Source of the DNA: Flavobacteriales bacterium
Lineage (GTDB): Bacteria > Bacteroidota > Bacteroidia > Flavobacteriales > Weeksellaceae
Reading direction: 5' to 3'
DNA: 64,000 nt
Assembly: GCA_002747105.1 (NCBI GenBank)
Contig: PDSY01000016.1
Location: 28,473 to 92,472 of the forward strand
In this document: positions 1-64,000 of the stretch, in pieces
Position numbering within the stretch: the stretch's first letter is position 1
Layout: each line of letters begins with the position of its first letter
Program-made: the position numbers and the translations under genes
Notes under the pieces: generated by a model
The model's database searches: none
Seen by the model: the letters and a program-made list of their open reading frames with translations, nothing else
What the model was told of the DNA's origin: nothing

Positions 1-177
1 TAAAAAATTATCTAAAAAACAGATTGAAAATATAAATTGGAATAGAAAAAATATAGGATTAAATATTATAAATTAACCTGTAGTGCATTATCTAAGTTTA
101 TTAATGTTTCTGTTGAAGATAAATTTATTGGTATTTTGCATCAATTAATCAGCATACTCGTCTGATAATTGTAATTA

Positions 178-969
178 CTAAATAATTAAATCCACCACAA
201 AGCCTTCGTGGCTTCTTATATTAATAAAATAGCCTTCATCAAAAACAAGGTATTGACCTTTAATGCCTTTTAGAACGCCTTTATACTCTCGTACTTTCTC
301 CAAGGTAAAAGAATTGATTTTCTCTGTTAATTGATAAGGGAAATTTAATTTTACAACCTCTTGGTTTTCTAATCTAAAATCTTCATAATCTTTTGGAAAG
401 CAATCGTTTAGTTTTTCGTCAATAGGATGCCAATCCAATTCTGCTGAACCATCATCTTGGAGCATTCTTTTATAATGGGTTTTATCGGCAAAATGTTCTT
501 TTAGGGAAACCTCTATCATTCCTGCTTCGTAGCGGTTGTTGGTTCTGGCGATAGGTTTGGCTTGGGTAGCGCCTTGGTCTATCCATCTGGTAGGCACTTG
601 GTGTTCTCGTGTTACCCCTACTTTAAACCCTCCTGTATAGGCGATGTACACTATATGTGGCGTGAGCTGAATTTGTTTTTCGATAGCTAAATCTCGCTCT
701 TCTTCCCCGAGGTGAGCTTTTGATAGTTCTGGTCTAATAATAGATTCGCTGGCGTAAGGACTTTCAAAAAAACATTTTTTACAAAATCCCATTCGGAAGA
801 TTTTTTCTGTAGAATCACAATTAACGCATTGGTAGCCGATATGTTTAAGCTGTATTGGCTTTCCTATAAGTTGGTTGATGCTGATTAAATCCCCAGATAG
901 ATTCAAATGATATTGAATAGGATTCCCGATTTCAGTGGTCATTTTTTTGATTTGTCCTTGAAAGTGCAT
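178..969 (-). CDS. DUF2797 domain-containing protein
   Basis: Cys-rich segment 'CVNCDS...FCKKCFFESP' followed by 'YIAYTGGFKVGVTR', as I recall for DUF2797. Start trimmed to the ATG at 969 (MHFQG); the ORF-track extension runs into the divergent promoter region. Confidence 0.7.
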   Translation of the reverse strand: MHFQGQIKKMTTEIGNPIQYHLNLSGDLISINQLIGKPIQLKHIGYQCVNCDSTEKIFRMGFCKKCFFESPYASESIIRPELSKAHLGEEERDLAIEKQIQLTPHIVYIAYTGGFKVGVTREHQVPTRWIDQGATQAKPIARTNNRYEAGMIEVSLKEHFADKTHYKRMLQDDGSAELDWHPIDEKLNDCFPKDYEDFRLENQEVVKLNFPYQLTEKINSFTLEKVREYKGVLKGIKGQYLVFDEGYFINIRSHEGFVVDLII

Positions 970-1020
970 AAAATATTTTTGGTAAAAATAAGTATTTCCG
1001 ACTAAATGAAAATAAATCAT

Positions 1021-1028
1021 TACTTTTG
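1021..1028 (+). promoter_or_regulatory. Bacteroidota-type -7 box (TAnnTTTG)
   Basis: 'tacttttg' lies 20 nt upstream of the epimerase ATG. Confidence 0.45.
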
Positions 1029-1047
1029 TTGGGCAAAAATTTCACAA

Positions 1048-2082
1048 ATGAATTATTTAGTTACAGGAGGAAGTGGATTTATAGGTTCGCATTTGGTAGA
1101 GAAATTATTGAAAAACGGACATTCTGTCATCAATATTGATAATTTTGACAATTTTTATGATTACCAAATTAAAGTTAAAAATACTTTAGCATCAACTGCT
1201 CAAAAACCTGAGTTTAAATTCAATGAGAAAAAAAAGGATATTAATCACCTGATTGATTTAACTAAATCCAATGATTATCAGTTGTATAACACCGATATTC
1301 GAGAGGTAAAGGACTTGAGGAATATCTTTGAAAAACACAAAGTAGATGTGATTATTCATTTGGCTGCATTGGCAGGTGTTCGCCCATCGATAGAGCGACC
1401 TTTGGATTATCAACAGGTAAATGTACAAGGAACGATGAATCTTTGGGAGTTGGCGAAAGATTTTAAAGTTAAAAAATTCATATGTGCTTCTTCATCAAGT
1501 GTTTATGGTAATAATAAAAAAGTGCCCTTTGCTGAAACTGATACAGTAGATAGACCGATTTCTCCTTATGCTGCGACTAAAAAATCTTGTGAAATCATCG
1601 GACATACTTATCATCATTTGTATGATATGGATATGATGTTCTTGCGATTTTTTACCGTTTATGGACCAAGGCAAAGACCAGATTTAGCCATTCATAAATT
1701 CACTAAACTGATTGATAGTCAGCAAGAAATACCATTCTATGGAGATGGGAATACAGCGAGAGACTATACTTTCGTAGAAGATATTATTGACGGCGTGATG
1801 AAATCTATTCGCTATATTGAGGAACATACTGGAGTTTATGAGATTGTTAACCTTGGTGAAAGTGAGGTGATTACCCTTAATGAAATGGTCAAAACAATAG
1901 AAGAAACCTTGGGTAAAAAAGCCATTAAAAATAAACTTCCAATGCAAGCGGGAGATGTACAAATTACCAATGCTGATATTACCAAAGCCAAGACCTTAAT
2001 AGGTTATCAGCCAAGTACCAACTTCCAAAATGGCATAAAAAAGTTTGTGGAATGGTTTTTGAGTAATAAAGATGAAAAATAA
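1048..2082 (+). CDS. NAD-dependent epimerase/dehydratase (UDP-glucuronate 4-epimerase-like SDR)
   Basis: Rossmann motif 'VTGGSGFIGSH', catalytic 'YAATKKSCE', and 'RFFTVYGPRQRPDLA' typical of extended SDR sugar epimerases. Start set at the ATG 1048 (MNYLVTGG). Confidence 0.85.
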   Translation: MNYLVTGGSGFIGSHLVEKLLKNGHSVINIDNFDNFYDYQIKVKNTLASTAQKPEFKFNEKKKDINHLIDLTKSNDYQLYNTDIREVKDLRNIFEKHKVDVIIHLAALAGVRPSIERPLDYQQVNVQGTMNLWELAKDFKVKKFICASSSSVYGNNKKVPFAETDTVDRPISPYAATKKSCEIIGHTYHHLYDMDMMFLRFFTVYGPRQRPDLAIHKFTKLIDSQQEIPFYGDGNTARDYTFVEDIIDGVMKSIRYIEEHTGVYEIVNLGESEVITLNEMVKTIEETLGKKAIKNKLPMQAGDVQITNADITKAKTLIGYQPSTNFQNGIKKFVEWFLSNKDEK

Positions 2083-2128
2083 TCATTAAAATTGTGTGAG
2101 AAATGGCTTTTTTTCCTGCCTAATTTTT

Positions 2129-2136
2129 TACATTTG
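2129..2136 (+). promoter_or_regulatory. Bacteroidota-type -7 box (TAnnTTTG)
   Basis: 'tacatttg' lies 18 nt upstream of the DUF2795 ATG. Confidence 0.45.
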
Positions 2137-2153
2137 CAAAAAATAGATAAATT

Positions 2154-2375
2154 ATGTATTGGACATTAGAATTAGCTTCTTATTTAAGTGACGCTCCTTG
2201 GCCTATGACAAAGGCAGAGTTGATAGATTATGCGATTAGAACTGGAGCTCCAATGGAAGTAGTAGAAAATCTTCAAGCCATTGAAGATGAGGGAGAGATC
2301 TACGAATCTATACAAGAGATATGGCCAGATTATCCTACCGATGAAGATTTTCTGTGGAATGAAGATGAATATTAG
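2154..2375 (+). CDS. DUF2795 domain-containing protein
   Basis: 73-aa acidic protein. 'PMTKAELIDYAIRTGAPMEVVENLQAIED' resembles the DUF2795 family. A TAnnTTTG box lies upstream and a terminator hairpin downstream. Confidence 0.65.
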   Translation: MYWTLELASYLSDAPWPMTKAELIDYAIRTGAPMEVVENLQAIEDEGEIYESIQEIWPDYPTDEDFLWNEDEY

Positions 2376-2380
2376 AACCA

Positions 2381-2410
2381 AAAACAGGCGGATAAATGCT
2401 GTCTGTTTTT
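2381..2410 (+). terminator. rho-independent terminator after the DUF2795 gene
   Basis: 11-bp stem (two G-U pairs), 7-nt loop and a T-run. Confidence 0.55.
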
Positions 2411-2474
2411 ATGTATTCAATAAAATAATTAAGTAACCAAAACCATGCATTAGGGCATGGTAAAATAAAATGAT

Positions 2475-5400
2475 ATGAGTTTTTTAAATAAAATTCTGAA
2501 AAGTTTTTTGGGAGATAAAAACGCCAGAGACTTGAAAGAAGTAAAAAAAGTAGTTGGAAAAATAAAATCTGTAGAGCCTGATATTCAGAAACTATCAGAT
2601 AATGGATTGAGGGAGAAAACTGCCGAGTTTAAAGAAAAAATAAAAACGGCAACCAAAAAATTCACCGATGAAGTAGCGAAAATCAAAGAAGAAATTACCA
2701 CGACTACCGATATCGACAAAAAAGAAGCACTTTTTGGAAAAATAGATACCTTGAAAAAGGAATCTTATAAAGTAGAAGAAGAGGTTTTAGAATCTATTTT
2801 ACCAGAGGCTTTTGCTTTGATAAAGGAAACTGCAAGAAGATTGGCTCAGAATGGAGAAATCCGAGTGACAGCCAACGAGCAAGACCAATATTTAGCCGAA
2901 ACCAAAGATTTCGTTGATCTTCAAGGAGGAGAAGCTGTTTGGAAAAACGCTTGGGATGCCGAAGGAACAGACGTGGTTTGGGATATGACACATTATGATG
3001 TTCAGTTCATCGGTGGGGTAGTGCTTCATTCGGGGAAAATTGCCGAGATGCAAACAGGGGAAGGGAAAACCTTGGTAGGAACACTTCCTATTTACCTTAA
3101 TGCCTTGACAGGCAGAGGAGTGCATGTGGTTACCGTGAATGATTATTTGGCGAAAAGAGACTGTGCGTGGATGGGACCTTTATACCAATTCCACGGCTTA
3201 ACAATTGACTGTATCGATAAACATCAGCCTAATTCTGATGCGAGAAGAAAGGCGTATAATTGTGATATTACTTATGGTACTAATAACGAATTTGGTTTCG
3301 ATTATTTGAGAGATAATATGGTTTCTTCACCAGAAGAATTAGTGCAGAGAGAATTAAATTACGCCATTATTGATGAGGTGGATTCTGTATTAATTGATGA
3401 TGCGAGAACGCCTTTGATTATTTCGGGACCTGTACCTAATGGAGATAGACAAGAGTACGATGTCTTGAAACCATCTGTGGATAGAATTGTTCAGGTACAA
3501 AAGAAAACCATTACTAAAATTTTCAGTGAGGCTAAAAAATTAATCGCTTCAGGGAATACAAAAGAAGGAGGTTTCAAACTTTTACAAGCCTATAGAGGTT
3601 TACCAAAATCAAGACCTTTAATTAAGTTCTTATCTCAGAGTGGAAACAAGGCTTTACTTCAAAAAGTAGAAGCTCAGTATATGCAAGACAACAATAGAGA
3701 TATGCCGATTGTGGATAAAGATCTTTATTTTGTTATCGATGAAAAAAATAATCAAGTAGATTTAACAGACAAAGGAGTAGAATATATGTCTCAAGGGACA
3801 GATCCTGATTTCTTTGTACTTCAAGATATTGGAACCGAAATTGCAGAATTAGAAGCTCAAAACCTTCCAAAAGAAGAGGAATTTGAGAAGAAAGAAGAAT
3901 TGTTCAGAGATTTTGCAGTCAAGTCCGAGCGAGTTCACACGATGACCCAATTATTAAAAGCCTATACTTTATTTGAAAAAGATGATGAATATGTGGTCAT
4001 GGAAGGTCAGGTAAAAATCGTAGATGAATCCACGGGTCGTATTATGGAAGGAAGAAGATATTCAGATGGTCTTCACCAAGCCATAGAGGCAAAAGAAAAT
4101 GTAAAAATTGAGGCGGCTACTCAGACTTTTGCAACCATTACCTTACAGAATTATTTCCGTATGTATAATAAATTGGCGGGAATGACAGGTACTGCAGAAA
4201 CAGAAGCAGGAGAATTCTGGGAGATTTACGAATTAGATGTTATCGTTATCCCAACCAATAGACCAATTGCTCGTGATGATAAACATGATTTAGTTTATAA
4301 AACCAATCGTGAGAAGTATAATGCGGTTATCGAAGAGATTGAAAGAATCACTTCAGCAGGGAGACCTGTTCTATTAGGAACAACTTCTGTTGAGATTTCT
4401 CAGTTGCTTTCGAGGGCGTTGAGTATGAGGAAGATAAAGCACCAAGTATTGAATGCGAAGCTCCACCAAAAAGAAGCAGAAATTGTTGCAGAAGCAGGTA
4501 GAGCGGGAGTGGTAACCATCGCCACCAATATGGCGGGTCGTGGTACAGATATTAAACTTTCTGATGAAGTTAAAAAAGCAGGAGGTTTAGCGATTATCGG
4601 TACAGAAAGACACGATTCAAGGCGTGTAGATAGACAGTTGAGAGGTCGTGCTGGTCGTCAAGGAGACCCAGGAAGTTCTCAGTTTTATGTTTCGTTGGAA
4701 GATAACCTGATGAGGTTGTTTGGTTCGGAAAGAATCGCCAAAATGATGGATAAAATGGGACATAAAGAAGGAGAAGTAATTCAGCACTCTATGATTTCAA
4801 AATCCATCGAAAGGGCTCAGAAAAAAGTAGAAGAAAACAACTTTGGTATTCGTAAAAGATTATTGGAGTACGATGATGTGATGAATAAGCAAAGAGATGT
4901 TATTTATAAGCGAAGAAAGAATGCTTTATTCGGAGATCATTTGAAATATGATTTAGCCAATATGATTTTTGATGTTTCGGCGTCTATTGTAGAGACAAAT
5001 AAGGTGTCGAATATTTACAAAGATTTTGAATACGATGTGATTAAGCATTTTACAATGGATGCTCCTGTGAATGAGGAGGAATTCAAATCGAAAACGGTAC
5101 AGGAATTGACTGATATTCTTTACAAAGCAGCTGAAGAAGATTATCAACATAAGATGAGGTTGTTGAAAGAAAAGGCATTCCCAATTATTAAAAATGTTTT
5201 TGAAACGCAAGGAGAGATGTTTAAGCAGATTCAGGTGCCTTTCTCTGATGGTCAAAAAACAATAATGATTGTTACCGACTTAAAACAAGCGTACGAAAGT
5301 GAATGTCAGACGCTTATCAACGATTTTGAAAAGAATATTACTTTATCAATGATTGATGAGAATTGGAAAACGCATTTAAGAGAGATGGACGATTTAAGAC

Positions 5401-5549
5401 GTTCTTCTCAGGGTGCGGTTTATGAGCAAAAAGACCCAATTGTAATTTACAAACAAGAGTCTTTCCAATTGTTCTCCGAAATGATTGATAAATTGAATAA
5501 AGAAACTTTATCTTTCCTTTACAAAGGAGAAATTCCAGCCAATGGATAA
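2475..5549 (+). CDS. secA: preprotein translocase subunit SecA
   Basis: 1024 aa with Walker A '[10 protein letters not shown]', the DEAD-like motif '[21 protein letters not shown]', and '[12 protein letters not shown]'. Confidence 0.97.
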
Positions 5550-5572
5550 GGTAGGGTTTTAAAAAATACCGA

Positions 5573-5602
5573 AACGCTAAGATGAAAGTCTTGGCGTTTT
5601 TT
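5573..5602 (+). terminator. rho-independent terminator of secA
   Basis: Stem 'aacgctaaga'/'tcttggcgtt' (one G-U pair) followed by TTTTTT. Confidence 0.75.
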
Positions 5603-5665
5603 GTTGTGCAGGTCGAGAGTCAAAAAAAATCCGTAATTTTACCGCTCTTGAAATATATTGAATTG

Positions 5666-7450
5666 ATGAAGAATTTTATTTGGAGTTTGATTTTGGTATT
5701 TGCCTTTCAGTCTTGTGCGAGAGTCGGACAGCCTGTGGGTGGAGATAAAGATACTATTCCGCCTCGGTTTTTGGGAGCTAATATTGACTCTACACGCGTC
5801 AAAGTGCCAAGGAATATCAGAGAAATAAAACTGAAATTCAATGAATATATTAAACTGAAAGATATTCAGAAAAATTTGATTATTTCTCCACCGATTAAGA
5901 AAATAACCAAAATTATTCCAACCAATTTACCCACTAAATTCGTTTCTATTCAGTTTGAAGATACCTTACAAGAAAATACCACTTATCAGTTTAATTTCGG
6001 AAATGCCATTCAGGATAATAACGAAGCTAATGTATTGAGGTATTTTAATTTTGCGTTTTCTACAGGCGAAAAAATCGATTCTACTTATATCAGTGGAGAG
6101 GTGAAAGATGCCTTTAATATTGATAATAACACCAAGGCTAACCAAAATAAAACCGTGGTTGGGCTTTATCAATACAAGGATTCTATCGATTACAAAAAGA
6201 AACCTTATTATATTTCGAGAGTCGATGATGATGGCTACTTTGAGTTGGAGTATTTAACCCAAGGGAATTACAAATTAATCGCTTTTTCCGATGATAACGA
6301 AAATTCTATTTATGATGCTGGGGCAGAGAAAATTGGTTTTCAGAAAGAGCCTTTAACCATTGATAAATCTATTTCTAAGATTAAAATGACCTTATCGCCT
6401 TCTCAGAAAAAGGTAAAATATTTAGAAACAAAAACCGTAGAAGGAGGAATTTTGGTCTTGTTTGAAGGAGATCCAAAAGCGGTTAAAATAGCTTCTGTGG
6501 AAGAATCTTTAGGAGATTTTAAGGTAAGGCATCGCCAATATTCTGACTCGGTGAAAGTCTGGTTGAAACCATTTGGAAAGGAGCAGAAGAAATCTAAAAG
6601 ACTGCAGTTTTCTTATCAAATAGGCACGAAAAAAGATACCGTTTCTACTTATTATAAACCTTTGGAAAAAGTGGAAATGACCATTCAGAATAAAAAAGGG
6701 AATAAAATTCCACCGAAAAAAGAATTTATTTTCGCTTCTAATTTTGAGATTGATAAAATTGACCCTCAAAAATGGTCACTGAAAAAAGATAGCACAGAGG
6801 CGATTCAGTTTGAGGCAAAAATTGTTAAGGATAATCCTTATCAAGTTGTAGTAAATGCCGATTTTAAGGAAGGTGAAAAATACCAACTCACCGTTCCTAA
6901 GGAAAGTGTTGCTTCTTATTTTGAAAAGACAAATAAATCTTATCGATTTGATTTTGAGATTGATAAATCGGATAATTTCGGTAAGTGTGAATTTAGATTA
7001 AAAAATCCACCGTCTTCAAAATTTTGGTTTCAATTATTAGATGCTCAAAAGAAAGTAAAGTTTGAGCAATACACCAATGCTCCTATTATTAAGTTTGATT
7101 TGTTACCTGCGGAACAATATTATGTGAGGATTTTGGTGGATGAAAACGAAAACGAATTTTGGGACAAGGCGAATTTGGAAAAACAAATTTTTGCTGAAAA
7201 ATCGTATATTTTTTATAAAATATTAACCATTAGACCGCTTTGGGAGATGGTGGAAGATTGGGATTTGACTACCGATAAGAAGCTCAAGGCGAAAATTCGA
7301 AAAGCACCTACTAAAAAGATGAAAAACCGTCTTGGTAACACACAAGGTAATGATACGAATGGTTTTCCGAATAATGGGAATAATAATTCTTCGGGAAGAG
7401 GAAACCCTTTTGGTGGAGGTTTAAATACAGAATTACAAAGAGGATTTTAA
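5666..7450 (+). CDS. Ig-like domain-containing lipoprotein
   Basis: Lipoprotein signal 'LILVFAFQSC' followed by 'GGDKDTIPPRF', typical of SbsA-like Ig-fold lipoproteins. Start moved to ATG 5666 because the track start at 5582 lies inside the secA terminator hairpin. Confidence 0.65.
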   Translation: MKNFIWSLILVFAFQSCARVGQPVGGDKDTIPPRFLGANIDSTRVKVPRNIREIKLKFNEYIKLKDIQKNLIISPPIKKITKIIPTNLPTKFVSIQFEDTLQENTTYQFNFGNAIQDNNEANVLRYFNFAFSTGEKIDSTYISGEVKDAFNIDNNTKANQNKTVVGLYQYKDSIDYKKKPYYISRVDDDGYFELEYLTQGNYKLIAFSDDNENSIYDAGAEKIGFQKEPLTIDKSISKIKMTLSPSQKKVKYLETKTVEGGILVLFEGDPKAVKIASVEESLGDFKVRHRQYSDSVKVWLKPFGKEQKKSKRLQFSYQIGTKKDTVSTYYKPLEKVEMTIQNKKGNKIPPKKEFIFASNFEIDKIDPQKWSLKKDSTEAIQFEAKIVKDNPYQVVVNADFKEGEKYQLTVPKESVASYFEKTNKSYRFDFEIDKSDNFGKCEFRLKNPPSSKFWFQLLDAQKKVKFEQYTNAPIIKFDLLPAEQYYVRILVDENENEFWDKANLEKQIFAEKSYIFYKILTIRPLWEMVEDWDLTTDKKLKAKIRKAPTKKMKNRLGNTQGNDTNGFPNNGNNNSSGRGNPFGGGLNTELQRGF

Positions 7451-7452
7451 TA

Positions 7453-7902
7453 ATGAATAGGACAAAGAAGATTTTATTGGGAATAGTGGGTGGCTTATTA
7501 GCGATACAGTTGGTACCTGTGGATAGAACGAATCCTCCAGTAGATGCAACGCTGAATTTTACCGATGTGGAAGAAGTTCCCAAAAGGGCAGAGGAGATTT
7601 TACGAAATGCTTGTTATGATTGTCATTCCAACGAAACGGTGTATCCTAATTATGCCTATGTTGCCCCAATTTCTTGGTCGATAAAAGAACATGTGAATCA
7701 GGGAAGAAAGTATGCCAATTTTTCCAAATGGAATAAATACAGTCAGTATGCCAAGCAAAATATCATTAAATCTTCCATTCGTGAAATTCAAAGTGGAGAG
7801 ATGCCAATGAAAGGCTATGAACCTTACCACCCGAAAGCCAAGTTATCGAAAGAAGACAAGGCTTATATTATCGACTATTTGAAAACTTTGATTAAGAATT
7901 AG
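7453..7902 (+). CDS. heme-binding domain-containing protein
   Basis: N-terminal TM helix, then 'CYDCHSNETVYPNYAYVAPISW' (CxxCH-type haem-binding domain family). Confidence 0.7.
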   Translation: MNRTKKILLGIVGGLLAIQLVPVDRTNPPVDATLNFTDVEEVPKRAEEILRNACYDCHSNETVYPNYAYVAPISWSIKEHVNQGRKYANFSKWNKYSQYAKQNIIKSSIREIQSGEMPMKGYEPYHPKAKLSKEDKAYIIDYLKTLIKN

Positions 7903-8452
7903 GCTGTTTTACTTTTATTAATTTGGAAGTGTCGTAGCCTCTTTCTTTTAATTTTTTGATTAAATCATCATAAACTTCTTTTTTCATTTGAGGCGTTCGG
8001 CTAAGAATCCAAAGATATTTATCCGAACTACTGCCGACCACAGACCATTGGTAGTTTTTATCTAAATCTAATACAAAATAATCAGCATAAAATATCCAGA
8101 AAAAAGACACTCTTAATTTTGATGGAACATCAGGATTTGGGATTTTCGCTTTTCCTATCGCTTGGGAAAATTCTCCATTCAAGGTCTTTTTATAACCACT
8201 ATTCACGACTTTTATTTTTCCATCTTTACGCATGCTATAATTAACATTCACGCCCACAAGGTCTTCTTCGAAACTATGGTCGTATCTGGCGATTTCGTAC
8301 CACTTTCCTAAATATTTTTGAATGTCTAATTCTTTTACAACAGTTTTATCAATACTTGATTTTTGAGTATTGCAACTCAATAAGGAAAAACTAACAATAA
8401 GTGCGCTAACAATGGTTAGACAAAATTTTGAAAATCGGTTGTTGGATAACAT
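7892..8452 (-). CDS. blc: bacterial lipocalin (Blc-like) lipoprotein
   Basis: Lipobox 'SLLSC' and the lipocalin signature 'YLGKWYEIARYDHSFE'. Confidence 0.85.
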   Translation of the reverse strand: MLSNNRFSKFCLTIVSALIVSFSLLSCNTQKSSIDKTVVKELDIQKYLGKWYEIARYDHSFEEDLVGVNVNYSMRKDGKIKVVNSGYKKTLNGEFSQAIGKAKIPNPDVPSKLRVSFFWIFYADYFVLDLDKNYQWSVVGSSSDKYLWILSRTPQMKKEVYDDLIKKLKERGYDTSKLIKVKQPNS

Positions 8453-8502
8453 ATTTTAATGATTTTTGAAATAAATTAAAGCACAAATGTAGGTTTTAAA
8501 TT

Positions 8503-9018
8503 TTAAATAAAACCGTATTTTGAAAAAAACTTTTTCTGAGATTCAAAGGCTAAATCTTCTATATTGAGTTTGCTTTTAGGAATCCAAACTACTTCTTGTA
8601 GTTCGGATTTTTCGAGTTGAAAATCAGGTTTTTCATTGAGTTCGTATTCAAAGAACAAATCTAAGGTGTGATAATCAATATTTTTATAGCGATAAATATT
8701 TGGTAGAGAACCGATATATTTCAGTTGAGAGAGGTCAATATTAAAGTTGAGTTCCTCTTGTATTTCTCTTTGGCAGGTTTGTTCTGCGGATTCATCGGCA
8801 TCTGTGAAACCTCCTGCCAAGTCTAGTTTTCCTTTTTGTGGATTTTGATTTCTCCGAGTGAATAATATTTCCTCTTTGTGTTTGATGATTACAGCAACAG
8901 CTCCTGCAACATTATGATAAAGTGTGAAATCGCAATCGGAGCAGACTAATTTTTTATCTTCGACAAATTTCAGTCTTGATGCGCCACATTGAGGGCAAAA
9001 GGTTAAGTTTTTCATCAT
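8503..9018 (-). CDS. NUDIX hydrolase with N-terminal zinc ribbon
   Basis: 'CPQCG...CSDC' zinc ribbon plus the Nudix box 'GGFTDADESAEQTCQREIQEELN'. Confidence 0.85.
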   Translation of the reverse strand: MMKNLTFCPQCGASRLKFVEDKKLVCSDCDFTLYHNVAGAVAVIIKHKEEILFTRRNQNPQKGKLDLAGGFTDADESAEQTCQREIQEELNFNIDLSQLKYIGSLPNIYRYKNIDYHTLDLFFEYELNEKPDFQLEKSELQEVVWIPKSKLNIEDLAFESQKKFFSKYGFI

Positions 9019-9023
9019 TAATT

Positions 9024-9587
9024 TTATTTTCCATTAAAACTAGTCATCGCATTTTGTATTCCTGCAAAAGCGAATGTAAGGGTGGCTTTGGAGAATTGTT
9101 CTATTCTCTCTGGAAGTTTTGCTTTTTCCTCTTCTGTCCATTCTCCAAGTACATAATCCACTTGCCTTCCTTGTGAGAAGTCGGCGGAAATCCCGCATCT
9201 TAGTCGTGGATATTTGTTGGTTTGGAGTAGGTCTTGGATGTTTCTGAGTCCGTTGTGTCCGCCATGTGAACCTTTCATTTTCATTCGTAAAGTTCCAAAA
9301 GGCAAAGACAAATCATCGGTGATAACCATCAATTTCTCCAAAGGAATTTTTTCTTTTTCCAACCAAAATTTCACTGCCTTTCCTGATAGGTTCATATAGG
9401 TGTCAGGTTTTAGCAGTAGGATTTTTCTGCCTTTGTATTTGCCTTCTGCCATTAGCCCGAAGTTGGTGCTTTTGAATTTCGCATCAATATCTTCGGCTAT
9501 TTTTTCCACGACTTTAAAACCAATATTATGTCGGGTGTTTTCATATTCGTCGCCTTTGTTTCCTAAACCTACTACCAAATATTTCAT
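9024..9587 (-). CDS. pth: peptidyl-tRNA hydrolase
   Basis: 'LVVGLGNKGDEYENTRHNIGF' and 'GGHNGLRNI' are canonical Pth motifs. Confidence 0.95.
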   Translation of the reverse strand: MKYLVVGLGNKGDEYENTRHNIGFKVVEKIAEDIDAKFKSTNFGLMAEGKYKGRKILLLKPDTYMNLSGKAVKFWLEKEKIPLEKLMVITDDLSLPFGTLRMKMKGSHGGHNGLRNIQDLLQTNKYPRLRCGISADFSQGRQVDYVLGEWTEEEKAKLPERIEQFSKATLTFAFAGIQNAMTSFNGK

Positions 9588-9617
9588 CTGTTTATTGTAT
9601 TATGAATCTGTGCTCTG

Positions 9618-9625
9618 CAAAAATA
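9618..9625 (-). promoter_or_regulatory. Bacteroidota-type -7 box (TAnnTTTG)
   Basis: The minus strand reads 'tatttttg', upstream of pth. Confidence 0.45.
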
Positions 9626-9658
9626 AAATTTTAATATGATATGTGCCGAAAAATAATG

Positions 9659-9666
9659 TATATTTG
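9659..9666 (+). promoter_or_regulatory. Bacteroidota-type -7 box (TAnnTTTG)
   Basis: 'tatatttg' lies 23 nt upstream of the ATG at 9689. Confidence 0.45.
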
Positions 9667-9688
9667 TTAGTCATTAATTTTTAAACAA

Positions 9689-10069
9689 ATGAAAAAAATA
9701 CTATTAGGAATTACGATTTTAAGCACCTTGGTTGGATGCATGAGTATGAAGAATTATGCTGATACAGCGTTTTATGCTAAAAATACTTCATCAAAACCGA
9801 TTTCTTTTGAAGCGGGAATTATGAAAAACTCAATGTCATTTGGACGCTACGAAGTGAAGAATTCTTTTCAAGTCAGCCCAAATGATAGTATTTTAATTAT
9901 ACGGACGAATTTTAAGAAAGAGTATGATAATCCACAACATATGTTTTCTACCTTTACGATCTTTCCAGGTGATGAAAATACTAAATACAGCGATGCTCAA
10001 AATCCGAAAAATTGGAAGAAGTATTTAAAAGGTGATTTGGTGATTTATACCTTTACACTCAACGAATAA
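9689..10069 (+). CDS. hypothetical lipoprotein
   Basis: Signal peptide with lipobox 'LVGC' and a TAnnTTTG box upstream. No recognisable domain. Confidence 0.5.
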   Translation: MKKILLGITILSTLVGCMSMKNYADTAFYAKNTSSKPISFEAGIMKNSMSFGRYEVKNSFQVSPNDSILIIRTNFKKEYDNPQHMFSTFTIFPGDENTKYSDAQNPKNWKKYLKGDLVIYTFTLNE

Positions 10070-10278
10070 GAGCCATTTTTAACTCAAAAAAAAATATAGG
10101 TCAAGCATACGAAATATTGAAATGCAAAAAAATAAGGCGTAATATCAAAACGCAAAGAAAAACAAAGAAATAAACCCAACAAACAACAAATTATTAAGAA
10201 AAACAAAGGCATTTCATTCATCAAAGAAACACTAATCTTTCTTTGCATCACGAAATAAACGAAGTGGATTTGTTAATT

Positions 10279-10310
10279 CCCCTCTAAAAAGAGGGGTGCC
10301 ACGTAGTGGC
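10279..10310. repeat. G/C-run double hairpin module
   Basis: 'cccctc-taaaaa-gagggg' followed by 'gccac-gta-gtggc', in otherwise A-rich intergenic DNA. Confidence 0.8.
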
Positions 10311-10426
10311 GGGGTGTGTATGGTTAAAACCCTTTTTTTATTATTGCGTTAATTGTATATCTAATAAAAATTTTGTCCGTTTGACCTATAAAAAATAAGC
10401 GTTTTTTGTCTATGCTAAATTCTTGC

Positions 10427-11446
10427 TTAGTGTTTTCCACTCAAAATTTTCTGAATTTTAGTTTTGGTATTTTGGGTTGTTAGTTCTTGGATAAGGTTTG
10501 CCAACGTTGGGAAATCTTGCATGGCATCAAATGTTTTAGCAAAGGAAGTGAGGTTGACGATTCCTTGCTCCAAACTCGCTAAAAAATGAGCTTTTCTTTG
10601 AATAAGTCCTCGGAATCCATACGCTCCCAAAACCTGCATAAACCGAATAAGCTTAATATAATCCAATGACGCTTTTAGTTGATTTTCAACTTCTTCATCA
10701 TTCCAAAGCTTATAATAAAAATCTAACATTTCATTTTTAAAATCTTCAGGAAAGTGAGCTTTTGCCTGAAATAAAAACGAAACCACATCGTAGGTCAGCA
10801 CCCCTTTCATTGCCGATTGATAATCAATGAAACCAACTTCATCATTGTCGTTTATCATAATATTTCTCGATTGAAAATCCCGAATCATCACACCTTTTGG
10901 AGATAAGTTTTCAATGCGTTTAGTCAGTGTTTTAAATTCTTTTAATAACGAAGATTTATGATAATGAATTTCCAAAACATCTACTAAAAAATTCTTGAAA
11001 TAATATAAATCGTGAGTGATAGGCAAATCGTTATATTCTTCGTATTCAAATGTTTTTGAAAAGTCAATTTCATTTTGGGTTTTACATTGCAATGCATACA
11101 AATGAATCAAAACTTGCTTTACCAAATTTTTCACCCTATCACTCAGCCCTTCTTTTTGAATGATTTGAAAAAGTGTTGTGTCTCCCAAAAAACTTTGAAT
11201 ATAGGTTTTTCTATCAGTTGATATATGCAAAATACGAGGAGTAGGTATCGATTTTTGCATAAAGATTTCCGAGAAATAAAAAAAACTCTCGTTTTCTCTT
11301 ATATTTTCGTTGTGGGTAATTACGAAAGTATTGCTTTCGGTTTTGAGAATAAAGTTTTCCCGAGCCGAACCACTGGCAGGAAGTTGAAAACAATCGAGGA
11401 TAGGCTCTTGTGAATAGGTTTTAAAGAATTGAATAATTTGTTCCAA
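10427..11446 (-). CDS. aminoglycoside phosphotransferase (APH/ChoK-like kinase) family protein
   Basis: Catalytic-loop-like 'MIRDFQSRNIMI' and 'FIDYQ' motifs of the APH/AmgK-like kinase fold. The start appears to be TTG at 11446, with no nearby ATG. Confidence 0.7.
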   Translation of the reverse strand: MEQIIQFFKTYSQEPILDCFQLPASGSARENFILKTESNTFVITHNENIRENESFFYFSEIFMQKSIPTPRILHISTDRKTYIQSFLGDTTLFQIIQKEGLSDRVKNLVKQVLIHLYALQCKTQNEIDFSKTFEYEEYNDLPITHDLYYFKNFLVDVLEIHYHKSSLLKEFKTLTKRIENLSPKGVMIRDFQSRNIMINDNDEVGFIDYQSAMKGVLTYDVVSFLFQAKAHFPEDFKNEMLDFYYKLWNDEEVENQLKASLDYIKLIRFMQVLGAYGFRGLIQRKAHFLASLEQGIVNLTSFAKTFDAMQDFPTLANLIQELTTQNTKTKIQKILSGKH

Positions 11447-11520
11447 AATATAAGCTACTTAAAGGTTAGTTTATCAATTAACGAATAATGATTTTCTATC
11501 AAGCAAAGATAATATTTTTT

Positions 11521-11528
11521 TATCTTTG
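11521..11528 (+). promoter_or_regulatory. Bacteroidota-type -7 box (TAnnTTTG)
   Basis: 'tatctttg' lies 5 nt upstream of the xrtF ATG, implying a near-leaderless transcript. Confidence 0.4.
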
Positions 11529-11532
11529 TAGC

Positions 11533-12075
11533 ATGTTAAAAGATTTCAAACCGATTATTTTTATATTGCTTCGTTTTGCAGTGATATATATTATTTTACT
11601 GGTGAGTTACCAGTTGTATTTAAACCAATTTGAAGGTTTGGGGATAGATTCCTTTTCTGATTGGGTGACGCAACAGGTGGTGAGTGTTCAAAATTGGGCG
11701 GATTATCCTACGCAAATTTATCATGAAAAAGCAACGGCAACCAATTGGTTTTATGTAAAAAAAGAATATGTGAGTAGAATGGTGGAAGGTTGTAATGCAA
11801 TGTCAGTAATGATATTGTTTGTGGCGTTTATCTTCGCTTTCTATAAAGGTGCGAAGACTTTTCTTTTTGCTTTTGGAGGCTTGGCGCTTTTGCATTTGAT
11901 GAATGTTTTGAGAATAGCGGGACTGAATATTGTTTTGCGAGATTACCCTGAATACGGAAAATCTTTTCATGACTATGTCTTTCCTGCCATCATTTATGGA
12001 ACGGTAGTCGTTTTGTGGTTGGTTTGGATTCAGTTTTTTGCCATTAAAAAAGAAGGAACCAATGAAAAAAACTAA
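11533..12075 (+). CDS. xrtF: exosortase family protein XrtF
   Basis: Polytopic membrane protein with 'EGCNAMSVM' and 'NVLRI' exosortase-type motifs. It is followed by the characteristic partner membrane gene. Start set at ATG 11533, directly after a TAnnTTTG box. Confidence 0.7.
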   Translation: MLKDFKPIIFILLRFAVIYIILLVSYQLYLNQFEGLGIDSFSDWVTQQVVSVQNWADYPTQIYHEKATATNWFYVKKEYVSRMVEGCNAMSVMILFVAFIFAFYKGAKTFLFAFGGLALLHLMNVLRIAGLNIVLRDYPEYGKSFHDYVFPAIIYGTVVVLWLVWIQFFAIKKEGTNEKN

Positions 12076-12490
12076 TGTATTATTGATTTTATTGGGGATA
12101 TTGGGATTAATTGGAGTTCGTTTTTTAGAAGACCGAATATTCTACGACCCTTTTATTCGCTATTTTCAAGATTCAGATGCTCAAACCAGCTTTCCTGTTT
12201 TTGATTCGATGAAAATCATTCTTCATTATCTTTTTAGATTTGGTTTGAATTTGATTTTTTCTTTGGTGGTCATTCAGGGATTTTTTGGGAATAAAAAATG
12301 GACGAAACAAGCTGGGATATTAATAATTTTGTTTTTCATCATTACTTTTCCCATTTATTTATATTGTATTTACTCGGAGTTCAGTTGGGGAGAATTATTC
12401 ACCTTTTATATGAGAAGGTTTGTTATTCAGCCTTTAATTTTATTATTAATTATTCCTATTTTTTACTACCGAAAACAGACCAATCGTTAA
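12062..12490 (+). CDS. exosortase F system-associated membrane protein
   Basis: Small four-TM protein overlapping the xrtF stop by 14 nt. This position and architecture match the XrtF partner family. Confidence 0.6.
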   Translation: MKKTNVLLILLGILGLIGVRFLEDRIFYDPFIRYFQDSDAQTSFPVFDSMKIILHYLFRFGLNLIFSLVVIQGFFGNKKWTKQAGILIILFFIITFPIYLYCIYSEFSWGELFTFYMRRFVIQPLILLLIIPIFYYRKQTNR

Positions 12491-12505
12491 ACTAAAATTG
12501 AGAAA

Positions 12506-13066
12506 ATGAGTTATTTAGATAAAATCATACAATCAAGACGAAGCACTTACCTGAAGGACTTCAACCAAGACGATATTTCAGAAGTGGAAATAGAGGAACT
12601 ATTAAATTTAGCACTTTATGCACCGAGTCATAAAAAGACAAAACCTTGGCGATTTGTGGTACTTCGTGGAGAGGAAAACATCAGTAAGTTAGGCGAAGAA
12701 TTAACCAATTTATATTTAAAGCATACCCCTTCGGAAGCTTTTTCTGAAACGAAACACAAAGGAATGAAAGCTAAAGTAATGCAAGCAAATACTGCGATTG
12801 CAATTGTGGTAAATTTCTCGGGGAAAGTTCCAGAATGGGAAGAGAAAGTGGCAGTGGGAATGGCAGTGCAAAACCTTTGGTTAAAAGCCACCGAAATGAA
12901 TATCGGAGGGTATTGGAGTTCTCCAAAATTTATCTTTCACTTGAATGATTTCTTAGGCTTAGCCAAGCACCAAAAATGTATTGGGTTGTTTTATTTAGGA
13001 CGAAGCACCGATAAGCCAACCAAAAGTCGTGAAGAAGATAATGAAGATTTTGTAACCTATTTCTAA
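12506..13066 (+). CDS. nitroreductase family protein
   Basis: 'RRSTY...', 'APSHKKTKPWRFVVL' and 'GGYWSSP' fit the nitroreductase fold. Confidence 0.85.
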   Translation: MSYLDKIIQSRRSTYLKDFNQDDISEVEIEELLNLALYAPSHKKTKPWRFVVLRGEENISKLGEELTNLYLKHTPSEAFSETKHKGMKAKVMQANTAIAIVVNFSGKVPEWEEKVAVGMAVQNLWLKATEMNIGGYWSSPKFIFHLNDFLGLAKHQKCIGLFYLGRSTDKPTKSREEDNEDFVTYF

Positions 13067-13101
13067 TAAGATTGTAAAGCCAAAATAGTACACATAAAAA
13101 A

Positions 13102-13124
13102 ACTCAAGGTCAAAAACCTTGAGT
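13102..13124. terminator. bidirectional terminator
   Basis: Perfect 9-bp stem 'actcaaggt'/'accttgagt' flanked by an A-run and a T-run, between convergent genes. Confidence 0.8.
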
Positions 13125-13148
13125 TTAATTTTTAAAAGAACTAAAAAA

Positions 13149-13565
13149 TTATTTAGTCAAGTTTTCAGCAGCTTTTTTAGCATCTCCTACTTTCTCTCCT
13201 ACTTTTTCAGCACCTTCTTTTACTTTGTCACCTGCTTTTTCAACACCATCTTTTACATCTCCTGCAGCTTTTTCAATACCGTCTTTTGCGTCTCCTGCTA
13301 CTTCTTTTGCTTTCTCACCTGCGCTTTCAACACCGTCTTTCACGTCTCCTGCTACTTCACCTGCTTTCTCACCTGCGTTTTCAACACCGTCTTTCACATC
13401 TCCTGCTACTTCACCTGCTTTCTCACCTGCGCTTTCAACACCATCTTTTACGTCTTCTGCTACGTTTTCTACTCCTTCCTTAGCTCCTTCTACAGCATCT
13501 TTAGTTTTTTCACAAGATACTAACGCCAATGCAGCTACTGCTGCTACAAATAATGATTTTTTCAT
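13149..13565 (-). CDS. repeat-containing acidic lipoprotein
   Basis: Lipobox 'LVSCEK' followed by tandem 18-aa repeats 'GDVKDGVE(N/S)AGEKAGEVA' (54-nt DNA period). Flanked by a bidirectional terminator. Confidence 0.7.
   Translation of the reverse strand: MKKSLFVAAVAALALVSCEKTKDAVEGAKEGVENVAEDVKDGVESAGEKAGEVAGDVKDGVENAGEKAGEVAGDVKDGVESAGEKAKEVAGDAKDGIEKAAGDVKDGVEKAGDKVKEGAEKVGEKVGDAKKAAENLTK
13260..13470. repeat. 54-nt tandem repeat (coding, minus-strand lipoprotein)
   Basis: Near-identical units at 13314..13367 and 13368..13421, a partial third copy, and degenerate flanking copies. Confidence 0.85.
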
Positions 13566-13599
13566 AATAATTAAATTTAAAATTGTTTTATTGTTTTTG

Positions 13600-13806
13600 T
13601 TATTTTTTCACTTCTTCAGTAGGCTCTGCTTCTTTCATTGCCTCCTGTATCATTTCCTGATTCTCTACATCTAGGCTGTCTTCCTTCTCCATTGATTTCT
13701 CTGTATCGGCAACTTCTGTTTTTTCTACAGACTCTACCGTCTTATTTTTTTCACAAGATACTGTCACCAATGAGAGCGTAACCGCTAGAAATAATATTTT
13801 TTTCAT
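13600..13806 (-). CDS. small acidic lipoprotein
   Basis: Start set at 'MKKILFLAVTLSLVTVSCEK'. It has the same 'VSCEK' lipobox as the neighbouring gene and an E/K-rich mature part. Confidence 0.5.
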   Translation of the reverse strand: MKKILFLAVTLSLVTVSCEKNKTVESVEKTEVADTEKSMEKEDSLDVENQEMIQEAMKEAEPTEEVKK

Positions 13807-13883
13807 AGATCGTCTTTTTATACTTTCTGTGATGCGACAAATGTAAATATTCAAAATGATTTGCACAAAAAAAAACTTTGTTT

Positions 13884-13891
13884 TACCTTTG
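13884..13891 (+). promoter_or_regulatory. Bacteroidota-type -7 box (TAnnTTTG) overlapping an 8-5-8 palindrome
   Basis: 'tacctttg'. The palindrome 'tttgtaaa gttat tttacaaa' spans 13888..13908. Confidence 0.4.
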
Positions 13892-13932
13892 TAAAGTTAT
13901 TTTACAAATTAATATCATTGTAAATCAGTATT

Positions 13933-15009
13933 TTGGTTATATTTGAAAAAATAGAGCATCTGTATTTTAAAACATTAAAATCGAATATTGAGCAAGTGTT
14001 TTTGCTCAATAATACCCCTTCGTCCAAAAAAATTTCCGAATGGAAGGGAATTGATATCATATATTTTCAAGAAGATTTACGCAAAAAAACAAAAGTTTCA
14101 ATCAGTGAAAAGTCTTTTTATAACTATTTTAAGCGTGAATCTTGCGAAAAATTACCTCGAATTGATATTTTAAATGCCCTAAGCCAATATGTAGGATGTG
14201 AATCTTGGGTTGATTTTAAGAAGAATAATCCTCAAGTTGAAAAAGAATTTCAACTTCATCAAAAAATACAAGAAGAACGAGCTAATTCAAGAGAGAAAAC
14301 AGAAAAAAGTACTCAATCAGAAAGTGTTTTACAAAATAATACTAATGAAAATCAGTTGGTTGATCAAAAATCGAAGATTTTCAATATTCCTAAAAAAAAC
14401 TTTTTTATTACGACTGGTGTAATGAGTATTTTATTGATTTTGACCCTTTTTTTCGTGTTTAAAAATCAATTTTTAATGAAGAAAGTTACTTATACTTTTA
14501 CGGATGCGGACAGAAATTCTAGTATCAATAATATGCTTTCTGTACGAATTTTAAAAGAAAATGAAAGTCCTATTTCATTTAAAGTAAAACCTAATGAACC
14601 TTTTATTTACAAAACAAAATCCAGCACTTTGAGAATGGTCGTATCATCACCTTTTTATAAAACAGATACGATTGATAGAAATTTAGAAAAATCAAAAAAT
14701 GTAGAAAACATTGAATTGAAACCTAATGACTATGCGATTATGCTTCATTATTATTCTAAATCTATTCGAAATGTAAAGAAAAAAAGAAATAAATTGAACC
14801 GAATTATCAGTAAAGAAGCCCTTATTTATCAAGTCTATGATAATGAAAAATATGGTGTCGAAATACTAGATAAACAAAAATATATCAATTTGGTGACAAC
14901 GCCAACCACTTCCCTTAAGAATTTGGAAGTAATTGATACTCAGATGAAAAATGGGAAAATAACACTTATTAAATTCAAAATTAAATCCGATGACGACCTT
15001 ACCTTATAA
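13933..15009 (+). CDS. hypothetical membrane-anchored protein
   Basis: 358-aa ORF with a TTG start 42 nt after a TAnnTTTG box and one central TM helix ('FFITTGVMSILLILTLFFVF'). No recognised domain. Confidence 0.45.
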   Translation: MVIFEKIEHLYFKTLKSNIEQVFLLNNTPSSKKISEWKGIDIIYFQEDLRKKTKVSISEKSFYNYFKRESCEKLPRIDILNALSQYVGCESWVDFKKNNPQVEKEFQLHQKIQEERANSREKTEKSTQSESVLQNNTNENQLVDQKSKIFNIPKKNFFITTGVMSILLILTLFFVFKNQFLMKKVTYTFTDADRNSSINNMLSVRILKENESPISFKVKPNEPFIYKTKSSTLRMVVSSPFYKTDTIDRNLEKSKNVENIELKPNDYAIMLHYYSKSIRNVKKKRNKLNRIISKEALIYQVYDNEKYGVEILDKQKYINLVTTPTTSLKNLEVIDTQMKNGKITLIKFKIKSDDDLTL

Positions 15010-15562
15010 AAATCTATTGTTTGTCTTTTTCTTGATTTTTGTTTTTTCTTGTGAAAAGCAAAACGAAGCACCTTTGTCCTTGGAGAAAGTCAAGTACAAT
15101 ACCAATACATCGCTTTATCCTCAACAAAAAAGAGATAGCCTACAGGCTATTGAGGAGATTACCAAACAGAAACTCCAACAAGTTATTGATTTATCGGTTT
15201 TATACAGTAAAAGTAATAAAGATTCCGAAATTGATTCTACCCTTTATCGTCAAATGTTAAGCTATTTTTATGAGCCAGATTCTACCACGCTAAAGCCTTT
15301 GATAAAAGAAATGGACAGTTTGAAATGTGAGAGGGTGGAAATTGAAAATTTTGTGGTTAAAAAACGAATGACCGAAAAAGACACCTTGAATTTCGCTCAG
15401 TTTCAACTGCATTATGTGGAGAAAAGAACCAAAATTGACCACGAAATACAATATATTTTGGTTTCTACACCGATACAATTTAAAAAAGAATTTAAGTTCT
15501 ATTTCCTTAATTATTTTTCGGAACCGATAAAGGATAGCACTCGATTAGGTGTAATTAAATAA
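14990..15562 (+). CDS. hypothetical lipoprotein
   Basis: Signal and lipobox 'FLIFVFSCEK'. The 3' end overlaps the convergent gene by 52 nt. Confidence 0.45.
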   Translation: MTTLPYKNLLFVFFLIFVFSCEKQNEAPLSLEKVKYNTNTSLYPQQKRDSLQAIEEITKQKLQQVIDLSVLYSKSNKDSEIDSTLYRQMLSYFYEPDSTTLKPLIKEMDSLKCERVEIENFVVKKRMTEKDTLNFAQFQLHYVEKRTKIDHEIQYILVSTPIQFKKEFKFYFLNYFSEPIKDSTRLGVIK

Positions 15563-16083
15563 TCTAAAGTTACATCGTTTTCCCAAACATTATCAATGGT
15601 TTCTTGGGGTTCAAAAAAATTAACACCTATTTTCAGCCCTGAATTAATTTCGCTGAAAAAACTATCGTAAAAGCCTTTTCCGTAACCGACTCTATTTCCT
15701 TTTGAGTCACAATACAGCATCGGTGTTAAAATAAAATCATAGTTTTTTTCTCGGCTATCAATATCAGAAATAGGTTCTGTAATCTCCCACGAATTGGTTT
15801 CGTAAATCGTGTTTTCGTTAATTTCGATAGCGTATAATTTATTCCCTTTCATTTTTGGAACAAAAACCCGAATTTGATGTTCAAAACAATAATCAATAAA
15901 AATTGAAGTGTCGATTTCTTTTAATTTTTCAATCGTTAAAAAAAGATGAATTTTTTGTCCTTTCTGTGGATTGAATTTATCAATGAAATGCTTGAAAATC
16001 AACTTAGAACTATCTAAAATTTCATTTTTAGACAAAGATTTCCTTTTCCTTTTATAGCGTTGTCTAAGTTCGTTTTTTGTCAT
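15511..16083 (-). CDS. 5-formyltetrahydrofolate cyclo-ligase
   Basis: 'MTKNELRQRYKRKRKSLS' N-terminus and the 'GYGKGFYD' motif of the MTHFS family. Confidence 0.85.
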   Translation of the reverse strand: MTKNELRQRYKRKRKSLSKNEILDSSKLIFKHFIDKFNPQKGQKIHLFLTIEKLKEIDTSIFIDYCFEHQIRVFVPKMKGNKLYAIEINENTIYETNSWEITEPISDIDSREKNYDFILTPMLYCDSKGNRVGYGKGFYDSFFSEINSGLKIGVNFFEPQETIDNVWENDVTLDYLITPNRVLSFIGSEK

Positions 16084-16089
16084 TGTTTA

Positions 16090-16320
16090 TCAGGTCGTTT
16101 TCACCGAAATAATATTCACAGGGCAAGCTTTTGCCGCTTTTTCATTCACTTCCAAAGCTTCATAAATAGGAGTTTTAAAAGTATGAAACCCTTTTTTGTT
16201 CACCGATTTTAAAAGCACCGATTTCCCATCTTTTTTAGACATTCTAAAAAATTCGGGAGCAAATTCTGCACAATAATTACAACCGATGCATTTGTCTCTT
16301 TGTAAAGTGATGATTACCAT
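16090..16320 (-). CDS. ferredoxin (single 4Fe-4S cluster type)
   Basis: 76 aa with 'CIGCNYC' and a distal 'CP' ligand. Confidence 0.8.
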   Translation of the reverse strand: MVIITLQRDKCIGCNYCAEFAPEFFRMSKKDGKSVLLKSVNKKGFHTFKTPIYEALEVNEKAAKACPVNIISVKTT

Positions 16321-16367
16321 ATTTTTAATTTTGAAAGTGGAAATAGCTAAATTGCAATATTACGCAA

Positions 16368-17624
16368 TTAACTCACTGGCTCTTTCACTATTTTATAGAT
16401 TTTATCAGATGGTCTTACTCGGAAGTCAGTTTTAAAGGTTAAGACATCACCTTTTTGTGCTTTTTCCGAAAAACCTTCTGTTCCTTCTATCATCATTTTG
16501 TCCACGACTACTTCTTGTGAACCTGTTGTAGGTCCTTGAATTAAAACAGTATCCCCTATTTTCAGATCATAGGCTTCTATTAGAAACTCAGCGACATTGA
16601 TTTTGGGATAAAAATGTCTTCCTTTTCCGATATATACTTTTTTCTGTGTGGCATTAGAACCTGGATTTGGCGACCATTCTCCTAATTCTTGCCCCAAATA
16701 ATAACCACTCCAAAAGCCTCTATTATAAACTTTCTCTAATTGTTTCATCCATTCGCCAACTTTCTCTTGAGAGTAGGTTCCTTCTTCGATGGCGTCAATG
16801 GCTTCACGATAACACTTAATCACGGTAGCCACATATTCTGGTGCTCTTCCTCTTCCTTCTACTTTTAAAACCTGAACCCCTGCATCTACAATATCATCTA
16901 AGAAATTAATCGTACAAAGGTCTTTAGGCGACATCATATATTCGTTATCGATTTCAATTTCAAAGCCTGAGTCTTGGTCGATAACCGTATATTTTTTTCT
17001 ACAGTTTTGCTTACACGCTCCTCTATTGGCTGATGAATTATGAGAATGTAAACTCAAATAACATTTCCCAGAAACCGCCATACATAAAGCACCATGCCCG
17101 AAGATTTCTACTTCTACCAAATTACCAGAAGGCCCTTTTACTTGTTCTTTTTCAATTTGTTGACAAATCTTCTTGATTTGCGTGATACTCAATTCTCTAC
17201 TCATTACCATGGTATCGGCAAACATGGCGTAGAATTTTACGGTTTCGATATTGGTCACATTAATCTGTGTAGAGATATGGACTTCCATTCCGATTTGTCT
17301 AGCGTAGGCGATTACGGCCTGATCCATTGCGATTACGGCGGTTAAATCCGCTTCTTTGGCTCTATTCAAAAGCGTTTTAATGATGGATAAATCATGGTCA
17401 TATATAATGGTGTTGAGCGTTAGGTAAGTTCTTACGCCTTTTTCTTTACATCTTCGAGAGATTTCTTCTAAATCGTCGATAGTAAAATTCATTGAGGCTC
17501 TTGCTCTCATATTGAGCTGTTCCACTCCAAAATAAACCGAATCTGCTCCATTGTCCAACGCCGCTTGTAAGGAAGTGAAGTTCCCCGCAGGTGCCATTAA
17601 TTCTATTGTACCGTTTTTTGTCAT
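16368..17624 (-). CDS. peptidase U32 family protein
   Basis: 'EIFGHGALCMAVSGKCYLS' and overall U32 collagenase-like layout. Confidence 0.9.
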   Translation of the reverse strand: MTKNGTIELMAPAGNFTSLQAALDNGADSVYFGVEQLNMRARASMNFTIDDLEEISRRCKEKGVRTYLTLNTIIYDHDLSIIKTLLNRAKEADLTAVIAMDQAVIAYARQIGMEVHISTQINVTNIETVKFYAMFADTMVMSRELSITQIKKICQQIEKEQVKGPSGNLVEVEIFGHGALCMAVSGKCYLSLHSHNSSANRGACKQNCRKKYTVIDQDSGFEIEIDNEYMMSPKDLCTINFLDDIVDAGVQVLKVEGRGRAPEYVATVIKCYREAIDAIEEGTYSQEKVGEWMKQLEKVYNRGFWSGYYLGQELGEWSPNPGSNATQKKVYIGKGRHFYPKINVAEFLIEAYDLKIGDTVLIQGPTTGSQEVVVDKMMIEGTEGFSEKAQKGDVLTFKTDFRVRPSDKIYKIVKEPVS

Positions 17625-17650
17625 TCTTTTATCGCTAATGAAAATTTTTG

Positions 17651-17658
17651 CAAAGATA
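17651..17658 (-). promoter_or_regulatory. Bacteroidota-type -7 box (TAnnTTTG)
   Basis: The minus strand reads 'tatctttg', upstream of the U32 peptidase gene. Confidence 0.45.
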
Positions 17659-17747
17659 GTTTTTTTATTAAGAGAGGGAAAATGGGGTTTTAAATATAGG
17701 ACTAAAACAAATCAGCATTAATGTTTTTGGAAAAATGATTTTTATCG

Positions 17748-17755
17748 TATATTTG
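17748..17755 (+). promoter_or_regulatory. Bacteroidota-type -7 box (TAnnTTTG)
   Basis: 'tatatttg' lies 26 nt upstream of fabD. Confidence 0.5.
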
Positions 17756-17780
17756 CCGATTCAAAATTAAGATGAAATAA

Positions 17781-18647
17781 ATGAAAGCTTTAGTATTTCC
17801 AGGTCAAGGTTCACAGTTCGTAGGAATGGGAAAAGACCTTTATGAAAACTCTAAGGAAGTTAGAGACTTAATGGATTCTGCGAATGAAATTTTAGGGTTT
17901 GATATCCTTTCTATCATGTTTGAGGGAACGCAAGAAGATTTAAAAAAGACTGAAATTACACAACCTGTTATTTTCATTCATTCTATTGCGTCACTTAAAA
18001 CAGTGAATACAATTGGGGCAGAAATGGTAGCAGGACATTCTTTAGGAGAGTTTTCAGCATTGGTTGCCAATGGTGTTCTATCCTTTGAAGATGGTTTGAA
18101 ATTAGTTTCGGAAAGAGCCAAAGCAATGCAGGAAGCTTGTGATAAAAATCCAAGTTCAATGGCGGCGATTCTTGGTTTAGAAGATAAATTAGTAGAGGAA
18201 GTTTGCGAATCTGTGGAAGGAATTGTAGTTCCTGCAAATTATAATTGCCCTGGGCAATTGGTAATTTCGGGAGAAACGAAAGCCGTGGAAACTGCTTGTG
18301 AAAAGCTAAAAGAAGCAGGAGCAAAAAGAGCTTTGTTGTTACCTGTAAATGGGGCTTTTCATTCGCCATTAATGATGCCAGCACAAGAAAGATTGGCAAA
18401 AGCAATAGAAGCGACTACTTTTAGAAAAGCAACAATCCCTGTATATCAAAATATTACCACAACAGCAGTAACCGATGCAGAAGAAATTAAAAATAATTTA
18501 ATTCAGCAATTGACAGGTGCGGTGAAGTGGACACAGTCTATTCAAAATATGATTAACGATGGAGCCACTTCTTTTGTGGAAGTAGGTCCAGGGAAAACTT
18601 TAAAAGGGTTAATTAAAAAAATCGATAGAAACGCTACCGTATCCTAA
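17781..18647 (+). CDS. fabD: ACP S-malonyltransferase
   Basis: 'FPGQGSQFVGMG', active-site 'GHSLGEFSAL', and 'GAFHSPLM'. Confidence 0.95.
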   Translation: MKALVFPGQGSQFVGMGKDLYENSKEVRDLMDSANEILGFDILSIMFEGTQEDLKKTEITQPVIFIHSIASLKTVNTIGAEMVAGHSLGEFSALVANGVLSFEDGLKLVSERAKAMQEACDKNPSSMAAILGLEDKLVEEVCESVEGIVVPANYNCPGQLVISGETKAVETACEKLKEAGAKRALLLPVNGAFHSPLMMPAQERLAKAIEATTFRKATIPVYQNITTTAVTDAEEIKNNLIQQLTGAVKWTQSIQNMINDGATSFVEVGPGKTLKGLIKKIDRNATVS

Positions 18648-18650
18648 TGT

Positions 18651-19556
18651 ATGATGCAAAAAATATGCTCATCAGGTAAATTATTACTCACTTCGGAATA
18701 TTTTGTATTAGACGGAGCGCTAGCATTGGCGGTTCCAACCAAATTAGGACAAGCGTTTTTTTGCGAAGAAATAAACGATTCAAAATCTCTTATCTCTTGG
18801 GAAGCTCAACATCTTGAGCAAGATTGGTTAAAGGTCATTATTGATTATCAAAAATGGGAAATCCTTTCTACCAACTTACCAGAGGCAGGAGATTTTGTTT
18901 TGAAAGTATTGCAAGAAGTTCAGCGATTATCTCCATTAAAATTGCAAAACAAAACCTCGTACTCCATTAAAACCAATTTAGAATTTCCGTCTAATTATGG
19001 TTTAGGAAGTAGTTCTACGCTGATGAATAATTTGGCTCAGTGGGCAAATATTGATGCCTTTTTATTGAACGAAAAAACTTTGGGAGGAAGTGGCTATGAT
19101 ATTGCCGTAGCACAAGAAAATTCAGCGATTTTGTATCAAACTCAACCCGAAAGGAAAGTACAGAAAGTAAAATTTAATCCTTCCTTTAAAGATGAGTTGA
19201 TATTCATTCACCTTAATCAAAAGCAAGATAGCCGAGAAGGCATTCAGCATTATAAAGCTTTACCTAAAAATGAAAAATTGATTGAAGAGTTTTCTGCAAT
19301 AACAAGGCAAATAGTTGAAGCTGGTGATATTGACGAATTTTCAAAATTAATGACGGAACACGAAACAAAAGTATCCAATGCACTGCAACTTGAAACCGTG
19401 AAGGAAAAATATTTTTCAGATTATGGCGGATTTGTAAAAAGTTTAGGGGCTTGGGGTGGAGATTTCGTTTTAGCCTCAAAATTTGGGGATTTCAAAACTT
19501 ATTTTAAGGATAAAAAATTCAGTACTATTTTAAATTGGAGCGATTTAATAGATTGA
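18651..19556 (+). CDS. GYDIA family GHMP kinase
   Basis: GHMP motif 'GLGSSSTL' plus the eponymous 'GSGYDIAVA'. Confidence 0.8.
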   Translation: MMQKICSSGKLLLTSEYFVLDGALALAVPTKLGQAFFCEEINDSKSLISWEAQHLEQDWLKVIIDYQKWEILSTNLPEAGDFVLKVLQEVQRLSPLKLQNKTSYSIKTNLEFPSNYGLGSSSTLMNNLAQWANIDAFLLNEKTLGGSGYDIAVAQENSAILYQTQPERKVQKVKFNPSFKDELIFIHLNQKQDSREGIQHYKALPKNEKLIEEFSAITRQIVEAGDIDEFSKLMTEHETKVSNALQLETVKEKYFSDYGGFVKSLGAWGGDFVLASKFGDFKTYFKDKKFSTILNWSDLID

Positions 19557-19676
19557 TTTTTAAACTATTGCGTTTTTAAAATAAAATGATGAATATCATT
19601 AAGTATATTGTTTTAAAAATGCGTACCTTTCCATTCTAAAAAATGAATATAAAAATTATCAATTAATTTCTTAATT

Positions 19677-21278
19677 ATGAAAAATAATAAGATTATACAA
19701 GCACTTGAAAAGTTAGGGATTAAAGGAGATCATGAAATCGTTTATAATCCTAATTTTGAGAAGTTGTACCAAGAGGAAATGTCGAAAGACAACAAAGGTT
19801 ATGATGAAGGCGTTTTAACAGAATCGGGAGCTGTTTCTGTAAAAACAGGAATCTTTACAGGGCGTTCGCCAAAGGATAGGTATATCGTGAAAGATGATAT
19901 CACAAAAGATACTATTAACTGGGGGAATGTAAACTTTCCGACCACTAAAGAAATTTTTACATCTTGTAAGGAATTGGTTGTTAATCAACTTTCAGGATCT
20001 AAAAAACTTTATGTGGTAGATGCGTTCTGTGGTACCAATCCAGATACAAGAATGAAAGTGAGATTTGTAATGGAAGTAGCATGGCAAGCTCATTTTGTAA
20101 CGAATATGTTTATTAGACCTTCTCATTATGAGTTGGAAAACTTTGGAGAGCCAGATTTCGTAGTAATGAATGGTTCTAAAGTAACGAATCCAAACTGGAA
20201 AGAACAAGGTTTAAATTCTGAAAACTTTGTAATGTTTGATTTGACAGAGAAAGTTCAAATTATTGGAGGTACTTGGTACGGAGGAGAAATGAAAAAAGGA
20301 ATGTTCTCTATCATGAATTATTACCTTCCATTGAAAGGAATGGCAGCGATGCACTGTTCTGCGAATGTAGGAGAAGAGGGAGATGTAGCCTTATTCTTTG
20401 GTCTTTCAGGAACAGGGAAAACAACTTTATCTGCTGATCCAAAAAGATACTTAATTGGTGATGACGAGCATGGTTGGGATGATAATGGAGTATTTAATTT
20501 TGAAGGTGGTTGTTATGCAAAAGTAATCGACCTTTCAGAAGAAAAAGAACCAGATATTTATAAAGCCATTAAAAGAGATGCTTTATTAGAAAATGTAGTG
20601 GTGGATGAAAACGGAAAAATTGATTACAAAGATAATTCTATTACCGAGAATACTAGAGTTTCTTATCCTATTTACCACATTAGCAAAATTGTATTACCAT
20701 CTAAGGCTGGACACGCTAAGAAAGTAATTTACCTTTCTGCTGATGCCTTTGGTGTATTGCCACCAGTTTCTGTATTATCAGAAGATCAAGCACAGTATCA
20801 CTTCTTATGTGGATTTACTTCTAAATTAGCAGGAACGGAAAGAGGAATTACAGAACCTCAGCCGTCTTTCTCTCCAGCGTTTGGAGAGGCATTCTTAACA
20901 TTGCACCCAACGATGTATTCTAAAACATTAATTGGTAAAATGAAAGAACACGGAGCAAAAGCTTATTTGGTGAACACAGGTTGGAATGGAACAGGAAACA
21001 GAATTTCTTTGAAAGATACCAGAGCGATTATTGATGCTATCTTAGATGGATCTATTGATGAGGCTCCAAAAACGACAGTTCCAATTATGAATTTAGAAAT
21101 ACCAACATCTTTACCAAAAGTTTCGGATGGCATTTTAGATCCAAGAGATACTTATGAGGATAAGGCTGTTTGGGAAGAAAAAGCAAAAGATTTAGCAGCG
21201 AAATACATTAAAAACTTCGAGAAGTATTGCGATACCGAAGAAGGTAAGCGATTAGTTGCTGCTGGTCCTCAGTTGTAA
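19677..21278 (+). CDS. pckA: phosphoenolpyruvate carboxykinase (ATP)
   Basis: '[10 protein letters not shown]', kinase-1a '[11 protein letters not shown]', and 'IGDDEHGW'. Confidence 0.97.
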
Positions 21279-21303
21279 TATTTACTACTGAAATATCAAT
21301 AAA

Positions 21304-21335
21304 AAGCCATCTGTTTTGCAGGTGGCTTTTGTTTT
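21304..21335 (+). terminator. rho-independent terminator of pckA
   Basis: Stem 'aagccatctg'/'caggtggctt' followed by a T-run. Confidence 0.75.
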
Positions 21336-21391
21336 TCAATATATAGAGGTAAACCTAATGAAGCCTCTTTACTTTTAAACCTCGAGCGATA

Positions 21392-21416
21392 CACTCCTCT
21401 TTTTAGAGGGGAATTT
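21392..21416. repeat. second copy (inverted) of the G/C-run hairpin module
   Basis: The reverse complement 'aaattcccctctaaaaagaggagtg' matches 10274..10297 with 20 consecutive identities. Confidence 0.8.
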
Positions 21417-21443
21417 CCTACGACTTTTATTGTTCTACTAAGT

Positions 21444-21488
21444 ATCTTAAATGTTTTGATAATTTGATATTTTTAAGAGATAATGTCC
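21444..21488 (-). pseudogene. remnant of a T9SS C-terminal-domain coding end
   Basis: 45 nt identical to 22165..22186 plus 22198..22220, the last codons of the 22152..23984 gene. An 11-nt deletion breaks the frame. Confidence 0.5.
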
Positions 21489-21514
21489 CTTATTAAAGGT
21501 GTTGATATAGTAGT

Positions 21515-21805
21515 TTACTTTTGTAATTTATTAGGGTTTTGTCTACAATCAAAAACACGAACAATAATAATGCGTTCTTTTTCAACTCTATATATCATCT
21601 TATAACTCCATTTTATCGCAAAACGAGTGTTATCTTGATTATAATATGGTTCTTTTGGAAATTTAAAAGGGAAATCAACCAATGATTCAGCCAATGCTAA
21701 AATTTCGTTGAGCATATTTTCAGCATTTTGAGGGCTTTTGATATAAATATAATCATAAATACCTTGTAGTTCCTCTAACGCCTTATCCCTCCACTCTATT
21801 CTCAT
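21515..21805 (-). CDS. type II toxin-antitoxin system RelE/ParE family toxin
   Basis: 96 aa. 'WRDKALEEL...IYDYI' at the N-terminus and 'YRVEKERIIIVRVFDCRQNP' at the C-terminus are typical of ParE/RelE. Its start is coupled (TAATG) to the upstream small ORF. Confidence 0.8.
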   Translation of the reverse strand: MRIEWRDKALEELQGIYDYIYIKSPQNAENMLNEILALAESLVDFPFKFPKEPYYNQDNTRFAIKWSYKMIYRVEKERIIIVRVFDCRQNPNKLQK

Positions 21806-22053
21806 TATTTATGATTCAAAATTTTTGCTCTTACTTCTTGTGTAGTATAAGTTTTTAATGTCCCTGCTTCTATTTTCCGTTCCACCTCCTGCATATCCTT
21901 GATAAAATCAGATTTTGTGATAGGTGTTCCATTAGCACTATACCCTACAATAGCCTCCTTATTAAGCAAGTTATTAATCTTTTCTAATAAATTAATATCA
22001 GATAAATTTAAAACTTGTTGAGCAATATCTATTTTTAAAGCATCTGTATTCAT
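21805..22053 (-). CDS. putative antitoxin (addiction module component)
   Basis: 82-aa ORF immediately upstream of the toxin, sharing 1 nt with its start codon. Called from genetic context and size. Confidence 0.55.
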   Translation of the reverse strand: MNTDALKIDIAQQVLNLSDINLLEKINNLLNKEAIVGYSANGTPITKSDFIKDMQEVERKIEAGTLKTYTTQEVRAKILNHK

Positions 22054-22151
22054 ACGGCTAATTTACTACTTTTTTTTGATAAAGGTCAATTTGTTTTACC
22101 AACCCTTTTTTTTCTTTTCGTGTAATGTAATGACTTTCTCCCATTTTTTTA

Positions 22152-23984
22152 TTAGTTCACCAACATCTTAAATGTTTTGATAATTTCGTTCTCTTGTGAT
22201 ATTTTTAAGAGATAATGTCCTTGGGTAAGGAGGTTTTGCAAATGAAAACGATGTATCGGTTGTTTTGGTAAAGACTCACTAAATACCAATCTCCCTGAGG
22301 TGTCATAAATCTGCATTTGTGACTTTCTTTTCTGTAGAACGCTACCTTTAATACTGAAGTTACCGTTATTAGGATTGTTGTATAAAACTAAATCTTTCAA
22401 TGCGTCGGTCTCTGTTGTGCTTAGACCTTCTTTATCAAAGCGCATAATATAAAAGGCTCTATCTGTATTGTTGAACTCGGGGAAGACTTGAGTTTGCACA
22501 GCTCCCGCCGATGCAATATTATCTACATTTTCCGACTTTCCGATAAGGTAAAAGGTGTTTTCGTTAATCGCTTTGATTTCTGTAAAATTTTTTGTTGCAC
22601 CTGGTGGGGTAGATATTTTCCCAATATAAGAACACCATTTGAGTTGTCCATTATCGCCATTGAGTTCTGCAAAAAAGTCTTTGTAATATCCTCCTGGTAT
22701 TTCTTCTTGGTAAGCCCCTAAGGTAGAGATATTATCATTGCTATTGGTGTGTCCTGAGATGAAAATTTTATTGCCCACCACAGAATTTCCATCTATCCAT
22801 TCACCAACTGGTGTGCCAAGATAGGTTCCCCAAATTCTCTGCCCACGGTCATTGAATTTAGCTATAATGATGTCAGCGGCATCACCAATGGGTTTGTGGG
22901 TGTTGGGTGTTCCAAAATAAGTACTACTTTGTGATGTATAAATGTTTCCGAATACATAGATTCCTGTTTCATTAACATTCATTTTATGTGTTATGCCTCC
23001 TATTCCTGTGGTTTCTGTTGTTCCATAATAAGTTCCCCAAATTCTTTCCCCTGTATTGGCATTGAGTTTCATAATGCCAGAAACAGCCACTTCTTGTTGA
23101 AAAGTTTTGGATGTAGCTAAAGGAATAGGACTATTGTCTAATTCTTTTCCGTGTAAGATGTACACTCCATTATCATAATATCCAATATCGAAGCCGTACT
23201 CTGTTGGGATATAGGTTCCCCAAACCAATTGCCCTTGTGGGTTAAGTTTTACCACAAAAAGGTTTTTATTATTATCGCAAGGCGTAAAGTTTTCTTGAAA
23301 AGCACCTGAGGTGCTAATGCCATTTTGAACGCTCGTTACACTTGCAAGATAAATATTACCCTCCTCATCAAAGCAAGATTTGATGTTGTGGATATATCTT
23401 ATTTGGTTTAATGAGAAGTTGTTGGCTATGTTTTTAGGTAAGAAAGTTCTCCAAAGGATTTCATTATTGGCGTTTTTCTTAATAAGCGAAATATTTATTT
23501 TGTTGTTTTCTTGTAAAGGGGAAGTGGCGAACCAAGTATTAGGAGTACCAATTACATTATTATTACAATCTAAATAATACCGATTGCCTTGCTGGTCTAT
23601 TCTAAATAAAAAAGAAGTGGTGTCGGATGGGGTGTAAAGGGATTTTTCTACTTCTCCTGTAGTATTAAATACAACTTGCATTTCGTATTTTTCTTCATCT
23701 GCATCAAAGAGGTCTCCCTCTGTGATAAATTGGTTATAATAGGACGTGCTAAAATTGGCATAAGTATTATTTAAAAGGTTTTTACCCATAAAGTGAGTGT
23801 AGATATTATCTCCGTGGATTAGGAGAGTAGAATTGTAGTTTGCAAAATAGCCTTCTCCTCCTCCATTGGCAATCGACAAATTAGGTCCATAATAGGTTCC
23901 CCAAGTTCGGGTATAGTCAAAACTGCTTTGCCCCCATAAGAGAGCAAAGCAGTTAATCAATAGTATTAATAGTGATTTTTTCAT
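22152..23984 (-). CDS. T9SS type A sorting domain-containing secreted protein with beta-propeller-like repeats
   Basis: Signal peptide, at least five 'WGTY(Y/I/L)G' repeats, and a C-terminal ~80 aa 'NNPNNGNFSI...QIYDTSGRLV...GHYLLKI' matching the Por/T9SS CTD pattern. Confidence 0.85.
   Translation of the reverse strand: MKKSLLILLINCFALLWGQSSFDYTRTWGTYYGPNLSIANGGGEGYFANYNSTLLIHGDNIYTHFMGKNLLNNTYANFSTSYYNQFITEGDLFDADEEKYEMQVVFNTTGEVEKSLYTPSDTTSFLFRIDQQGNRYYLDCNNNVIGTPNTWFATSPLQENNKINISLIKKNANNEILWRTFLPKNIANNFSLNQIRYIHNIKSCFDEEGNIYLASVTSVQNGISTSGAFQENFTPCDNNKNLFVVKLNPQGQLVWGTYIPTEYGFDIGYYDNGVYILHGKELDNSPIPLATSKTFQQEVAVSGIMKLNANTGERIWGTYYGTTETTGIGGITHKMNVNETGIYVFGNIYTSQSSTYFGTPNTHKPIGDAADIIIAKFNDRGQRIWGTYLGTPVGEWIDGNSVVGNKIFISGHTNSNDNISTLGAYQEEIPGGYYKDFFAELNGDNGQLKWCSYIGKISTPPGATKNFTEIKAINENTFYLIGKSENVDNIASAGAVQTQVFPEFNNTDRAFYIMRFDKEGLSTTETDALKDLVLYNNPNNGNFSIKGSVLQKRKSQMQIYDTSGRLVFSESLPKQPIHRFHLQNLLTQGHYLLKISQENEIIKTFKMLVN
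22165..22220. repeat. direct repeat partner (intact 3' end of the T9SS gene)
   Basis: Matches 21444..21488 apart from an 11-nt indel. Confidence 0.85.
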
Positions 23985-24201
23985 AGTGTTTTATTTTGCG
24001 ATACATCCACGAATTTAGATAAAAAAATGGTAATCACAAAATTTTAAACCTATTATTTTGTTGATTATAAATAGTTAAGGCTGTTTTGAGTTTTAAATAT
24101 TCAATGCTAAATTGTATTGGTTTAACTTGTGAAATACATAATAAATACAGTAAAATTTTAATTTTTAAATAGCAAGTTTAGGATGATTAATATTATGCCT
24201 G

Positions 24202-24281
24202 TAACCTCATAACTCCGTAACTCCATCACCTTTTCAACGCCTCAAATCATTTATCATTCAGTCATTCAATCATTGTACATT
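24202..24281. repeat. octamer-phased cryptic repeat array
   Basis: Ten consecutive 8-nt units all starting with T: taacctca, taactccg, taactcca, tcaccttt, tcaacgcc, tcaaatca, tttatcat, tcagtcat, tcaatcat, tgtacatt. Confidence 0.7.
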
Positions 24282-25041
24282 AGCTGTTCTGCCTTAACAT
24301 CTCATAGCAACTAATTGCTACGGCATTACTAAGGTTAAGAGAATCTATTTTTCCACACATTGGGATAAGGGTGTTTTGTCCTTTATCTCGCCAAAAATCA
24401 CTTAGCCCAGAATGTTCTGTTCCAAAGACAATTGCCGTTTTTTTAGGCAGTTGAATTTCATTCATCATGATAGCATCTTCAGACATGATGGTAGTATAAA
24501 TACTAATATGATTTTGAATTAAAAAGTCAGCAATCGCTGTATTTGTCCCTGAAAAAACATTCATTCCAAAAAAACAACCTACACTTGAGCGAATCACATT
24601 GGGATTGTAGATGTCAATCTTGGCATCGGCAATTAAAATGGCATCTATTCCAAACGCCTCGCAACTCCTTAGAATCGCTCCTAAATTACCAGGTTTTTCG
24701 ACGCTTTCTAAAACAATAATTTTACAATTTTCATTCACTTTAAAATCTTCTAAGCGATTGTCACGAATTTCATACACTCCGATTATTCCCTCCGAAGAAC
24801 CACGATAAGCAATTTTAGCATAAACCTCTTTTGAAACCAAATTAACTTTCGTTTGGGGCAAGGCTTGACCGAAAATATCCTCACAGACATAAAATTCCAC
24901 AGGCTGATGCTCGAAGGCTAAAGCCAATTCGTTTTCCTGCTGACCTTCCACCAAAAAAACACCTTCTCTCTTTCGGAAAGCATTTTTGTTAGTGAGTTTT
25001 TGTAAGTATTTTATTTTATCGTTTTTGGTGCTTGTGATCAT
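24280..25041 (-). CDS. TrmH/SpoU family RNA methyltransferase
   Basis: 'LESVEKPGNLGAILRS', 'FGTEHSGLS' and 'SLNLSNAVAI' SpoU motifs. Confidence 0.9.
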   Translation of the reverse strand: MITSTKNDKIKYLQKLTNKNAFRKREGVFLVEGQQENELALAFEHQPVEFYVCEDIFGQALPQTKVNLVSKEVYAKIAYRGSSEGIIGVYEIRDNRLEDFKVNENCKIIVLESVEKPGNLGAILRSCEAFGIDAILIADAKIDIYNPNVIRSSVGCFFGMNVFSGTNTAIADFLIQNHISIYTTIMSEDAIMMNEIQLPKKTAIVFGTEHSGLSDFWRDKGQNTLIPMCGKIDSLNLSNAVAISCYEMLRQNS

Positions 25042-25044
25042 AAG

Positions 25045-25156
25045 ATTGAAAAATTAAAAAATTAAAAGATTGAAAAATGAAGAGATTAAGAAATTACCTA
25101 ATTACCTAATTACCTAATTACCTAATTACCTCATTCCCCAATTCCCTCATCATCTT
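25045..25156. repeat. octamer-phased cryptic repeat array including 5 x ATTACCTA
   Basis: Fourteen consecutive 8-nt units beginning AT(T): attgaaaa, attaaaaa, attaaaag, attgaaaa, atgaagag, attaagaa, attaccta x4, attacctc, attcccca, attccctc, atcatctt. Confidence 0.8.
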
Positions 25157-26666
25157 GACTCTTAGCTCTCGGCTCTTGATATTCCGATTGGCTCTCTAAT
25201 AATTTTTGCGATAATTCTTTTTTACTTTTAATGCCTAATTTTTTGAGTTTTTGGGTCTGAGTAACCAAATTATCTCTTCCTGTATAGAGTTGTTTGTAGG
25301 CGTTATCATAGTTGTTTTTGGCTTTTTCGATGTCCTTTCCTACTTTTTCTAAATTTTCCACAAAACCTACGAACTTATCATAGAGTTTCGCTCCTCTTTC
25401 TGCGATTTCCATTGTATTTTTATTTTGGTAATCTCTCTTCCAAAGGTCAGCGATGAGCTTTAGGGAAGTAATGAGGTTGGTAGGGTTTAATAATAAAATT
25501 CTTCTTTCGTAAGCAAAAGACCAAAGATTAGGGTCAGCTTGCATTCCCGCAATATAGGCAGGCTCACTTGGAATGAACATAATCACGAAATCCAAGGTTT
25601 TCCCATAATCGTCATAGGCTTTGTGCGAAAGTTGCGTAATATGATTTTTAATCGATTGTAAATGTTGGTTGATTTTAATTTGATAAACATCAGGGTCGGT
25701 TTCATCAACAAGTTCGGTAAATGCCGTTAAAGAAACTTTGGAGTCAATGATAACATCTCTTTGGTCAGGGTATTTTACGACCGCATCAGGACGCATTTTC
25801 TTTCCTGAAAACTGAGAATGTAAGGCTTTGTTGTTTTCATCGGTAAGCTGATGCTCCAAGAAATATTCTCGCCCTTTGGTAAGCCCTGATTTCTCCAAAA
25901 TATTCTCCAAAATCATTTCGCCCCAATTTCCTTGCGTTTTGCTCTCTCCCTTCAAGGCACGAGTGAGTTTTTTGGCATCGTCGGAGATTTGTTGATTGAG
26001 GTCGGCGAGTTCTTTTACTTTTTCGGCTAAGGAAAATCGTTCTTTATTTTCCTTTTCGTAGGCATCGTTTACTCGGTTTTTAAGCTCGGTGATTTTCTCC
26101 TGAAAAGGTTCAAGGATTCCTTTAAGTTTGGTTTCGTTCAGCGAGGTGAATTTCTCTGTTTTTTCTTCTAAAATCTGTTGGGCTAAATTTTTAAACTCTT
26201 CTTTGGCAAGTTGCTGAATTTTCTTTGTCTCTTCTTTTTGAGCCTGAATAAGCGCTTGTAGGCTTTCGTTTTGAGCTGATAACTGAGCGTTTTTGTTGGA
26301 AAAATGTTCTTTTTCGGATTGTATTTTTTTTATTTCTTGACTTTGCTGAGCGTTCAGTTCCTTTTGAGCCTGAATGGCTTGGTTCTGAGTTGTATTTTCG
26401 GTGGAAATTTTAGTGATTTCTTGTTTCAGATGGGCTAAGGTTTCGTTTTGTGTATGATTGATTTGTTTTTCATTTTCAAGGGCGTGGCTGAGTTCTCCAA
26501 TCTTTTGTTCTGCATTTTCCAAATCCGAATGAGAGCGAATAAAATTTTGGTTCAGTTCGTCATATTTTTTTCGAGCAACCGCATTGGATTTAGACCAAAA
26601 ATACATTAGAACAATACCAATAATTGCGCCTATTATAATGCCGATAATTAAAGTGTAATTTTCCAT
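25131..26666 (-). CDS. rmuC: DNA recombination protein RmuC
   Basis: N-terminal TM helix, a long coiled coil, then the RmuC nuclease-like core 'RPDAVVKYPDQRDVIIDSK...FIPSE'. Confidence 0.9.
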   Translation of the reverse strand: MENYTLIIGIIIGAIIGIVLMYFWSKSNAVARKKYDELNQNFIRSHSDLENAEQKIGELSHALENEKQINHTQNETLAHLKQEITKISTENTTQNQAIQAQKELNAQQSQEIKKIQSEKEHFSNKNAQLSAQNESLQALIQAQKEETKKIQQLAKEEFKNLAQQILEEKTEKFTSLNETKLKGILEPFQEKITELKNRVNDAYEKENKERFSLAEKVKELADLNQQISDDAKKLTRALKGESKTQGNWGEMILENILEKSGLTKGREYFLEHQLTDENNKALHSQFSGKKMRPDAVVKYPDQRDVIIDSKVSLTAFTELVDETDPDVYQIKINQHLQSIKNHITQLSHKAYDDYGKTLDFVIMFIPSEPAYIAGMQADPNLWSFAYERRILLLNPTNLITSLKLIADLWKRDYQNKNTMEIAERGAKLYDKFVGFVENLEKVGKDIEKAKNNYDNAYKQLYTGRDNLVTQTQKLKKLGIKSKKELSQKLLESQSEYQEPRAKSQDDEGIGE

Positions 26667-26741
26667 TTGTCAAAAATAATATATTTTTTTGGTAAAAAAT
26701 ACTGTTTTTTTCTTTATATTGGACTTTTTAAAACAAAGAAA

Positions 26742-27608
26742 ATGAAAATACATACTTTACAATGTGGGAAATTTAAGTTGGATGGAGGAGCGATGTTTGG
26801 AGTTGTCCCAAAATCACTTTGGCAAAGAACCAACCCTGCGGATGAGAAAAATTTGATAGATTTAGGAATGAGGTCTATGCTGATAGAAGATGGCAACAAA
26901 TTAATATTAATCGATTGTGGTCTTGGAGATAAACAAAGTGAAAAGTTTTTTGGTCATTATTCTCTTTGGGGAGACGATTCTTTGGATGGCAATTTGAAGA
27001 AGTTAGGTTTTTCAAAGGATGATATTACCGATGTTTTTTTAACGCATTTGCATTTTGACCATTGTGGTGGTGCTGTGGAATGGAATGAGGATAAATCAGG
27101 ATATAGGACGGCTTTTAAAAACGCTCAGTTTTGGACAAATAAAAACCATTGGCAATGGGCAACAGAACCTAATCCACGAGAAAAGGCGAGTTTTTTGTCC
27201 GAAAATATCCTACCGATTGAGCAAAGCGGACAACTGAATTATATTCCACTTCCCGAAAATGGCAATCAAAGCCGTTTTGCACCCTTGAATATGGATATTA
27301 TTTTTGTAGATGGTCATACCGAAAAACAAATGCTTCCTATTATTGAATACAAGGGAAAGAAAATCGTTTTTGCAGCAGATTTAATTCCAACGGTAGGGCA
27401 TATTCCTTTGGTTTATGTGATGGGTTATGATACTCGACCTTTACTGACGATGAGCGAAAAAGACGCTTTTTTAAAAGAATGTATAGAGCAAGAGTATTTG
27501 TTGTTCTTTGAACACGATGCTTATAATGAATTAGCCAGTTTGAAAATGACCGAAAAAGGGGTAAGGCTAGATGAAACCTTTGCTTTTAGAGAGGTTTTTG
27601 AATACTAA
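26742..27608 (+). CDS. MBL fold metallo-hydrolase
   Basis: 'HLHFDHCGG' metal-binding motif. Start set at ATG 26742 (MKIHTLQCG). Confidence 0.85.
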   Translation: MKIHTLQCGKFKLDGGAMFGVVPKSLWQRTNPADEKNLIDLGMRSMLIEDGNKLILIDCGLGDKQSEKFFGHYSLWGDDSLDGNLKKLGFSKDDITDVFLTHLHFDHCGGAVEWNEDKSGYRTAFKNAQFWTNKNHWQWATEPNPREKASFLSENILPIEQSGQLNYIPLPENGNQSRFAPLNMDIIFVDGHTEKQMLPIIEYKGKKIVFAADLIPTVGHIPLVYVMGYDTRPLLTMSEKDAFLKECIEQEYLLFFEHDAYNELASLKMTEKGVRLDETFAFREVFEY

Positions 27609-27638
27609 AAGCAATATTTTCAAATGATTAAAAAAGTT

Positions 27639-27646
27639 TATATTTG
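27639..27646 (+). promoter_or_regulatory. Bacteroidota-type -7 box (TAnnTTTG)
   Basis: 'tatatttg' lies upstream of coaE. Confidence 0.45.
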
Positions 27647-27667
27647 TATTAATAATTGAAAACGCTA

Positions 27668-28291
27668 ATGTTAAAAGAAGAAGGATTACAAAACACCGAA
27701 CCTGAACCCGAACCGAAAATCATCGGACTGACGGGTGGAATTGGCTCAGGAAAAACAACCGTAGCAAAGTTCATTAAAGAATTGGGTTTTGCGGTTTATA
27801 ACTCAGATGTGAGAGCGAAAAATATCGTGAATGATAATCCCATTTTAAAGGCTAAAATCATTCAGCTTTTAGGAGAAGAGGCTTATCAAGGTGGAGTTTA
27901 TAATACGAAATTTGTCGCTGAGAAGGTTTTTGAAAACGATGAACTACTTCAACAACTCAACCAAATTATTCATCCTGCGGTAAAACAAGATTTTGAAAAT
28001 TGGGTAAGCCAGCAAAGTGGGAAGTTCGTGTTTAAAGAAACAGCACTTTTATTTGAACTCAAATTACATGAACAGTGTTATCAATCTATTTTGGTGACGG
28101 CTAATGATAAAATGAGGATAAAACGAGTGATGGATAGGGACGATAAAACCTACCGTGAAGTTGAAATGATCGTCAATGCACAAATGCCTGAAAAGGATAA
28201 AATGAACTTAGCCGATTTTGTTATTGAAAACAATGCTGATGTAGAGGCATTAAAATTAGCGACTCAAGAACTGATGAAAAAATTCATTTAA
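27668..28291 (+). CDS. coaE: dephospho-CoA kinase
   Basis: 'IIGLTGGIGSGKTT' P-loop. There is an unusual 19-aa N-terminal extension containing 'EPEPEP'. Confidence 0.9.
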   Translation: MLKEEGLQNTEPEPEPKIIGLTGGIGSGKTTVAKFIKELGFAVYNSDVRAKNIVNDNPILKAKIIQLLGEEAYQGGVYNTKFVAEKVFENDELLQQLNQIIHPAVKQDFENWVSQQSGKFVFKETALLFELKLHEQCYQSILVTANDKMRIKRVMDRDDKTYREVEMIVNAQMPEKDKMNLADFVIENNADVEALKLATQELMKKFI

Positions 28292-28363
28292 AATAAAAAC
28301 AGGGTGAAATTATACTTTAACATATTTTAACGAAGTATGATTTTGCCCTGAAAATAAAAAGTG

Positions 28364-28371
28364 TATATTTG
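28364..28371 (+). promoter_or_regulatory. Bacteroidota-type -7 box (TAnnTTTG)
   Basis: 'tatatttg' lies 8 nt upstream of the ATG at 28379. Confidence 0.45.
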
Positions 28372-28378
28372 TGGAATA

Positions 28379-28711
28379 ATGAAATTGATGATTAATATAT
28401 TGCTAATGATAGCTACCATTTTCAGCACACACCTGAATATTCAGGCTTCTACTTGCGTCAATACCTTGAAAGCGAGTAATGAAGTTTGTCAGATGGATTG
28501 TTGTAATGGTAAGCAGAAGCCTTGTTGCGATTTTGAAACTTGCAACACGAGTGTTAATATCAATTATATTGTTTCTGATGTCATTCATGTTGATGACACA
28601 AGAATAAAACTCGAACGAAATAAAATTATTTTTGAAAAAACAGAGCATCGATATGCTATTTATGCTCAACATTTTCGACCTCCTAGAAACACGGCTATTA
28701 TTTTACTATAA
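28379..28711 (+). CDS. Cys-rich membrane-anchored hypothetical protein
   Basis: The ATG lies 8 nt after a TAnnTTTG box. N-terminal TM helix, a 'CQMDCCNGKQKPCCDFETC' cluster, and a C-terminal 'RPP' motif. It loosely resembles the HYC_CC_PP family recalled from Bacteroidota annotations. Confidence 0.45.
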   Translation: MKLMINILLMIATIFSTHLNIQASTCVNTLKASNEVCQMDCCNGKQKPCCDFETCNTSVNINYIVSDVIHVDDTRIKLERNKIIFEKTEHRYAIYAQHFRPPRNTAIILL

Positions 28712-28864
28712 GTAATATAATATCGTGATTTGTATTGTTTATAGTGAATACGGAAAAACAACATGAAACTCAATTCTTGAGATTTACAAATTTAGTGGAA
28801 CTTATTTTATCTTTTTAAGAGAAGAGATAGGTTCTTAATTCACAATTTTAAACAATTAATAAAA

Positions 28865-29050
28865 ATGAAAAAATATTTAGTAGCAACAGCAGTTGCAATA
28901 GTGTTAGGAGGTTCTTTAGTATATGCTAATAACAACAATCAAGCGGAAACTGATTGTTGCGAAGAACAAAAAGAATGTTGTATTACAGGGCAAGATTGCT
29001 GTGAAACTCAGGAAGATTGTTGCGAAGCACAAGAAGCTTGTTGTAAATAA
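28865..29050 (+). CDS. secreted CC-heptad repeat peptide
   Basis: Sec signal 'MKKYLVATAVAIVLGGSLVYA' followed by five CC doublets spaced exactly 7 residues apart (21-nt DNA period). A strong rho-independent terminator follows directly. Confidence 0.6.
   Translation: MKKYLVATAVAIVLGGSLVYANNNNQAETDCCEEQKECCITGQDCCETQEDCCEAQEACCK
28952..29047 (+). repeat. 21-nt tandem repeat encoding CC-x5 heptads
   Basis: 'gattgttgcgaagaacaaaaa', 'gaatgttgtattacagggcaa', 'gattgctgtgaaactcaggaa', 'gattgttgcgaagcacaagaa', then 'gcttgttgtaaa'. Confidence 0.85.
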
Positions 29051-29060
29051 CATATAGTCT

Positions 29061-29095
29061 AAACCGAATTAGCAAAAGCTGATTCGGTTTTTTTT
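29061..29095 (+). terminator. rho-independent terminator after the CC-repeat peptide gene
   Basis: Perfect 9-bp stem 'aaaccgaat'/'attcggttt' followed by T8. Confidence 0.85.
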
Positions 29096-29197
29096 GTAGG
29101 TTTAACTTTGTTGAATCAATTGCAACTTAATAAGAGCTGAAATACTATAAATCGAGGTCTCTTTTTAAATTAATTTTCATTATTAAAAAAAAAGTTA

Positions 29198-29205
29198 TAC
29201 CTTTG
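29198..29205 (+). promoter_or_regulatory. Bacteroidota-type -7 box (TAnnTTTG)
   Basis: 'tacctttg' lies 48 nt upstream of the rplM GTG. Confidence 0.5.
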
Positions 29206-29252
29206 CAGACCCTTAAAAGGGAAAATTATGTTTAATCGTTAACTAAAGAAGT

Positions 29253-29708
29253 GTGAATACATTAAGTTACAAAACCGTATCAGCGAACAAAGCTACTGCT
29301 AATAAAGAATGGGTTGTGGTAGATGCTGAAGGTCAGCCATTAGGAAGATTAGCTTCCAAGGTTGCAAAGATTTTGAGAGGTAAGCACAAAACAAACTTTA
29401 CTCCTCACGTAGATTGTGGAGATAATGTAATTGTTTTGAATGCAGGAAAGATTACTCTTTCTGGGAACAAATGGGCAGATAAGACCTATATTTGGCATAC
29501 TGGATATCCAGGAGGTCAAAAGTCGACGACTGCTGAGGAGTTAAAAAAGAAAAATGCTTTGAAAGTATTAGAGAAGTCTGTAAAAGGAATGTTGCCTAAA
29601 AATAGATTAGGAGCTCAAATATTTAAAAACCTTTATTTATATGAAGGTACAGAGCATAAACACGAAGCTCAACAGCCAAAAGAAATTAATATTAACGAAT
29701 TTAAATAA
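29253..29708 (+). CDS. rplM: 50S ribosomal protein L13
   Basis: '[18 protein letters not shown]' is the canonical L13 N-terminus. The start is GTG. Confidence 0.95.
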
Positions 29709-29713
29709 GAAGT

Positions 29714-30100
29714 ATGTCTAAAATTCATAAAATAGGAAGAAGAAAAACTTCTGTGGCAAGAGTTTATGTAACGCCAGGAACTGGTAATATTACCATCAAT
29801 GGAAAAGATGCAGCAGAGTATTTTTCTACAGATGTATTGGTTTACAAAGTGAATCAAGCGTTTATTTTGACAGAAACTGCTGGTCAGTACGATGTGAAAG
29901 TAAATGTATTTGGAGGAGGAATTACAGGTCAAGCGGAAGCTATTAGATTAGCTGTTTCTAGAGCTTTATGTGAAATCAACGCTGAGTTCAGACCAGTATT
30001 GAAACCTCACGGATTGCTTACGAGAGATGCTAGAATGGTAGAAAGAAAGAAGCCAGGACAGAAAAAAGCAAGAAAGAAATTCCAATTCTCGAAGCGTTAA
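29714..30100 (+). CDS. rpsI: 30S ribosomal protein S9
   Basis: '[10 protein letters not shown]' and the C-terminal '[12 protein letters not shown]'. Confidence 0.97.
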
Positions 30101-30103
30101 TAC

Positions 30104-30138
30104 TCAGATACAAGAATCAAGAGCCAAGATACACGATT
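30104..30138. repeat. heptamer-phased CAAGAnn array
   Basis: 'tcagata caagaat caagagc caagata cacgatt', immediately after the rpsI stop. Confidence 0.6.
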
Positions 30139-30280
30139 ATATCTACTGTCTTTACTCTATTTTCTTTTATCAAAACAAAAAAACATTGCCCGTTATGTTT
30201 AGCATCCAAACTCTACTCCCAATCATTGTAGTAGTTGATTGCTTAAAAAGCGGAAAGTAAACTAACAAAAGAAAAAAAAC

Positions 30281-31033
30281 ATGGCAAAAACAAATGTAAA
30301 AGACCTATTAGAGGCTGGAGTACACTTTGGTCACATGACAAGAAAGTGGAATCCAAATATGGCTCCGTATATTTTTATGGAGAAAAACGGTATTCACATT
30401 GTTGACTTACATAAAACAGCAGTAAAGTTAGATGAGGCTTGTTCTGCATTAGAAAAATTAACTTCATCAGGTAAAAAAGTTCTTTTCGTAGCGACTAAAA
30501 AACAAGCAAAAGAAATCGTTGCTAAGCACGCTTCAGAATTGAATATGCCTTATATTACAGAAAGATGGCCAGGTGGTATGTTAACGAACTTTGTTACCAT
30601 CAGAAAGGCTGTTAAGAAAATGAATGCTATCGACAAGATGAAAAAAGACGGTACATTCGAAACGCTTTCTAAAAAAGAAAGATTACAAGTTGATAGACAA
30701 AGAGCTAATTTAGAAAAGAACTTAGGTTCTATCTCTGATATGACGCGTCTTCCGTCTGCTATCTTTGTGGTAGATATTTTAAGAGAGCACATTGCTGTAA
30801 CAGAGGCTAAAAAGTTGGGTATTCCTGTATTTGCTGTCGTAGATACAAATTCTGACCCAAGAAAAGTAGATTTTGTTATCCCAGGTAACGACGATGCATC
30901 GAAGTCAGTAGATATGATTTTAAGCGTTGTTTCTGAATCTATTAAGGAAGGTCAGGCTCAAAGAAAAGCAGAAAAAGAAAAAGCAAAAGCGGAAAAAGCA
31001 GAAGGAGATAAGGATTTCGAAGAAAAGAAATAA
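30281..31033 (+). CDS. rpsB: 30S ribosomal protein S2
   Basis: 'LLEAGVHFGH..RKWNP' and 'VVDTNSDP' S2 signatures, with a K/E-rich tail. Confidence 0.97.
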   Translation: MAKTNVKDLLEAGVHFGHMTRKWNPNMAPYIFMEKNGIHIVDLHKTAVKLDEACSALEKLTSSGKKVLFVATKKQAKEIVAKHASELNMPYITERWPGGMLTNFVTIRKAVKKMNAIDKMKKDGTFETLSKKERLQVDRQRANLEKNLGSISDMTRLPSAIFVVDILREHIAVTEAKKLGIPVFAVVDTNSDPRKVDFVIPGNDDASKSVDMILSVVSESIKEGQAQRKAEKEKAKAEKAEGDKDFEEKK

Positions 31034-31055
31034 TGAATATCTTCTTGATAATTGC

Positions 31056-31088
31056 ATCGGACTGGAATCTTTCAGTCCGATTTTTTTT
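31056..31088 (+). terminator. rho-independent terminator of rpsB
   Basis: Stem 'atcggactg'/'cagtccgat' followed by T8. Confidence 0.85.
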
Positions 31089-31135
31089 GATAAAATGTCT
31101 ACTTCCCTAATAAAAGGCTTTAGTTTTTAAAGCTT

Positions 31136-31162
31136 GTTTCAAAATAAATTTTATTTTGAAAC
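31136..31162. repeat. perfect 27-nt palindrome
   Basis: 'gtttcaaaataaa t tttattttgaaac', with 13-bp arms and no mismatch. Confidence 0.9.
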
Positions 31163-31231
31163 CATCACTATATCTGCCATGAGAGCTTAAATGTTTTTTT
31201 TAAAATGTTTTTAGGTTCCAAAAAAAATATA

Positions 31232-31239
31232 TACCTTTG
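31232..31239 (+). promoter_or_regulatory. Bacteroidota-type -7 box (TAnnTTTG)
   Basis: 'tacctttg' lies upstream of the ATG at 31258. Confidence 0.45.
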
Positions 31240-31257
31240 TCTGAAATTTTATAATTG

Positions 31258-32184
31258 ATGAGGAAAATATTATTTGTTTTATTCGGCTTGTGTTTTTTGA
31301 GTACATCGGCTCAATTTAAAAGAAAAAATTATAAGCACATTATGGAGAGTAAGAGCATTTATGAAATAGATGCTTTCTTAAGAGATGCTCATGAAGATGA
31401 TCCAAGAAGAGGAATACTTAAAAAGAGAGTAATTAAGCTGATGAAAGAATATATTAAAAATGCTCATCCTGCAGACCCTCGAGTTAAAGATTTTAAGGAT
31501 AAAATCGCTATTCTTAATAAAAAAGCTTCTACAAAGATAACCTTTGAAGAGATGTCCGCAAGGATTAAAAAGAAGAAAATAGAAGAATATAAGGCTAAAC
31601 TAAAAGCGAGAATACAAGCGGGTCAACAGAACCAAGGTTTTGCTCAAAATCAAAAACCTTCTATTAGATATCAGGGGAGTGTTTATAGACCAGGGGCGCC
31701 GAGTAATGTCAGAAAAAACACTGCTGGAACTGATCAACAATCTTATGTTGATACGGATGTAGAGCAAGCAGCCACTTCTGTAGAAACCGTTCGTAGCAGA
31801 CAGGCTAAACAGAGAAATATCTATGCTAGAAGAGGAAGTAGAGGCTCATCATCTTCTGAAGAAGAGTTTAATAGATTAATGAGTGAGCAGTCTATTGCCA
31901 AAGATCAAAAAACATTGGAGGTATTGAACAAATTGTTTGATAACGATCCTTCTAGTAAAGATACCATTGTATTGATAGAAAACAAATCGGATTGTAATAT
32001 TGTCGTTGTAATGGAAAAAAACAATGGAGAAGAGTTTAAATTACCTATTCCTGCGAATAATGAAAATACTATTGTTATTCCAAAAGGAGATTATATACTT
32101 AGAAGTAATGTCTGTGGGGGAACCTACTCTTCCGAAAAAACAATTAACAAAAGTTTAATCATTGCACTTAATAATCCGTCTTAA
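31258..32184 (+). CDS. secreted hypothetical protein (paralog family A)
   Basis: Signal peptide 'LFGLCFLSTSAQ'. The C-terminal ~70 aa 'SDCNIVVV...LPIPANNENTIVIPKGDYIL' are shared with the 32945..33508 product. Confidence 0.6.
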   Translation: MRKILFVLFGLCFLSTSAQFKRKNYKHIMESKSIYEIDAFLRDAHEDDPRRGILKKRVIKLMKEYIKNAHPADPRVKDFKDKIAILNKKASTKITFEEMSARIKKKKIEEYKAKLKARIQAGQQNQGFAQNQKPSIRYQGSVYRPGAPSNVRKNTAGTDQQSYVDTDVEQAATSVETVRSRQAKQRNIYARRGSRGSSSSEEEFNRLMSEQSIAKDQKTLEVLNKLFDNDPSSKDTIVLIENKSDCNIVVVMEKNNGEEFKLPIPANNENTIVIPKGDYILRSNVCGGTYSSEKTINKSLIIALNNPS

Positions 32185-32256
32185 ATAAAAAAAAGCAATT
32201 GAATAGTAAAAGTTTCTCTAACATAGAGAAACTTTTTTACGAAATAATAATAAAAT

Positions 32257-32937
32257 ATGGGGAAAAATAAATTAGCAAGATTTAAAGAAAACGAAATTCT
32301 TCCCAATGTCTTTCAGCCAACGAGAGAAGAAGCGCTTCAGAATTTTTATTTAAAAGGGAAATGGAGAAAAGAAGTTTTTAAAAACAATAATCCTCTTATT
32401 TTGGAATTAGGCTGTGGGAAAGGTGAATATGCTTTGGGGTTGGCGAAAGCTTTTCCCGATAAAAACTTTATTGGAATTGATATAAAAGGAGCAAGGTTTT
32501 GGTTTGGTGCAAAAGAAGCCAATGTAAATAATATTAAAAATATTTGTTTTCTAAGAACGCAGATAGAACTAATAGATTATTTCTTTGAAGAAAGTGAAGT
32601 GGATGAAATTTGGATTACTTTCCCTGATCCTCAAATAAAATATAGAAGGACGAAACACAGATTGACCCACCCAGATTTTTTAGCAAAATATCAAAAAATA
32701 ATTAAGAAGGATGGTGTCGTTCACCTCAAAACGGATTCTGAGTTTCTACACGGTTACACCTTAGGATTGCTTCAAGGAGCAGGGCACGAAATCATTACTG
32801 CTCACCATGATATCTACGGAGCTCCAGAATACGAACCGAATACCCCTTTTTTAAGAGAAATAAAAACCTACTACGAAGGATTATTTTCAGCCAAAGGAAA
32901 AACAATAACCTATATTAAATTTAAAATAAAACCATGA
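32257..32937 (+). CDS. trmB: tRNA (guanine-N7)-methyltransferase
   Basis: 'LELGCGKGEY' SAM motif and 'FPDPQIK' TrmB signature. Confidence 0.93.
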   Translation: MGKNKLARFKENEILPNVFQPTREEALQNFYLKGKWRKEVFKNNNPLILELGCGKGEYALGLAKAFPDKNFIGIDIKGARFWFGAKEANVNNIKNICFLRTQIELIDYFFEESEVDEIWITFPDPQIKYRRTKHRLTHPDFLAKYQKIIKKDGVVHLKTDSEFLHGYTLGLLQGAGHEIITAHHDIYGAPEYEPNTPFLREIKTYYEGLFSAKGKTITYIKFKIKP

Positions 32938-32944
32938 CAAAACC

Positions 32945-33508
32945 ATGAGCATGAGAAAACTATTAAGCATAGGAATGGTCCTATTATTAGCGAGTGTCAC
33001 TGATGCCCAATCCAATATTATGAAAAGCCGTAATATTGAACATTTAGAAAATTATCTTATTTACAACTATGAAAAATTAGATCAATTTAATCTGAAAATT
33101 TTAACAAAAAGATTAAAATTTTTAAAAAGAAAAGCAAAAGATCGTTTCTTTAGGGAGCAGAGAAGACTGAATCCTAATTTTGGACAGTTTACAACAGAAA
33201 AAGAATTTAAAGCATTAGTTTTGAAGAAATCAAATCAAGATGTCCAAAAAGAATTACAGCTATTAAATGATTTAGACCAAAATCCTGCAAACAGTATCTT
33301 GAATTTTGTAAACGATTCAAAATGTAATATTGTTTTAACCATAAAAGCAAAAGATACACAGTATGAATTGCCAGTTCCAACCAAAAGTGAGTCAACGATT
33401 TTGGTTAAAAACGGGGATTATACTATTGTAGGAGTTACTGGAGAGATTTGTAGAAAAAGGTATTTCACCAAAAAGAGAGTGGATAAAGATTTGATTATTA
33501 ACCTTTAG
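32945..33508 (+). CDS. secreted hypothetical protein (paralog family A)
   Basis: Signal peptide 'LLLASVTDAQ'. The C-terminal 'SKCNIVLT...LPVPTKSESTILVKNGDYTI' is paralogous to the 31258..32184 product. Confidence 0.6.
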   Translation: MSMRKLLSIGMVLLLASVTDAQSNIMKSRNIEHLENYLIYNYEKLDQFNLKILTKRLKFLKRKAKDRFFREQRRLNPNFGQFTTEKEFKALVLKKSNQDVQKELQLLNDLDQNPANSILNFVNDSKCNIVLTIKAKDTQYELPVPTKSESTILVKNGDYTIVGVTGEICRKRYFTKKRVDKDLIINL

Positions 33509-33520
33509 TACAAAGCGCAT

Positions 33521-33558
33521 AAAAAAAGGATGAAGACCGAAATCTTCATCCTTTTTTA
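33521..33558. terminator. bidirectional terminator
   Basis: Perfect 10-bp stem 'aggatgaaga'/'tcttcatcct' with flanking A7 and T6, between convergent genes. Confidence 0.85.
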
Positions 33559-33574
33559 TTTTATAAGTTGCTTA

Positions 33575-34174
33575 TTAGGCTTTATTATAAAGTTTTTCTA
33601 CTTTATCCCAGTTGATCACATTAAAAAACGCCGATACATAATCAGGTCTTCTATTTTGGTAGTTTAAGTAGTAAGCGTGCTCCCAAACATCTAGTCCTAA
33701 AACTGGAGTTCCCTCGCAACCCATTCCTGGCATCAATGGATTGTCTTGATTAGCGGTAGAACAAACTTCCAAAGAACCATCTGCTTTTTTACAAAGCCAA
33801 GCCCAACCAGAACCAAATCTTGTTTTCGCAGCAGTAGCAAAATCCTCTTTGAATTTCTCTAATCCTCCATAGTTTTCAATCGCGGCTTTCACATTTCCAA
33901 CAGGCTCTTTACTTCCGTTAGGCGTCATTACTGTCCAGAAAAGTGAGTGATTAAAGTGTCCTCCTCCATTGTTTCTAACTGCTGGAGTATCAACTCCTGT
34001 TTTGCAAATTTCTTCAATAGATTTGCCTTCTAAAGCTGTTCCTGCAATAGCGTTATTCAAGTTATTTACATAACCTTGGTGGTGCTTAGAATGATGTATT
34101 TCCATTGTTCTTGCATCAATAGATGGCTCCAATGCATCGTAAGCATATCCTAATTTTGGTAATTCAAATGACAT
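33575..34174 (-). CDS. superoxide dismutase (Fe/Mn family)
   Basis: 'HHSKHH', 'FNHSLFW' and 'DVWEHAYY' motifs. Confidence 0.95.
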
Positions 34175-34271
34175 AATTTTTTATTTTTTTATTCGTTCAA
34201 ATATAATAATAATAAATGACATTTATCATATTTGTTGTATAAATTTATATTTTATTTGTGATAGATGAAAT

Positions 34272-35969
34272 CTATTTATTCATGCTCATCAAAAATTCTT
34301 CGTTATTGAGCGTTTCTTTCATCTTGCTTTCTACGAGTTGCATTGCCTCAATAGGATTCATATCCGATAAGTATTTTCTAAATGCCCACATGCGCTGTTG
34401 AGTCATTTCGTCGTGCAATAAATCATCTCTCCTTGTGCTTGATGAAATAAGGTCTATGGCTGGATAAATTCGTTTGTTAGCAATTCTTCTATCCAATTGC
34501 AATTCCATATTTCCTGTTCCTTTAAACTCTTCAAAAATCACTTCATCCATTCTTGAACCTGTATCAATTAAGGCTGTTCCAATAATGGTTAAAGAACCTC
34601 CTCCTTCGATTTTCCTTGCGGCTCCAAAAAATCTTTTTGGACGATGAAGAGCATTTGCATCTACACCACCAGAAAGGATTTTCCCCGATGCAGGAGTAGC
34701 TGTGTTATAAGCTCTCGCTAATCTTGTAATAGAATCCAATAAAATAACTACATCATGTCCGCATTCTACCATTCTTTGGGCTTTTGACAATACCAAATTC
34801 GCTACTTTTACATGTTTTTCGGCATTTTCGTCAAAGGTAGAAGCAATCACTTCTGCGTTCACACTTCTTTCCATATCGGTTACTTCCTCTGGTCTTTCGT
34901 CGATGAGGAGTACCATCATATAAGCCTCTGGGTGATTGGTAGAAATAGCATTAGCGATTTCTTTGAGGAGCATTGTTTTCCCTGTTTTAGGTTGGGCAAC
35001 AATCATTGCTCTTTGTCCTTTTCCGATAGGAGCAAATAAATCTACAATTCGAGTGGAAGTCGTAGAACCTTTTCCTGCTAAATTAAATTTCTCATTTGGG
35101 AATAACGGTGTTAAATATTCAAAAGAAACCCTATCTTTAATGAACGATAAATCTCTACCATTCACCTCTGTTGGTTTATCTAATGAAAAATATTTTTCAC
35201 CATCTTTTGGTAATCGCACAATTCCTTTTACGGTGTCTCCTGTTTTTAACCCATATCTTCTAATCTGATTAGTAGACACATACACATCATCAGGCGATGA
35301 AATATAAGAGAAATCCGAAGACCTTAAAAATCCATAATTATCAGGCAAAATTTCCAAAACACCTTCTATGGTTACTAAACCATCAAAATTAAATTCAGGT
35401 TTTTGAGGTTTGTTTTGCTCTTTATTTTTTTGCTGAGATTTATTGTTTTTAGAAGTTTTTTTATCGGCATTATTTTCCGCTGTTTTATTGTCAACTTCTT
35501 TTTGTTTTTCGTTGTTGACATCAGCATTTTCTTCTTTTTTAGGAAGCCTTTTTCGTTGTTTCCTTGCTTTTTTAGGCTTTTCGTTGTTATCGGTTGTTTT
35601 ATTATCCGCTTTTCCTTCTTGAATAGGTGTTTCGGTTTTTTCTTCTCCTTTTTCAGAAATTGATTGAGAAGATGTATTTTCTTTCTTCGTTGTTTTTTTT
35701 GTTGCTCTTTTTTGAACGGGCTTTGGGCTTTCTTTTTGAGTTTTTTGATTTTCTTTTGCCTTGTGTGTCGGTTTTTCTACCTTTTTTTGTGCTGGCTCTG
35801 TTGTAGCGATGTAGTCTTTTACTTGTTGTGTATTAGATGCTTGAAAATCTAAAATTGAAAAAACAATATCATTTTCTTCGCTATTTCTTGGTACTCTTAA
35901 ACCAAGCCTTCTTGCTATTTTGGTCAATTCTTTTTTGTCTTTTGACCTTAGCGTTTCTATATTAAACAT
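34272..35969 (-). CDS. rho: transcription termination factor Rho with long N-terminal insertion
   Basis: Rho N-terminal domain, RNA-binding 'GFLR', Walker A 'PKTGKT', and the C-terminal ATPase core. A K/E/N/Q-rich insertion of about 135 aa spans aa 55-191. Confidence 0.97.
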
Positions 35970-36054
35970 ATTTGCTTGAATGTAAAATGTATTTTAAAAT
36001 TGAATGAATTGAGAAGTTAGGTAACTTCTCTTTTAATTAAAGTAATTAATGCTG

Positions 36055-36062
36055 CAAATTTA
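36055..36062 (-). promoter_or_regulatory. Bacteroidota-type -7 box (TAnnTTTG) for rho
   Basis: The minus strand reads 'taaatttg'. This predicts an ~80-nt leader containing a perfect 8-bp hairpin (36011..36030). Confidence 0.4.
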
Positions 36063-36093
36063 CATTTATTTTTGATATTATCCAAATTTACCG

Positions 36094-36101
36094 TATTTTT
36101 G
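36094..36101 (+). promoter_or_regulatory. Bacteroidota-type -7 box (TAnnTTTG)
   Basis: 'tatttttg' lies upstream of the DUF4293 gene. Confidence 0.45.
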
Positions 36102-36119
36102 CACTAATTATAATTGATA

Positions 36120-36509
36120 ATGCTACAAAGGGTACAATCTATTTGGATATTTATTTCGATTGTTGCAGAGGTATTACTTTCTGTTACGGGTCAGGATGTT
36201 GATGTTTTTAATCACACACCTGTTATTTTGGTGGGTGTTGGTGTTTTGATATTGATAGGAAGTTTAAGCATTTTTAATTATAAGAATAGAAAACGACAAA
36301 TATTACTGAATACCATCAGTATTATTATAAACGCTTTGTTGATTGGCGTATTGGCATATTGGCTACTTAATTTATCTGGAGGAATTGATTTTCCTGAGAA
36401 AGGTATTGAGCCTCTTTTTCCCGCTGTTGCTGTGATTTGCTTAGTTTTGGCAAACACCAATATTAAAAAGGACGAAAGGCTTGTAAAATCTGTGGACAGA
36501 CTTCGATAG
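36120..36509 (+). CDS. DUF4293 domain-containing membrane protein
   Basis: 'MLQRVQSIWIF' N-terminus and a four-TM layout, as I recall for DUF4293. The ATG lies 19 nt after a TAnnTTTG box. Confidence 0.65.
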   Translation: MLQRVQSIWIFISIVAEVLLSVTGQDVDVFNHTPVILVGVGVLILIGSLSIFNYKNRKRQILLNTISIIINALLIGVLAYWLLNLSGGIDFPEKGIEPLFPAVAVICLVLANTNIKKDERLVKSVDRLR

Positions 36510-36683
36510 ACCTAACAACGATTTTTATTGAGTGAAAGCAGTTCTTTAAAGGACTGCTTTTTTTGTTGAGTGAAGGCTAAGGCTGATGTTTTAGCATTAG
36601 AATTTATTCTAATGAGGGTTGATGTTTTAGCGATCATCAATACGAAAATTTCCCAACGCACAATCAGCGTCAAAAAAAAAGTG

Positions 36684-36691
36684 TATTTTTG
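36684..36691 (+). promoter_or_regulatory. Bacteroidota-type -7 box (TAnnTTTG)
   Basis: 'tatttttg' lies 21 nt upstream of the ABC transporter ATG. Confidence 0.45.
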
Positions 36692-36711
36692 CCCATAATT
36701 TAACTGATAAA

Positions 36712-38550
36712 ATGAAACCATTACAACGAATTTTACATTTTGCTAAACCTCATCGAAAATACCTTTTTGGGAGTATATTTTTTAATATTCTCTATTCTTT
36801 ATTGCAGGTTTTTTCGGTAATTTCGATGTTGCCAATTCTGAGGATTATTTTTAAATTAGACAAAGAAGTGGATGTTTCTAAAGAACCAGTTTATAGTGGT
36901 CACTTAACAGATTTTTTCGGGTATTTTAAAGAGTTGGTTTATTATGAAATCCAACTGAGTATCAATGAAAATGGAGCTGTCGTTGTTTTGGCTTGGCTTT
37001 GTGGCATTACGGCTTTTGCCTTTTTATTGAGAAATTTATTCAGGTATTTAGGATCTTTTTTATTGGTTAATTATCGTGTTGGGATTACTAAAGATTTACG
37101 AACAGCAATGTATTCCAAATTCTTACAACTTCCCGTTTCTTTCTTTACCGAACAAAGGAAAGGCGATTTGATGTCAAGATTGTCTAATGATATTGGTGTG
37201 GTACAAAATGGAATCATGAATTCTTTGGTCAATATTTTGAACGCTCCATTTATGATTATTTTCAGTATTGTAATGTTGTTTGTTTTAGATGCTAAATTAA
37301 CCCTTTTTGCCATTTTGGTTTTCCCTGTGATGGGAGGAATTATCTCTTGGGTAGGAAAAAGTTTGAAAAAACAAGCCTCTTTTGCTCAAAAAGAATTAGG
37401 AAATCTTTTTTCTTTGGTAGATGAAACGCTTAAGTCTTCTAAAGTGATTAAAATTTTTAATGCCGATAAAATCCTTAAAAATCGTTTTAATACGACTACC
37501 GATAATTGGAAAAAACACAGTATTGCAATGAGCAGAAGGCAAGAATTAGCATCGCCATCAAGTGAGTTTTTAGGCTCGGTGACGATGTTGCTTATCACTT
37601 GGTTTGCAGGGGTTAACGTCATCAATGGAACGAATGATGATCCTGTCACATTTTTAACTTTTATCGGTTTGTTTTTCCAAATTCTTGATCCTGCGAAAAA
37701 ATTGTCGAGTTCTATTTCTGCTATTCAGAGTGGTATTCCGAGTTTAGAAAGGGTTTCTGAAGTGTTAGACTATGATTTAAAAGTACACGAAATAGAAAAC
37801 CCAATCGGTATCGACACTTTGAAAAATCAAATTGAATTTAAAAATATTGGTTTTTATTATCATCAAGACCATCAGATTTTGTCTGATTTTTCACTCACAA
37901 TTCCAAAAGGTCAGACCGTAGCTTTGGTAGGACAGTCAGGAAGTGGAAAAACGACAGTGGCCAATTTACTAGCTCGTTTTTATGATGTTACCGAAGGCGA
38001 AATTTGTATCGATGGAACCAATATTAAGCAACTCAAACTCGACGAGTTTCGTCATTTACTTGGAATGGTAACGCAAGAGTCCGTACTTTTTAATGATTCT
38101 GTGTATCATAATATATTGATGGGAAAACCAAGTGCTACGGAAGAGGAAGTGATTGCAGCGGCTAAAATCGCCAATGCTCACGAATTTATCCAAGGTTTGT
38201 CACACGGCTATAAAACGAATATCGGTGATGATGGGAATAAATTATCGGGCGGACAAAAGCAAAGGATTTCCATTGCCCGTGCTGTGCTGAAAAACCCACC
38301 CATTATGATTCTGGACGAAGCCACTTCTGCCCTTGATACCGAATCCGAAAAAATGGTGCAAGATGCCTTAGAAAAGATGATGGAAAACAGAACTTCGTTG
38401 GTGATTGCACACCGACTTTCAACCATCCAAAAAGCGGATCAAATTATCGTAATGGAGAAAGGAAATATCGTAGAGCAAGGTACTCACCAAGAACTTTTTG
38501 CCCAAAATGGAGTGTATAAAAAATTGGTCGATTTACAGAATTTTGAGTAA
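36712..38550 (+). CDS. ABC transporter ATP-binding protein/permease (MsbA-like exporter)
   Basis: Six-TM domain, Walker A 'GQSGSGKTT', signature 'LSGGQKQR', and Walker B 'ILDEATSALD'. Confidence 0.92.
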   Translation: MKPLQRILHFAKPHRKYLFGSIFFNILYSLLQVFSVISMLPILRIIFKLDKEVDVSKEPVYSGHLTDFFGYFKELVYYEIQLSINENGAVVVLAWLCGITAFAFLLRNLFRYLGSFLLVNYRVGITKDLRTAMYSKFLQLPVSFFTEQRKGDLMSRLSNDIGVVQNGIMNSLVNILNAPFMIIFSIVMLFVLDAKLTLFAILVFPVMGGIISWVGKSLKKQASFAQKELGNLFSLVDETLKSSKVIKIFNADKILKNRFNTTTDNWKKHSIAMSRRQELASPSSEFLGSVTMLLITWFAGVNVINGTNDDPVTFLTFIGLFFQILDPAKKLSSSISAIQSGIPSLERVSEVLDYDLKVHEIENPIGIDTLKNQIEFKNIGFYYHQDHQILSDFSLTIPKGQTVALVGQSGSGKTTVANLLARFYDVTEGEICIDGTNIKQLKLDEFRHLLGMVTQESVLFNDSVYHNILMGKPSATEEEVIAAAKIANAHEFIQGLSHGYKTNIGDDGNKLSGGQKQRISIARAVLKNPPIMILDEATSALDTESEKMVQDALEKMMENRTSLVIAHRLSTIQKADQIIVMEKGNIVEQGTHQELFAQNGVYKKLVDLQNFE

Positions 38551-38575
38551 TAATACTGAAAATTAAAACTAAAAA

Positions 38576-38606
38576 AATCACTACTTTATGGGGTAGTGAT
38601 TTTTTG
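38576..38606. terminator. bidirectional terminator
   Basis: Stem 'aatcactac'/'gtagtgatt' with A-run and T-run flanks, between convergent genes. Confidence 0.8.
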
Positions 38607-38623
38607 TTATGTAGTGAAAATAT

Positions 38624-39547
38624 TTATTTCTTTGGTAAGAAAACCTCTGCCAACATACATCTGGCACTTCCGCCACCATTTGTTTCGATAGTTTCTAAAT
38701 CGGCATAAATAATTTCTGAATATTGCTTGATTTGGCTAATCTGTTTTTCGTTAAGCGACTGATAAGCACTTTGACTCATAACCAAAAACTTTTCCGCTTT
38801 ATCGTTATGAACTTGCAACATATTTCCTGCAAATTGGTGCATTTGAGCCTCGGAAATTTCTACAATTTCTTTCCCTGAATTTTCAATGGTTTTAATCACC
38901 ATTTCTCTTTCGGATTTATCATCAATACAATCTAAACAAATCACTACAAACTTATCCGCTACAGCCATCATTACATTGGTATGATAAATCGGTAATCTTT
39001 TGTCTTCCACGCTTTGGAACGAATGAAAAACCACCGGTTGATAACCAATTTCTTTACAAAAATCCCTAAAAATACTTTCGTCTAACCTTAACGATACTGA
39101 ACCGTAAGCTAATTTGTTATCGTGGTCAAAAATAATACTTCCTGTCCCTTCCAAGAATTTTTCTTCGGCTTCGTAATGTGATAAATCTTTAATTTCTTTC
39201 ACTTCAAAACCTTGGTTTTTCAAGGTCTCAATAATATCCATTCTTCTTTCGTCTCGTCTATTTTTGGCACACATTGGATAAAGTGTTACCACTCCATTTT
39301 CCGAGAAGCTCACCCAGTTGTTAGGGAAGATAGAATCTGGCGTGTGAGGGTTAAGGGTGTCTTTAATGGAAATAACATTGATGCCTTTGTTGCTTAGTTT
39401 TTCTACAAAATTTGTAAACTCTTGTAAGGCTTTCTCTTGCACTTCACTACCTTTTTGTTCTACTTGGAAATAATTGTTTTTTGCCGTTTCTGCATTGTAT
39501 CCAAATGCGATTGGCTCTATCATTAAAACAGTATTTGTCGTTTGCAT
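38624..39547 (-). CDS. arginine deiminase-related / citrulline utilization hydrolase CtlX-like protein
   Basis: Amidinotransferase-fold family. 'MIEPIAFGYNAETA' at the N-terminus and the C-terminal 'GGGSARCMLAE' catalytic Cys motif. Confidence 0.7.
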   Translation of the reverse strand: MQTTNTVLMIEPIAFGYNAETAKNNYFQVEQKGSEVQEKALQEFTNFVEKLSNKGINVISIKDTLNPHTPDSIFPNNWVSFSENGVVTLYPMCAKNRRDERRMDIIETLKNQGFEVKEIKDLSHYEAEEKFLEGTGSIIFDHDNKLAYGSVSLRLDESIFRDFCKEIGYQPVVFHSFQSVEDKRLPIYHTNVMMAVADKFVVICLDCIDDKSEREMVIKTIENSGKEIVEISEAQMHQFAGNMLQVHNDKAEKFLVMSQSAYQSLNEKQISQIKQYSEIIYADLETIETNGGGSARCMLAEVFLPKK

Positions 39548-39563
39548 ATTTTCTAATTTTTCA

Positions 39564-39571
39564 CAAAAATA
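39564..39571 (-). promoter_or_regulatory. Bacteroidota-type -7 box (TAnnTTTG)
   Basis: The minus strand reads 'tatttttg', upstream of the CtlX-like gene. Confidence 0.45.
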
Positions 39572-39620
39572 AGATTAAAAAATTATTTCGTTAACTTTAT
39601 CGCATCAAATTAGAAATAAA

Positions 39621-40289
39621 ATGTTAGAAATTGCTTGTTTTGAAATCACTTCCGCCGAAATAGCCCTCAATTCTTGTGCTGATAGAATAGAATTTTGCAA
39701 AGAGCTAGAACTGGGAGGAACAACACCAGATATAGAAGAGTTTATCTATTTAAAAGAGCATTATCAAAAACCTATTTTTGTCATGATAAGACCTCGTGGC
39801 GGTAACTTTTTTTATTCCGATGCAGAATTTGAGCAAATGAAAAAAGACATCATCGTTTTTAAAAATGAAGGTGCTGATGGTTTCGTTTTTGGAATTTTAA
39901 ATAGCCAAAAGGAAATTGACATTGAAAGAAATAAACAATTAGTAGAATTAGCAGGAAATATTCCGTGTACTTTTCATAGAGCATTTGATAGAACGCCTGA
40001 TATATTCGGTTCTTTAAATACCTTAATTAAAATCGGTTTCAAAACAGTATTAACTTCTGGTGGAGAAAAATCAGCATTGGAAGGTGCAGAGAATTTACAC
40101 CAACTTATACAGCAAAGCAATGGTGAAATTGATATATTAATAGGTGGAGGCGTTCGTTCTAATAACCTAAAAAACATTAAAGAAAAGACCAAAGGAACTT
40201 CTTTTCATTCTTCGGCTATCTTAAAATACGAACTTTTTGCCAACCCCGATGAAATTATCAAACTAAAAGAATATTCTGCTATTCCCTAA
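39621..40289 (+). CDS. cutC: copper homeostasis protein CutC
   Basis: 'LEIACFEITSAEIA...ADRIEFC' and 'HRAFD' CutC motifs. Confidence 0.85.
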   Translation: MLEIACFEITSAEIALNSCADRIEFCKELELGGTTPDIEEFIYLKEHYQKPIFVMIRPRGGNFFYSDAEFEQMKKDIIVFKNEGADGFVFGILNSQKEIDIERNKQLVELAGNIPCTFHRAFDRTPDIFGSLNTLIKIGFKTVLTSGGEKSALEGAENLHQLIQQSNGEIDILIGGGVRSNNLKNIKEKTKGTSFHSSAILKYELFANPDEIIKLKEYSAIP

Positions 40290-41190
40290 CCAAAGGCATT
40301 GTAGAACATCTTAACAACCCGCCCATTTTAGAAATCTCACGATATGGGATTTCTTCTACGGTGATTCCCCAATCTCTTAATTGTTGGTTCATTCTCGTAA
40401 ATGCAGCATCGGAAACTACTACTTTCGGCGAAATAGAAAATATATTAGGATTCATCTCGAACATTTCTTCTTCGGTGATTTCAAAACAGTTTTCCTTTCC
40501 GAAAATCTCTACCAATACATCATAATCTTTTTTATTCACAAAACCATCTTTATAAATAATACATTTGCCTTCTCCCACGATATTGAAAGTGCAATCTAAA
40601 TGTAAAATCCCTTTGTATGGGTTGGTGTCGTGTTTTTTCAGTTCAAGACCAATGACTTTTTTATTCGGAAAAAGCTCTTGTAAAAAATCAACTGCCGATT
40701 TATTGGTTCTCGCTGTTTTAATTTTATCCATATGCTCTTGATAACAAACGCCGACAAAAATATAATCGTTCCAAGGCATTACATCTCCACCTTCTGCTGT
40801 AGCATTTTCAGGTAAATAAACGATATTTTCTTTATTAATTTTGTCATAAATAGCTTGGTAAGCCTTTTGTTCTTCTGCTCTATCAGAAATCATATTGGCG
40901 ATGATGAGTTTATCTTCAATCACGAAACTTACATCTCTCGAAAAGACTTGATTACAATTTTTAATGATTTCGGGGCGATGAACTTTCACGCCGTGTTTTT
41001 CAAGCACTGCTCTAAAGCCTTCCATTTCATCAATGATATCTTGCTCTGTTGGGTAAACACCATTTTCTACCGTATGATAAGACTTCGCATCGTAGCATTC
41101 TGCTAATGTTGGCACTTTTCCATTAGATTGAGGTTGTCCCAGAATCACTTCTTTTAGTTTGGCTGTTTCGTTTTGTATATTAAGATTCAT
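40279..41190 (-). CDS. amidinotransferase / dimethylarginine dimethylaminohydrolase family protein
   Basis: 'LHLDCTFN' and the C-terminal 'GGLLRCSTMPL' catalytic Cys motif of the guanidino-group-modifying superfamily. Start set at ATG 41190 (MNLNIQN). Confidence 0.75.
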   Translation of the reverse strand: MNLNIQNETAKLKEVILGQPQSNGKVPTLAECYDAKSYHTVENGVYPTEQDIIDEMEGFRAVLEKHGVKVHRPEIIKNCNQVFSRDVSFVIEDKLIIANMISDRAEEQKAYQAIYDKINKENIVYLPENATAEGGDVMPWNDYIFVGVCYQEHMDKIKTARTNKSAVDFLQELFPNKKVIGLELKKHDTNPYKGILHLDCTFNIVGEGKCIIYKDGFVNKKDYDVLVEIFGKENCFEITEEEMFEMNPNIFSISPKVVVSDAAFTRMNQQLRDWGITVEEIPYREISKMGGLLRCSTMPLVRE

Positions 41191-41239
41191 CTTTTTTTGT
41201 TTCAAATTGGTACAAATATAAGTATTTTTGGTAGAGCAT

Positions 41240-41276
41240 AAAAACAAAAAAGTCCACTTATAGCAAAGCGGACTTT
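41240..41276 (-). terminator. rho-independent terminator of gltA
   Basis: On the minus strand, stem 'aaagtcc'/'ggacttt' followed by a T-run. Confidence 0.6.
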
Positions 41277-41298
41277 CTTATAAAACATTATGAAAAAT

Positions 41299-42585
41299 TT
41301 ATCTTTTTTCGATAGGTACATAATTTCTTTTAGCATAACCTTCATAGACTTGTCTTGGTCTTCCGATAGGGTCGCCGTTCAATCTCATTTCTTTCCACTG
41401 AGCAATCCACCCTGGTAATCTTCCTAAGGCAAACATCACAGTAAACATTTCGGTTGGTATTCCTAATGCTCTATAGATGATTCCTGAATAGAAATCAACA
41501 TTTGGATATAATTTTCTTTCTACAAAATAAGGATCTTCTAATGCAACTTTTTCTAATTGTGTAGCAATATCTAAAGCCTTATCATGGATTCCTAATTTTC
41601 CTAAAATATCGTCCGCTGCTTTCTTGATGATTTTCGCTCTTGGATCGAAGTTTTTATATACCCTATGTCCGAATCCCATTAATCTGAACTCATCATTCTT
41701 GTCTTTTGCTTTAGCGACATATTTAGCGACATCTCCACCATCTTTTTCTATGGCTTCCAACATTTCGATTACGGCTTGGTTAGCTCCACCATGCAATGGT
41801 CCCCAAAGTGCAGAAACTCCTGCCGAAATAGAAGCGAATAATCCTGTATGTGCAGAACCTACCATTCTTACAGTAGAAGTAGAACAGTTTTGCTCGTGGT
41901 CAGCGTGAAGAATTAATAATTTATTCAATGCTCCTACAATTACTGGATCCATTTCAAAATCCTCATAAGGTAATCTAAACATCATTTTGTAGAAATTTTC
42001 TACATAGTTTAAATTATTATCTCCGTGATTTAATGGTAAACCTTTTGTTTTTCTATAAGTCCATGCACAAAGGTGAGCGAATTTAGCCAAAGTAATTTCG
42101 ATAGCATGCTCCATCTCTTCTTCCGACTTCACATTTACTGCTTTTGGGTTAAATGCTGTTAATGCAGAAGTTAAAGAAGATAAAACTCCCATTGGGTGAG
42201 CAGAACGAGGAAATGCATCTAATAATTTTTTCATTTCATCGGCCACGAAATTATAGGATTTTAAATTATTTTCAAACTTTTCAAATTGATCTTGAGTTGG
42301 TAACTCACCATGTAATAATAAGTACATTACTTCCGAGAAAGAAGAGTTTTCTGCCAATTCATCAATGGCATAACCTCTATAATATAATTCTCCTTTGTCA
42401 CCATCCAAAAAGGTGATTGCACTTCTTGTAGAACCAGTGTTTTTGAAACCTCTATCCAAAGTGATTAATCCTGTATCTCCTCTTAGTTTAGCAATATCAA
42501 TTCCTCTATCTCCTGATACACTATCCACAATAGGGTATTCGTAAGAATTCCCTTCATAATTTAAAATAACTTTTTTGTCTGACAT
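41299..42585 (-). CDS. gltA: citrate synthase
   Basis: 'LILHADHEQNCSTST' and 'GFGHRVYKNFDPRA' are canonical type II citrate synthase motifs. Confidence 0.97.
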   Translation of the reverse strand: MSDKKVILNYEGNSYEYPIVDSVSGDRGIDIAKLRGDTGLITLDRGFKNTGSTRSAITFLDGDKGELYYRGYAIDELAENSSFSEVMYLLLHGELPTQDQFEKFENNLKSYNFVADEMKKLLDAFPRSAHPMGVLSSLTSALTAFNPKAVNVKSEEEMEHAIEITLAKFAHLCAWTYRKTKGLPLNHGDNNLNYVENFYKMMFRLPYEDFEMDPVIVGALNKLLILHADHEQNCSTSTVRMVGSAHTGLFASISAGVSALWGPLHGGANQAVIEMLEAIEKDGGDVAKYVAKAKDKNDEFRLMGFGHRVYKNFDPRAKIIKKAADDILGKLGIHDKALDIATQLEKVALEDPYFVERKLYPNVDFYSGIIYRALGIPTEMFTVMFALGRLPGWIAQWKEMRLNGDPIGRPRQVYEGYAKRNYVPIEKR

Positions 42586-42807
42586 TTTATTCTGATAAAT
42601 TTTGCGATAAAGGTACGAAAAAAAGGAATACCAATCAAAAATAAAGGCGTTTTTAAGTTTTTTTGTCCATTAATGTACCATGATAGAGATGTAATTTAGG
42701 TCAAACGCATTAAAAATCCAATAAATTGACATTTTTGATTTAAAATAATTCAAACTAAAATGAGGGTTTCAGTAATTAATATTATTCTTAATTTTATAAT
42801 TAAATTG

Positions 42808-42815
42808 TATCTTTG
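42808..42815 (+). promoter_or_regulatory. Bacteroidota-type -7 box (TAnnTTTG)
   Basis: 'tatctttg' lies upstream of nrnA. Confidence 0.45.
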
Positions 42816-42841
42816 GCGTTGACCAAAAAAAGCAATAAAAA

Positions 42842-43849
42842 ATGTTCAGTTCAGAAGAATTAAAAGCCATTCAGTCTCAGTTAAATCCAAAGAATAAAAT
42901 TGTCATTGTAACACATTACAACCCTGATGGAGATGCAATTGGTTCTACTTTGGGACTACAACATTTTTTAAAAACACAAGGCATGGAGTCGGATATCGTT
43001 GTGCCTAATGATTTCCCGAAGTTCCTAAAATGGATGCCTGAAGCCAAAAAAATTACCATAGCCGATTATAAAAGAAAAAAGGCGAATACTTTAATCAACG
43101 AGGCAGATGTTTTATTCATTTTGGATTTCAATGCTCCTCATCGTTCAGGAGATTTGGTGGCTCCTTGGATACAAAAATCAAAAGCAACGAAAATTTTAAT
43201 TGACCATCATCAGCAACCTGACCAATTTGATTTTATGTATTCCGACACCAGCATTCCTGCCACTTGTCAAATGGTCTATCACTTCATCGAAGCGTTGGGT
43301 AAAGAAGATGCTGTAAACCTCAATATTGCACAATGTTTATATACAGGAATAATGACTGATACAGGTGGTTTTAGATTCCGTTCTACAAGTGCAACAACAC
43401 ATCAGATTATTGCCAAACTGATTGATAAAGGAGCAGACCCAGCCACGATTACTTCCAATACTTGGGATAATAATTCTCTTTCAAGGTTGCAATTATTGGC
43501 TTTGGTTTTAGGGAGAATAGAGGTGATTAATGATGGGAAAGTAGCGATTTTGCATTTATTTAGAAAAGAATTGGAAGCTTTTGGTTTTCAAAAAGGAGAT
43601 ACGGAAGGCTTCGTGAATTACGGACTGAGCCTAAAAGGATGCGAGTTTTCGGTGATTTTCATTGAAGATTTATACGAAGACTTTATCAAAATTTCTTTCC
43701 GAAGCAAAAATGATGTTGATGTCAATCAGTTTGCTAGAAAGCACTTTAATGGAGGAGGGCATGTCAATGCCGCAGGAGGGAAATCTTTCTTGCCAATGTC
43801 GGAAACCATTGATAGATTCAAAAATATTGTCGAAACACAAGGCTTTTAA
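42842..43849 (+). CDS. nrnA: DHH family phosphoesterase (NrnA-like oligoribonuclease/pAp phosphatase)
   Basis: 'THYNPDGDAIGS', 'DHH', and the DHHA1 motif 'GGGHVNAAG'. Confidence 0.85.
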   Translation: MFSSEELKAIQSQLNPKNKIVIVTHYNPDGDAIGSTLGLQHFLKTQGMESDIVVPNDFPKFLKWMPEAKKITIADYKRKKANTLINEADVLFILDFNAPHRSGDLVAPWIQKSKATKILIDHHQQPDQFDFMYSDTSIPATCQMVYHFIEALGKEDAVNLNIAQCLYTGIMTDTGGFRFRSTSATTHQIIAKLIDKGADPATITSNTWDNNSLSRLQLLALVLGRIEVINDGKVAILHLFRKELEAFGFQKGDTEGFVNYGLSLKGCEFSVIFIEDLYEDFIKISFRSKNDVDVNQFARKHFNGGGHVNAAGGKSFLPMSETIDRFKNIVETQGF

Positions 43850-43862
43850 TCTTTGAGAGAGT

Positions 43863-44621
43863 TTAAGGGATTAATTCCGTATTAATAATACTCGCACAGA
43901 TGGACGGTTTCTCGAAATGTCCGTTGTGTCCGCAATCGATGAGGTAAGATTTTATATTTTCCTGAACGGGTAAATTTTTCAAAATAATATACGAATTAAC
44001 CGCTTTGTCGTGTCTTCCACAGATGACCAATATTTTCTTGTCTAATTTTTTGATAAGTTCTAATTTGTCGGTTCTCGTCAGCATTCCTTTTACGGCAGAT
44101 AAAGCGCCATTATTGTCGGTGGAAAGGGCAATTTCTTTGGTCAGTTGAATTTCGTCGGCCAATTTTTCCCTTTCAAAAGGATTGAAAAAATTCGGTACAC
44201 CAGCATTGACATAAGTTTTGAAATTTTCTTTAATAATTCTAAAACTTCGTCTTCTTTGGTCTTTCTTCTCTTCGTTATCAGCATAATAGGAAGAGAAAAA
44301 AAGGGTTAAACTTTTCAGTTTTTCGGGAAAGTGTTCCGCAAAAGCCAAACTGACATATCCACCCATCGAATGTCCCAAAATATGAAAATCCGTTAGGTGT
44401 AAAGCGTCGGTAACTTCCTTTACTTTTTCAGCCATAAACTCCATGGTGTGGACTTCATCGTAGATTTTACTTTGTCCGTGTCCCGGTAAATCAATTTTAA
44501 TGATTCTAAAATCCGAAGATAAATATTCTTCCAAATATTCCCAAACGAAAAGGTTTTCCATAAAACCGTGAAGTAGTACAATATTTTCCTTTCCGTTCCC
44601 TGAAATTTGATAATGGAGCAT
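43863..44621 (-). CDS. alpha/beta hydrolase
   Basis: 'LLHGF' oxyanion region and the nucleophile elbow 'GHSMGG'. Confidence 0.85.
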   Translation of the reverse strand: MLHYQISGNGKENIVLLHGFMENLFVWEYLEEYLSSDFRIIKIDLPGHGQSKIYDEVHTMEFMAEKVKEVTDALHLTDFHILGHSMGGYVSLAFAEHFPEKLKSLTLFFSSYYADNEEKKDQRRRSFRIIKENFKTYVNAGVPNFFNPFEREKLADEIQLTKEIALSTDNNGALSAVKGMLTRTDKLELIKKLDKKILVICGRHDKAVNSYIILKNLPVQENIKSYLIDCGHNGHFEKPSICASIINTELIP

Positions 44622-44655
44622 TTTTCTGAATTTTATTTTGAAGCAAAAGTAAATA

Positions 44656-45585
44656 TTAATTCACAAAATTTAAAATAACAAACAGAGAACTTAGACTAAT
44701 GAATAACCACAAAATGATTCCTAATATAATTGATTTTCCACCAATAGAGACAAACTTTTTGAATGGTAATCCTGTACCGATTAAAAATAAGGCTAATTTC
44801 AGACCTGTTTTAGATGCTTTAAAAATGTACGGAGCAATAATATCTATTTTTGGAATATAGGAATGAAGTAAAATGGCTACAATAAATAATAAAATAAAAA
44901 TAGGAAACTTCACTTTATTTCCGTTCTTGTACACTGCCGAAAAAATAAGGGCGATAGGGATAATCCACAACGCTCGTGCAAGTTTTACAGTGGTGGCAAT
45001 TTGTAGTGCCTCATTGCCGTATTTACTCGCTGCACCCACTACGGAACTCGTATCGTGAATTGCAATAGCAGACCAAATTCCAAACTGATTCTGTGTTAAA
45101 TTAAAATAATGCCCAATGCTCGGAAAAATAAATAAAGCAATCGCATTAAGTAAAAAAACAACGCCTAATGCAACGGAGTTTTGGCTATTTTTAGCACCGA
45201 TGATTGGACTAACTGCTGCAATGGCACTTCCTCCACAAATCGCAGTTCCCGTGGAAATAAGTTGGCTGATTTTAGTATCGATTTTTAAAATTTTTCCCAA
45301 AATAAAACCAAGGCTAAATACAGCAATAATACTTCCTATCGTAAAAGCAAAACCTTCGCTTCCTGCTTTTATTGCTGTTTTTATATTCATCCCAAAACCT
45401 AATCCAATAATAGAATATTGTAATATTTTTTTGGTGTATTGGCTCGAAAAATCTGTATTGATAGGAAGAATATTAATGAATAAAATTCCTAAAATAAGTG
45501 CCATCGCTGGAGACACAAAATGAAATAACGAAAGAATAGCTAAACTGAAAAATATAAAATGTTTAAAATTGATTTTTTCTGACAT
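44656..45585 (-). CDS. putative sulfate exporter family transporter (YeiH/UPF0324)
   Basis: Polytopic membrane protein with about 10 TM helices. 'TGTAICGGSAIAA' is typical of the UPF0324 family. Confidence 0.7.
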   Translation of the reverse strand: MSEKINFKHFIFFSLAILSLFHFVSPAMALILGILFINILPINTDFSSQYTKKILQYSIIGLGFGMNIKTAIKAGSEGFAFTIGSIIAVFSLGFILGKILKIDTKISQLISTGTAICGGSAIAAVSPIIGAKNSQNSVALGVVFLLNAIALFIFPSIGHYFNLTQNQFGIWSAIAIHDTSSVVGAASKYGNEALQIATTVKLARALWIIPIALIFSAVYKNGNKVKFPIFILLFIVAILLHSYIPKIDIIAPYIFKASKTGLKLALFLIGTGLPFKKFVSIGGKSIILGIILWLFISLSSLFVILNFVN

Positions 45586-45667
45586 TTCTTTTTAATTTTT
45601 TGCAAATAAGGGTAAAATAAAATGATTTGAAAGTAACTTTTATCACATATGTTTGCAATATTATGTG

Positions 45668-45675
45668 TAATTTTG
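45668..45675 (+). promoter_or_regulatory. Bacteroidota-type -7 box (TAnnTTTG)
   Basis: 'taattttg' lies upstream of the rhodanese gene. Confidence 0.45.
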
Positions 45676-45694
45676 CAAAAATATAAAATTTATT

Positions 45695-46069
45695 ATGAAA
45701 ATAACGAAAGTCTTTTTAGGAGCAATGGTTTTGTCTTTGGCAATCCAATGTGGTTCTCCAAAATCGGTAACCGATACGCAAGAAACCAAAGTTGAAAAAA
45801 CCATTAAAAGCCAAGTGGAAGAAGGTGCTTTTATTGTAGATGTAAGAACACCAATCGAATTTAGGAGCGGTAGCTTTAAAGGAGCGGTAAATATTCCGTT
45901 AAATCAACTTGAAAGTCGTTTGGAAGAGTTCAAAGGAAAACAAAATATTATTGTTTTTTGCCGAAGTGGTAACCGAAGTGGAAAAGCGAAAAACATTTTG
46001 GAGCAAAATGGATTCACGAATGTAACCAACGGAATTAATCAGAAACATATGGAAGAAAAAACAAAATAG
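45695..46069 (+). CDS. rhodanese-like domain-containing lipoprotein
   Basis: Lipobox 'AIQC' and the active-site loop 'FCRSGNRSGKA'. Confidence 0.85.
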   Translation: MKITKVFLGAMVLSLAIQCGSPKSVTDTQETKVEKTIKSQVEEGAFIVDVRTPIEFRSGSFKGAVNIPLNQLESRLEEFKGKQNIIVFCRSGNRSGKAKNILEQNGFTNVTNGINQKHMEEKTK

Positions 46070-46080
46070 TTTTTTTAGTT

Positions 46081-46105
46081 ATCTAGTATTCTAGTGGTCA
46101 GTAGC
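46081..46105. repeat. heptamer-phased CTAGTnn array
   Basis: 'atctagtattctagtggtcagtagc', left of the terminator. Confidence 0.55.
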
Positions 46106-46141
46106 ATAAATGCGAAACTACCATTAATCATTTAAAACAAA

Positions 46142-46170
46142 AATCCGAGCTTTATACTCGGATTTTTATT
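46142..46170. terminator. bidirectional terminator
   Basis: Perfect 8-bp stem 'aatccgag'/'ctcggatt' with A-run and T-run flanks, between the rhodanese gene and dsbD. Confidence 0.8.
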
Positions 46171-46171
46171 G

Positions 46172-46232
46172 TTAGTAATACTACTAGATACTAATCACTG
46201 ACTACTAGATGACTGATTTACTATACTACTCT
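46172..46232. repeat. heptamer-phased ACTACTA-like array
   Basis: 'tagtaat actacta gatacta atcactg actacta gatgact gatttac tatacta', right of the terminator and roughly inverted relative to the left array. Confidence 0.55.
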
Positions 46233-46235
46233 AAA

Positions 46236-48344
46236 TTACTTATTGTCTTTGTAATAATTGACTCCACATTCCAAGAAGTTTTTAAAGTCTTCTTTTGGCA
46301 TATATCCAGAAACAGGATTGTTGATGACTTTTCCTTCTGGTGTGATTAGAACATAAAGTGGCTGAGAGTTATTCTCGAAATTCACCTGTTGGAACATACT
46401 CCATCTATCACCAATGGTTTTAATCTTTTTCTTCTGACCGCCACCCATATCTATTTTCATTTGTTGGTCTTTTGGTAGTTCTTCTTTATCATCTACATAA
46501 AGCGAAACCAAAACCACTTCGTTTTGAAGTGTTGGAAGGATATCATCTTCACTCCATACAAATTCCTCCATTTTACGGCAGTTTTCACAACCATAACCTG
46601 TGAAGTCTAATAAGATAGGCTTGTTTTCTTTTTTGGCTAATTCAATCGCTTTATAATAATCGTGTTCAGGATGCATTCCTAAAATTCCGTCGCCTTCTTT
46701 GTGGAAATAACTCACATTTAATGGAGGCAAAATTCCACTTAACGCTTGTAATTTTGGCTTTTCTGATGGTATTAATCCTTGAATTAAATAGACTAAGAAT
46801 CCAATTCCTAAAACACCCATTATTTTTCTCGTGATAGAGATTTTTTCGTTTTTGTCATCGTGAGGAAATCTAATTAATCCGAATAAATAAAGCACTAATC
46901 CAATGGTTATGATAATCCATATTGCGATAAACAATTCTCTTTTTAAGAAGTTTGTTTTCATTACTAAATCGGCTTTGGATAAGAATTTCAAGGCTAATCC
47001 TACTTCGATAAATCCTAAGATAACCTTAATGGTATTCATCCAACCACCTGATTTTGGTAGACTGTGTAAGGCTTGAGGGAATAATGCCAATAATCCGAAG
47101 ATAATCCCCCAGCTCAGTCCAAATCCTGCTAATGCAAAAGTAAGTAACATTGGAACATTGGTTGCTCCTGTTATTGCCCCTCCTAATAAGCTTCCTAAAA
47201 TAGGACCTGTACAAGAGAATGAAACGATAACCAATGTCAATGCCATAAAGAATAATCCAATTAATCCTCCTGCAGCTTCCGCTTTTGAAGATTTGTTGGC
47301 AATAGAACTCGGTAGGGTGATTTCATAATATCCAAAGAAACTTCCTGCGAAGAAAAGGAATATGGCGAAAAAGGCAAGATTCAACCATACGCTTGTTGAA
47401 ATTTCGTTAAAAATATTTCCTGCAATTCCATCAATAATATGGAAAGGAACACTTAAAAGTATAAAGATTAATAATATAAAAAAACCATAAATTAAGGCAT
47501 CTCTTCTTCCTTTGGCTTTGTTGTGTGCACCTTTGGTAAAGTAAGAAACCGTTAATGGAATCATTGGGAATACGCAAGGTGTAAGCAATGCAATCAATCC
47601 ACCTATAAAGCCTAAGAAAAGGATTTTCCAATAGCTTTCAGATTTTTTCTCTTGTTTTGTTCCACAATCTGTTAATGGTTTTTTATAGTCTAAACTATTG
47701 ATTTTTAAATCTTTATTATTTTTTTGGGCTTTAGTTTCTTCTACTATTGTTTCGGTAGGTTTGTCGGCTTCAGTAGGAAGTGGAGCGACTACAGTTTCGT
47801 CTTCCTTTTTTGCTGTAACTTCCTCTTTTTTATCCTCCTTTTTGTCTTCTGCTTTTGATTGTTCTTCTTTTTTTGGTGTATTTGCAGCTGCTTTTATTTC
47901 TTTTTCAAATTCCAAAGCGGTCGGAGCAATACACATCTTGTCGTTACAACATTGGTAATAAATTTCCGTTACAGCCTTTGCAGGTTTTGCAGGATCTTTC
48001 ACTTTGAATTTTTGTTTCATTTGGACAGTGTTTGAGAAATAAACAATCTCCACTTCAAAAGCTTCTGAATATTCTTTTTCTTTTTTACCCACTTCTGTAA
48101 CGCCTCCAATGGTTTGGATATTATCTCCTGTAACGGTCATTTCCGTTGGGATTCCTGGACAATCTGGTAAGTCTTTAGAGTAAATATGCCAACCTTTATC
48201 AATATTTGCGGTTAGGATGGCTTCATATTGCCCATTGGACAATTTTTTTACATCGTATTTAAACTTTACAGGGTTTTGAACTTGTGCATTAAAACTCGTG
48301 ATAATAAAGGTTAATGCAAGGATAAACCAATTTCTAATTTTCAT
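46236..48344 (-). CDS. dsbD: protein-disulfide reductase DsbD family protein
   Basis: N-terminal DsbD-alpha-like domain, CcdA-type core 'LTPCVFPMIPL', and a C-terminal thioredoxin 'GYGCENCRKME'. Confidence 0.9.
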   Translation of the reverse strand: MKIRNWFILALTFIITSFNAQVQNPVKFKYDVKKLSNGQYEAILTANIDKGWHIYSKDLPDCPGIPTEMTVTGDNIQTIGGVTEVGKKEKEYSEAFEVEIVYFSNTVQMKQKFKVKDPAKPAKAVTEIYYQCCNDKMCIAPTALEFEKEIKAAANTPKKEEQSKAEDKKEDKKEEVTAKKEDETVVAPLPTEADKPTETIVEETKAQKNNKDLKINSLDYKKPLTDCGTKQEKKSESYWKILFLGFIGGLIALLTPCVFPMIPLTVSYFTKGAHNKAKGRRDALIYGFFILLIFILLSVPFHIIDGIAGNIFNEISTSVWLNLAFFAIFLFFAGSFFGYYEITLPSSIANKSSKAEAAGGLIGLFFMALTLVIVSFSCTGPILGSLLGGAITGATNVPMLLTFALAGFGLSWGIIFGLLALFPQALHSLPKSGGWMNTIKVILGFIEVGLALKFLSKADLVMKTNFLKRELFIAIWIIITIGLVLYLFGLIRFPHDDKNEKISITRKIMGVLGIGFLVYLIQGLIPSEKPKLQALSGILPPLNVSYFHKEGDGILGMHPEHDYYKAIELAKKENKPILLDFTGYGCENCRKMEEFVWSEDDILPTLQNEVVLVSLYVDDKEELPKDQQMKIDMGGGQKKKIKTIGDRWSMFQQVNFENNSQPLYVLITPEGKVINNPVSGYMPKEDFKNFLECGVNYYKDNK

Positions 48345-48352
48345 TTTTCTAT

Positions 48353-49675
48353 TTAATTAGTTATTTTTAATATTGATGAATTTTCTTTGTGAAATTGCTT
48401 TTTTCGGTCTTGTCGAAATGGAATAACACCTAAAATTTGTTCGTTATCACAAAGTATCCAAATTTTTTGTTTTGCGAAAATAGACAATTTTTTGTCTTTA
48501 AAAAAATTTGACACTTTCTTTTTCCCAGACATTCCTATTGGGTAGAAAAAATCGCCGTCTTTTTTCCGTCTTAAATAGACTGGGAATTTAATATTTTCAA
48601 GGTTGAAATTCCACTCAAACTCTCCTTCAAAATCAATGAAATCCGAAAGTGAAATCGAATTCTTTATCTTTTCTAAATCTTCTTTTCTCTCTATTAAAAC
48701 GATTGAGTCTTGATTCTTGGTTCTTGACTCTTGGTTCTTGACTCTTGGTTCTTGACTCCTGATAATCAACTCGTTTCTATTGATGGTTAATTGGTAATCT
48801 TTCGTTAGGAAAATTTTCCCTGACTCTGCTGAAAATATTTTTTGAATTTCTTTTTCTGCATTAAAACCAAACTTCCTTAAAATTTCAAATTGCACAAAAG
48901 CACTTTGTTTTTCCAGTGCTGATTTATTGAAGATAATTTCATTGTTATTTTGAGTGATCGTCAATTCGTTTTGAATGTTTTGAATTTGTTCCTCAATGAA
49001 AGACTGTGCATCATTCAAATAGCGAAAGGTTTTTCGACTGTTTTCAATAAGTTGAGGTTGGATTTCCTCCATTTCAGGAATGATTTTATTTCTCAACTGA
49101 TTTCTCACATAGTCGTTTTTAGCATTTGTTTTATCTTCTCGGAAATCGATTTTTTGAGTTTTGGCGAAAGCGTATAATTCCTCTTTCTTGAAATTTAACA
49201 AAGGTCTAATTATCTCATTATTTTTTTGAGGAATACCTTTTAAGCCTTTTAAACCTGTGCCTCGGGAGAAGTTAATGAAAAAAGTTTCTACATTATCGTT
49301 CAAATGATGAGCTGTAACGATAAAGTCTAATTTTTCTTCCTTTTTAATTTGCTTAAAGAAACGGTAGCGCAAATCTCTTGCCCATTCTTGAATAGCGTTT
49401 TTGGGCTTTTGGTCACTTTCTGAGACTTGATAAAGCTGAAATGGAATATTTCTTTTTTGGCAAAAATCACGAACTAATTTTTCATCTAAATCTGAATCTT
49501 TTTTTCGTAATTGGTAATTGATATGAGCAATCTGGAAATTTAATTTTAATTGATAAAACAAATCCGCTAAAACCATAGAATCTACTCCGCCACTTACAGC
49601 GAGTAAGTAGCGTTTATCTTGGAAATCAGGTGCTATAATTTCTAACTGATATTTGAAATTTTCAAGGTTTAACAT
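48353..49675 (-). CDS. tilS: tRNA lysidine(34) synthetase TilS
   Basis: PP-loop 'LAVSGGVDSMVL' and 'TAHHLNDNVETF'. It contains an in-frame low-complexity insert 'SQEPRVKNQESRTKNQDS'. Confidence 0.92.
   Translation of the reverse strand: MLNLENFKYQLEIIAPDFQDKRYLLAVSGGVDSMVLADLFYQLKLNFQIAHINYQLRKKDSDLDEKLVRDFCQKRNIPFQLYQVSESDQKPKNAIQEWARDLRYRFFKQIKKEEKLDFIVTAHHLNDNVETFFINFSRGTGLKGLKGIPQKNNEIIRPLLNFKKEELYAFAKTQKIDFREDKTNAKNDYVRNQLRNKIIPEMEEIQPQLIENSRKTFRYLNDAQSFIEEQIQNIQNELTITQNNNEIIFNKSALEKQSAFVQFEILRKFGFNAEKEIQKIFSAESGKIFLTKDYQLTINRNELIIRSQEPRVKNQESRTKNQDSIVLIERKEDLEKIKNSISLSDFIDFEGEFEWNFNLENIKFPVYLRRKKDGDFFYPIGMSGKKKVSNFFKDKKLSIFAKQKIWILCDNEQILGVIPFRQDRKKQFHKENSSILKITN
48706..48761. repeat. 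heptamer (CAAGAnn on the coding strand) tandem array inside tilS
   Basis: Eight 7-nt units (four 14-nt super-units 'gttcttgactcttg') encoding 'QEPRVKNQESRTKNQD'. Confidence 0.85.
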
Positions 49676-49690
49676 AAAAAACAAAGGTAA

Positions 49691-50257
49691 TTATTTCGCT
49701 AACTCTTTCAAAAAGGCAAGAAATTCATCGGTGTTGTAATTGGCAGTTCCCGAATGTTGGAAAACCATATCGCCATTTTTGTTCAAGACGATTGTGGTTG
49801 GTAGCGTTCCTTGAAACCAATCTTGGGGAATAGTAGAGCTGATGGCGTAATTATCCAAATGGATATTTTTGGACTGTAAATATGCGTTGGTTTCCTGCAA
49901 ATTCCCATCAACATCTACGAGTATGAAAACGATATTGTTATCTTTCGTTTTGGTTTTCAAATCATTAATGCTTGGTATTTCTGCAAGGCAAGACGGACAC
50001 CATTTTGCCCAAAAACTCACCAAAACAACTTTGTTTTTTAAATCTTGAAACTGGGTCATTGTTCCATTTTCTTGTATCAATTGAATTTGTAAATTCTCAG
50101 GGGTTTTACTAATGACTTTTTGCTCAATTTTAGGCTGAAAAAGTCCAATTTTCATTAATGAAGAAAGCAAGGTGGCTTTCACACTCGGCACGAAAATCAT
50201 CAAACCAATAAATACAATAAGGAGTATGGTGATGATATTGGATAGGAGATTTTTCAT
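49691..50257 (-). CDS. TlpA family thiol:disulfide oxidoreductase
   Basis: N-terminal anchor and the thioredoxin motif 'FWAKWCPSC'. Confidence 0.85.
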   Translation of the reverse strand: MKNLLSNIITILLIVFIGLMIFVPSVKATLLSSLMKIGLFQPKIEQKVISKTPENLQIQLIQENGTMTQFQDLKNKVVLVSFWAKWCPSCLAEIPSINDLKTKTKDNNIVFILVDVDGNLQETNAYLQSKNIHLDNYAISSTIPQDWFQGTLPTTIVLNKNGDMVFQHSGTANYNTDEFLAFLKELAK

Positions 50258-50386
50258 CTTTTTTTTTGGTGGTAAAGATAAGCAAAAAAGTACTAAGAAC
50301 GATTTAGGTATTGGTCATAAAATGATAAAAAATGTTAAAAACAGCCATTATGGGGTGCCTGTATTTTTTTATTCAAATTAATATTG

Positions 50387-50394
50387 TAACTTTG
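50387..50394 (+). promoter_or_regulatory. Bacteroidota-type -7 box (TAnnTTTG)
   Basis: 'taactttg' lies upstream of the OmpA-family gene. Confidence 0.45.
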
Positions 50395-50417
50395 GTTGAA
50401 CAAATAATTAGAGAATT

Positions 50418-51251
50418 ATGAAGAAAGTGAAAATTTCAGCACTCGCATTGATTATTTTATCATTGACGAGTTGTGTGAGTAAAAAGAAGTTCGATGCGTT
50501 GAATACCAATTATAAACAATGTATCGAAAATGTAGCAGAAAGACAAAGGGAGATTCAAAGCTTGAAGTCTCAAAATACCGCTTTAGTAAGTGAAAATGAT
50601 TTGTTAAAAGGTCAGCACGATGCTTTGAAGGCTTCTTTAGATGCTTGTTTGTCTAATTCTGGAAAATCGTCTGCGAATATTGATAAATTGGTTGGGGAAA
50701 TCAGATCTTCTAATGCATATATCAAAAGGTTGATTTCTACCAATGCTAAAAATGATAGTTTAAATTTAGCGTTGTCCAATAAACTGAAACGCTCTTTAAA
50801 TAATATTTCCGATGAAGATGTTCAAGTGAAAGTATTAAAAGGGGTGGTTATGATTTCTCTATCGGATAAGATGTTGTACAAAACAGGAGAATATGATGTT
50901 TTGCCAACAGCTAAAACCGTATTAGGAAAAGTGGCAAAAGTGGTGAATGATTATGATAAATATTCTGTTCTTATCGAAGGAAATACAGATAATGTTCCGT
51001 TAAGTTCGGCTAATTTACCGAGAGATAACTGGGATTTATCAGCTTTAAGAGCAACAGCGGTAGCGAAAATTCTTCAGAATGAATTCGGTGTTGATCCATC
51101 AAGAATTACAGCAGGTGGACGAAGCGAATACAATCCAAAGGCGACCAATATGTCGGTTTCAGGAAGAGCAATCAACAGACGAACAGAAATTATTATTATG
51201 CCAAAATTGGATGAATTCATGAAATTAATGAATATTTCCAAAAAGAAATAA
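50418..51251 (+). CDS. OmpA family lipoprotein
   Basis: Lipobox 'SLTSC', a coiled-coil segment, and an OmpA-like domain 'GNTDNVP...NRRTEIII'. Confidence 0.85.
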   Translation: MKKVKISALALIILSLTSCVSKKKFDALNTNYKQCIENVAERQREIQSLKSQNTALVSENDLLKGQHDALKASLDACLSNSGKSSANIDKLVGEIRSSNAYIKRLISTNAKNDSLNLALSNKLKRSLNNISDEDVQVKVLKGVVMISLSDKMLYKTGEYDVLPTAKTVLGKVAKVVNDYDKYSVLIEGNTDNVPLSSANLPRDNWDLSALRATAVAKILQNEFGVDPSRITAGGRSEYNPKATNMSVSGRAINRRTEIIIMPKLDEFMKLMNISKKK

Positions 51252-51274
51252 TAGTAGTGGAGGTCCAATAATGG

Positions 51275-51304
51275 GAGCGTAGTGATGGCTACGCTCTTTT
51301 TTTT
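51275..51304 (+). terminator. rho-independent terminator of the OmpA-family gene
   Basis: Stem 'gagcgtag'/'ctacgctc' followed by T8. Confidence 0.8.
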
Positions 51305-51415
51305 ATGATAGTCCAGTAGAAAAATTATCCTGTACGCTCTTGTTCCTATGTTACCCATATAATAATATTTTGGTTCTTTTTTTTGAAAAATAAAATGATT
51401 TTATTTAAAAAAAGA

Positions 51416-51423
51416 CTATATTT
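51416..51423 (+). promoter_or_regulatory. Bacteroidota-type -7 box (TAnnTTTG)
   Basis: 'tatatttg' lies upstream of the ATG at 51454. Confidence 0.4.
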
Positions 51424-51453
51424 GTGTCGTTTAACAAATTAATATTATATAAA

Positions 51454-51780
51454 ATGAAATTAAAATTAAAAAAGATTGATCCGATTAAATACTCTTTAAT
51501 CTGTTCCCTTATCGTGGGTGTTGTAATGTTTTTAACCTTTGCTTTACTTTCTGTTTTTGGAGGTTTTATGTCTTCTATTATCGGAGATGAAATTGGTAAA
51601 ATGGGACTTATATTTGGAGGTAGTTTTTTTATATTAATATTTGTAGCTTTCTTTTATATGGTTATTACATTTATTTTTTCTTTGATTTCGATTGTTATTT
51701 TTAATTTTGTTTTATCTAAAACGGGAGGTTTAGAAATGGAATTTGAAAATCAGGATTATGAACAATTAACAAATAATTAA
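51454..51780 (+). CDS. hypothetical membrane protein
   Basis: ATG start 31 nt after a TAnnTTTG box. Three predicted TM helices, with a terminator downstream. Confidence 0.5.
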   Translation: MKLKLKKIDPIKYSLICSLIVGVVMFLTFALLSVFGGFMSSIIGDEIGKMGLIFGGSFFILIFVAFFYMVITFIFSLISIVIFNFVLSKTGGLEMEFENQDYEQLTNN

Positions 51781-51855
51781 TTTTTGATCATCAACCATCT
51801 GAATTTTTGAGCTTGAAAAAAAGAATGGTAGAAAAATAAACAAACTTCTAAAAAA

Positions 51856-51880
51856 AATCCTAGTTTAATTAGGATTTTTT
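51856..51880 (+). terminator. rho-independent terminator
   Basis: Stem 'aatccta'/'taggatt' followed by a T-run. Confidence 0.6.
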
Positions 51881-51887
51881 ATTTTTG
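51880..51887 (+). promoter_or_regulatory. Bacteroidota-type -7 box (TAnnTTTG)
   Basis: 'tatttttg' lies upstream of the O-methyltransferase gene. Confidence 0.45.
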
Positions 51888-51903
51888 TAATTAAAATAAA
51901 TCA

Positions 51904-52551
51904 ATGAGTTTTTTTGAAGAGCGATGTCCTAAAATGGACAGGTATTTGGAGCTAAATGCTTCTGGGGAATCCGATTTGCTGAAAAGATTGAGGAAGGAAA
52001 CTTATCTCAAGACTACCCATCCACACATGGTTTCGGGTGTTCAGCAGGGGCGGTTTTTAGCGTTGATTTCTAAAATGTTACGACCTCAAAATATTTTGGA
52101 AATAGGCACTTTTACAGGGTATTCTTCTCTGTGTTTAGCAGAAGGATTAGCCATAGATGGAAGGCTAACAACCCTTGATGTCAACGAAGATTTAGCCTAT
52201 ATTCCTCAAAAATATTTTCAGGAAAGCGAGTTTTCGGAGCAAATTGATTTTAAATTAGAATCGGCAACGGATTTTTTAAAAACGACAACGGAAAAGTTTG
52301 ATTTAGTTTTCATTGATGCAGATAAAGAAAATTATATTCATTATTTTGAACTGATAAAACCGAAAATCAATTCGGGAGGATTTATTTTATTTGATAATGT
52401 ATTGTGGTACGGACAAGTTCTGGAGGAAAATCCAAAGCGAGAAGCCACCAAAATCTTAAAAAAACTCAACGAACAAATCGCAAAAGACCCCGATTTTGAA
52501 AATGTTATTATACCTTTGCGAGACGGAATAAATATTGTAAGAAAAAAATGA
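51904..52551 (+). CDS. class I SAM-dependent O-methyltransferase (caffeoyl-CoA OMT-like)
   Basis: 'ILEIGTFTGYS' SAM motif and 'FIDADKENY'. Confidence 0.85.
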   Translation: MSFFEERCPKMDRYLELNASGESDLLKRLRKETYLKTTHPHMVSGVQQGRFLALISKMLRPQNILEIGTFTGYSSLCLAEGLAIDGRLTTLDVNEDLAYIPQKYFQESEFSEQIDFKLESATDFLKTTTEKFDLVFIDADKENYIHYFELIKPKINSGGFILFDNVLWYGQVLEENPKREATKILKKLNEQIAKDPDFENVIIPLRDGINIVRKK

Positions 52552-53255
52552 AAGCCATTTGTAATGTAACCATCACGCCTTTAAGGATTAACGCCGATGA
52601 GTTGTCTTTAATGATTTCCCAACTTTTGTATGGCGAAAAAGTAAGTGTCATGGCAGAAGAAAAAGGGTTTGTAAAGGTAATGACGCTTTTTGATAGCGTA
52701 GAGGCTTGGGTAGATAAAAGGCATCTTACCATGATTTCTGAGGAGGAGTGTGATGATGAAAATCAAAGGGTTTGTAGAGAGAGTTTTTATGCTTCGGGCG
52801 AGGAAGGTCAGCAGTTGGTGCTATTGGGTTCTGAACTGATGGGTAGAAAACAAGAACTCAAAACCGAGGTTTCCGAAATTGTGAAAACGGCTCATCAATT
52901 ATTAAATACACCTTATTTATTAGGTGGGCGAAGTGTGATGGGATTTGATGCGAGTGGTTTTATTCAGATGGTTTTTAAAGTCAATGGAATGAGTTTGCCG
53001 AGAGAAGTAGACAAGCAATCCGAAATGGGAGAGTCTTTGTTTTTTCTGGGAGAAAATCAGGCGGGAGATTTGGCGTTTTTTGAAAATGAACATGGCGATA
53101 TTTGTCATGTAGGTTTAATGTTAGAAGACAACCGAATTATCCACGTGCACGATAGGGTAAGGATTGATCAATTGGACAGTTCAGGGATTTTTAATGCCGA
53201 TGAAAAGCGACATACTCATAAATTGAGATTTGTCAAAAGGTTGATTACTATTTAA
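52548..53255 (+). CDS. C40 (NlpC/P60) family peptidase homolog
   Basis: 'PYLLGGRSVMGFDASGF' and 'GDLAFF...CHVGLM..IIHV' show the NlpC/P60 layout. Ala occupies the position where the nucleophile Cys is expected. Confidence 0.8.
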   Translation: MKAICNVTITPLRINADELSLMISQLLYGEKVSVMAEEKGFVKVMTLFDSVEAWVDKRHLTMISEEECDDENQRVCRESFYASGEEGQQLVLLGSELMGRKQELKTEVSEIVKTAHQLLNTPYLLGGRSVMGFDASGFIQMVFKVNGMSLPREVDKQSEMGESLFFLGENQAGDLAFFENEHGDICHVGLMLEDNRIIHVHDRVRIDQLDSSGIFNADEKRHTHKLRFVKRLITI

Positions 53256-53264
53256 TTTCGATTG

Positions 53265-54509
53265 ATGAAATTACTTTATATTATTTTTATTGAATTATTG
53301 AGGGTTGGACTTTGGTTGGGTTCGTTTTTCAATGATAAATTAAAAAAAGGTTGGCAAGGTAGAAAACAAAGTTTTGCTAAAGTTGGTCGTGCTTTTACGA
53401 AAAGGGACAAGGTCATTTGGATGCATGCCGCAAGTTTGGGAGAATATGAGCAAGGTTTGCCTGTGTTGGAAAAATTAAAGCAACAATATCCTGATTATAA
53501 GATTTTGGTCAGTTTTTTTTCGCCTTCGGGTTACGAAAATGTAGTTAAGAAAAAAACGATTGCCGATGTAATTTGTTATTTACCTTTGGATAGAAAGTCC
53601 GAAATAAGAGCGTTTTTAGACTTAATGAATATTCAGATTTTCTTCACGGTAAAATACGATTATTGGTATCATTTATTAAACGAATTAAAGAAAAGGAAGG
53701 TTAAGGTTTTTGTGATTTCTGCATTGTTTTATCCTAATCAAGTTTTTTTTAAGTCTTATGGGCGGTTTTTCGTTCAGCAATTAAAAAATAATATTGATTG
53801 GTTTTTTCATCAGAATAAAGCTTCATTTGACTTAGCTAAAAATATTGGTTTAGAAAAATCTTCTATTGCTGGTGATACTCGTTATGACCGAGTAAAGGAA
53901 AATGCCCAAAATGCGGTGAAAGTTCCTTTTATTAAAGATTTTCTTCAAGGGCAAAAATGTGTGGTTTTTGGAAGTGCTTGGCAAGCTGAAGAAAAGGTGG
54001 CTGAAATTTTAGCACATCAATTTGAGGGTAAAATCATCATTGCTCCTCACGATTTAAAAAGAGTGCAGAATTTATTGCAAATCTTTCCCAACGCCTTGCG
54101 ATATTCTGAATTTGAGAATAAAGGAGTAATTGCCAAAAGCCAAATTTTAATTATTGATTGCATAGGCTTATTGTCTAATTTGTACGCTTACGCTGATGTT
54201 TCGGTCGTTGGTGGAGGATTTCATTCGGCTGGGTTGCATAATATTTTGGAATCTGCGGTTTTTGGAAATCCTGTTTTGTTTGGTAATCAGTATCAAAATC
54301 ACCCTGAAGCAGATGATTTAATTCGAGCAAAAGGAGGTCAGTCTTTCCGTACCGAAGAAATGTTAGCCGAAGAACTTATGTGTCTTTTAAACAATGATGA
54401 AAAGCGTTTAGCGATGAGCGAAAATGCAAGGCAGTTTATTATTCATCAGCCTAATGCTTCCCGTCATATTTTGACTAAAATAGCAACTGATTTTTCATCG
54501 AGTTTATAA
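53265..54509 (+). CDS. waaA: 3-deoxy-D-manno-octulosonic acid transferase
   Basis: 'WMHAASLGEYEQGLPV' and 'VGGGF...GLHNILE' are KdtA/WaaA motifs. Confidence 0.9.
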   Translation: MKLLYIIFIELLRVGLWLGSFFNDKLKKGWQGRKQSFAKVGRAFTKRDKVIWMHAASLGEYEQGLPVLEKLKQQYPDYKILVSFFSPSGYENVVKKKTIADVICYLPLDRKSEIRAFLDLMNIQIFFTVKYDYWYHLLNELKKRKVKVFVISALFYPNQVFFKSYGRFFVQQLKNNIDWFFHQNKASFDLAKNIGLEKSSIAGDTRYDRVKENAQNAVKVPFIKDFLQGQKCVVFGSAWQAEEKVAEILAHQFEGKIIIAPHDLKRVQNLLQIFPNALRYSEFENKGVIAKSQILIIDCIGLLSNLYAYADVSVVGGGFHSAGLHNILESAVFGNPVLFGNQYQNHPEADDLIRAKGGQSFRTEEMLAEELMCLLNNDEKRLAMSENARQFIIHQPNASRHILTKIATDFSSSL

Positions 54510-54515
54510 ATTTTT

Positions 54516-55268
54516 TTAATTGAATATTTTAGCATATTTCAAAAATCCATTGAAAGCCCAGTGTGCCGTGTAGTAAAGAGATTTGAGTGTAGAAAACTTC
54601 ATGAAATCTTTATAGACGAGGTATTGGTCTTTCATGATATTAGATTTTTTCCTTGAAACGCTATTTTCTCGCATTCGGTATTTTGCCATGGTTTTGGGTA
54701 GCGGATAGCCTTTGTCTATTTTTTGAAGGAGATTGAGCCACATAATGTGGTCTTCTCTTTTGGTGTTTTCTGGGAAGAACATCTTGCCTATCCTTTGAGA
54801 GTCATACATTGAGGAGAGTAAGGAAAGTCGGCAAGTTTTTAATAGATTGTCGAAGGTAACAATTGTATCGGCTTGAAAATCTTTAATTTGCGGAATCATT
54901 TTTTCGTTACATCTCGCATAATTGGAGTAGGCTAATTCGTAATTGTTCTTAGTCATAAAACCGACCATTTCTGCCAAGAAATTGTTCTCCCAAATATCAT
55001 CAGCGTCCAAAAAAGTGATGAATCTCCCTGATGCTTTTTCTAAGGCGATATTTCTGGCTTTTCCCGCTCCGCCGTTATGTTTAGCTGTCTGTAACTTAAT
55101 CCTATCATCATCAAATTGCTGAATAATCGAAACGGTTTCATCTGTAGAACAATCATCTGTGATAAGCCATTCCCAATCGGTAAAGGATTGGTCGAGAACA
55201 CAGTGTATCGTTTCTTCGATAAACTCAGCTGAATTATAACAAGGCGTGATGATGGATACCGTCGGCAT
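54516..55268 (-). CDS. glycosyltransferase family 2 protein
   Basis: 'VSIITPCYN', 'DDCSTD' and 'FLDADD' are GT2 motifs. Confidence 0.9.
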   Translation of the reverse strand: MPTVSIITPCYNSAEFIEETIHCVLDQSFTDWEWLITDDCSTDETVSIIQQFDDDRIKLQTAKHNGGAGKARNIALEKASGRFITFLDADDIWENNFLAEMVGFMTKNNYELAYSNYARCNEKMIPQIKDFQADTIVTFDNLLKTCRLSLLSSMYDSQRIGKMFFPENTKREDHIMWLNLLQKIDKGYPLPKTMAKYRMRENSVSRKKSNIMKDQYLVYKDFMKFSTLKSLYYTAHWAFNGFLKYAKIFN

Positions 55269-55323
55269 AATGTTTTTATTTGCAAATATAAACTTAGTTT
55301 TTTGAATAATTAAAAAAAAAATG

Positions 55324-55331
55324 TATATTTG
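55324..55331 (+). promoter_or_regulatory. Bacteroidota-type -7 box (TAnnTTTG) with an unusually long leader
   Basis: 'tatatttg' lies 181 nt upstream of the first lipocalin-like gene. Confidence 0.4.
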
Positions 55332-55511
55332 CCTACTCGCAATGCTTAGAATTTGTTAAAAATGAGGGAGTTATTGTTCTTGTTTTCAATAGTTTTGATA
55401 TTGGTTTAGAAAATAAGTTGAGAAGTCATCTTATTCAAGGTTTTTCGGTTGTTAAAGGAAGGCTCATTGCGAAATTCAGAAAGTGAAGAAAAATAAATTT
55501 AAAAGAAGAAA

Positions 55512-56021
55512 ATGAAAAAATTATTATTTTTATCGTTGGCAGTCTTGCTAACAGTCGTATCTTGTAGAAAGGATAAAAAATCTTCGGACGACTCAACGGA
55601 TACACAAGTTACTGTTACTGGAACTTGGGTAGCGGAAAAGTTTGTTATTAATGGAACTTTAACGCCTTCATCTGTGCCTGTACCTGTACCTTTTAATCAG
55701 GAAAGTACTTCGGATTGTGTAAAAGAATCACGATTGGTTTTGAATGAAGATGGTTCAGGGGATTTACTTTTGAAGTTTGATCCACAAATACCAGGAGTGC
55801 CAGATTTAGGTTGTTTGACTGTTGTAGAGCAAACATCTAATTATACTTATAATGAAGACGAAAACAAATTGGAGTTTTCGGCAGGTGTAGCAGGTGATCA
55901 AGCGGTGACTGTTGATGATTTAACGGCGAATACATTGGTATTGAAGAAAGGTTTCGAGGACTTTAATTATGAAGGAATGGGAAGCTTTACAGGAACGGTT
56001 AAGGTGGAGTTTAAGAAATAA
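55512..56021 (+). CDS. lipocalin-like lipoprotein
   Basis: Lipobox 'VVSC' and 'GTWVAEKF', a lipocalin-like beta-barrel start. Confidence 0.55.
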   Translation: MKKLLFLSLAVLLTVVSCRKDKKSSDDSTDTQVTVTGTWVAEKFVINGTLTPSSVPVPVPFNQESTSDCVKESRLVLNEDGSGDLLLKFDPQIPGVPDLGCLTVVEQTSNYTYNEDENKLEFSAGVAGDQAVTVDDLTANTLVLKKGFEDFNYEGMGSFTGTVKVEFKK

Positions 56022-56046
56022 ATTATTCCTTTTTTAAGTGAAAGAT

Positions 56047-56502
56047 ATGAAGAAAATATTAGTATTATTATTGGGTTTGTTGTTGTTTTCAACTTCTTGT
56101 AAAAAAGAAGATGAACCGATGCTTATGCCATCTATTGTTGGTGAGTGGAAACCTGTTAAAATGGTTGAAACCAAGGTTAAGACTACCGATATTTTATCGG
56201 AAACAAAGGCTTATTATTATGATGATTGTCAGCAACAGTCTCGTTTTATTTTTAATGAAGACTTGTCGGGACATGTTTTATTAAAAGACACTTATGGAGG
56301 AGCAGATTGTTTAGTAGTGAAAGATGAGCCGCTTGATTATATTTATGATAATAAGACAGGGAAAATTGTTTTACATTATGTAACATTGGAAGATGAAGGT
56401 AAGGTGTCAGAGGTTACCGAAAATTCTATGAACCTTCAGATAGAAGAAAAGGATGACGATGTCTTTATTTCTAAAACGTATACTTTAGAAAGAGTACAGT
56501 AA
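56047..56502 (+). CDS. lipocalin-like lipoprotein
   Basis: Lipobox 'FSTSC' and 'GEWKPVKM'. Tandem with the preceding lipoprotein gene, with a terminator downstream. Confidence 0.55.
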   Translation: MKKILVLLLGLLLFSTSCKKEDEPMLMPSIVGEWKPVKMVETKVKTTDILSETKAYYYDDCQQQSRFIFNEDLSGHVLLKDTYGGADCLVVKDEPLDYIYDNKTGKIVLHYVTLEDEGKVSEVTENSMNLQIEEKDDDVFISKTYTLERVQ

Positions 56503-56522
56503 TTAATCATGATAAATGAATT

Positions 56523-56550
56523 AAATCCTCATCTTTAGGTGAGGATTTTT
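56523..56550 (+). terminator. rho-independent terminator after the lipocalin-like pair
   Basis: Perfect 9-bp stem 'aaatcctca'/'tgaggattt' followed by a T-run. Confidence 0.8.
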
Positions 56551-56563
56551 CATCTTAAAATAA

Positions 56564-56571
56564 TAAATTTG
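56564..56571 (+). promoter_or_regulatory. Bacteroidota-type -7 box (TAnnTTTG)
   Basis: 'taaatttg' lies 26 nt upstream of leuS. Confidence 0.5.
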
Positions 56572-56596
56572 TAACATTCTATTTTAAAATAAAATT

Positions 56597-59500
56597 ATGT
56601 TTTATAACCATCAAGAAATTGAAAAAAAATGGCAACAGTTTTGGGAAGATAACCAAATTTTTAAAGCCGAAAAGATATCCGATAAACCAAAATATTATGT
56701 GTTAGATATGTTCCCTTATCCGAGTGGTGCAGGTTTACATGTTGGGCATCCGCTTGGTTATATCGCAAGTGATATTTATGCAAGGTACAAACGCCACAAA
56801 GGTTTTAATGTATTGCATCCACAAGGTTATGATAGTTTTGGACTTCCTGCTGAGCAATATGCTATTCAAACAGGTCAGCATCCTGCTATTACGACCGAAA
56901 CGAATATTGCCACTTATCGAAAACAATTGGATAGAGTAGGTTTTTCATTTGATTGGAGTAGGGAAGTGCGTACTTCTAATCCTGAGTATTATAAATGGAC
57001 GCAATGGATTTTTATTCAGTTGTTTAATTCTTGGTATAATAATGACACAAATAAGGCTGAAGATATTTCAACTTTAGTTGAGGTTTTTGAAAAAGAAGGG
57101 AATTTAAAAGTGAATGCGGTTTGTGATGAAGATGTTGTTGAATTTTCAGCTGAAGAATGGCAAAGTTTTGATGAGAATAAAAAACAGGAAATTTTATTAC
57201 AATATCGTCTCACTTATTTATCTGATACGGAAGTGAATTGGTGTCCAAAATTGGGAACGGTTTTAGCGAATGACGAGATTGTTAATGGCGTTTCTGAGCG
57301 TGGTGGACATCCTGTAGTTCGTAAAAAAATGACACAATGGTCCATGCGAATTTCCGCCTATGCACAAAGATTATTGGACGGATTATCAACATTAGATTGG
57401 ACACAAGCTTTGAAGGATAGTCAGGAAAATTGGATTGGACGAAGTGAAGGAGCGATGGTTTCATTCCCCCTTTCCCCCGAAGGGGAGAAAGACTCTAAAA
57501 TAGAGGTTTTGAATACTAATGAGTCCAAGAAAAAGTTTGGATATTTAACAGGAGGGAATAATTCTGCGATACTTATTAAGTACGCTCAAAAAATGAGAGA
57601 TTTCCCAACAGACGCAGAAAAAATACTTTGGGAGCATTTAAAATCAAAAAAAACAGGATATAAATTTCGCCAACAACATTTGATTGGTGATTTTATTGCA
57701 GATTTTGTTTGTCTATCAAAAAGGTTAATCATAGAAATAGATGGTGGTTATCACGATGATGTAGAACAACAAGTTTTGGATGAAGAAAGAACCGCTCAAT
57801 TAAAAGTTTTAGGTTTTGAGGTTGTTAGGTTTAAAAATGAAGAAGTTATTGGTGATTTAGATGGGGTTTTACATAAAATATCAAAAATTCTTTCTACAAA
57901 AATGGAAGTTGAATTAGATCATGATGTAACGCAGAATCAATCATTGTTCTCCCCTTCGGGGGAAAGGGGGATTGAAGTTTTCACCACACGCCCTGACACT
58001 ATTTTCGGAGTGTCATTTATGACGCTTGCACCAGAACACGAATTGGTTGCTAAAATTACAACAGAAGAACAAAAAGCTGAGGTGGAGGCTTATATTGAAG
58101 CAACCGCAAAACGCTCGGAGCGAGATAGAATGGCAGATGTGAAAACCATTTCAGGAGTATTTACGGGAGCGTATGCGATTCACCCATTTACAGGTGAAGA
58201 GATTCCGATTTGGATTGGTGATTATGTGTTGGCAAGTTACGGAACAGGTGCTGTAATGGCTGTTCCTGCGGGTGATGATAGAGATTATGCCTTTGCGAAG
58301 CACTTTAATATCCCGATTAAAAATATTTTTGACGGAGTGGATATTTCAGAACAGGCATATACCGATAAATCAACAAAAACGCCATTGATGAATTCTGGGT
58401 TTTTAGACGGATTAACGGTTAAAAAAGCCATGAAAACCGTTATTTACGAAATGGAAAAACAAGGTATTGGTTACGGTAAAATCAACTATCGTTTGCGTGA
58501 TGCCGTTTTTAGTCGTCAAAGATATTGGGGAGAACCATTTCCTGTTTATTATAAAGACGGAATGCCACAAATGATTGATGAAAAACATTTGCCTATTCGT
58601 TTGCCAGAAGTAGAGAAATATTTACCAACGGAAGACGGAAAGCCACCATTAGGAAATGCAGAAGTTTGGGCTTGGGATACGGATAAAAACGAGGTGGTAA
58701 GTAATGATAAAATCAACAATATGACTATTTTTCCGTTAGAACTCAATACAATGCCAGGATGGGCAGGGAGTTCGTGGTATTTTAATCGTTATATGGACGC
58801 AGGAAATGCTGAAGAGTTTGCAAGTAAAGAGGCGTTGAATTATTGGAAAGAAGTTGATTTGTATATTGGTGGAAGTGAACACGCTACGGGGCATTTGTTG
58901 TATGCTCGTTTTTGGCAAAAATTCTTGTTTGATAAAGGTTTAGTGCCTACAGATGAGTTTGCTAAAAAACTGATTAACCAAGGAATGATTTTGGGAACTT
59001 CGGCGTTTGTATATCGTGAAGAGGGAACCAATAAATTCCATTCCAAAGGATTGATAGAAGGTAAGAAAATGCAACCAATTCACGCACATGTATCTTTTGT
59101 AGGGGCAGGAGATGTTTTAGATGTAGAAAAATTTAAGGCTTGGAGAGAAGACTTCAAAGATGCCGAATTTATTTTAGAGGACGGAAAGTATATCGTTGGT
59201 CGTGAGGTTGAAAAAATGTCTAAATCAAAATACAATGTCGTTAATCCTGATGATATTTGTGAGGAATATGGTGCTGATTGCCTAAGGTTATACGAGATGT
59301 TTTTAGGACCTTTGGAGCAATCAAAACCTTGGAATACACAAGGGTTGAGCGGTGTTTATGGTTTCTTGAAGAAATTTTATAATTTGTACTTTAATGGAGA
59401 TAATTTTGAAGTGTCAGAGGAAGAACCAACCAAAGAAGAGTATAAAATTTTGCATACCTTGATTAAGAAATTCAATGAAGATGTAGAAAACTTTTCTTTT

Positions 59501-59893
59501 AATACATCGGTGTCTTCTTTTATGATTGCTGTGAACGAATTACAGAAGAAAAAATGTAACAAAAGAGCCATTTTAGAGCCTTTGGCAGTAATTATTTCCC
59601 CTTACGCTCCACATATTTGTGAGGAGTTATGGCAAAATTTAGGACATACTACTTCTATTGAATATCAGGCTTTCCCTGAGTTCGAAGAAAAACATTTGGT
59701 GGAAAGTACAAAAACCTATCCTATTTCATTTAATGGAAAAATGCGTTTCACCTTAGATTTACCAATGGATATGCCAAAAGACGAAATTGAAAAGATGGTA
59801 ATGGCAGATGAAAGAACACAAAAGCAACTTGCAGGACGAGAACCTAAAAAAGTAATTATCGTTCCAGGGAAGATTGTGAATATTGTGGGGTAA
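56597..59893 (+). CDS. leuS: leucine--tRNA ligase carrying an in-frame DUF559 insertion
   Basis: HIGH 'HVGHPLGY', 'ENWIGRSEGA', CP1 entry 'TTRPDTIFG', and KMSKS 'KMSKSK'. A continuous 1098-aa ORF, about 160 aa longer than expected because of the insert at aa ~292-463. Confidence 0.95.
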   Translation: MFYNHQEIEKKWQQFWEDNQIFKAEKISDKPKYYVLDMFPYPSGAGLHVGHPLGYIASDIYARYKRHKGFNVLHPQGYDSFGLPAEQYAIQTGQHPAITTETNIATYRKQLDRVGFSFDWSREVRTSNPEYYKWTQWIFIQLFNSWYNNDTNKAEDISTLVEVFEKEGNLKVNAVCDEDVVEFSAEEWQSFDENKKQEILLQYRLTYLSDTEVNWCPKLGTVLANDEIVNGVSERGGHPVVRKKMTQWSMRISAYAQRLLDGLSTLDWTQALKDSQENWIGRSEGAMVSFPLSPEGEKDSKIEVLNTNESKKKFGYLTGGNNSAILIKYAQKMRDFPTDAEKILWEHLKSKKTGYKFRQQHLIGDFIADFVCLSKRLIIEIDGGYHDDVEQQVLDEERTAQLKVLGFEVVRFKNEEVIGDLDGVLHKISKILSTKMEVELDHDVTQNQSLFSPSGERGIEVFTTRPDTIFGVSFMTLAPEHELVAKITTEEQKAEVEAYIEATAKRSERDRMADVKTISGVFTGAYAIHPFTGEEIPIWIGDYVLASYGTGAVMAVPAGDDRDYAFAKHFNIPIKNIFDGVDISEQAYTDKSTKTPLMNSGFLDGLTVKKAMKTVIYEMEKQGIGYGKINYRLRDAVFSRQRYWGEPFPVYYKDGMPQMIDEKHLPIRLPEVEKYLPTEDGKPPLGNAEVWAWDTDKNEVVSNDKINNMTIFPLELNTMPGWAGSSWYFNRYMDAGNAEEFASKEALNYWKEVDLYIGGSEHATGHLLYARFWQKFLFDKGLVPTDEFAKKLINQGMILGTSAFVYREEGTNKFHSKGLIEGKKMQPIHAHVSFVGAGDVLDVEKFKAWREDFKDAEFILEDGKYIVGREVEKMSKSKYNVVNPDDICEEYGADCLRLYEMFLGPLEQSKPWNTQGLSGVYGFLKKFYNLYFNGDNFEVSEEEPTKEEYKILHTLIKKFNEDVENFSFNTSVSSFMIAVNELQKKKCNKRAILEPLAVIISPYAPHICEELWQNLGHTTSIEYQAFPEFEEKHLVESTKTYPISFNGKMRFTLDLPMDMPKDEIEKMVMADERTQKQLAGREPKKVIIVPGKIVNIVG
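57470..57499. repeat. left terminal inverted repeat of the leuS insert
   Basis: 'ttcattccccctttcccccgaaggggagaa'. It contains its own CCCC-GAA-GGGG mini-hairpin. Confidence 0.9.
57957..57986. repeat. right terminal inverted repeat of the leuS insert
   Basis: 'ttctccccttcgggggaaagggggattgaa' is the reverse complement of the left repeat, with one mismatch. Confidence 0.9.
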
Positions 59894-59930
59894 TTGGAGT
59901 TAAATCATAGGTGGCAATGATGTTGTATGT

Positions 59931-59970
59931 CGTTGGGTAGAGAAGTCGCATACTATTTTTCTACCCAACG
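59931..59970. repeat. perfect 10-bp inverted repeat with 20-nt spacer
   Basis: 'cgttgggtag' N20 'ctacccaacg', between leuS and the TM2 gene. Confidence 0.85.
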
Positions 59971-59979
59971 AAAAATATA

Positions 59980-60513
59980 ATGGGAATGAAAAGTAGAAAA
60001 ATAACCATATTATTAGCCTTTTTTTTCGGCTACTTGGGAGTTCATCAATTTTATTTAGGAAATACAAAGAAAGGTATTTTTTATATAGTATTTTTTTTGT
60101 TATTTTTTTGGACGATAATTCCTTTTTTGATTGGTTTTATTGATTTTCTGATTTTTCTTATAATGTCGGAGTATGATTTTGATTTACGCTATAATACAGA
60201 ATACGCTGGTATAATCACCAAAAGTAATGGTCCAAAAGTGGAATATGTTACTCTTTATGACCCTACTACAACAGAGCCGGTGCCATTCCAAGAGGCACTT
60301 CGTAGGGTTGATTTAGCATCGACAAATCAATCAAGAGAACGACAAAAAAGAATATTAGTTCAAAAGGATAAAATAATAAAACAACATAGGTGTAGTATTC
60401 ATAATAAACCTATAAAGTATGGATATACTTTCGACCATAATGTATTAGGTATAGAAATAATTGCAAAGTGTTGTGAGAAATCAAGTGAGGAATTGTTTAG
60501 GAAGATAAAATAA
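59980..60513 (+). CDS. TM2 domain-containing protein
   Basis: 'LLAFFFGYLGVHQFYLGNTKKG' is a TM2 motif. The C-terminal ~100 aa soluble Cys-containing domain is of unknown function. Confidence 0.75.
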   Translation: MGMKSRKITILLAFFFGYLGVHQFYLGNTKKGIFYIVFFLLFFWTIIPFLIGFIDFLIFLIMSEYDFDLRYNTEYAGIITKSNGPKVEYVTLYDPTTTEPVPFQEALRRVDLASTNQSRERQKRILVQKDKIIKQHRCSIHNKPIKYGYTFDHNVLGIEIIAKCCEKSSEELFRKIK

Positions 60514-60896
60514 TAGTACATTAAGATAAGCTTAATCCGTTGTCAAAAAGAGACAAAAAAATTAAGGGGTTTTCTCTTTATTTAGATGTTTTATTTCATG
60601 AAGAAAAAGGAGTTTTTCTTGTCTAAAGAAAGGAGAGATGTTTTAATGTGGTGTTTTTTTATTCTTAAATTTTTGATAATAAAAAAGCGGTATTTTGTTT
60701 AAATTTTAAGGTTTTTTAAGGAATGGAATAATAGAGATATTTTAAAGGGTTAATTTTACCAATTTCGCAATATTCATTGATTTTAATTTAGTCGAAAAAT
60801 CCTTTTATTGCGTAAAAATATTTGCATTCTAATGAAAAATGCCGTTACTTTACAATCTTAAAAAAGTTTAAAAATAATTATAAATTTAAGTTTAGT

Positions 60897-61763
60897 ATGG
60901 AAATGAATGTTTCAAACACAGAGGAGCAAGTAGTTGCTAAAAAGAAAGGCGGGTTGAATCCTGTTATTGTATTACCTATTCTATTATTAATAGGTGTATC
61001 TATTTATCTATTTATATTTGGTAATCCAGGGAACTTTAAAGCGGACCCTAAAATAGCTGGAGAGATGTCAGTTGCATTTGCTGATATCGAAGCAAAACAG
61101 TTACATCCAGAGTCAGGAATGGGAATTGTATACATGGGAGGTCCTATTGTACCAATTTTGGTTACTTTTATGATTACTGTATTGGTGTTTTCTTTTGAAA
61201 GATTTTTCGTGTTAGGAAAAGCAGCAGGAAAAGGAAACTTAGATGCTTTTGTAGTGAGAGTAAGACAGTTATTAAATAACAACAAAATTGATGAAGCTAT
61301 CGAAGAGTGTGATGCTCAGCAAGGTTCTGTTGGTAATGTGGTGAAAGAAGGCTTAGTGACCTATAAGGCATTGGCAAAAGATGGTACGATGAACAAAGAA
61401 CAGAAAATGGTAGCATTGAACAAAGCGATTGAAGAAGCGACAACATTAGAAATGCCAATGTTAGAGAAAAATATGATGATTCTTTCTACATTAGGTACCG
61501 TAGCGACATTAGTAGCACTTTTAGGAACGGTAATCGGGATGATTAAGGCATTCTTCGCATTAGGTTCTGGAGGAGGAACTCCTGATGCAGCAGCTTTATC
61601 TATCGGTATTTCGGAAGCTTTGATTAATACAGCCTTAGGTATTGGTACATCGGCAGTTGCGATTATATTCTATAACTTCTTTACCTCTAAAATTGATGGA
61701 TTAACTTACAAGATTGATGAAATCTCAATGAGTATCCAACAATCATTTGCTGAATTCCATTAA
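60897..61763 (+). CDS. exbB: MotA/TolQ/ExbB proton channel family protein
   Basis: 'LSTLGTVATLVALLGTVIGMI' and 'GISEALINTALG' are ExbB motifs. Start set at ATG 60897. Confidence 0.9.
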   Translation: MEMNVSNTEEQVVAKKKGGLNPVIVLPILLLIGVSIYLFIFGNPGNFKADPKIAGEMSVAFADIEAKQLHPESGMGIVYMGGPIVPILVTFMITVLVFSFERFFVLGKAAGKGNLDAFVVRVRQLLNNNKIDEAIEECDAQQGSVGNVVKEGLVTYKALAKDGTMNKEQKMVALNKAIEEATTLEMPMLEKNMMILSTLGTVATLVALLGTVIGMIKAFFALGSGGGTPDAAALSIGISEALINTALGIGTSAVAIIFYNFFTSKIDGLTYKIDEISMSIQQSFAEFH

Positions 61764-61840
61764 TATTTGGCAAGAAATTTGCATTTATTTTAGTAAAATA
61801 AATGCGTAAAGTAGAAGTTTAATAAAAATAATATAATAAT

Positions 61841-62452
61841 ATGGCGAGAGTCAAACCAAAAAGACACGGAGTAGTAACCGATATGACGGCGATGTGTGAT
61901 GTTGCCTTCTTATTACTTACTTTCTTTATCTTGACCACTCAGTTTAAGAAACCTGATGTGGAAGCGATAAAACCGCCATCTTCAATCTCAGAAACCATTC
62001 TTCCTGATGGAAGTATAATGACGGTAAATATTACCAAAGATGGTAGATTTTACTTCGCACCTGTGGATAATGGAACGGAGAAAGTGGAACTTTTAGAAAA
62101 AATGGGAAAAAAATATGGTGTAAGCTTTACTGATGCAGAAAAAATATCTTTTGCTAAAGCACATGCCTTTGGAGTTCCTATGAAGCAAATGAAAAGTTTC
62201 TTGAAATTAGATGGGGAAAAGCAAAAGGAAGTGAAAGGAACTACGATTCCGCAAGATAGTGTAAATTCAGAATTGATAGATTGGATTAGGTTCAGTAAGG
62301 AAATTAACCCTAAATATCAGTTGGCAGTAAAAGGTGACGCAACCACGGCTTACCCAAAAGTGAAACAACTTTTTGAAGGATTAAGAAAAGAAAATATCTT
62401 GAAATTTCAGTTGATTACAACACAAGAGGGAGGTGGAAGGTCTCAAAAATAA
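61841..62452 (+). CDS. exbD: biopolymer transporter ExbD
   Basis: 'TDMTAMCDVAFLLLTFFILT' is an ExbD/TolR N-terminal TM motif. Confidence 0.9.
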   Translation: MARVKPKRHGVVTDMTAMCDVAFLLLTFFILTTQFKKPDVEAIKPPSSISETILPDGSIMTVNITKDGRFYFAPVDNGTEKVELLEKMGKKYGVSFTDAEKISFAKAHAFGVPMKQMKSFLKLDGEKQKEVKGTTIPQDSVNSELIDWIRFSKEINPKYQLAVKGDATTAYPKVKQLFEGLRKENILKFQLITTQEGGGRSQK

Positions 62453-62465
62453 AAATCATTAGAAA

Positions 62466-63014
62466 ATGGCAGAAGTACAAGTACAAGACAAAGGCGAAAA
62501 GGGAGGCAAGGTCCGTTCCAAGAAGCAGTCCACCAGGGTGGACATGACGCCAATGGTGGATTTGGGTTTTCTTTTGATAACATTCTTTATGTTTACCACT
62601 ACATTTAGTAAACCTAATGTAATGGATTTGGGATTACCAGCAAAACCAGACCCAGAACAGCAAAAGAAAATTGAACAAAATAATCAAATTGATTTGTCCA
62701 ATTCTATTTCAATTATCTTAGGAAAGGACAATAGAATTTTCTATCATCAGCAAGATAAAGCAGGGTTAAGCGATGAAACCTTGAGGGAGTCTTCTTATGA
62801 TAGAGAAGGGATTAGAAAAATAATCGTGAAAGCAAAGAACGGGGCGATAAAGAAAGACATTTTTACTGTTATTATTAAGCCTACGGACGATGCGGTATAT
62901 ACGAACTTTGTAGATTTATTAGACGAAATGGCGATAACCGAAAACGAAAGATATGGAGTGACGGAATTAAAGCCTTGGGAAAAAGCGATTTACGATAAGA
63001 AGGTAGGTAACTAA
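62466..63014 (+). CDS. exbD: biopolymer transporter ExbD
   Basis: 'VDMTPMVDLGFLLITFFMFT' marks a second ExbD paralog. Confidence 0.9.
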   Translation: MAEVQVQDKGEKGGKVRSKKQSTRVDMTPMVDLGFLLITFFMFTTTFSKPNVMDLGLPAKPDPEQQKKIEQNNQIDLSNSISIILGKDNRIFYHQQDKAGLSDETLRESSYDREGIRKIIVKAKNGAIKKDIFTVIIKPTDDAVYTNFVDLLDEMAITENERYGVTELKPWEKAIYDKKVGN

Positions 63015-63046
63015 TTTTCTACAAATTAATTAAAAAAAAGAAGAAT

Positions 63047-63901
63047 ATGTCAGAACATGTACAAGAATACAAAAACGATTTAGACGAGATTGTATTCGAA
63101 CATAGAAATAAAGCGTATGGAGCTTATGACTTGCGTAAAAGTTATAGAGGTATCCTTACCAAGGCGCTTATTATTGGGGTTCTTTTATTTACATTCGGTG
63201 TGGTAGCTCCATTTGTTGTCATGAAGATTAAGCAAATGAATAAACCTGATGAAATAGCTGTGGATGCAAATATGTTGGATTTAACACAGCCAGAAGACGA
63301 GGACGAAATTTTCGTTAATGAACCAGAACCAGAGCCAGAAGAACCAGAACCAGAGCCTGAAATAGAAGAGCAGGTAGAGGTTATTCAGAATATAGTTCCT
63401 GAGCCTACAAAGAAACCTAAAAACGAGGTGCCACCTCCAAAAATGTCTGAACAAAAGAAGACTCTAACTGGAGATAAGAATCAAAAAGGTGTCAAAAAAC
63501 CTAATGCTTTTGTGCCACCTAAAAAACCTAAAAATCCAGGCAAAGGAAAGGCGGTTAATACAAAGCCACCAGTAGATAATAAAAAGATTTATAAAACGGT
63601 GGATCAAGAGGCTACATTCCCAGGAGGTGATGCGTGGCTTAGAGAATATGTTTTAGAAGAGTTTGATACCAGTGTTCTTGAAGAGGAAGAGGATATCGTA
63701 AGAACGGTCGTTCATTTCGTTATCGAAAAAGATGGAAGGATGACTGGTGTTAGAGCAGAAGGAGGTCCGGCGGATTTCAAACGAGAGGCGATAAATGTTA
63801 TGAAATCTATTAGGAAGAAATGGAAGCCAGCTAAAGTTAATGGTAAGCCAGTTCGTTGTTATGGTAAGTTTCCTATCAGTATGCGACCACCAGAATTTTA
63901 A
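63047..63901 (+). CDS. tonB: energy transducer TonB
   Basis: N-terminal anchor, a Pro/Glu-rich spacer 'EPEPEPEEPEPEPE', and a C-terminal TonB domain ('EATFPGG...'). Confidence 0.85.
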   Translation: MSEHVQEYKNDLDEIVFEHRNKAYGAYDLRKSYRGILTKALIIGVLLFTFGVVAPFVVMKIKQMNKPDEIAVDANMLDLTQPEDEDEIFVNEPEPEPEEPEPEPEIEEQVEVIQNIVPEPTKKPKNEVPPPKMSEQKKTLTGDKNQKGVKKPNAFVPPKKPKNPGKGKAVNTKPPVDNKKIYKTVDQEATFPGGDAWLREYVLEEFDTSVLEEEEDIVRTVVHFVIEKDGRMTGVRAEGGPADFKREAINVMKSIRKKWKPAKVNGKPVRCYGKFPISMRPPEF

Positions 63902-63924
63902 CGAAAATTTAAGATGAATTTAAA

Positions 63925-63950
63925 AAGAGAAGTTTTGGCTTCTCTTTTTT
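63925..63950 (+). terminator. rho-independent terminator of tonB
   Basis: Stem 'aagagaag'/'cttctctt' followed by a T-run. Confidence 0.75.
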
Positions 63951-64000
63951 ATTTTAGTAAATTTGTGGCTATGATGTTTAGTTGGTTATCTCTCGTAATG

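What the first reader, a model, noticed from the sequence alone, without database searches (positions are those of the whole stretch)
25045..25156. 112-nt octamer-phased array (14 units starting AT/ATT, core 5 x ATTACCTA) between rmuC and the SpoU-methyltransferase gene
Every 8th base from 25045 to 25156 starts a unit beginning AT(T). The centre is a near-perfect 5-copy microsatellite 'attaccta'. The array covers the whole intergenic region upstream of the TrmH/SpoU gene (ATG at 25041) and continues across the rmuC stop codon into its last codons.

An 8-nt phase does not match helical repeat or codon structure. It is more consistent with slippage-generated DNA, or with a reiterated binding site. 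Because it sits where the methyltransferase promoter must lie, changes in copy number could alter promoter geometry.
Basis: seen in the sequence. Interest (0 to 1): 0.4.

Follow-up and report, generated by a model that had tools for sequence, protein, structure and literature searches.

The report
Octamer-repeat hairpin spacer between two genes
The 8-base repeat run is real, but it is not a promoter device: it is one of several dozen 7-8-base repeat blocks that fill gaps between same-direction genes in this bacterium, and the same kind of block flanks a small mobile-looking gene (S23p) across the family.

Summary
Fifteen consecutive 8-nt units start with AT (25037-25156); simulations give at most 7. 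Both flanking genes lie on the minus strand, so the array covers the rmuC tail plus the whole 89-nt rmuC-spoU spacer.

It is not unique. This 1.2-Mb Weeksellaceae MAG has 32 period-7 and 36 period-8 arrays, against about 1 each by chance. Array-bearing gaps lie between co-oriented genes (36), rarely convergent (3), never divergent (0). They follow a polarity: G-rich units after the upstream stop, C/T-rich units before the next ATG (rho -0.69, p 5e-8). The two sides are often complementary.

The focal locus fits this. GAGGGAAT/TGGGGAAT/GAGGTAAT/TAGGTAAT x4 is followed by ATTTCTTA/ATCTCTTC/ATTTTTCA/ATCTTTTA. Pairing depends on G.U, and the sense RNA folds at -33 kcal/mol (z about -2), so the hairpin here is marginal.

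In 29 relatives' loci the same polar inverted arrays flank S23p (23S-rRNA-IVS protein) genes (p 1e-12). I read the focal array as a gene-less, partly decayed, recently re-expanded member of this class.

No Bacteroidota promoter motif lies in it. Orthologous spacers in relatives are mostly 0-55 nt and lack it.

This scan has reported the same architecture in other phyla. Published analogues are cyanobacterial STRRs and Xanthomonas GGGAATC pairs.

The parts
25131..26666 (-). rmuC (511 aa). Its last ~17 residues (YQEPRAKSQDDEGIGE) are encoded by the heptamer and octamer arrays.
   Evidence: ORF. Pfam RmuC PF02646, E 9.5e-99. Tail compared with relatives; sense sequence.
24280..25041 (-). SpoU/TrmH-family RNA methyltransferase (253 aa). 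The start codon is conserved with relatives.
   Evidence: Pfam PF00588 and PF22435. tblastn alignments start at residue 1 in 18 relatives.
25153..25180 (-). Heptamer array (sense CAAGAGC-like, 4 units) coding part of the RmuC tail. It belongs to the same unit family as the arrays in tilS and other ORFs.
   Evidence: Read directly. Family seen genome-wide.
25093..25156 (-). 5' (G-type) octamer arm on the sense strand: AAGATGAT GAGGGAAT TGGGGAAT GAGGTAAT TAGGTAAT x4. It contains the rmuC stop TGA (25131-25133). The perfect core 25093-25124 forms the predicted apex.
   Evidence: Array G-C = +18.
25045..25092 (-). 3' (T/C-type, nearly G-free) octamer arm on the sense strand: TTCTTAAT CTCTTCAT TTTTCAAT CTTTTAAT TTTTTAAT TTTTCAAT. 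It ends 3 nt before the spoU ATG. It is the same AATCTTTT-type array seen just upstream of several other start codons (listed in the full report).
   Evidence: G-C = -7.
25042..25170 (-). Predicted sense-RNA hairpin: 50 pairs (32 A-U, 12 G.U, 6 G-C), -33.1 kcal/mol. It links the rmuC stop region to the base next to the spoU ATG.
   Evidence: Dinucleotide shuffles z -1.95 (9/200). Arm-wise shuffles z -2.06 (15/500). Unit-order permutation, 3/500 as good. Antisense only -14.0 kcal/mol, z -0.29.
24245..24274 (-). A separate G-type octamer array (sense GAATGATT-like) immediately after the spoU stop, following the same grammar.
   Evidence: TRF; sense sequence.

Best explanation
The array is a lineage-specific, gene-less member of a class of 7-8-nt tandem-repeat elements. 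These elements colonise the spacers between co-oriented genes in Weeksellaceae and other Flavobacteriales. Their canonical form is: upstream stop codon, then a G-containing array, a loop (sometimes carrying an S23p / 23S-rRNA-IVS-protein gene), the complementary C-containing array, a short A-rich leader, and the next ATG.

At this locus the element separates rmuC from spoU, which abut in many relatives. Its 5' arm was recently re-expanded by replication slippage (TAGGTAAT x4-5, perfect). Its 3' arm looks like an old complement that decayed by C-to-T changes, so pairing survives only as G.U in the sense RNA.

Shown here: the periodicity, the genome-wide class, its polarity, its restriction to co-directional gaps, and its identity with S23p-cassette arms.

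Inferred: the RNA hairpin at this particular locus, and the C-to-T decay history.

Speculative: the stem is processed by RNase III, as rRNA intervening sequences are; or it keeps the rmuC stop and spoU start close together, preserving translational coupling. The net effect on the cell is probably near neutral. It is not a promoter switch.
For: - Periods 7 and 8 dominate the genome: 32 and 36 arrays of at least 3 copies, against 0-2 in Markov simulations and 6-7 at periods 6 and 9.
- Array-bearing gaps: 36 tandem, 3 convergent, 0 divergent. All gaps of 40-260 nt: 408, 90, 87.
- Polarity: arrays in the 5' half of a gap have G>C 19:5; arrays in the 3' half have C>G 19:1; rho -0.69, p 5e-8. Array-free gaps show no polarity (126:122 and 117:137).
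- The 5' half is more complementary to its own 3' half than to those of other loci (p 0.006-0.009). Watson-Crick examples fold with z -4 to -6.
- The same grammar appears in two relatives of other genera.
- GGTAATTA arrays in four other genera are followed in four of five loci by a complementary TAATTACC-type array.
- 29 S23p loci: flank complementarity median 33 against 16 cross-locus, p 1e-12; upstream flank G>C in 28/29. 42 of 60 flanks carry arrays, mostly of period 7 or 8; 27/30 and 24/30 have same-strand neighbours.
- The only S23p gene in G000 carries the same GTTAGAA/TTCTAAC arms as several gene-less hairpins.
- Focal fold and unit-by-unit nested pairing.
- Relatives lack the array at the orthologous site.
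Against: - The focal hairpin is marginal: z about -2, and 7% of 3'-arm unit orders fold as well.
- At DNA level the two halves are not complementary (Smith-Waterman score 11, near the bottom of 40 loci).
- The T-rich AATCTTTT-type array recurs before other start codons without a G partner. The locus may therefore be two unrelated half-elements, or a leader array next to a one-sided array.
- Across all array-bearing gaps the sense RNA is not more stable than the antisense (19/36), so selection at the RNA level is not shown.
- No S23p remnant is present at this locus.
- RNase III was not found in the 57%-complete MAG, although it is present in 8/8 same-family relatives.
- Gene models are ORF proxies, not a curated annotation.
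Confidence: 0.58

Rival explanations
1. Plain neutral microsatellite. An octamer seeded in the spacer expanded by slippage and mutated. The apparent two-arm structure and its resemblance to hairpin elements are coincidental.
For: Perfect core flanked by degenerate in-phase copies. No Watson-Crick inverted repeat at DNA level. Fold z only about -2. Several arrays in the genome are one-sided, for example C12:10029 AATGTAGC x11 and C21:65653.
Against: It does not explain the switch from G-type to T/C-type units in exactly the genome-wide polarity. It does not explain the absence of arrays from divergent gaps. It does not explain the nested unit-by-unit correspondence: TGGGGAAT:ATTTTTCA 8/8 and TAGGTAAT:ATTTCTTA 7/8 (read from the sense sequence). 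It does not explain why GGTAATTA arrays in other genera come with complementary partners.
Confidence: 0.17
2. Chimera of two half-elements. This would be either a G-type arm of one hairpin element and the AATCTTTT-type arm of another, joined by deletion of the inner arms, or a one-sided array that abuts a T-rich leader array. On this reading the arms never were partners.
For: AATCTTTT-type arrays have their own Watson-Crick partners (AAAAGATT) at C23:13175, C15:96934 and C25:32797. In G063 (L077) the T-rich array follows a bona fide ATTACCTA arm. C20:3641 shows the same GAGGTAAT plus AATCTTTT combination and also folds weakly (z -1.1).
Against: Unit-order permutation: only 3/500 orders fold as well. 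Last-letter covariation in 3 of 4 nested unit pairs. Recurrence of the same combination at C20:3641 could equally mean a real G.U-paired dialect.
Confidence: 0.13
3. Reiterated binding site. The octamers, as DNA or as sense RNA, are bound cooperatively by a protein. Candidates are an S1- or Csp-like RNA binder, as proposed for TAACTGA repeats, or S23p itself. Binding would regulate spoU translation.
For: The G-free array ends 3 nt before the ATG, as in other genes. MacGregor 2015 (PMC4679880) proposes this for heptamers just upstream of start codons, including in Bacteroidetes.
Against: Unit sequences differ widely between loci, with at least 7 dialects, so no single sequence-specific binder fits. 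The downstream genes share no evident function. No candidate protein was identified.
Confidence: 0.08
4. Phase-variable contingency locus. Changes in copy number alter promoter spacing or the 5'-UTR and switch spoU expression.
For: A perfect 4-5-copy repeat is slippage-prone. Heptamer SSRs in promoters or 5'-UTRs do drive phase variation in Haemophilus (abstract of PMC12721329).
Against: No TAnnTTTG promoter motif in or near the array and no sigma-70-like site on the sense strand. spoU is a housekeeping-type gene in a conserved rmuC-spoU pair. Dozens of similar arrays flank unrelated housekeeping genes. None lies in a divergent promoter gap. A change of 8 nt alters neither reading frame.
Confidence: 0.04

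Closest known systems
Convergent (inverted) pairs of GGGAATC heptamer arrays in Xanthomonas campestris and X. axonopodis (Rehm et al. 2015, PMC4692102)
   Same: Both are tandem 7-nt-class arrays that occur as close inverted pairs able to form stem-loops (70-75 pairs per genome). About 90% are intergenic. They lie nearer the end of the upstream ORF, mostly between same-direction ORFs, and are less common between divergent ORFs.
   Different: Xanthomonas has one G-rich unit, studied as a G-quadruplex former, in a high-GC genome. Here there are at least 7 AT-rich unit dialects, with 8-nt units as common as 7-nt ones. There is a strict G-arm-first polarity relative to transcription (Rehm report roughly equal strand use). 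There is also an association with S23p genes.
Cyanobacterial STRR (short tandemly repeated repetitive) heptamers, including the hupS-hupL intercistronic hairpin
   Same: Both are genome-wide 7-nt tandem arrays that can form a hairpin between co-transcribed genes. Their function is unknown; the proposals are transcript stability or translational coupling (PMC2670836).
   Different: The phylum differs. The units here are 7-8 nt and AT-rich. Paired arrays are the rule rather than the exception (Rehm found few pairs in Anabaena).
Long simple sequence repeats with 5-11-nt units (Mrazek et al. 2007) and TAACTGA heptamer arrays (MacGregor 2015, PMC4679880)
   Same: Both show a heptamer-dominated excess of tandem arrays in some genomes. 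Arrays lie just upstream of start codons or overlap ORF ends. Relatives have shorter, repeat-free spacers with the same neighbouring genes. Other heptamer arrays were noted in Elizabethkingia (Weeksellaceae), Gramella and Aequorivita.
   Different: Those papers do not describe the two-arm complementary layout, the polarity or the S23p link. TAACTGA repeats were judged not to give RNA structure.
23S rRNA intervening sequences carrying an S23p ORF (Coxiella, Leptospira; Warrier et al. 2016, PMC4990558)
   Same: Both have an S23p ORF bracketed by terminal inverted repeats that form a long stem. The element is oriented with host transcription. In rRNA the stem is excised by RNase III.
   Different: Here the cassettes sit between protein-coding genes, not in 23S helix 25 or 45. 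Their arms are tandem 7-8-nt arrays. The focal copy has no ORF. RNase III cleavage is untested.
REP/BIME and REPIN elements
   Same: Both are short extragenic palindromes in transcribed gaps between co-oriented or convergent genes, and are rare in divergent gaps.
   Different: REPs have a conserved family sequence (for example GTAG or CGTC tags) and RAYT transposases. The arms here are defined by architecture rather than sequence. No RAYT was sought.

Membership tests
LSSR / STRR-type tandem arrays (5-11-nt units) | Head-to-tail copies of a 5-11-nt unit, longer than chance | tested here: met
   TRF period 8, 7.0 copies, 89% matches. 15-unit AT phase against a maximum of 7 in simulations.
LSSR / STRR-type tandem arrays (5-11-nt units) | Genome-wide excess concentrated at one unit length | tested here: met
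   32 arrays of period 7 and 36 of period 8, against 0-2 simulated and 6-7 at periods 6 and 9. Relatives have 2.5-4 times fewer.
Inverted tandem-array hairpins (Xanthomonas GGGAATC pairs, STRR hairpins) | Two adjacent arrays of mutually complementary units able to form a stem-loop | tested here: inconclusive
   Focal locus: complementary only through G.U; RNA fold z about -2; DNA Smith-Waterman score 11. Elsewhere in the genome and in relatives the feature is clearly met.
Inverted tandem-array hairpins (Xanthomonas GGGAATC pairs, STRR hairpins) | Location in gaps between same-direction genes, close to the upstream stop | tested here: met
   The focal array overlaps the rmuC stop. Genome-wide, 36 tandem, 3 convergent, 0 divergent.
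S23p / IVS-type cassette | S23p (PF05635) ORF between the inverted arms | tested here: not met
   The spacer is 89 nt with no ORF. The only S23p gene in G000 is at C25:8006-8320. The focal locus can be at most a gene-less derivative.
S23p / IVS-type cassette | Arms with the class polarity (G-type upstream, C-type downstream) built of 7-8-nt arrays | tested here: met
   Focal G-C is +18 then -7. In cassettes, 28/29 upstream flanks have G>C and the arrays are mostly of period 7 or 8.
S23p / IVS-type cassette | Stem cleaved by RNase III; excision from the transcript | not testable with these tools
Phase-variable SSR contingency locus | The repeat lies in a promoter spacer or ORF, so that unit gain or loss switches expression | tested here: not met
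   No TAnnTTTG or sigma-70 site on the sense strand. The perfect core lies between the stop and the start, so reading frames are unaffected.
Phase-variable SSR contingency locus | Copy-number polymorphism within or between populations | not testable with these tools
No relative closer than 62% SpoU identity. Logan contigs of SRR6011892 break inside the core.
Intrinsic terminator | GC-rich stem of at least 5 bp followed by a U-run | tested here: not met
   0 terminator-like sites in 24800-25500. The predicted stem has only 6 G-C pairs out of 50.
Known RNA family (Rfam) | Covariance-model match | tested here: not met
   No hit with E up to 1 in 24500-25700.

The most novel reading that the evidence does not exclude
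Tandem-array hairpins, with or without an S23p gene, may be one widespread and essentially undescribed class of transcription-oriented 'intervening-sequence' elements. On this reading they live in the intercistronic spacers of operons, not only in 23S rRNA. They are neutralised at the RNA level by their own stem, either through RNase III processing or by bringing the stop and the start together. Their arms evolve by slippage plus intrastrand template switching. The focal array would then be a decaying gene-less copy in which G.U pairing still couples rmuC termination to spoU initiation.
Probability: 0.25. Interest if true: 0.7.

Novelty: new variant of a known kind. Interest (0 to 1): 0.38.

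Why it matters
On its own, this array is a minor and probably near-neutral piece of repeat DNA. It should not be taken as a regulatory switch for the methyltransferase.

Its value is as an entry point to three things.

- A strict and replicable grammar in Flavobacteriales: stop, G-arm, loop or S23p gene, C-arm, ATG; only between same-direction genes. This grammar explains a sizeable part of the non-coding DNA in these compact genomes. It also explains odd C-terminal protein tails and in-frame heptamer inserts.

- A link between two poorly understood phenomena: heptamer/octamer STRR-like arrays and the S23p 'intervening sequence' protein family, whose function is still unknown.

- A practical point: these arrays break short-read assemblies, as the Logan contigs end inside the core. 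They can also mislead annotation of gene ends.

Tried and rejected
- Strain comparison: exact-protein look-ups found only two Logan contigs from one run (SRR6011892), and both end inside the perfect core. Scans of genome contigs and metagenome contigs with SpoU found nothing closer than 62% identity. No same-genus comparison was possible.
- My first array detector was too strict and I replaced it with TRF.
- Sense-versus-antisense stability across all array-bearing gaps showed no bias (19/36). A general RNA-level signature is therefore not demonstrated.
- Background composition does not explain the polarity.
- Replication-strand bias is an unlikely cause of the polarity. Plus- and minus-oriented loci interleave on contig C21, and the polarity follows gene orientation.
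- Rfam, sigma-70 promoter, terminator and Bacteroidota -7 motif scans were all negative at the locus.
- Helical-phasing, curvature and codon explanations were rejected because an 8-nt period fits neither.
- Mismatch-repair loss as the cause of array richness was not pursued. The MAG is only 57% complete, so gene absence would not be informative.

Full report
**1. The observation**

The plus strand from 25045 to 25156 reads as 14 octamers that all begin with AT. The core is ATTACCTA x4 plus ATTACCTC. TRF reports period-8 arrays at 25045-25096 and 25092-25147. The AT-every-8 run is 15 units long, starting at 25037. No other period from 5 to 11 gives a run longer than 5 in the window. 100 second-order Markov simulations gave at most 7.

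**2. Anatomy**

Both neighbouring genes are on the minus strand: rmuC at 25131-26666 (Pfam RmuC, E 9.5e-99) and a SpoU/TrmH methyltransferase at 24280-25041.

Read on the sense strand, the region has four parts.
- A heptamer array (CAAGAGC-like x4, 25180-25153) encodes part of the RmuC tail.
- G-containing octamers follow: AAGATGAT GAGGGAAT TGGGGAAT GAGGTAAT TAGGTAAT x4.
- The rmuC TGA lies inside these octamers, at 25133-25131.
- T/C-rich, almost G-free octamers come next (TTCTTAAT CTCTTCAT TTTTCAAT CTTTTAAT TTTTTAAT TTTTCAAT), then CTT and the spoU ATG.

The '14 units' are therefore two different half-arrays in one phase.

**3. Comparison at the orthologous site**

The organism is an uncultured Weeksellaceae-like Flavobacteriales MAG: 1.2 Mb in 27 contigs, 33% GC, 57% complete. 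Its best relatives are Cloacibacterium and Bergeyella, at 60-70% amino-acid identity.

The rmuC-spoU pairing is conserved in about 18 relatives. Their spacer is mostly 0-55 nt, and often the genes abut. None has the octamer array. The array is therefore a lineage-specific gain.

No closer relative exists in the collections searched. Logan contigs of run SRR6011892 end inside the perfect core. Copy-number polymorphism could therefore not be tested.

**4. A genome-wide class**

TRF on the whole MAG finds 32 period-7 and 36 period-8 arrays of at least 3 copies. Third-order Markov simulations give 0-2, and periods 6 and 9 give only 6-7. Units are diverse, including AATGTAAC, GTTAGAA, CTAGTAAT, TTAGGGA, AAAAGATT, TGATGAAT and CAAGAAC.

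I used ORF-proxy gene models for the following counts.
- Array-bearing gaps are 36 co-oriented, 3 convergent and 0 divergent. All gaps of 40-260 nt are 408, 90 and 87.
- In sense orientation, arrays in the 5' half of a gap have G>C (19:5).
- Arrays in the 3' half have C>G (19:1).
- Spearman rho is -0.69, p 5e-8.
- Array-free gaps show no such polarity.
- Loci on both strands interleave on contig C21, and the polarity follows the genes, not the contig strand.

In many gaps the 3' array is the reverse complement of the 5' array. Own-locus complementarity exceeds cross-locus complementarity (p 0.006-0.009). These gaps fold with z -4 to -6.

Relatives G012 and G017 carry the same grammar at a density 2.5-4 times lower.

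**5. The focal locus within this grammar**

It has the right position, running from the upstream stop to the next ATG. It has the right polarity (G-C = +18, then -7).

Its halves are not Watson-Crick complementary (Smith-Waterman score 11). The sense RNA nevertheless folds into one 129-nt hairpin spanning 25170-25042. The hairpin has 50 pairs, 12 of them G.U, at -33.1 kcal/mol. The antisense strand gives only -14.0.

Nested units correspond as follows (counted from the sense sequence).
- TAGGTAAT:ATTTCTTA, 7 of 8 positions pair.
- GAGGTAAT:ATCTCTTC, 6 of 8.
- TGGGGAAT:ATTTTTCA, 8 of 8.
- GAGGGAAT:ATCTTTTA, 6 of 8.

Significance is modest. Against dinucleotide shuffles z is -1.95. Against arm-wise shuffles z is -2.06. 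Only 3 of 500 unit-order permutations fold as well, but 7% of 3'-arm permutations do.

The pattern fits an old ATTACCTA-type arm that decayed by C-to-T changes, plus a recent slippage expansion of the 5' arm. This history is an inference.

In four other genera, GGTAATTA arrays are followed in four of five loci by a complementary TAATTACC-type array (the fifth, L078, is not), again between a stop and an ATG.

**6. Link to S23p**

Earlier notes of this scan suggested that such hairpins are gene-less miniatures of cassettes carrying an S23p gene. I tested this.
- The MAG's single S23p gene (PF05635, 137 bits, C25:8006-8320) lies between a GTTAGAA-type array, which starts right after the upstream stop, and a TTCTAAC-type array, which ends before the next ATG. 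These are the same units as in gene-less hairpins at C9:8059, C17:17198 and C25:9519.
- S23p occurs in all 12 same-family relatives searched.
- In 29 loci the upstream flank is complementary to its own downstream flank: median score 33 against 16 cross-locus, p 1e-12. The upstream flank has G>C in 28/29 and the downstream flank C>G in 22/29.
- 42 of 60 flanks carry TRF arrays, with smallest period 7 in 30 and 8 in 8. 27/30 and 24/30 loci have same-strand neighbouring ORFs within 200 nt.

The polarity and the restriction to co-directional gaps thus match an oriented cassette that depends on host read-through transcription.

rRNA intervening sequences with S23p ORFs are bracketed by stems that RNase III cuts (PMC4990558). 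RNase III is present in 8/8 same-family relatives but was not found in the incomplete MAG.

**7. Against the promoter reading**

- No TAnnTTTG (the Bacteroidota -7 element, from my own knowledge of the field) occurs on the sense strand between the spoU ATG and 26595.
- No sigma-70-like site lies on that strand, and there is no terminator-like site or Rfam match.
- The perfect core lies between the stop and the start, so a change of 8 nt cannot shift either reading frame.

**8. What is known**

- Heptamer-dominated long SSRs (Mrazek 2007, as summarised in PMC4679880).
- Cyanobacterial STRR hairpins between hupS and hupL, with proposed roles in stability or translational coupling (PMC2670836).
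- TAACTGA arrays, including other heptamers in Elizabethkingia, Gramella and Aequorivita.
- Convergent GGGAATC pairs in Xanthomonas (PMC4692102).

I did not find the following in the papers searched: co-dominance of octamers, the strict G-arm-first polarity, and S23p cassettes in mRNA spacers with tandem-array arms. This scan has, however, already noted the architecture in several other phyla.

**9. Verdict**

The feature is real and non-random. It is a partly decayed member of a known kind of repeat, in a new lineage and variant. A promoter-switch role is unlikely, and the function of the class remains open.

Noticed in passing
window 48703-48763 (tilS); also G000 C20:5815-7821, C8:40440, C17:12549, C22:33581: The CAAGAAC/AGAACCA heptamer family has no stop codon in any frame on either strand. 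It is the one family found inside long ORFs. One 607-aa ORF on C20 contains at least 7 such arrays. The same units form the RmuC tail here and occur in relatives (AGAACCA/AGAACCG in G012).
   Followed up: partly
window 24195-24274 (minus strand): Right after the spoU stop lie G-type octamers (TGAATGAT-like) and a second array, GAGTTACG GAGTTATG AGGTTACA. spoU is therefore flanked by arrays on both sides.
   Followed up: partly
G000 C25:7925-8400; L088 (G005), L108 (G001), L111 (G012), L092 (G009): S23p cassettes sit at what looks like the same site in five genera. The site is after an ORF ending ...IQYMLQKGKPLRN and before a thiolase-like gene starting MK.AYIVKGYRTAVGKAP. The arm units differ (GTTAGAA, TGTACAA and others). 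This is either an insertion hot spot or an ancient insertion with fast-evolving arms.
   Followed up: partly
G000 C25:28929-29369: A 441-nt gap is bounded by an AATGTAAC array after the stop and GTTAAACTG-type units before the ATG. It encloses no ORF.
   Followed up: no
L004 (G013) rmuC-spoU spacer, 168 nt: In this relative the same spacer ends in a C-type heptamer array (ATCATTT ATCAATC ATCACTT ATCATTT) directly before the spoU ATG. The site has been colonised independently by a different dialect.
   Followed up: no
G000 C24:31606-32910: Three neighbouring gaps carry TTAGGGA/TCCCTAA (telomere-like) heptamer arrays. Two gaps hold only G-type arrays (one of them holds two G-type stretches) and one convergent gap holds the C-type.
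   Followed up: no
window, 30 nt upstream of start codons genome-wide: Leaders are A-rich at about -13 to -10 (A 0.6-0.7) and have only 5-10% G. This fits Shine-Dalgarno-less initiation in Bacteroidota. The spoU leader lacks this A-tract because the array runs up to 3 nt before the ATG.
   Followed up: partly

What the first reader, a model, noticed from the sequence alone, without database searches (positions are those of the whole stretch)
57470..57986. DUF559 endonuclease-like element, bounded by 30-nt inverted repeats, inserted in frame into the essential leuS gene
The LeuRS ORF is continuous for 1098 aa. Between the conserved 'ENWIGRSEGA' and the CP1-entry motif 'TTRPDTIFG' it carries about 160 extra residues, where bacterial LeuRS normally has about 17-20. 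The interior reads 'AEKILWEHLKSKKTGYKFRQQHLIGDFIADFVCLSKRLIIEIDGGYHDD...LGFEVVRFKNEEV'. This is the DUF559 / Vsr-like PD-(D/E)XK pattern, and the D...E-x-D acidic positions are intact.

The insert is flanked by G/C-run inverted repeats at 57470..57499 and 57957..57986. They pair at 29/30 positions, with a perfect 22-nt core 'ccccctttcccccgaaggggag'. That is very conspicuous in AT-rich DNA, and each arm encodes a mirror-like peptide (PLSPEGE / SPSGERG). About 170 codons stay open in an AT-rich genome, so the frame appears to be selected.

This looks like a selfish nuclease cassette living inside an aminoacyl-tRNA synthetase as a tolerated in-frame domain, conceptually like the in-frame insertions of Rickettsia palindromic elements but with a protein-coding cargo. 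It is not an intein or an intron. I am not aware of this architecture having been described.
Basis: partly seen in the sequence, partly recalled or inferred. Interest (0 to 1): 0.8.

Follow-up and report, generated by a model that had tools for sequence, protein, structure and literature searches.

The report
Nuclease cassette embedded in leucyl-tRNA synthetase
A compact DNA cassette, a DUF559 nuclease gene bracketed by GC-rich palindromic arms, sits in frame inside the essential leucyl-tRNA synthetase gene and is translated as an extra domain; the same loop is occupied in over a hundred public LeuRS sequences, nearly all of those with a named organism from Bacteroidota, in a pattern that looks like a homing element needing neither intron nor intein.

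Summary
leuS (56597..59893) is one 1098-aa ORF. It carries a 168-aa insert (57467..57970) with a DUF559 domain (E=3e-32). The insert is bounded by a 30-nt inverted repeat, 29/30 complementary, at 57460-57489 and 57947-57976.

The insert is not peculiar to this genome. It fills the same loop in 64 of 80 related leuS loci, always in frame. It evolves under purifying selection (dN/dS 0.11-0.29).

All stages of an invasion-decay-loss cycle are present:
- empty sites with a short loop, often the conserved DGHD type
- cassettes with intact active sites and arms
- catalytically dead, arm-less relics
- a deletion footprint

Cassette and host trees conflict with strong bootstrap support. Free-standing relatives at argG|argC, ispF and ispG, and one on a cyanobacterial plasmid, have the same arm-ORF-arm anatomy. 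The closest solved folds are a DUF559 protein and the homing endonuclease I-Bth0305I.

My reading: this is a selfish Vsr-like/EDxHD-type nuclease cassette tolerated as a domain insertion, and it spreads between leuS alleles by homing-like gene conversion. The role of the arms is unresolved. I found no published description. I class it as a new variant of a known kind.

The parts
56597..59893 (+). leuS, leucine-tRNA ligase, one continuous 1098-aa ORF that hosts the cassette
   Evidence: ORF. TIGR00396, 903 bits against a cutoff of 548; aligns to T. thermophilus LeuRS 1H3N up to residue 237 and again from residue 241.
57460..57489 (+). 5' arm: TTCATT-CCCCC-TTT-CCCCC-GAA-GGGGAG-AA. It contains a local hairpin (TCCCC/CGAA/GGGGA) plus an upstream C-tract. 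It is translated as (S)F-PLSPEGE-K.
   Evidence: It is identical over 26 nt to the 5' arm of the same cassette variant in contig L118.
57467..57970 (+). The whole insert relative to empty-site alleles: LeuRS aa 291-458, 168 aa. It replaces the short loop seen in empty alleles (8 aa; DVDGHDAK in Tenacibaculum).
57490..57577 (+). N-terminal linker, predicted disordered. It includes the conserved G-Y-[LM]-T-G-G-N-N-S motif (57539-57565), which is shared by most leuS cassettes.
   Evidence: motif. (pLDDT below 50-66 over this stretch).
57578..57892 (+). DUF559 / Vsr-like PD-(D/E)XK nuclease domain. Active-site codons: D369 57701-57703, E380 57734-57736, D382 57740-57742, H386 57752-57754, D395 57779-57781.
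   Evidence: PF04480, E=3e-32. (3HRL, 1e-21). (model core pLDDT above 90; Foldseek 3HRL TM 0.87, I-Bth0305I TM 0.78). (invariant residues present).
57893..57946 (+). C-terminal linker: the end of the last helix plus a predicted disordered stretch, ...STKMEVELDHDVTQNQSL.
57947..57976 (+). 3' arm: TT-CTCCCC-TTC-GGGGG-AAA-GGGGG-ATTGAA, the reverse complement of the 5' arm. It contains a local CCCC-UUCG-GGGG hairpin. It is translated as F-SPSGERG-IE.
   Evidence: In the RNA fold the two arms close a long stem (z=-5.0).
57971..58000 (+). The host sequence resumes: IEVFTTRPDT, the strand that leads into the Thr-rich motif of the CP1 editing domain.
   Evidence: PF13603 editing domain from aa 456..

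Best explanation
The segment 57460-57976 is a compact mobile cassette. It has a GC-rich palindromic arm, a short spacer, a DUF559 (Vsr-like, EDxHD-type PD-(D/E)XK) nuclease ORF, and the reverse-complement arm.

**Shown**
- It lies in frame in the first beta-hairpin loop of the LeuRS CP1 editing domain.
- It is kept open and evolves as a protein. The arms read as Pro/Gly/Ser-rich stretches that contain no stop codon in the frame used. The stretches between the arms and the nuclease core are predicted to be disordered linkers.
- The same loop is filled in many Bacteroidota.
- Cassette phylogeny conflicts with host phylogeny.
- Empty, intact, decayed and deleted states coexist among close relatives.

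**Inferred**
- The nuclease cuts or nicks leuS alleles that lack the cassette, or cuts at the arm palindromes, when such DNA meets a filled allele after uptake or conjugation.
- Recombinational repair from the filled allele copies the cassette in.
- An essential, conserved gene therefore serves as a safe, always-expressed home without any splicing.
- After fixation the nuclease and arms decay (the Polaribacter and Tenacibaculum relics) and may be deleted. The site can then be re-invaded, as in a homing cycle.

In this window the cassette looks functional: the active site is intact and the arms are 29/30 complementary.

**Unresolved**
The arms are clearly under constraint, but their job is not known. 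They could be a recognition or cleavage substrate, a DNA-level boundary, or an RNA stem.
For: 1. **Cassette identity.** PF04480 matches at E=3e-32. [quoted passage not shown] There is a weak PADLOC 'homing endonuclease' hit. Steczkiewicz 2012 places Vsr, DUF559 and I-Bth0305I in one clade.
2. **Same anatomy elsewhere.** Arm-ORF-arm units occur between argG and argC (L081, L111-114; 11 contigs read carry this protein, and the four places shown all lie directly upstream of argC, two of them with argG called upstream), at the 5' end of ispF (L082), at the 3' end of ispG (L083), and on a Synechocystis plasmid (L117).
3. **Translation.** All 64 filled leuS loci are in frame without stops. Insert dN/dS is 0.11-0.29, against 0.03-0.12 for the host flanks.
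4. **Nuclease function is selected.** D/E/D/H/D are kept in 38-40 of 40 arm-bearing leuS inserts, as they are in 119-120 of 120 database homologs, most of them free-standing. All are lost in 24 of 24 arm-less relics.
5. **Horizontal behaviour.**
 - The window's closest LeuRS relatives (84-85% identity in the flanks) are empty sites with the loop DVDGHDAK or similar, plus one deletion footprint.
 - The closest filled relative, L110, has different arms.
 - The variant with the same arms (L118) sits next to a clearly more divergent leuS fragment.
 - Host and insert identities correlate poorly (r=0.47; for example host 86% with insert 39%, or host 65% with insert 68%).
 - Bootstrapped conflicts: host L034+L046 at 100% against a cassette clade at 98% that excludes L046; host L031+L066 at 99% against cassette L029+L033+L066 at 99%.
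6. **Arm constraint.**
 - The window and L118 arms are identical at 26/26 and 29/30 positions, while the interior is about 75% identical.
 - The arm loops co-vary between the two arms: AAT/AAT, AGC/AGC and AAA/AAA in L033, L066 and L029.
 - G/C runs persist in a 34% GC genome.
7. **Loss.** L069 equals the first 5 plus the last 11 residues of a class-b allele.
Against: - No cleavage activity or target has been measured.
- The roughly 125-aa cassette protein lacks the separate N-terminal DNA-binding domain that gives I-Bth0305I its long target site, so it is unclear how site specificity would arise.
- Classical homing endonuclease genes need no inverted repeats. The arms therefore point to something extra, such as structure-specific cutting, transposition or an RNA role.
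- The NJ tree places nearly all leuS inserts together, apart from the free-standing proteins (no bootstrap). That also fits one ancient insertion followed by recombination of leuS segments between species.
- Many loci are MAG contigs, so some incongruence could come from binning or assembly chimeras.
- The 80 loci were ranked by similarity to a filled query, so 64/80 overstates the true frequency.
- Purifying selection on catalytically dead relics shows that the domain can persist without nuclease function. Selection on class-a active sites could therefore be for a host benefit.
Confidence: 0.6

Rival explanations
1. The cassette is a palindrome-associated mobile element in the manner of RAYT/REPIN, not a target-site-specific homing gene. 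The DUF559 nuclease recognises the arm hairpins or a cruciform. It mobilises both the cassette and solo arm units, which insert wherever they are tolerated, including in frame in coding loops. This overlaps with the best explanation and may be the general mechanism, with the leuS lineage as a site-bound special case.
For: - Every cassette examined, at five different kinds of locus and in two phyla, has the same C-tract/N3/C-tract/loop/G-tract arms in inverted orientation.
- Solo arm-like units lie in frame at other positions of leuS in at least 14 related loci. In L059 the solo is identical to that locus's own 3' arm.
- The arms are far better conserved than the ORF.
- The arms evolve in concert.
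Against: - The lineages are strikingly site-faithful: leuS loop, argG|argC, ispF. Free transposition would not predict that.
- No other arm or DUF559 copy occurs in the 64-kb window.
- A metagenome scan for the arm 20-mer found only solos with no DUF559 nearby, and they may be unrelated hairpins.
- No PD-(D/E)XK single-domain protein is known to act as a transposase on its own (own knowledge).
Confidence: 0.25
2. The insert is an old, vertically inherited, lineage-specific LeuRS domain that has been co-opted for a host function, such as nucleic-acid binding, regulation or quality control. The arms merely encode linkers. The patchy distribution reflects repeated loss.
For: - The insert is widespread in Bacteroidota LeuRS.
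- leuS inserts group together in the NJ tree.
- Purifying selection acts even on the catalytically dead class b (dN/dS 0.13-0.26). This argues that at least the relic is constrained as a protein.
Against: - Many empty sites in distant lineages keep an 8-9 aa loop of the [DKA][VI]DGH type. A clean deletion of an insert that replaced that loop could not regenerate it.
- The one clear deletion leaves a 16-aa footprint.
- There are strongly supported host/cassette incongruences.
- Identical cassette anatomy occurs outside leuS.
- Nucleotide-level conservation and co-variation of the arms go beyond what the linker peptides require.
Confidence: 0.2
3. The segment is removed or skipped at the RNA or translation level. 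The 30-bp stem formed by the arms would bring the ends together for cleavage and ligation, or for ribosome bypass, so mature LeuRS would lack the insert.
For: The arms pair as a long stem in the minimum-free-energy fold of the mRNA segment (-154.6 kcal/mol, z=-5.0). GC hairpin elements that ribosomes bypass are known in yeast mitochondria (own knowledge).
Against: - The frame is open across both junctions in 64 of 64 filled loci, and dN/dS is well below 1 in that frame.
- Class-b inserts have no arms at all yet stay in frame.
- No intron or ribozyme family matches.
- A hop of about 500 nt is far beyond known bypassing.
- No minus-strand ORF exists, so inversion is also excluded.
Confidence: 0.03
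4. The insert is an assembly or binning artefact: a chimeric join of a DUF559 gene into leuS.
For: The window derives from a MAG: an identical protein is annotated 'MAG: leucine--tRNA ligase [Flavobacteriales bacterium]'. Repeated arms could in principle mislead assemblers, and contig L118 may be such a case.
Against: The same in-frame architecture is present in complete or isolate genomes of many cultured species, including Cellulophaga baltica, Zunongwangia profunda, Formosa agariphila KMM 3901, Polaribacter and Capnocytophaga, and in dozens of independent assemblies.
Confidence: 0.01

Closest known systems
EDxHD homing endonucleases (prototype I-Bth0305I, in the recA group I intron of Bacillus phage 0305phi8-36; PMC3239194)
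   Same: - Both have a Vsr-like PD-(D/E)XK catalytic fold. It is the second-best structural match (3R3P, TM 0.78, prob 1.0).
- Both are placed in the same PD-(D/E)XK clade as DUF559 (PMC3424549).
- Both live inside conserved housekeeping genes.
- The patchy distribution and the gain-decay-loss cycle fit a homing lifestyle.
   Different: - There is no intron or intein around the cassette; the ORF is simply read through as part of the host protein.
- There is no separate N-terminal DNA-binding domain.
- The cassette is bounded by GC-rich palindromic inverted repeats, which homing endonuclease genes do not have.
- Activity and target are untested.
Rickettsia palindromic elements (RPEs): selfish palindromic repeats inserted in frame into protein-coding genes (own knowledge; Ogata et al. 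2000)
   Same: - Palindromic DNA is tolerated in frame in surface loops of essential proteins.
- Solo arm units occur in frame at several leuS loops in relatives.
- The elements are GC-rich in an AT-rich genome.
   Different: - RPEs carry no ORF, whereas here the palindromes bracket a nuclease gene that is itself translated within the host protein.
- The phylum and the repeat sequence are different.
RAYT/REPIN systems: REP-associated tyrosine transposases flanked by inverted REP sequences (own knowledge; see also PMC3733652 and PMC6006769 listed)
   Same: A single small nuclease gene is flanked by two palindromic repeat units in inverted orientation. Related solo units are dispersed elsewhere. 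The arms evolve in concert with the gene.
   Different: - The enzyme is a PD-(D/E)XK (DUF559) nuclease, not an HUH/Y1 transposase.
- The cassettes are embedded in coding sequence and translated.
- Dispersal of solos within the same genome is not demonstrated here.
Inteins carrying homing endonucleases
   Same: Both are an in-frame insertion of a nuclease-bearing selfish element in a conserved, essential gene, at a conserved site, with a patchy distribution.
   Different: - There is no Hint/splicing domain.
- There is no Cys/Ser/Thr at the first residue or at +1, and no terminal His-Asn (the junctions are F|P...G|I).
- After the roughly 105-aa DUF559 match, the rest of the 168-aa insert is mostly predicted-disordered linker and gives no Hint match. 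The protein is presumably not spliced.
Free-standing or in-frame-fused homing endonuclease ORFs and mobile GC clusters of AT-rich fungal mitochondrial genomes (own knowledge)
   Same: In both, an AT-rich genome carries endonuclease ORFs fused in frame to host genes, associated with mobile GC-rich palindromic clusters.
   Different: - Those are LAGLIDADG or GIY-YIG enzymes in organelles.
- No fixed arm-ORF-arm unit is described there.
- There is no bacterial chromosomal counterpart that I know of.

Membership tests
DUF559 (Pfam PF04480; Vsr-like PD-(D/E)XK) | HMM match above the curated gathering score | tested here: met
   111 bits against a cutoff of 20.6, E=3.2e-32, covering 104 of 109 profile positions. 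NCBIfam PRK09767 matches at E=9e-19 but falls below its equivalog cutoff.
DUF559 (Pfam PF04480; Vsr-like PD-(D/E)XK) | Family-invariant residues (T, E, W, Q, D-F, E-x-D, H, D, R, N) are present | tested here: met
   All invariant columns of an 81-sequence alignment are present in the window protein. In LeuRS numbering they are D369, E380, D382, H386 and D395.
DUF559 (Pfam PF04480; Vsr-like PD-(D/E)XK) | Fold matches the solved DUF559 structure | tested here: met
   The model core has pLDDT above 90. Foldseek best hit is 3HRL, TM 0.87, rmsd 1.6 Å, 40% identity. The sequence hit to 3HRL is 1e-21.
EDxHD homing endonuclease family (I-Bth0305I) | Vsr-like catalytic domain with the composite E/D/H/D catalytic residues | tested here: met
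   3R3P is the second-best fold match (TM 0.78, prob 1.0, 24-26% identity). E380, D382, H386 and D387/D395 are present. No sequence-level hit to 3R3P at E<0.01.
EDxHD homing endonuclease family (I-Bth0305I) | Additional N-terminal DNA-binding domain that recognises a long target | tested here: not met
   Only about 37 mostly disordered residues precede the catalytic domain in the insert. Free-standing relatives are 113-134 aa in total.
EDxHD homing endonuclease family (I-Bth0305I) | Encoded within a self-splicing intron or intein, or free-standing | tested here: not met
   The insert is read through in frame as part of LeuRS. There is no intron family match and no Hint domain. Relatives at other loci are free-standing or fused.
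EDxHD homing endonuclease family (I-Bth0305I) | Cleaves the cassette-less allele next to the insertion site and is copied in by repair | not testable with these tools
   Only indirect evidence is available: patchy distribution, empty sites among the closest relatives, and bootstrapped host/cassette incongruence.
Intein | Hint splicing domain; Cys/Ser/Thr at residue 1; His-Asn at the C-terminus; Cys/Ser/Thr at +1 | tested here: not met
   The junctions read ...VSF|PLSPEGE and SPSGERG|IEVF. No Hint or intein Pfam hit. Junction residues vary among 64 loci without any conserved nucleophile.
Group I / group II intron | Ribozyme core recognisable; the ORF is not required to be in frame with both exons | tested here: not met
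   No Rfam match at E<=5 other than noise. Both junctions are in frame in 64 of 64 loci.
In-frame palindromic repeat elements (RPE-like) | Short palindromic repeat, multiple dispersed copies, inserted in frame in coding genes | tested here: inconclusive
   Arm-like solo units lie in frame at other leuS positions in at least 14 related loci. No second copy exists in this 64-kb window, and no whole genome was available for a census.
RAYT/REPIN-type palindrome-associated nuclease | Nuclease gene flanked by inverted palindromic repeat units | tested here: met
   Seen in the window and in L081-L083, L110-L118 and L027-L066.
RAYT/REPIN-type palindrome-associated nuclease | The enzyme is an HUH/Y1 single-strand transposase | tested here: not met
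   The enzyme is a PD-(D/E)XK DUF559 domain.
Bacterial leucine-tRNA ligase (TIGR00396) | Equivalog HMM above cutoff, with catalytic, editing and anticodon-binding domains all present | tested here: met
   903.5 bits against a cutoff of 548.4. PF00133, PF13603 and PF08264 are all present. Host flanks have dN/dS 0.03-0.12.

The most novel reading that the evidence does not exclude
DUF559 cassettes may be an unrecognised class of bacterial mobile element found in Bacteroidota and Cyanobacteria. Each is a single-domain PD-(D/E)XK nuclease plus a pair of co-evolving GC palindromes. The arms have been shaped to be translatable as stop-free Pro/Gly linkers, so the element can live inside the reading frames of conserved housekeeping genes (the leuS loop, the argC and ispF N-termini, the ispG C-terminus) without any splicing. 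The nuclease would recognise the arm hairpin or cruciform and would drive both cassette homing and the spread of solo in-frame palindromes. This would give the large orphan family DUF559 its first biological role.
Probability: 0.3. Interest if true: 0.85.

Novelty: new variant of a known kind. Interest (0 to 1): 0.72.

Why it matters
DUF559 is a large, widespread family with no assigned biology. These data tie it to a concrete, testable lifestyle.

Homing elements are thought to need an intron or an intein to survive inside essential genes. This one appears to survive by being a well-behaved domain insertion with built-in linkers. If so, a new domain can enter an essential enzyme directly, and LeuRS in many marine Flavobacteriia carries a probably active DNA nuclease on its editing domain.

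The system also lays out the full invasion, decay and loss series in cultured, tractable bacteria such as Cellulophaga, Zunongwangia, Formosa, Polaribacter and Tenacibaculum. The homing-cycle model and the role of the palindromic arms can therefore be tested experimentally.

On the practical side, annotation pipelines currently name some of these proteins 'class I tRNA ligase family protein' or even 'DUF559 domain-containing protein'.

Tried and rejected
- **Metagenome scan for the arm 20-mer** (CCCCCTTTCCCCCGAAGGGG). It gave 26 single hits in varied contexts, none with a DUF559 nearby by tblastn.
- **Rfam at a permissive threshold** over 57300-58150. It returned only noise (E above 1). Intron and ribozyme readings were dropped.
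- **Full-length LeuRS AlphaFold model** from a 35-sequence alignment. Mean pLDDT was 61 and pTM 0.36, too poor to say how the insert sits relative to CP1. I used it only to note that the insert core is folded and its linkers are disordered. No fold search was run on it.
- **Intein reading.** Rejected on junction residues and the absence of a Hint domain.
- **Programmed inversion between the arms.** Rejected: no minus-strand ORF spans the segment, so a flip would destroy leuS.
- **Phage and plasmid vehicles**. Only distant DUF559 homologs were found (31-47% identity), none from Bacteroidota. The one useful result was the Synechocystis plasmid cassette, which has the same arm anatomy.
- **Anti-phage defence membership** (PADLOC). 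It gave only weak, nuclease-fold-level hits.
- **Literature**. No paper links DUF559 to LeuRS, to inverted repeats, or to in-frame insertion. The library lacks most subscription-journal papers, so absence is not proof.
- **Sigma-70 promoter scan for an internal promoter.** Considered but not run, because Bacteroidota promoters are not covered by that tool.


Full report

Yes. The window (33.9% GC) holds a single uninterrupted leuS ORF at 56597..59893, 1098 aa. It passes the NCBIfam equivalog model for bacterial LeuRS with 903 bits against a cutoff of 548.

Between ...NWIGRSEGAMVSF and IEVFTTRPDT... it has 168 residues (nt 57467-57970). Insert-free relatives have 8-9 residues there.

Pfam DUF559 (PF04480) matches LeuRS aa 328-432 at E=3e-32. 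The solved DUF559 protein 3HRL matches at 1e-21.

The inverted repeat is 30 nt long and 29/30 complementary. Its perfect 22-nt core occurs exactly twice in the window, against zero matches in 100 shuffles. Its four C5/G5 tracts are the only clustered ones in 64 kb.

**2. What the insert is**

A model of the insert built on 81 homologs has a confident core (pLDDT above 90) flanked by low-confidence linkers. Its best structural matches are:
- 3HRL, a DUF559 protein, TM 0.87
- the catalytic domain of the homing endonuclease I-Bth0305I (3R3P), TM 0.78, probability 1.0
- E. coli Vsr, which trails

This agrees with the published placement of Vsr, DUF559 and I-Bth0305I in one PD-(D/E)XK clade (PMC3424549) and with the 'EDxHD' homing family defined on I-Bth0305I (PMC3239194). 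All family-invariant residues are present in the window protein: D369, E380, D382, H386, D395 and others.

It is not an intein. There is no Hint domain, the junctions are F|P and G|I, and the residues outside the roughly 105-aa nuclease match are mostly predicted disordered. It is not a known intron or ribozyme.

**3. It is a discrete cassette, not just a domain**

Most homologs of the insert are free-standing proteins of 113-134 aa. At every such locus I opened, the gene is bracketed by the same kind of arms: C-tract, about 3 nt, C-tract, loop, G-tract on the 5' side, and the reverse complement on the 3' side.

- **argG|argC.** The cassette lies between argG and argC in L081. The four places shown for a second protein (L111-114) all lie directly upstream of argC, with argG called upstream in two of them; 11 contigs were read for that protein. 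The called argC ORF starts right after the DUF559 stop and reads through the 3' arm.
- **ispF.** The cassette is directly 5' of ispF. The DUF559 ORF runs through the 3' arm into IspF (L082).
- **ispG.** At the 3' end of ispG, the IspG frame runs through the 5' arm into DUF559 (L083). The two arms are identical over 33 nt.
- **Cyanobacteria.** One cassette lies on a Synechocystis plasmid (L117).

The unit 'arm - spacer - DUF559 - arm' is therefore a recurring module. It repeatedly ends up fused in frame to conserved housekeeping genes. The arms translate into Pro/Gly/Ser/Glu-rich peptides (PLSPEGE, PPSGVRG, LPPAPSEGGG, PLSIGEGLGVR...) with no stop in the frame used at any locus I examined.

**4. 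The leuS site across genomes**

A scan of one genome per species with the window LeuRS returned 80 loci. They were ranked by similarity to a filled query, so the sample is biased towards filled sites. Most named loci are Flavobacteriaceae. A few are labelled Sphingobacteriales, Pedobacter or Paludibacteraceae, and one MAG is labelled Arenicella, which is not a Bacteroidota genus.

| State | Loci |
|---|---|
| Empty loop, 8-9 aa (e.g. DVDGHDAK, KIDGHDEF, AIDGHNQK) | 13 |
| Short loop, 16-17 aa | 3 |
| DUF559-homologous insert, 126-212 aa | 64 |

Every one of the 64 inserts is in frame without a stop.

Among the 120 best LeuRS homologs in the protein database, about 112 carry the insert. They include cultured Cellulophaga baltica, Zunongwangia profunda, Formosa agariphila, Polaribacter, Capnocytophaga, Maribacter and Mariniflexile. 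One is even named 'DUF559 domain-containing protein'. The window protein itself is a deposited MAG protein (P0121).

By alignment to T. thermophilus LeuRS, the insert sits between residues 237 and 241, in the hairpin ...ILFPVE-GKE-VRIPVFTTRPDT. This is the first hairpin of the CP1 editing domain, just upstream of the Thr-rich editing motif. The structural role is from my own knowledge of LeuRS.

**5. States of the insert**

- **Class a (40 loci, counting the window).** The arms are recognisable, and the catalytic D/E/D/H/D are kept in 38-40 of 40. That is the same conservation as in the 120 database homologs, most of them free-standing.
- **Class b (24 aligned loci plus the partial L077; Polaribacter, Tenacibaculum, Lutibacter and others).** These are AT-rich with no arms. 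The D of E-x-D is replaced, a 6-residue deletion removes the His, and two further invariant residues are changed, in 24 of 24.
- **Selection.** Both classes evolve under purifying selection in the LeuRS frame. dN/dS is 0.11-0.29, against 0.03-0.12 for 400 flanking host codons.
- **Loss.** L069 (Tenacibaculum sp. M341) has a 16-aa loop. It equals the first 5 plus the last 11 residues of a Polaribacter-type class-b insert, so it is a deletion footprint.

Together these give empty, intact, decayed and deleted states, which are the stages expected of a homing cycle.

**6. Vertical or horizontal?**

Evidence for horizontal movement:
- The short loop is the outgroup state: T. thermophilus has it and, from memory of the sequence, so does E. 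coli. Its conserved DGHD form persists in distant Flavobacteriaceae scattered through the host tree. A clean excision of an insert that replaced the loop could not recreate it.
- The window's closest LeuRS relatives (84-85% in the flanks) are empty sites plus one deletion footprint.
- The closest filled relative (L110, about 80%) has different arms and lacks the window's spacers.
- The one contig with the same cassette variant (L118) has arms identical at 26/26 and 29/30 positions and an interior about 75% identical. Its adjoining leuS part is clearly more divergent.
- Host and cassette identities correlate weakly (r=0.47). Extremes include host 86% with cassette 39% (L033/L035) and host 65% with cassette 68% (L039/L047).
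- In 100 bootstraps, the hosts of L034 and L046 are sisters at 100%, while a 98% cassette clade contains L034 and excludes L046. The host pair L031+L066 (99%) conflicts with the cassette clade L029+L033+L066 (99%).
- L002 and L046 combine a 5' arm of one type with a 3' arm and ORF of another, which suggests recombination between variants.

Evidence the other way: an NJ tree without support values puts nearly all leuS inserts together, apart from the free-standing proteins. The leuS cassettes are therefore probably one site-bound lineage that moves among leuS alleles, rather than repeated captures from the general pool.

**7. The arms**

- **Structure.** Each arm holds a local hairpin. In the window these are TCCCC-CGAA-GGGGA and CCCC-TTCG-GGGG. 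Each also has an outer tract that is complementary to the outer tract of the other arm.
- **RNA fold.** In the mRNA the two arms are predicted to close one long stem (z=-5.0).
- **Conservation.** Within a variant the arms are far better conserved than the ORF. They keep G/C runs in a 34% GC genome.
- **Concerted change.** The hairpin loops are AAT/AAT in L033, AGC/AGC in L066 and AAA/AAA in L029. Loop nucleotides do not pair within a local hairpin. This points to arm-to-arm complementarity or homogenisation rather than to two independent hairpins.
- **Exception.** In the large 'PILSFPKGEE...PPSGVRG' group the two arms have drifted apart, yet each keeps its own hairpin.
- **Solo units.** Solo units of the same design sit in frame at other leuS loops in at least 14 relatives. 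In L059 the solo is identical to that locus's own 3' arm.

I cannot tell whether the arms are nuclease substrates, recombination boundaries or RNA elements.

**8. Best explanation and rivals**

I favour a selfish EDxHD/Vsr-like nuclease cassette that persists in leuS as a tolerated domain insertion and spreads among leuS alleles by nuclease-stimulated gene conversion. It then decays and is lost (confidence 0.6).

The weak points are these. No activity has been measured. The cassette has no dedicated DNA-binding domain. The arms are something classical homing genes do not need.

- **RAYT/REPIN-like palindrome-mobilising mechanism (0.25).** This overlaps with the best explanation and may be the general mode of the family.
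- **Ancient co-opted LeuRS domain (0.2).** This fits the constrained dead relics. It does not fit the conserved empty loops, the incongruent trees, or the same cassette occurring outside leuS.
- **RNA-level removal or ribosome bypass (0.03).** The evidence is against it.
- **Assembly artefact (0.01).** The evidence is against it.

**9. Novelty**

The domain combination is visible in automatic annotations of many public genomes. Nine searches of the open-access library found no paper that mentions DUF559 together with LeuRS, inverted repeats or in-frame insertion. Only 25 papers mention DUF559 at all.

Conceptually it combines known things: homing endonucleases, in-frame palindromic elements, and palindrome-flanked nucleases. 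I have not seen that combination described, so I class it as a new variant of a known kind.

**Limits**
- The trees are NJ on short alignments.
- Many loci are MAG contigs.
- The locus sample is biased towards filled sites.
- No whole genome was available to count cassettes or solos, or to confirm that leuS is single-copy.

Noticed in passing
L028, L034, L046, L055, L059, L007, L022, L030-L032, L049, L051, L058, L062, L066 (within leuS, locus coordinates about 3250-3660 and 4390-4700): Solo copies of the arm unit (for example CCCCCAACCCCTCCGAAGGAGGGG) are inserted in frame at other LeuRS loops. They give peptides such as NSSPSGRSGG, ISPFGGDREGEQ and SNSSPSGRPGGE. In L059 the solo at 3251(+) is identical to that locus's own 3' arm.
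   Followed up: partly
L067, L069, L079 at about 2391-2420; L011 at 2766; L035 5' junction; L042 at 5810(+)/5858(-): A second, unrelated small repeat (GTCACTTCGAGCGCAGTCGAGAAG, read as VTSSAVEK) occupies the same LeuRS loop in several genomes. In L042 it also occurs as an inverted pair about 0.9 kb downstream of the leuS match. P0139, among the window's closest LeuRS relatives, has yet another 14-aa loop (KVGRGVALQRPYKN). This loop seems to be a hotspot for small insertions.
   Followed up: partly
L118 1-310 (metagenome contig, coverage 0.59): The cassette variant with arms identical to the window's is followed by the 3' part of leuS. It is preceded not by the 5' part of leuS but by a divergently oriented gene whose product, by my reading of the sequence, looks like the N-terminus of MnmG/GidA. 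This is either an assembly chimera at a repeated arm or a real rearrangement that splits leuS.
   Followed up: no
L081 2886-2960; L082 690-760; L083 580-640: At other loci the arms are also read as protein. The called argC ORF starts one base after the DUF559 stop and reads through the 3' arm (MNTIGTGAALSSLPSGRVRVGVLGAAGYTGG...). DUF559 runs without a stop into IspF. IspG runs without a stop into DUF559. It is unknown whether these fusions are made.
   Followed up: partly
Related LeuRS loci, after the motif GTSAF(V/A)Y (for example L002, L004, L033, L034, L041, L046, L055): A variable AT-rich insertion of up to about 95 aa is present in many Flavobacteriaceae LeuRS. It is absent from the window and from L063. 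I did not examine its origin.
   Followed up: no
L117 (Synechocystis sp. B12 plasmid CP101712.1, locus 924-3448): The cyanobacterial cassette lies between a short ORF annotated 'DUF1156 domain-containing protein' (175 aa) and a 434-aa hypothetical protein. The cassette may have interrupted a larger gene.
   Followed up: no
L088, L092, L098, L101 (metagenome hits to the arm 20-mer): Several unrelated low-GC contigs share the context GTTCC(A/G)AT(N)2-4 followed by CCCCTTCGGGGGAAAGGGGG. This suggests a separate conserved hairpin-containing motif not linked to DUF559.
   Followed up: no
L115 236-700: A cassette follows a yajC-like gene. Its ORF reads through the 3' arm into only the C-terminal ~90 residues of an NAD-dependent epimerase. 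This suggests a cassette-associated deletion or rearrangement.
   Followed up: no
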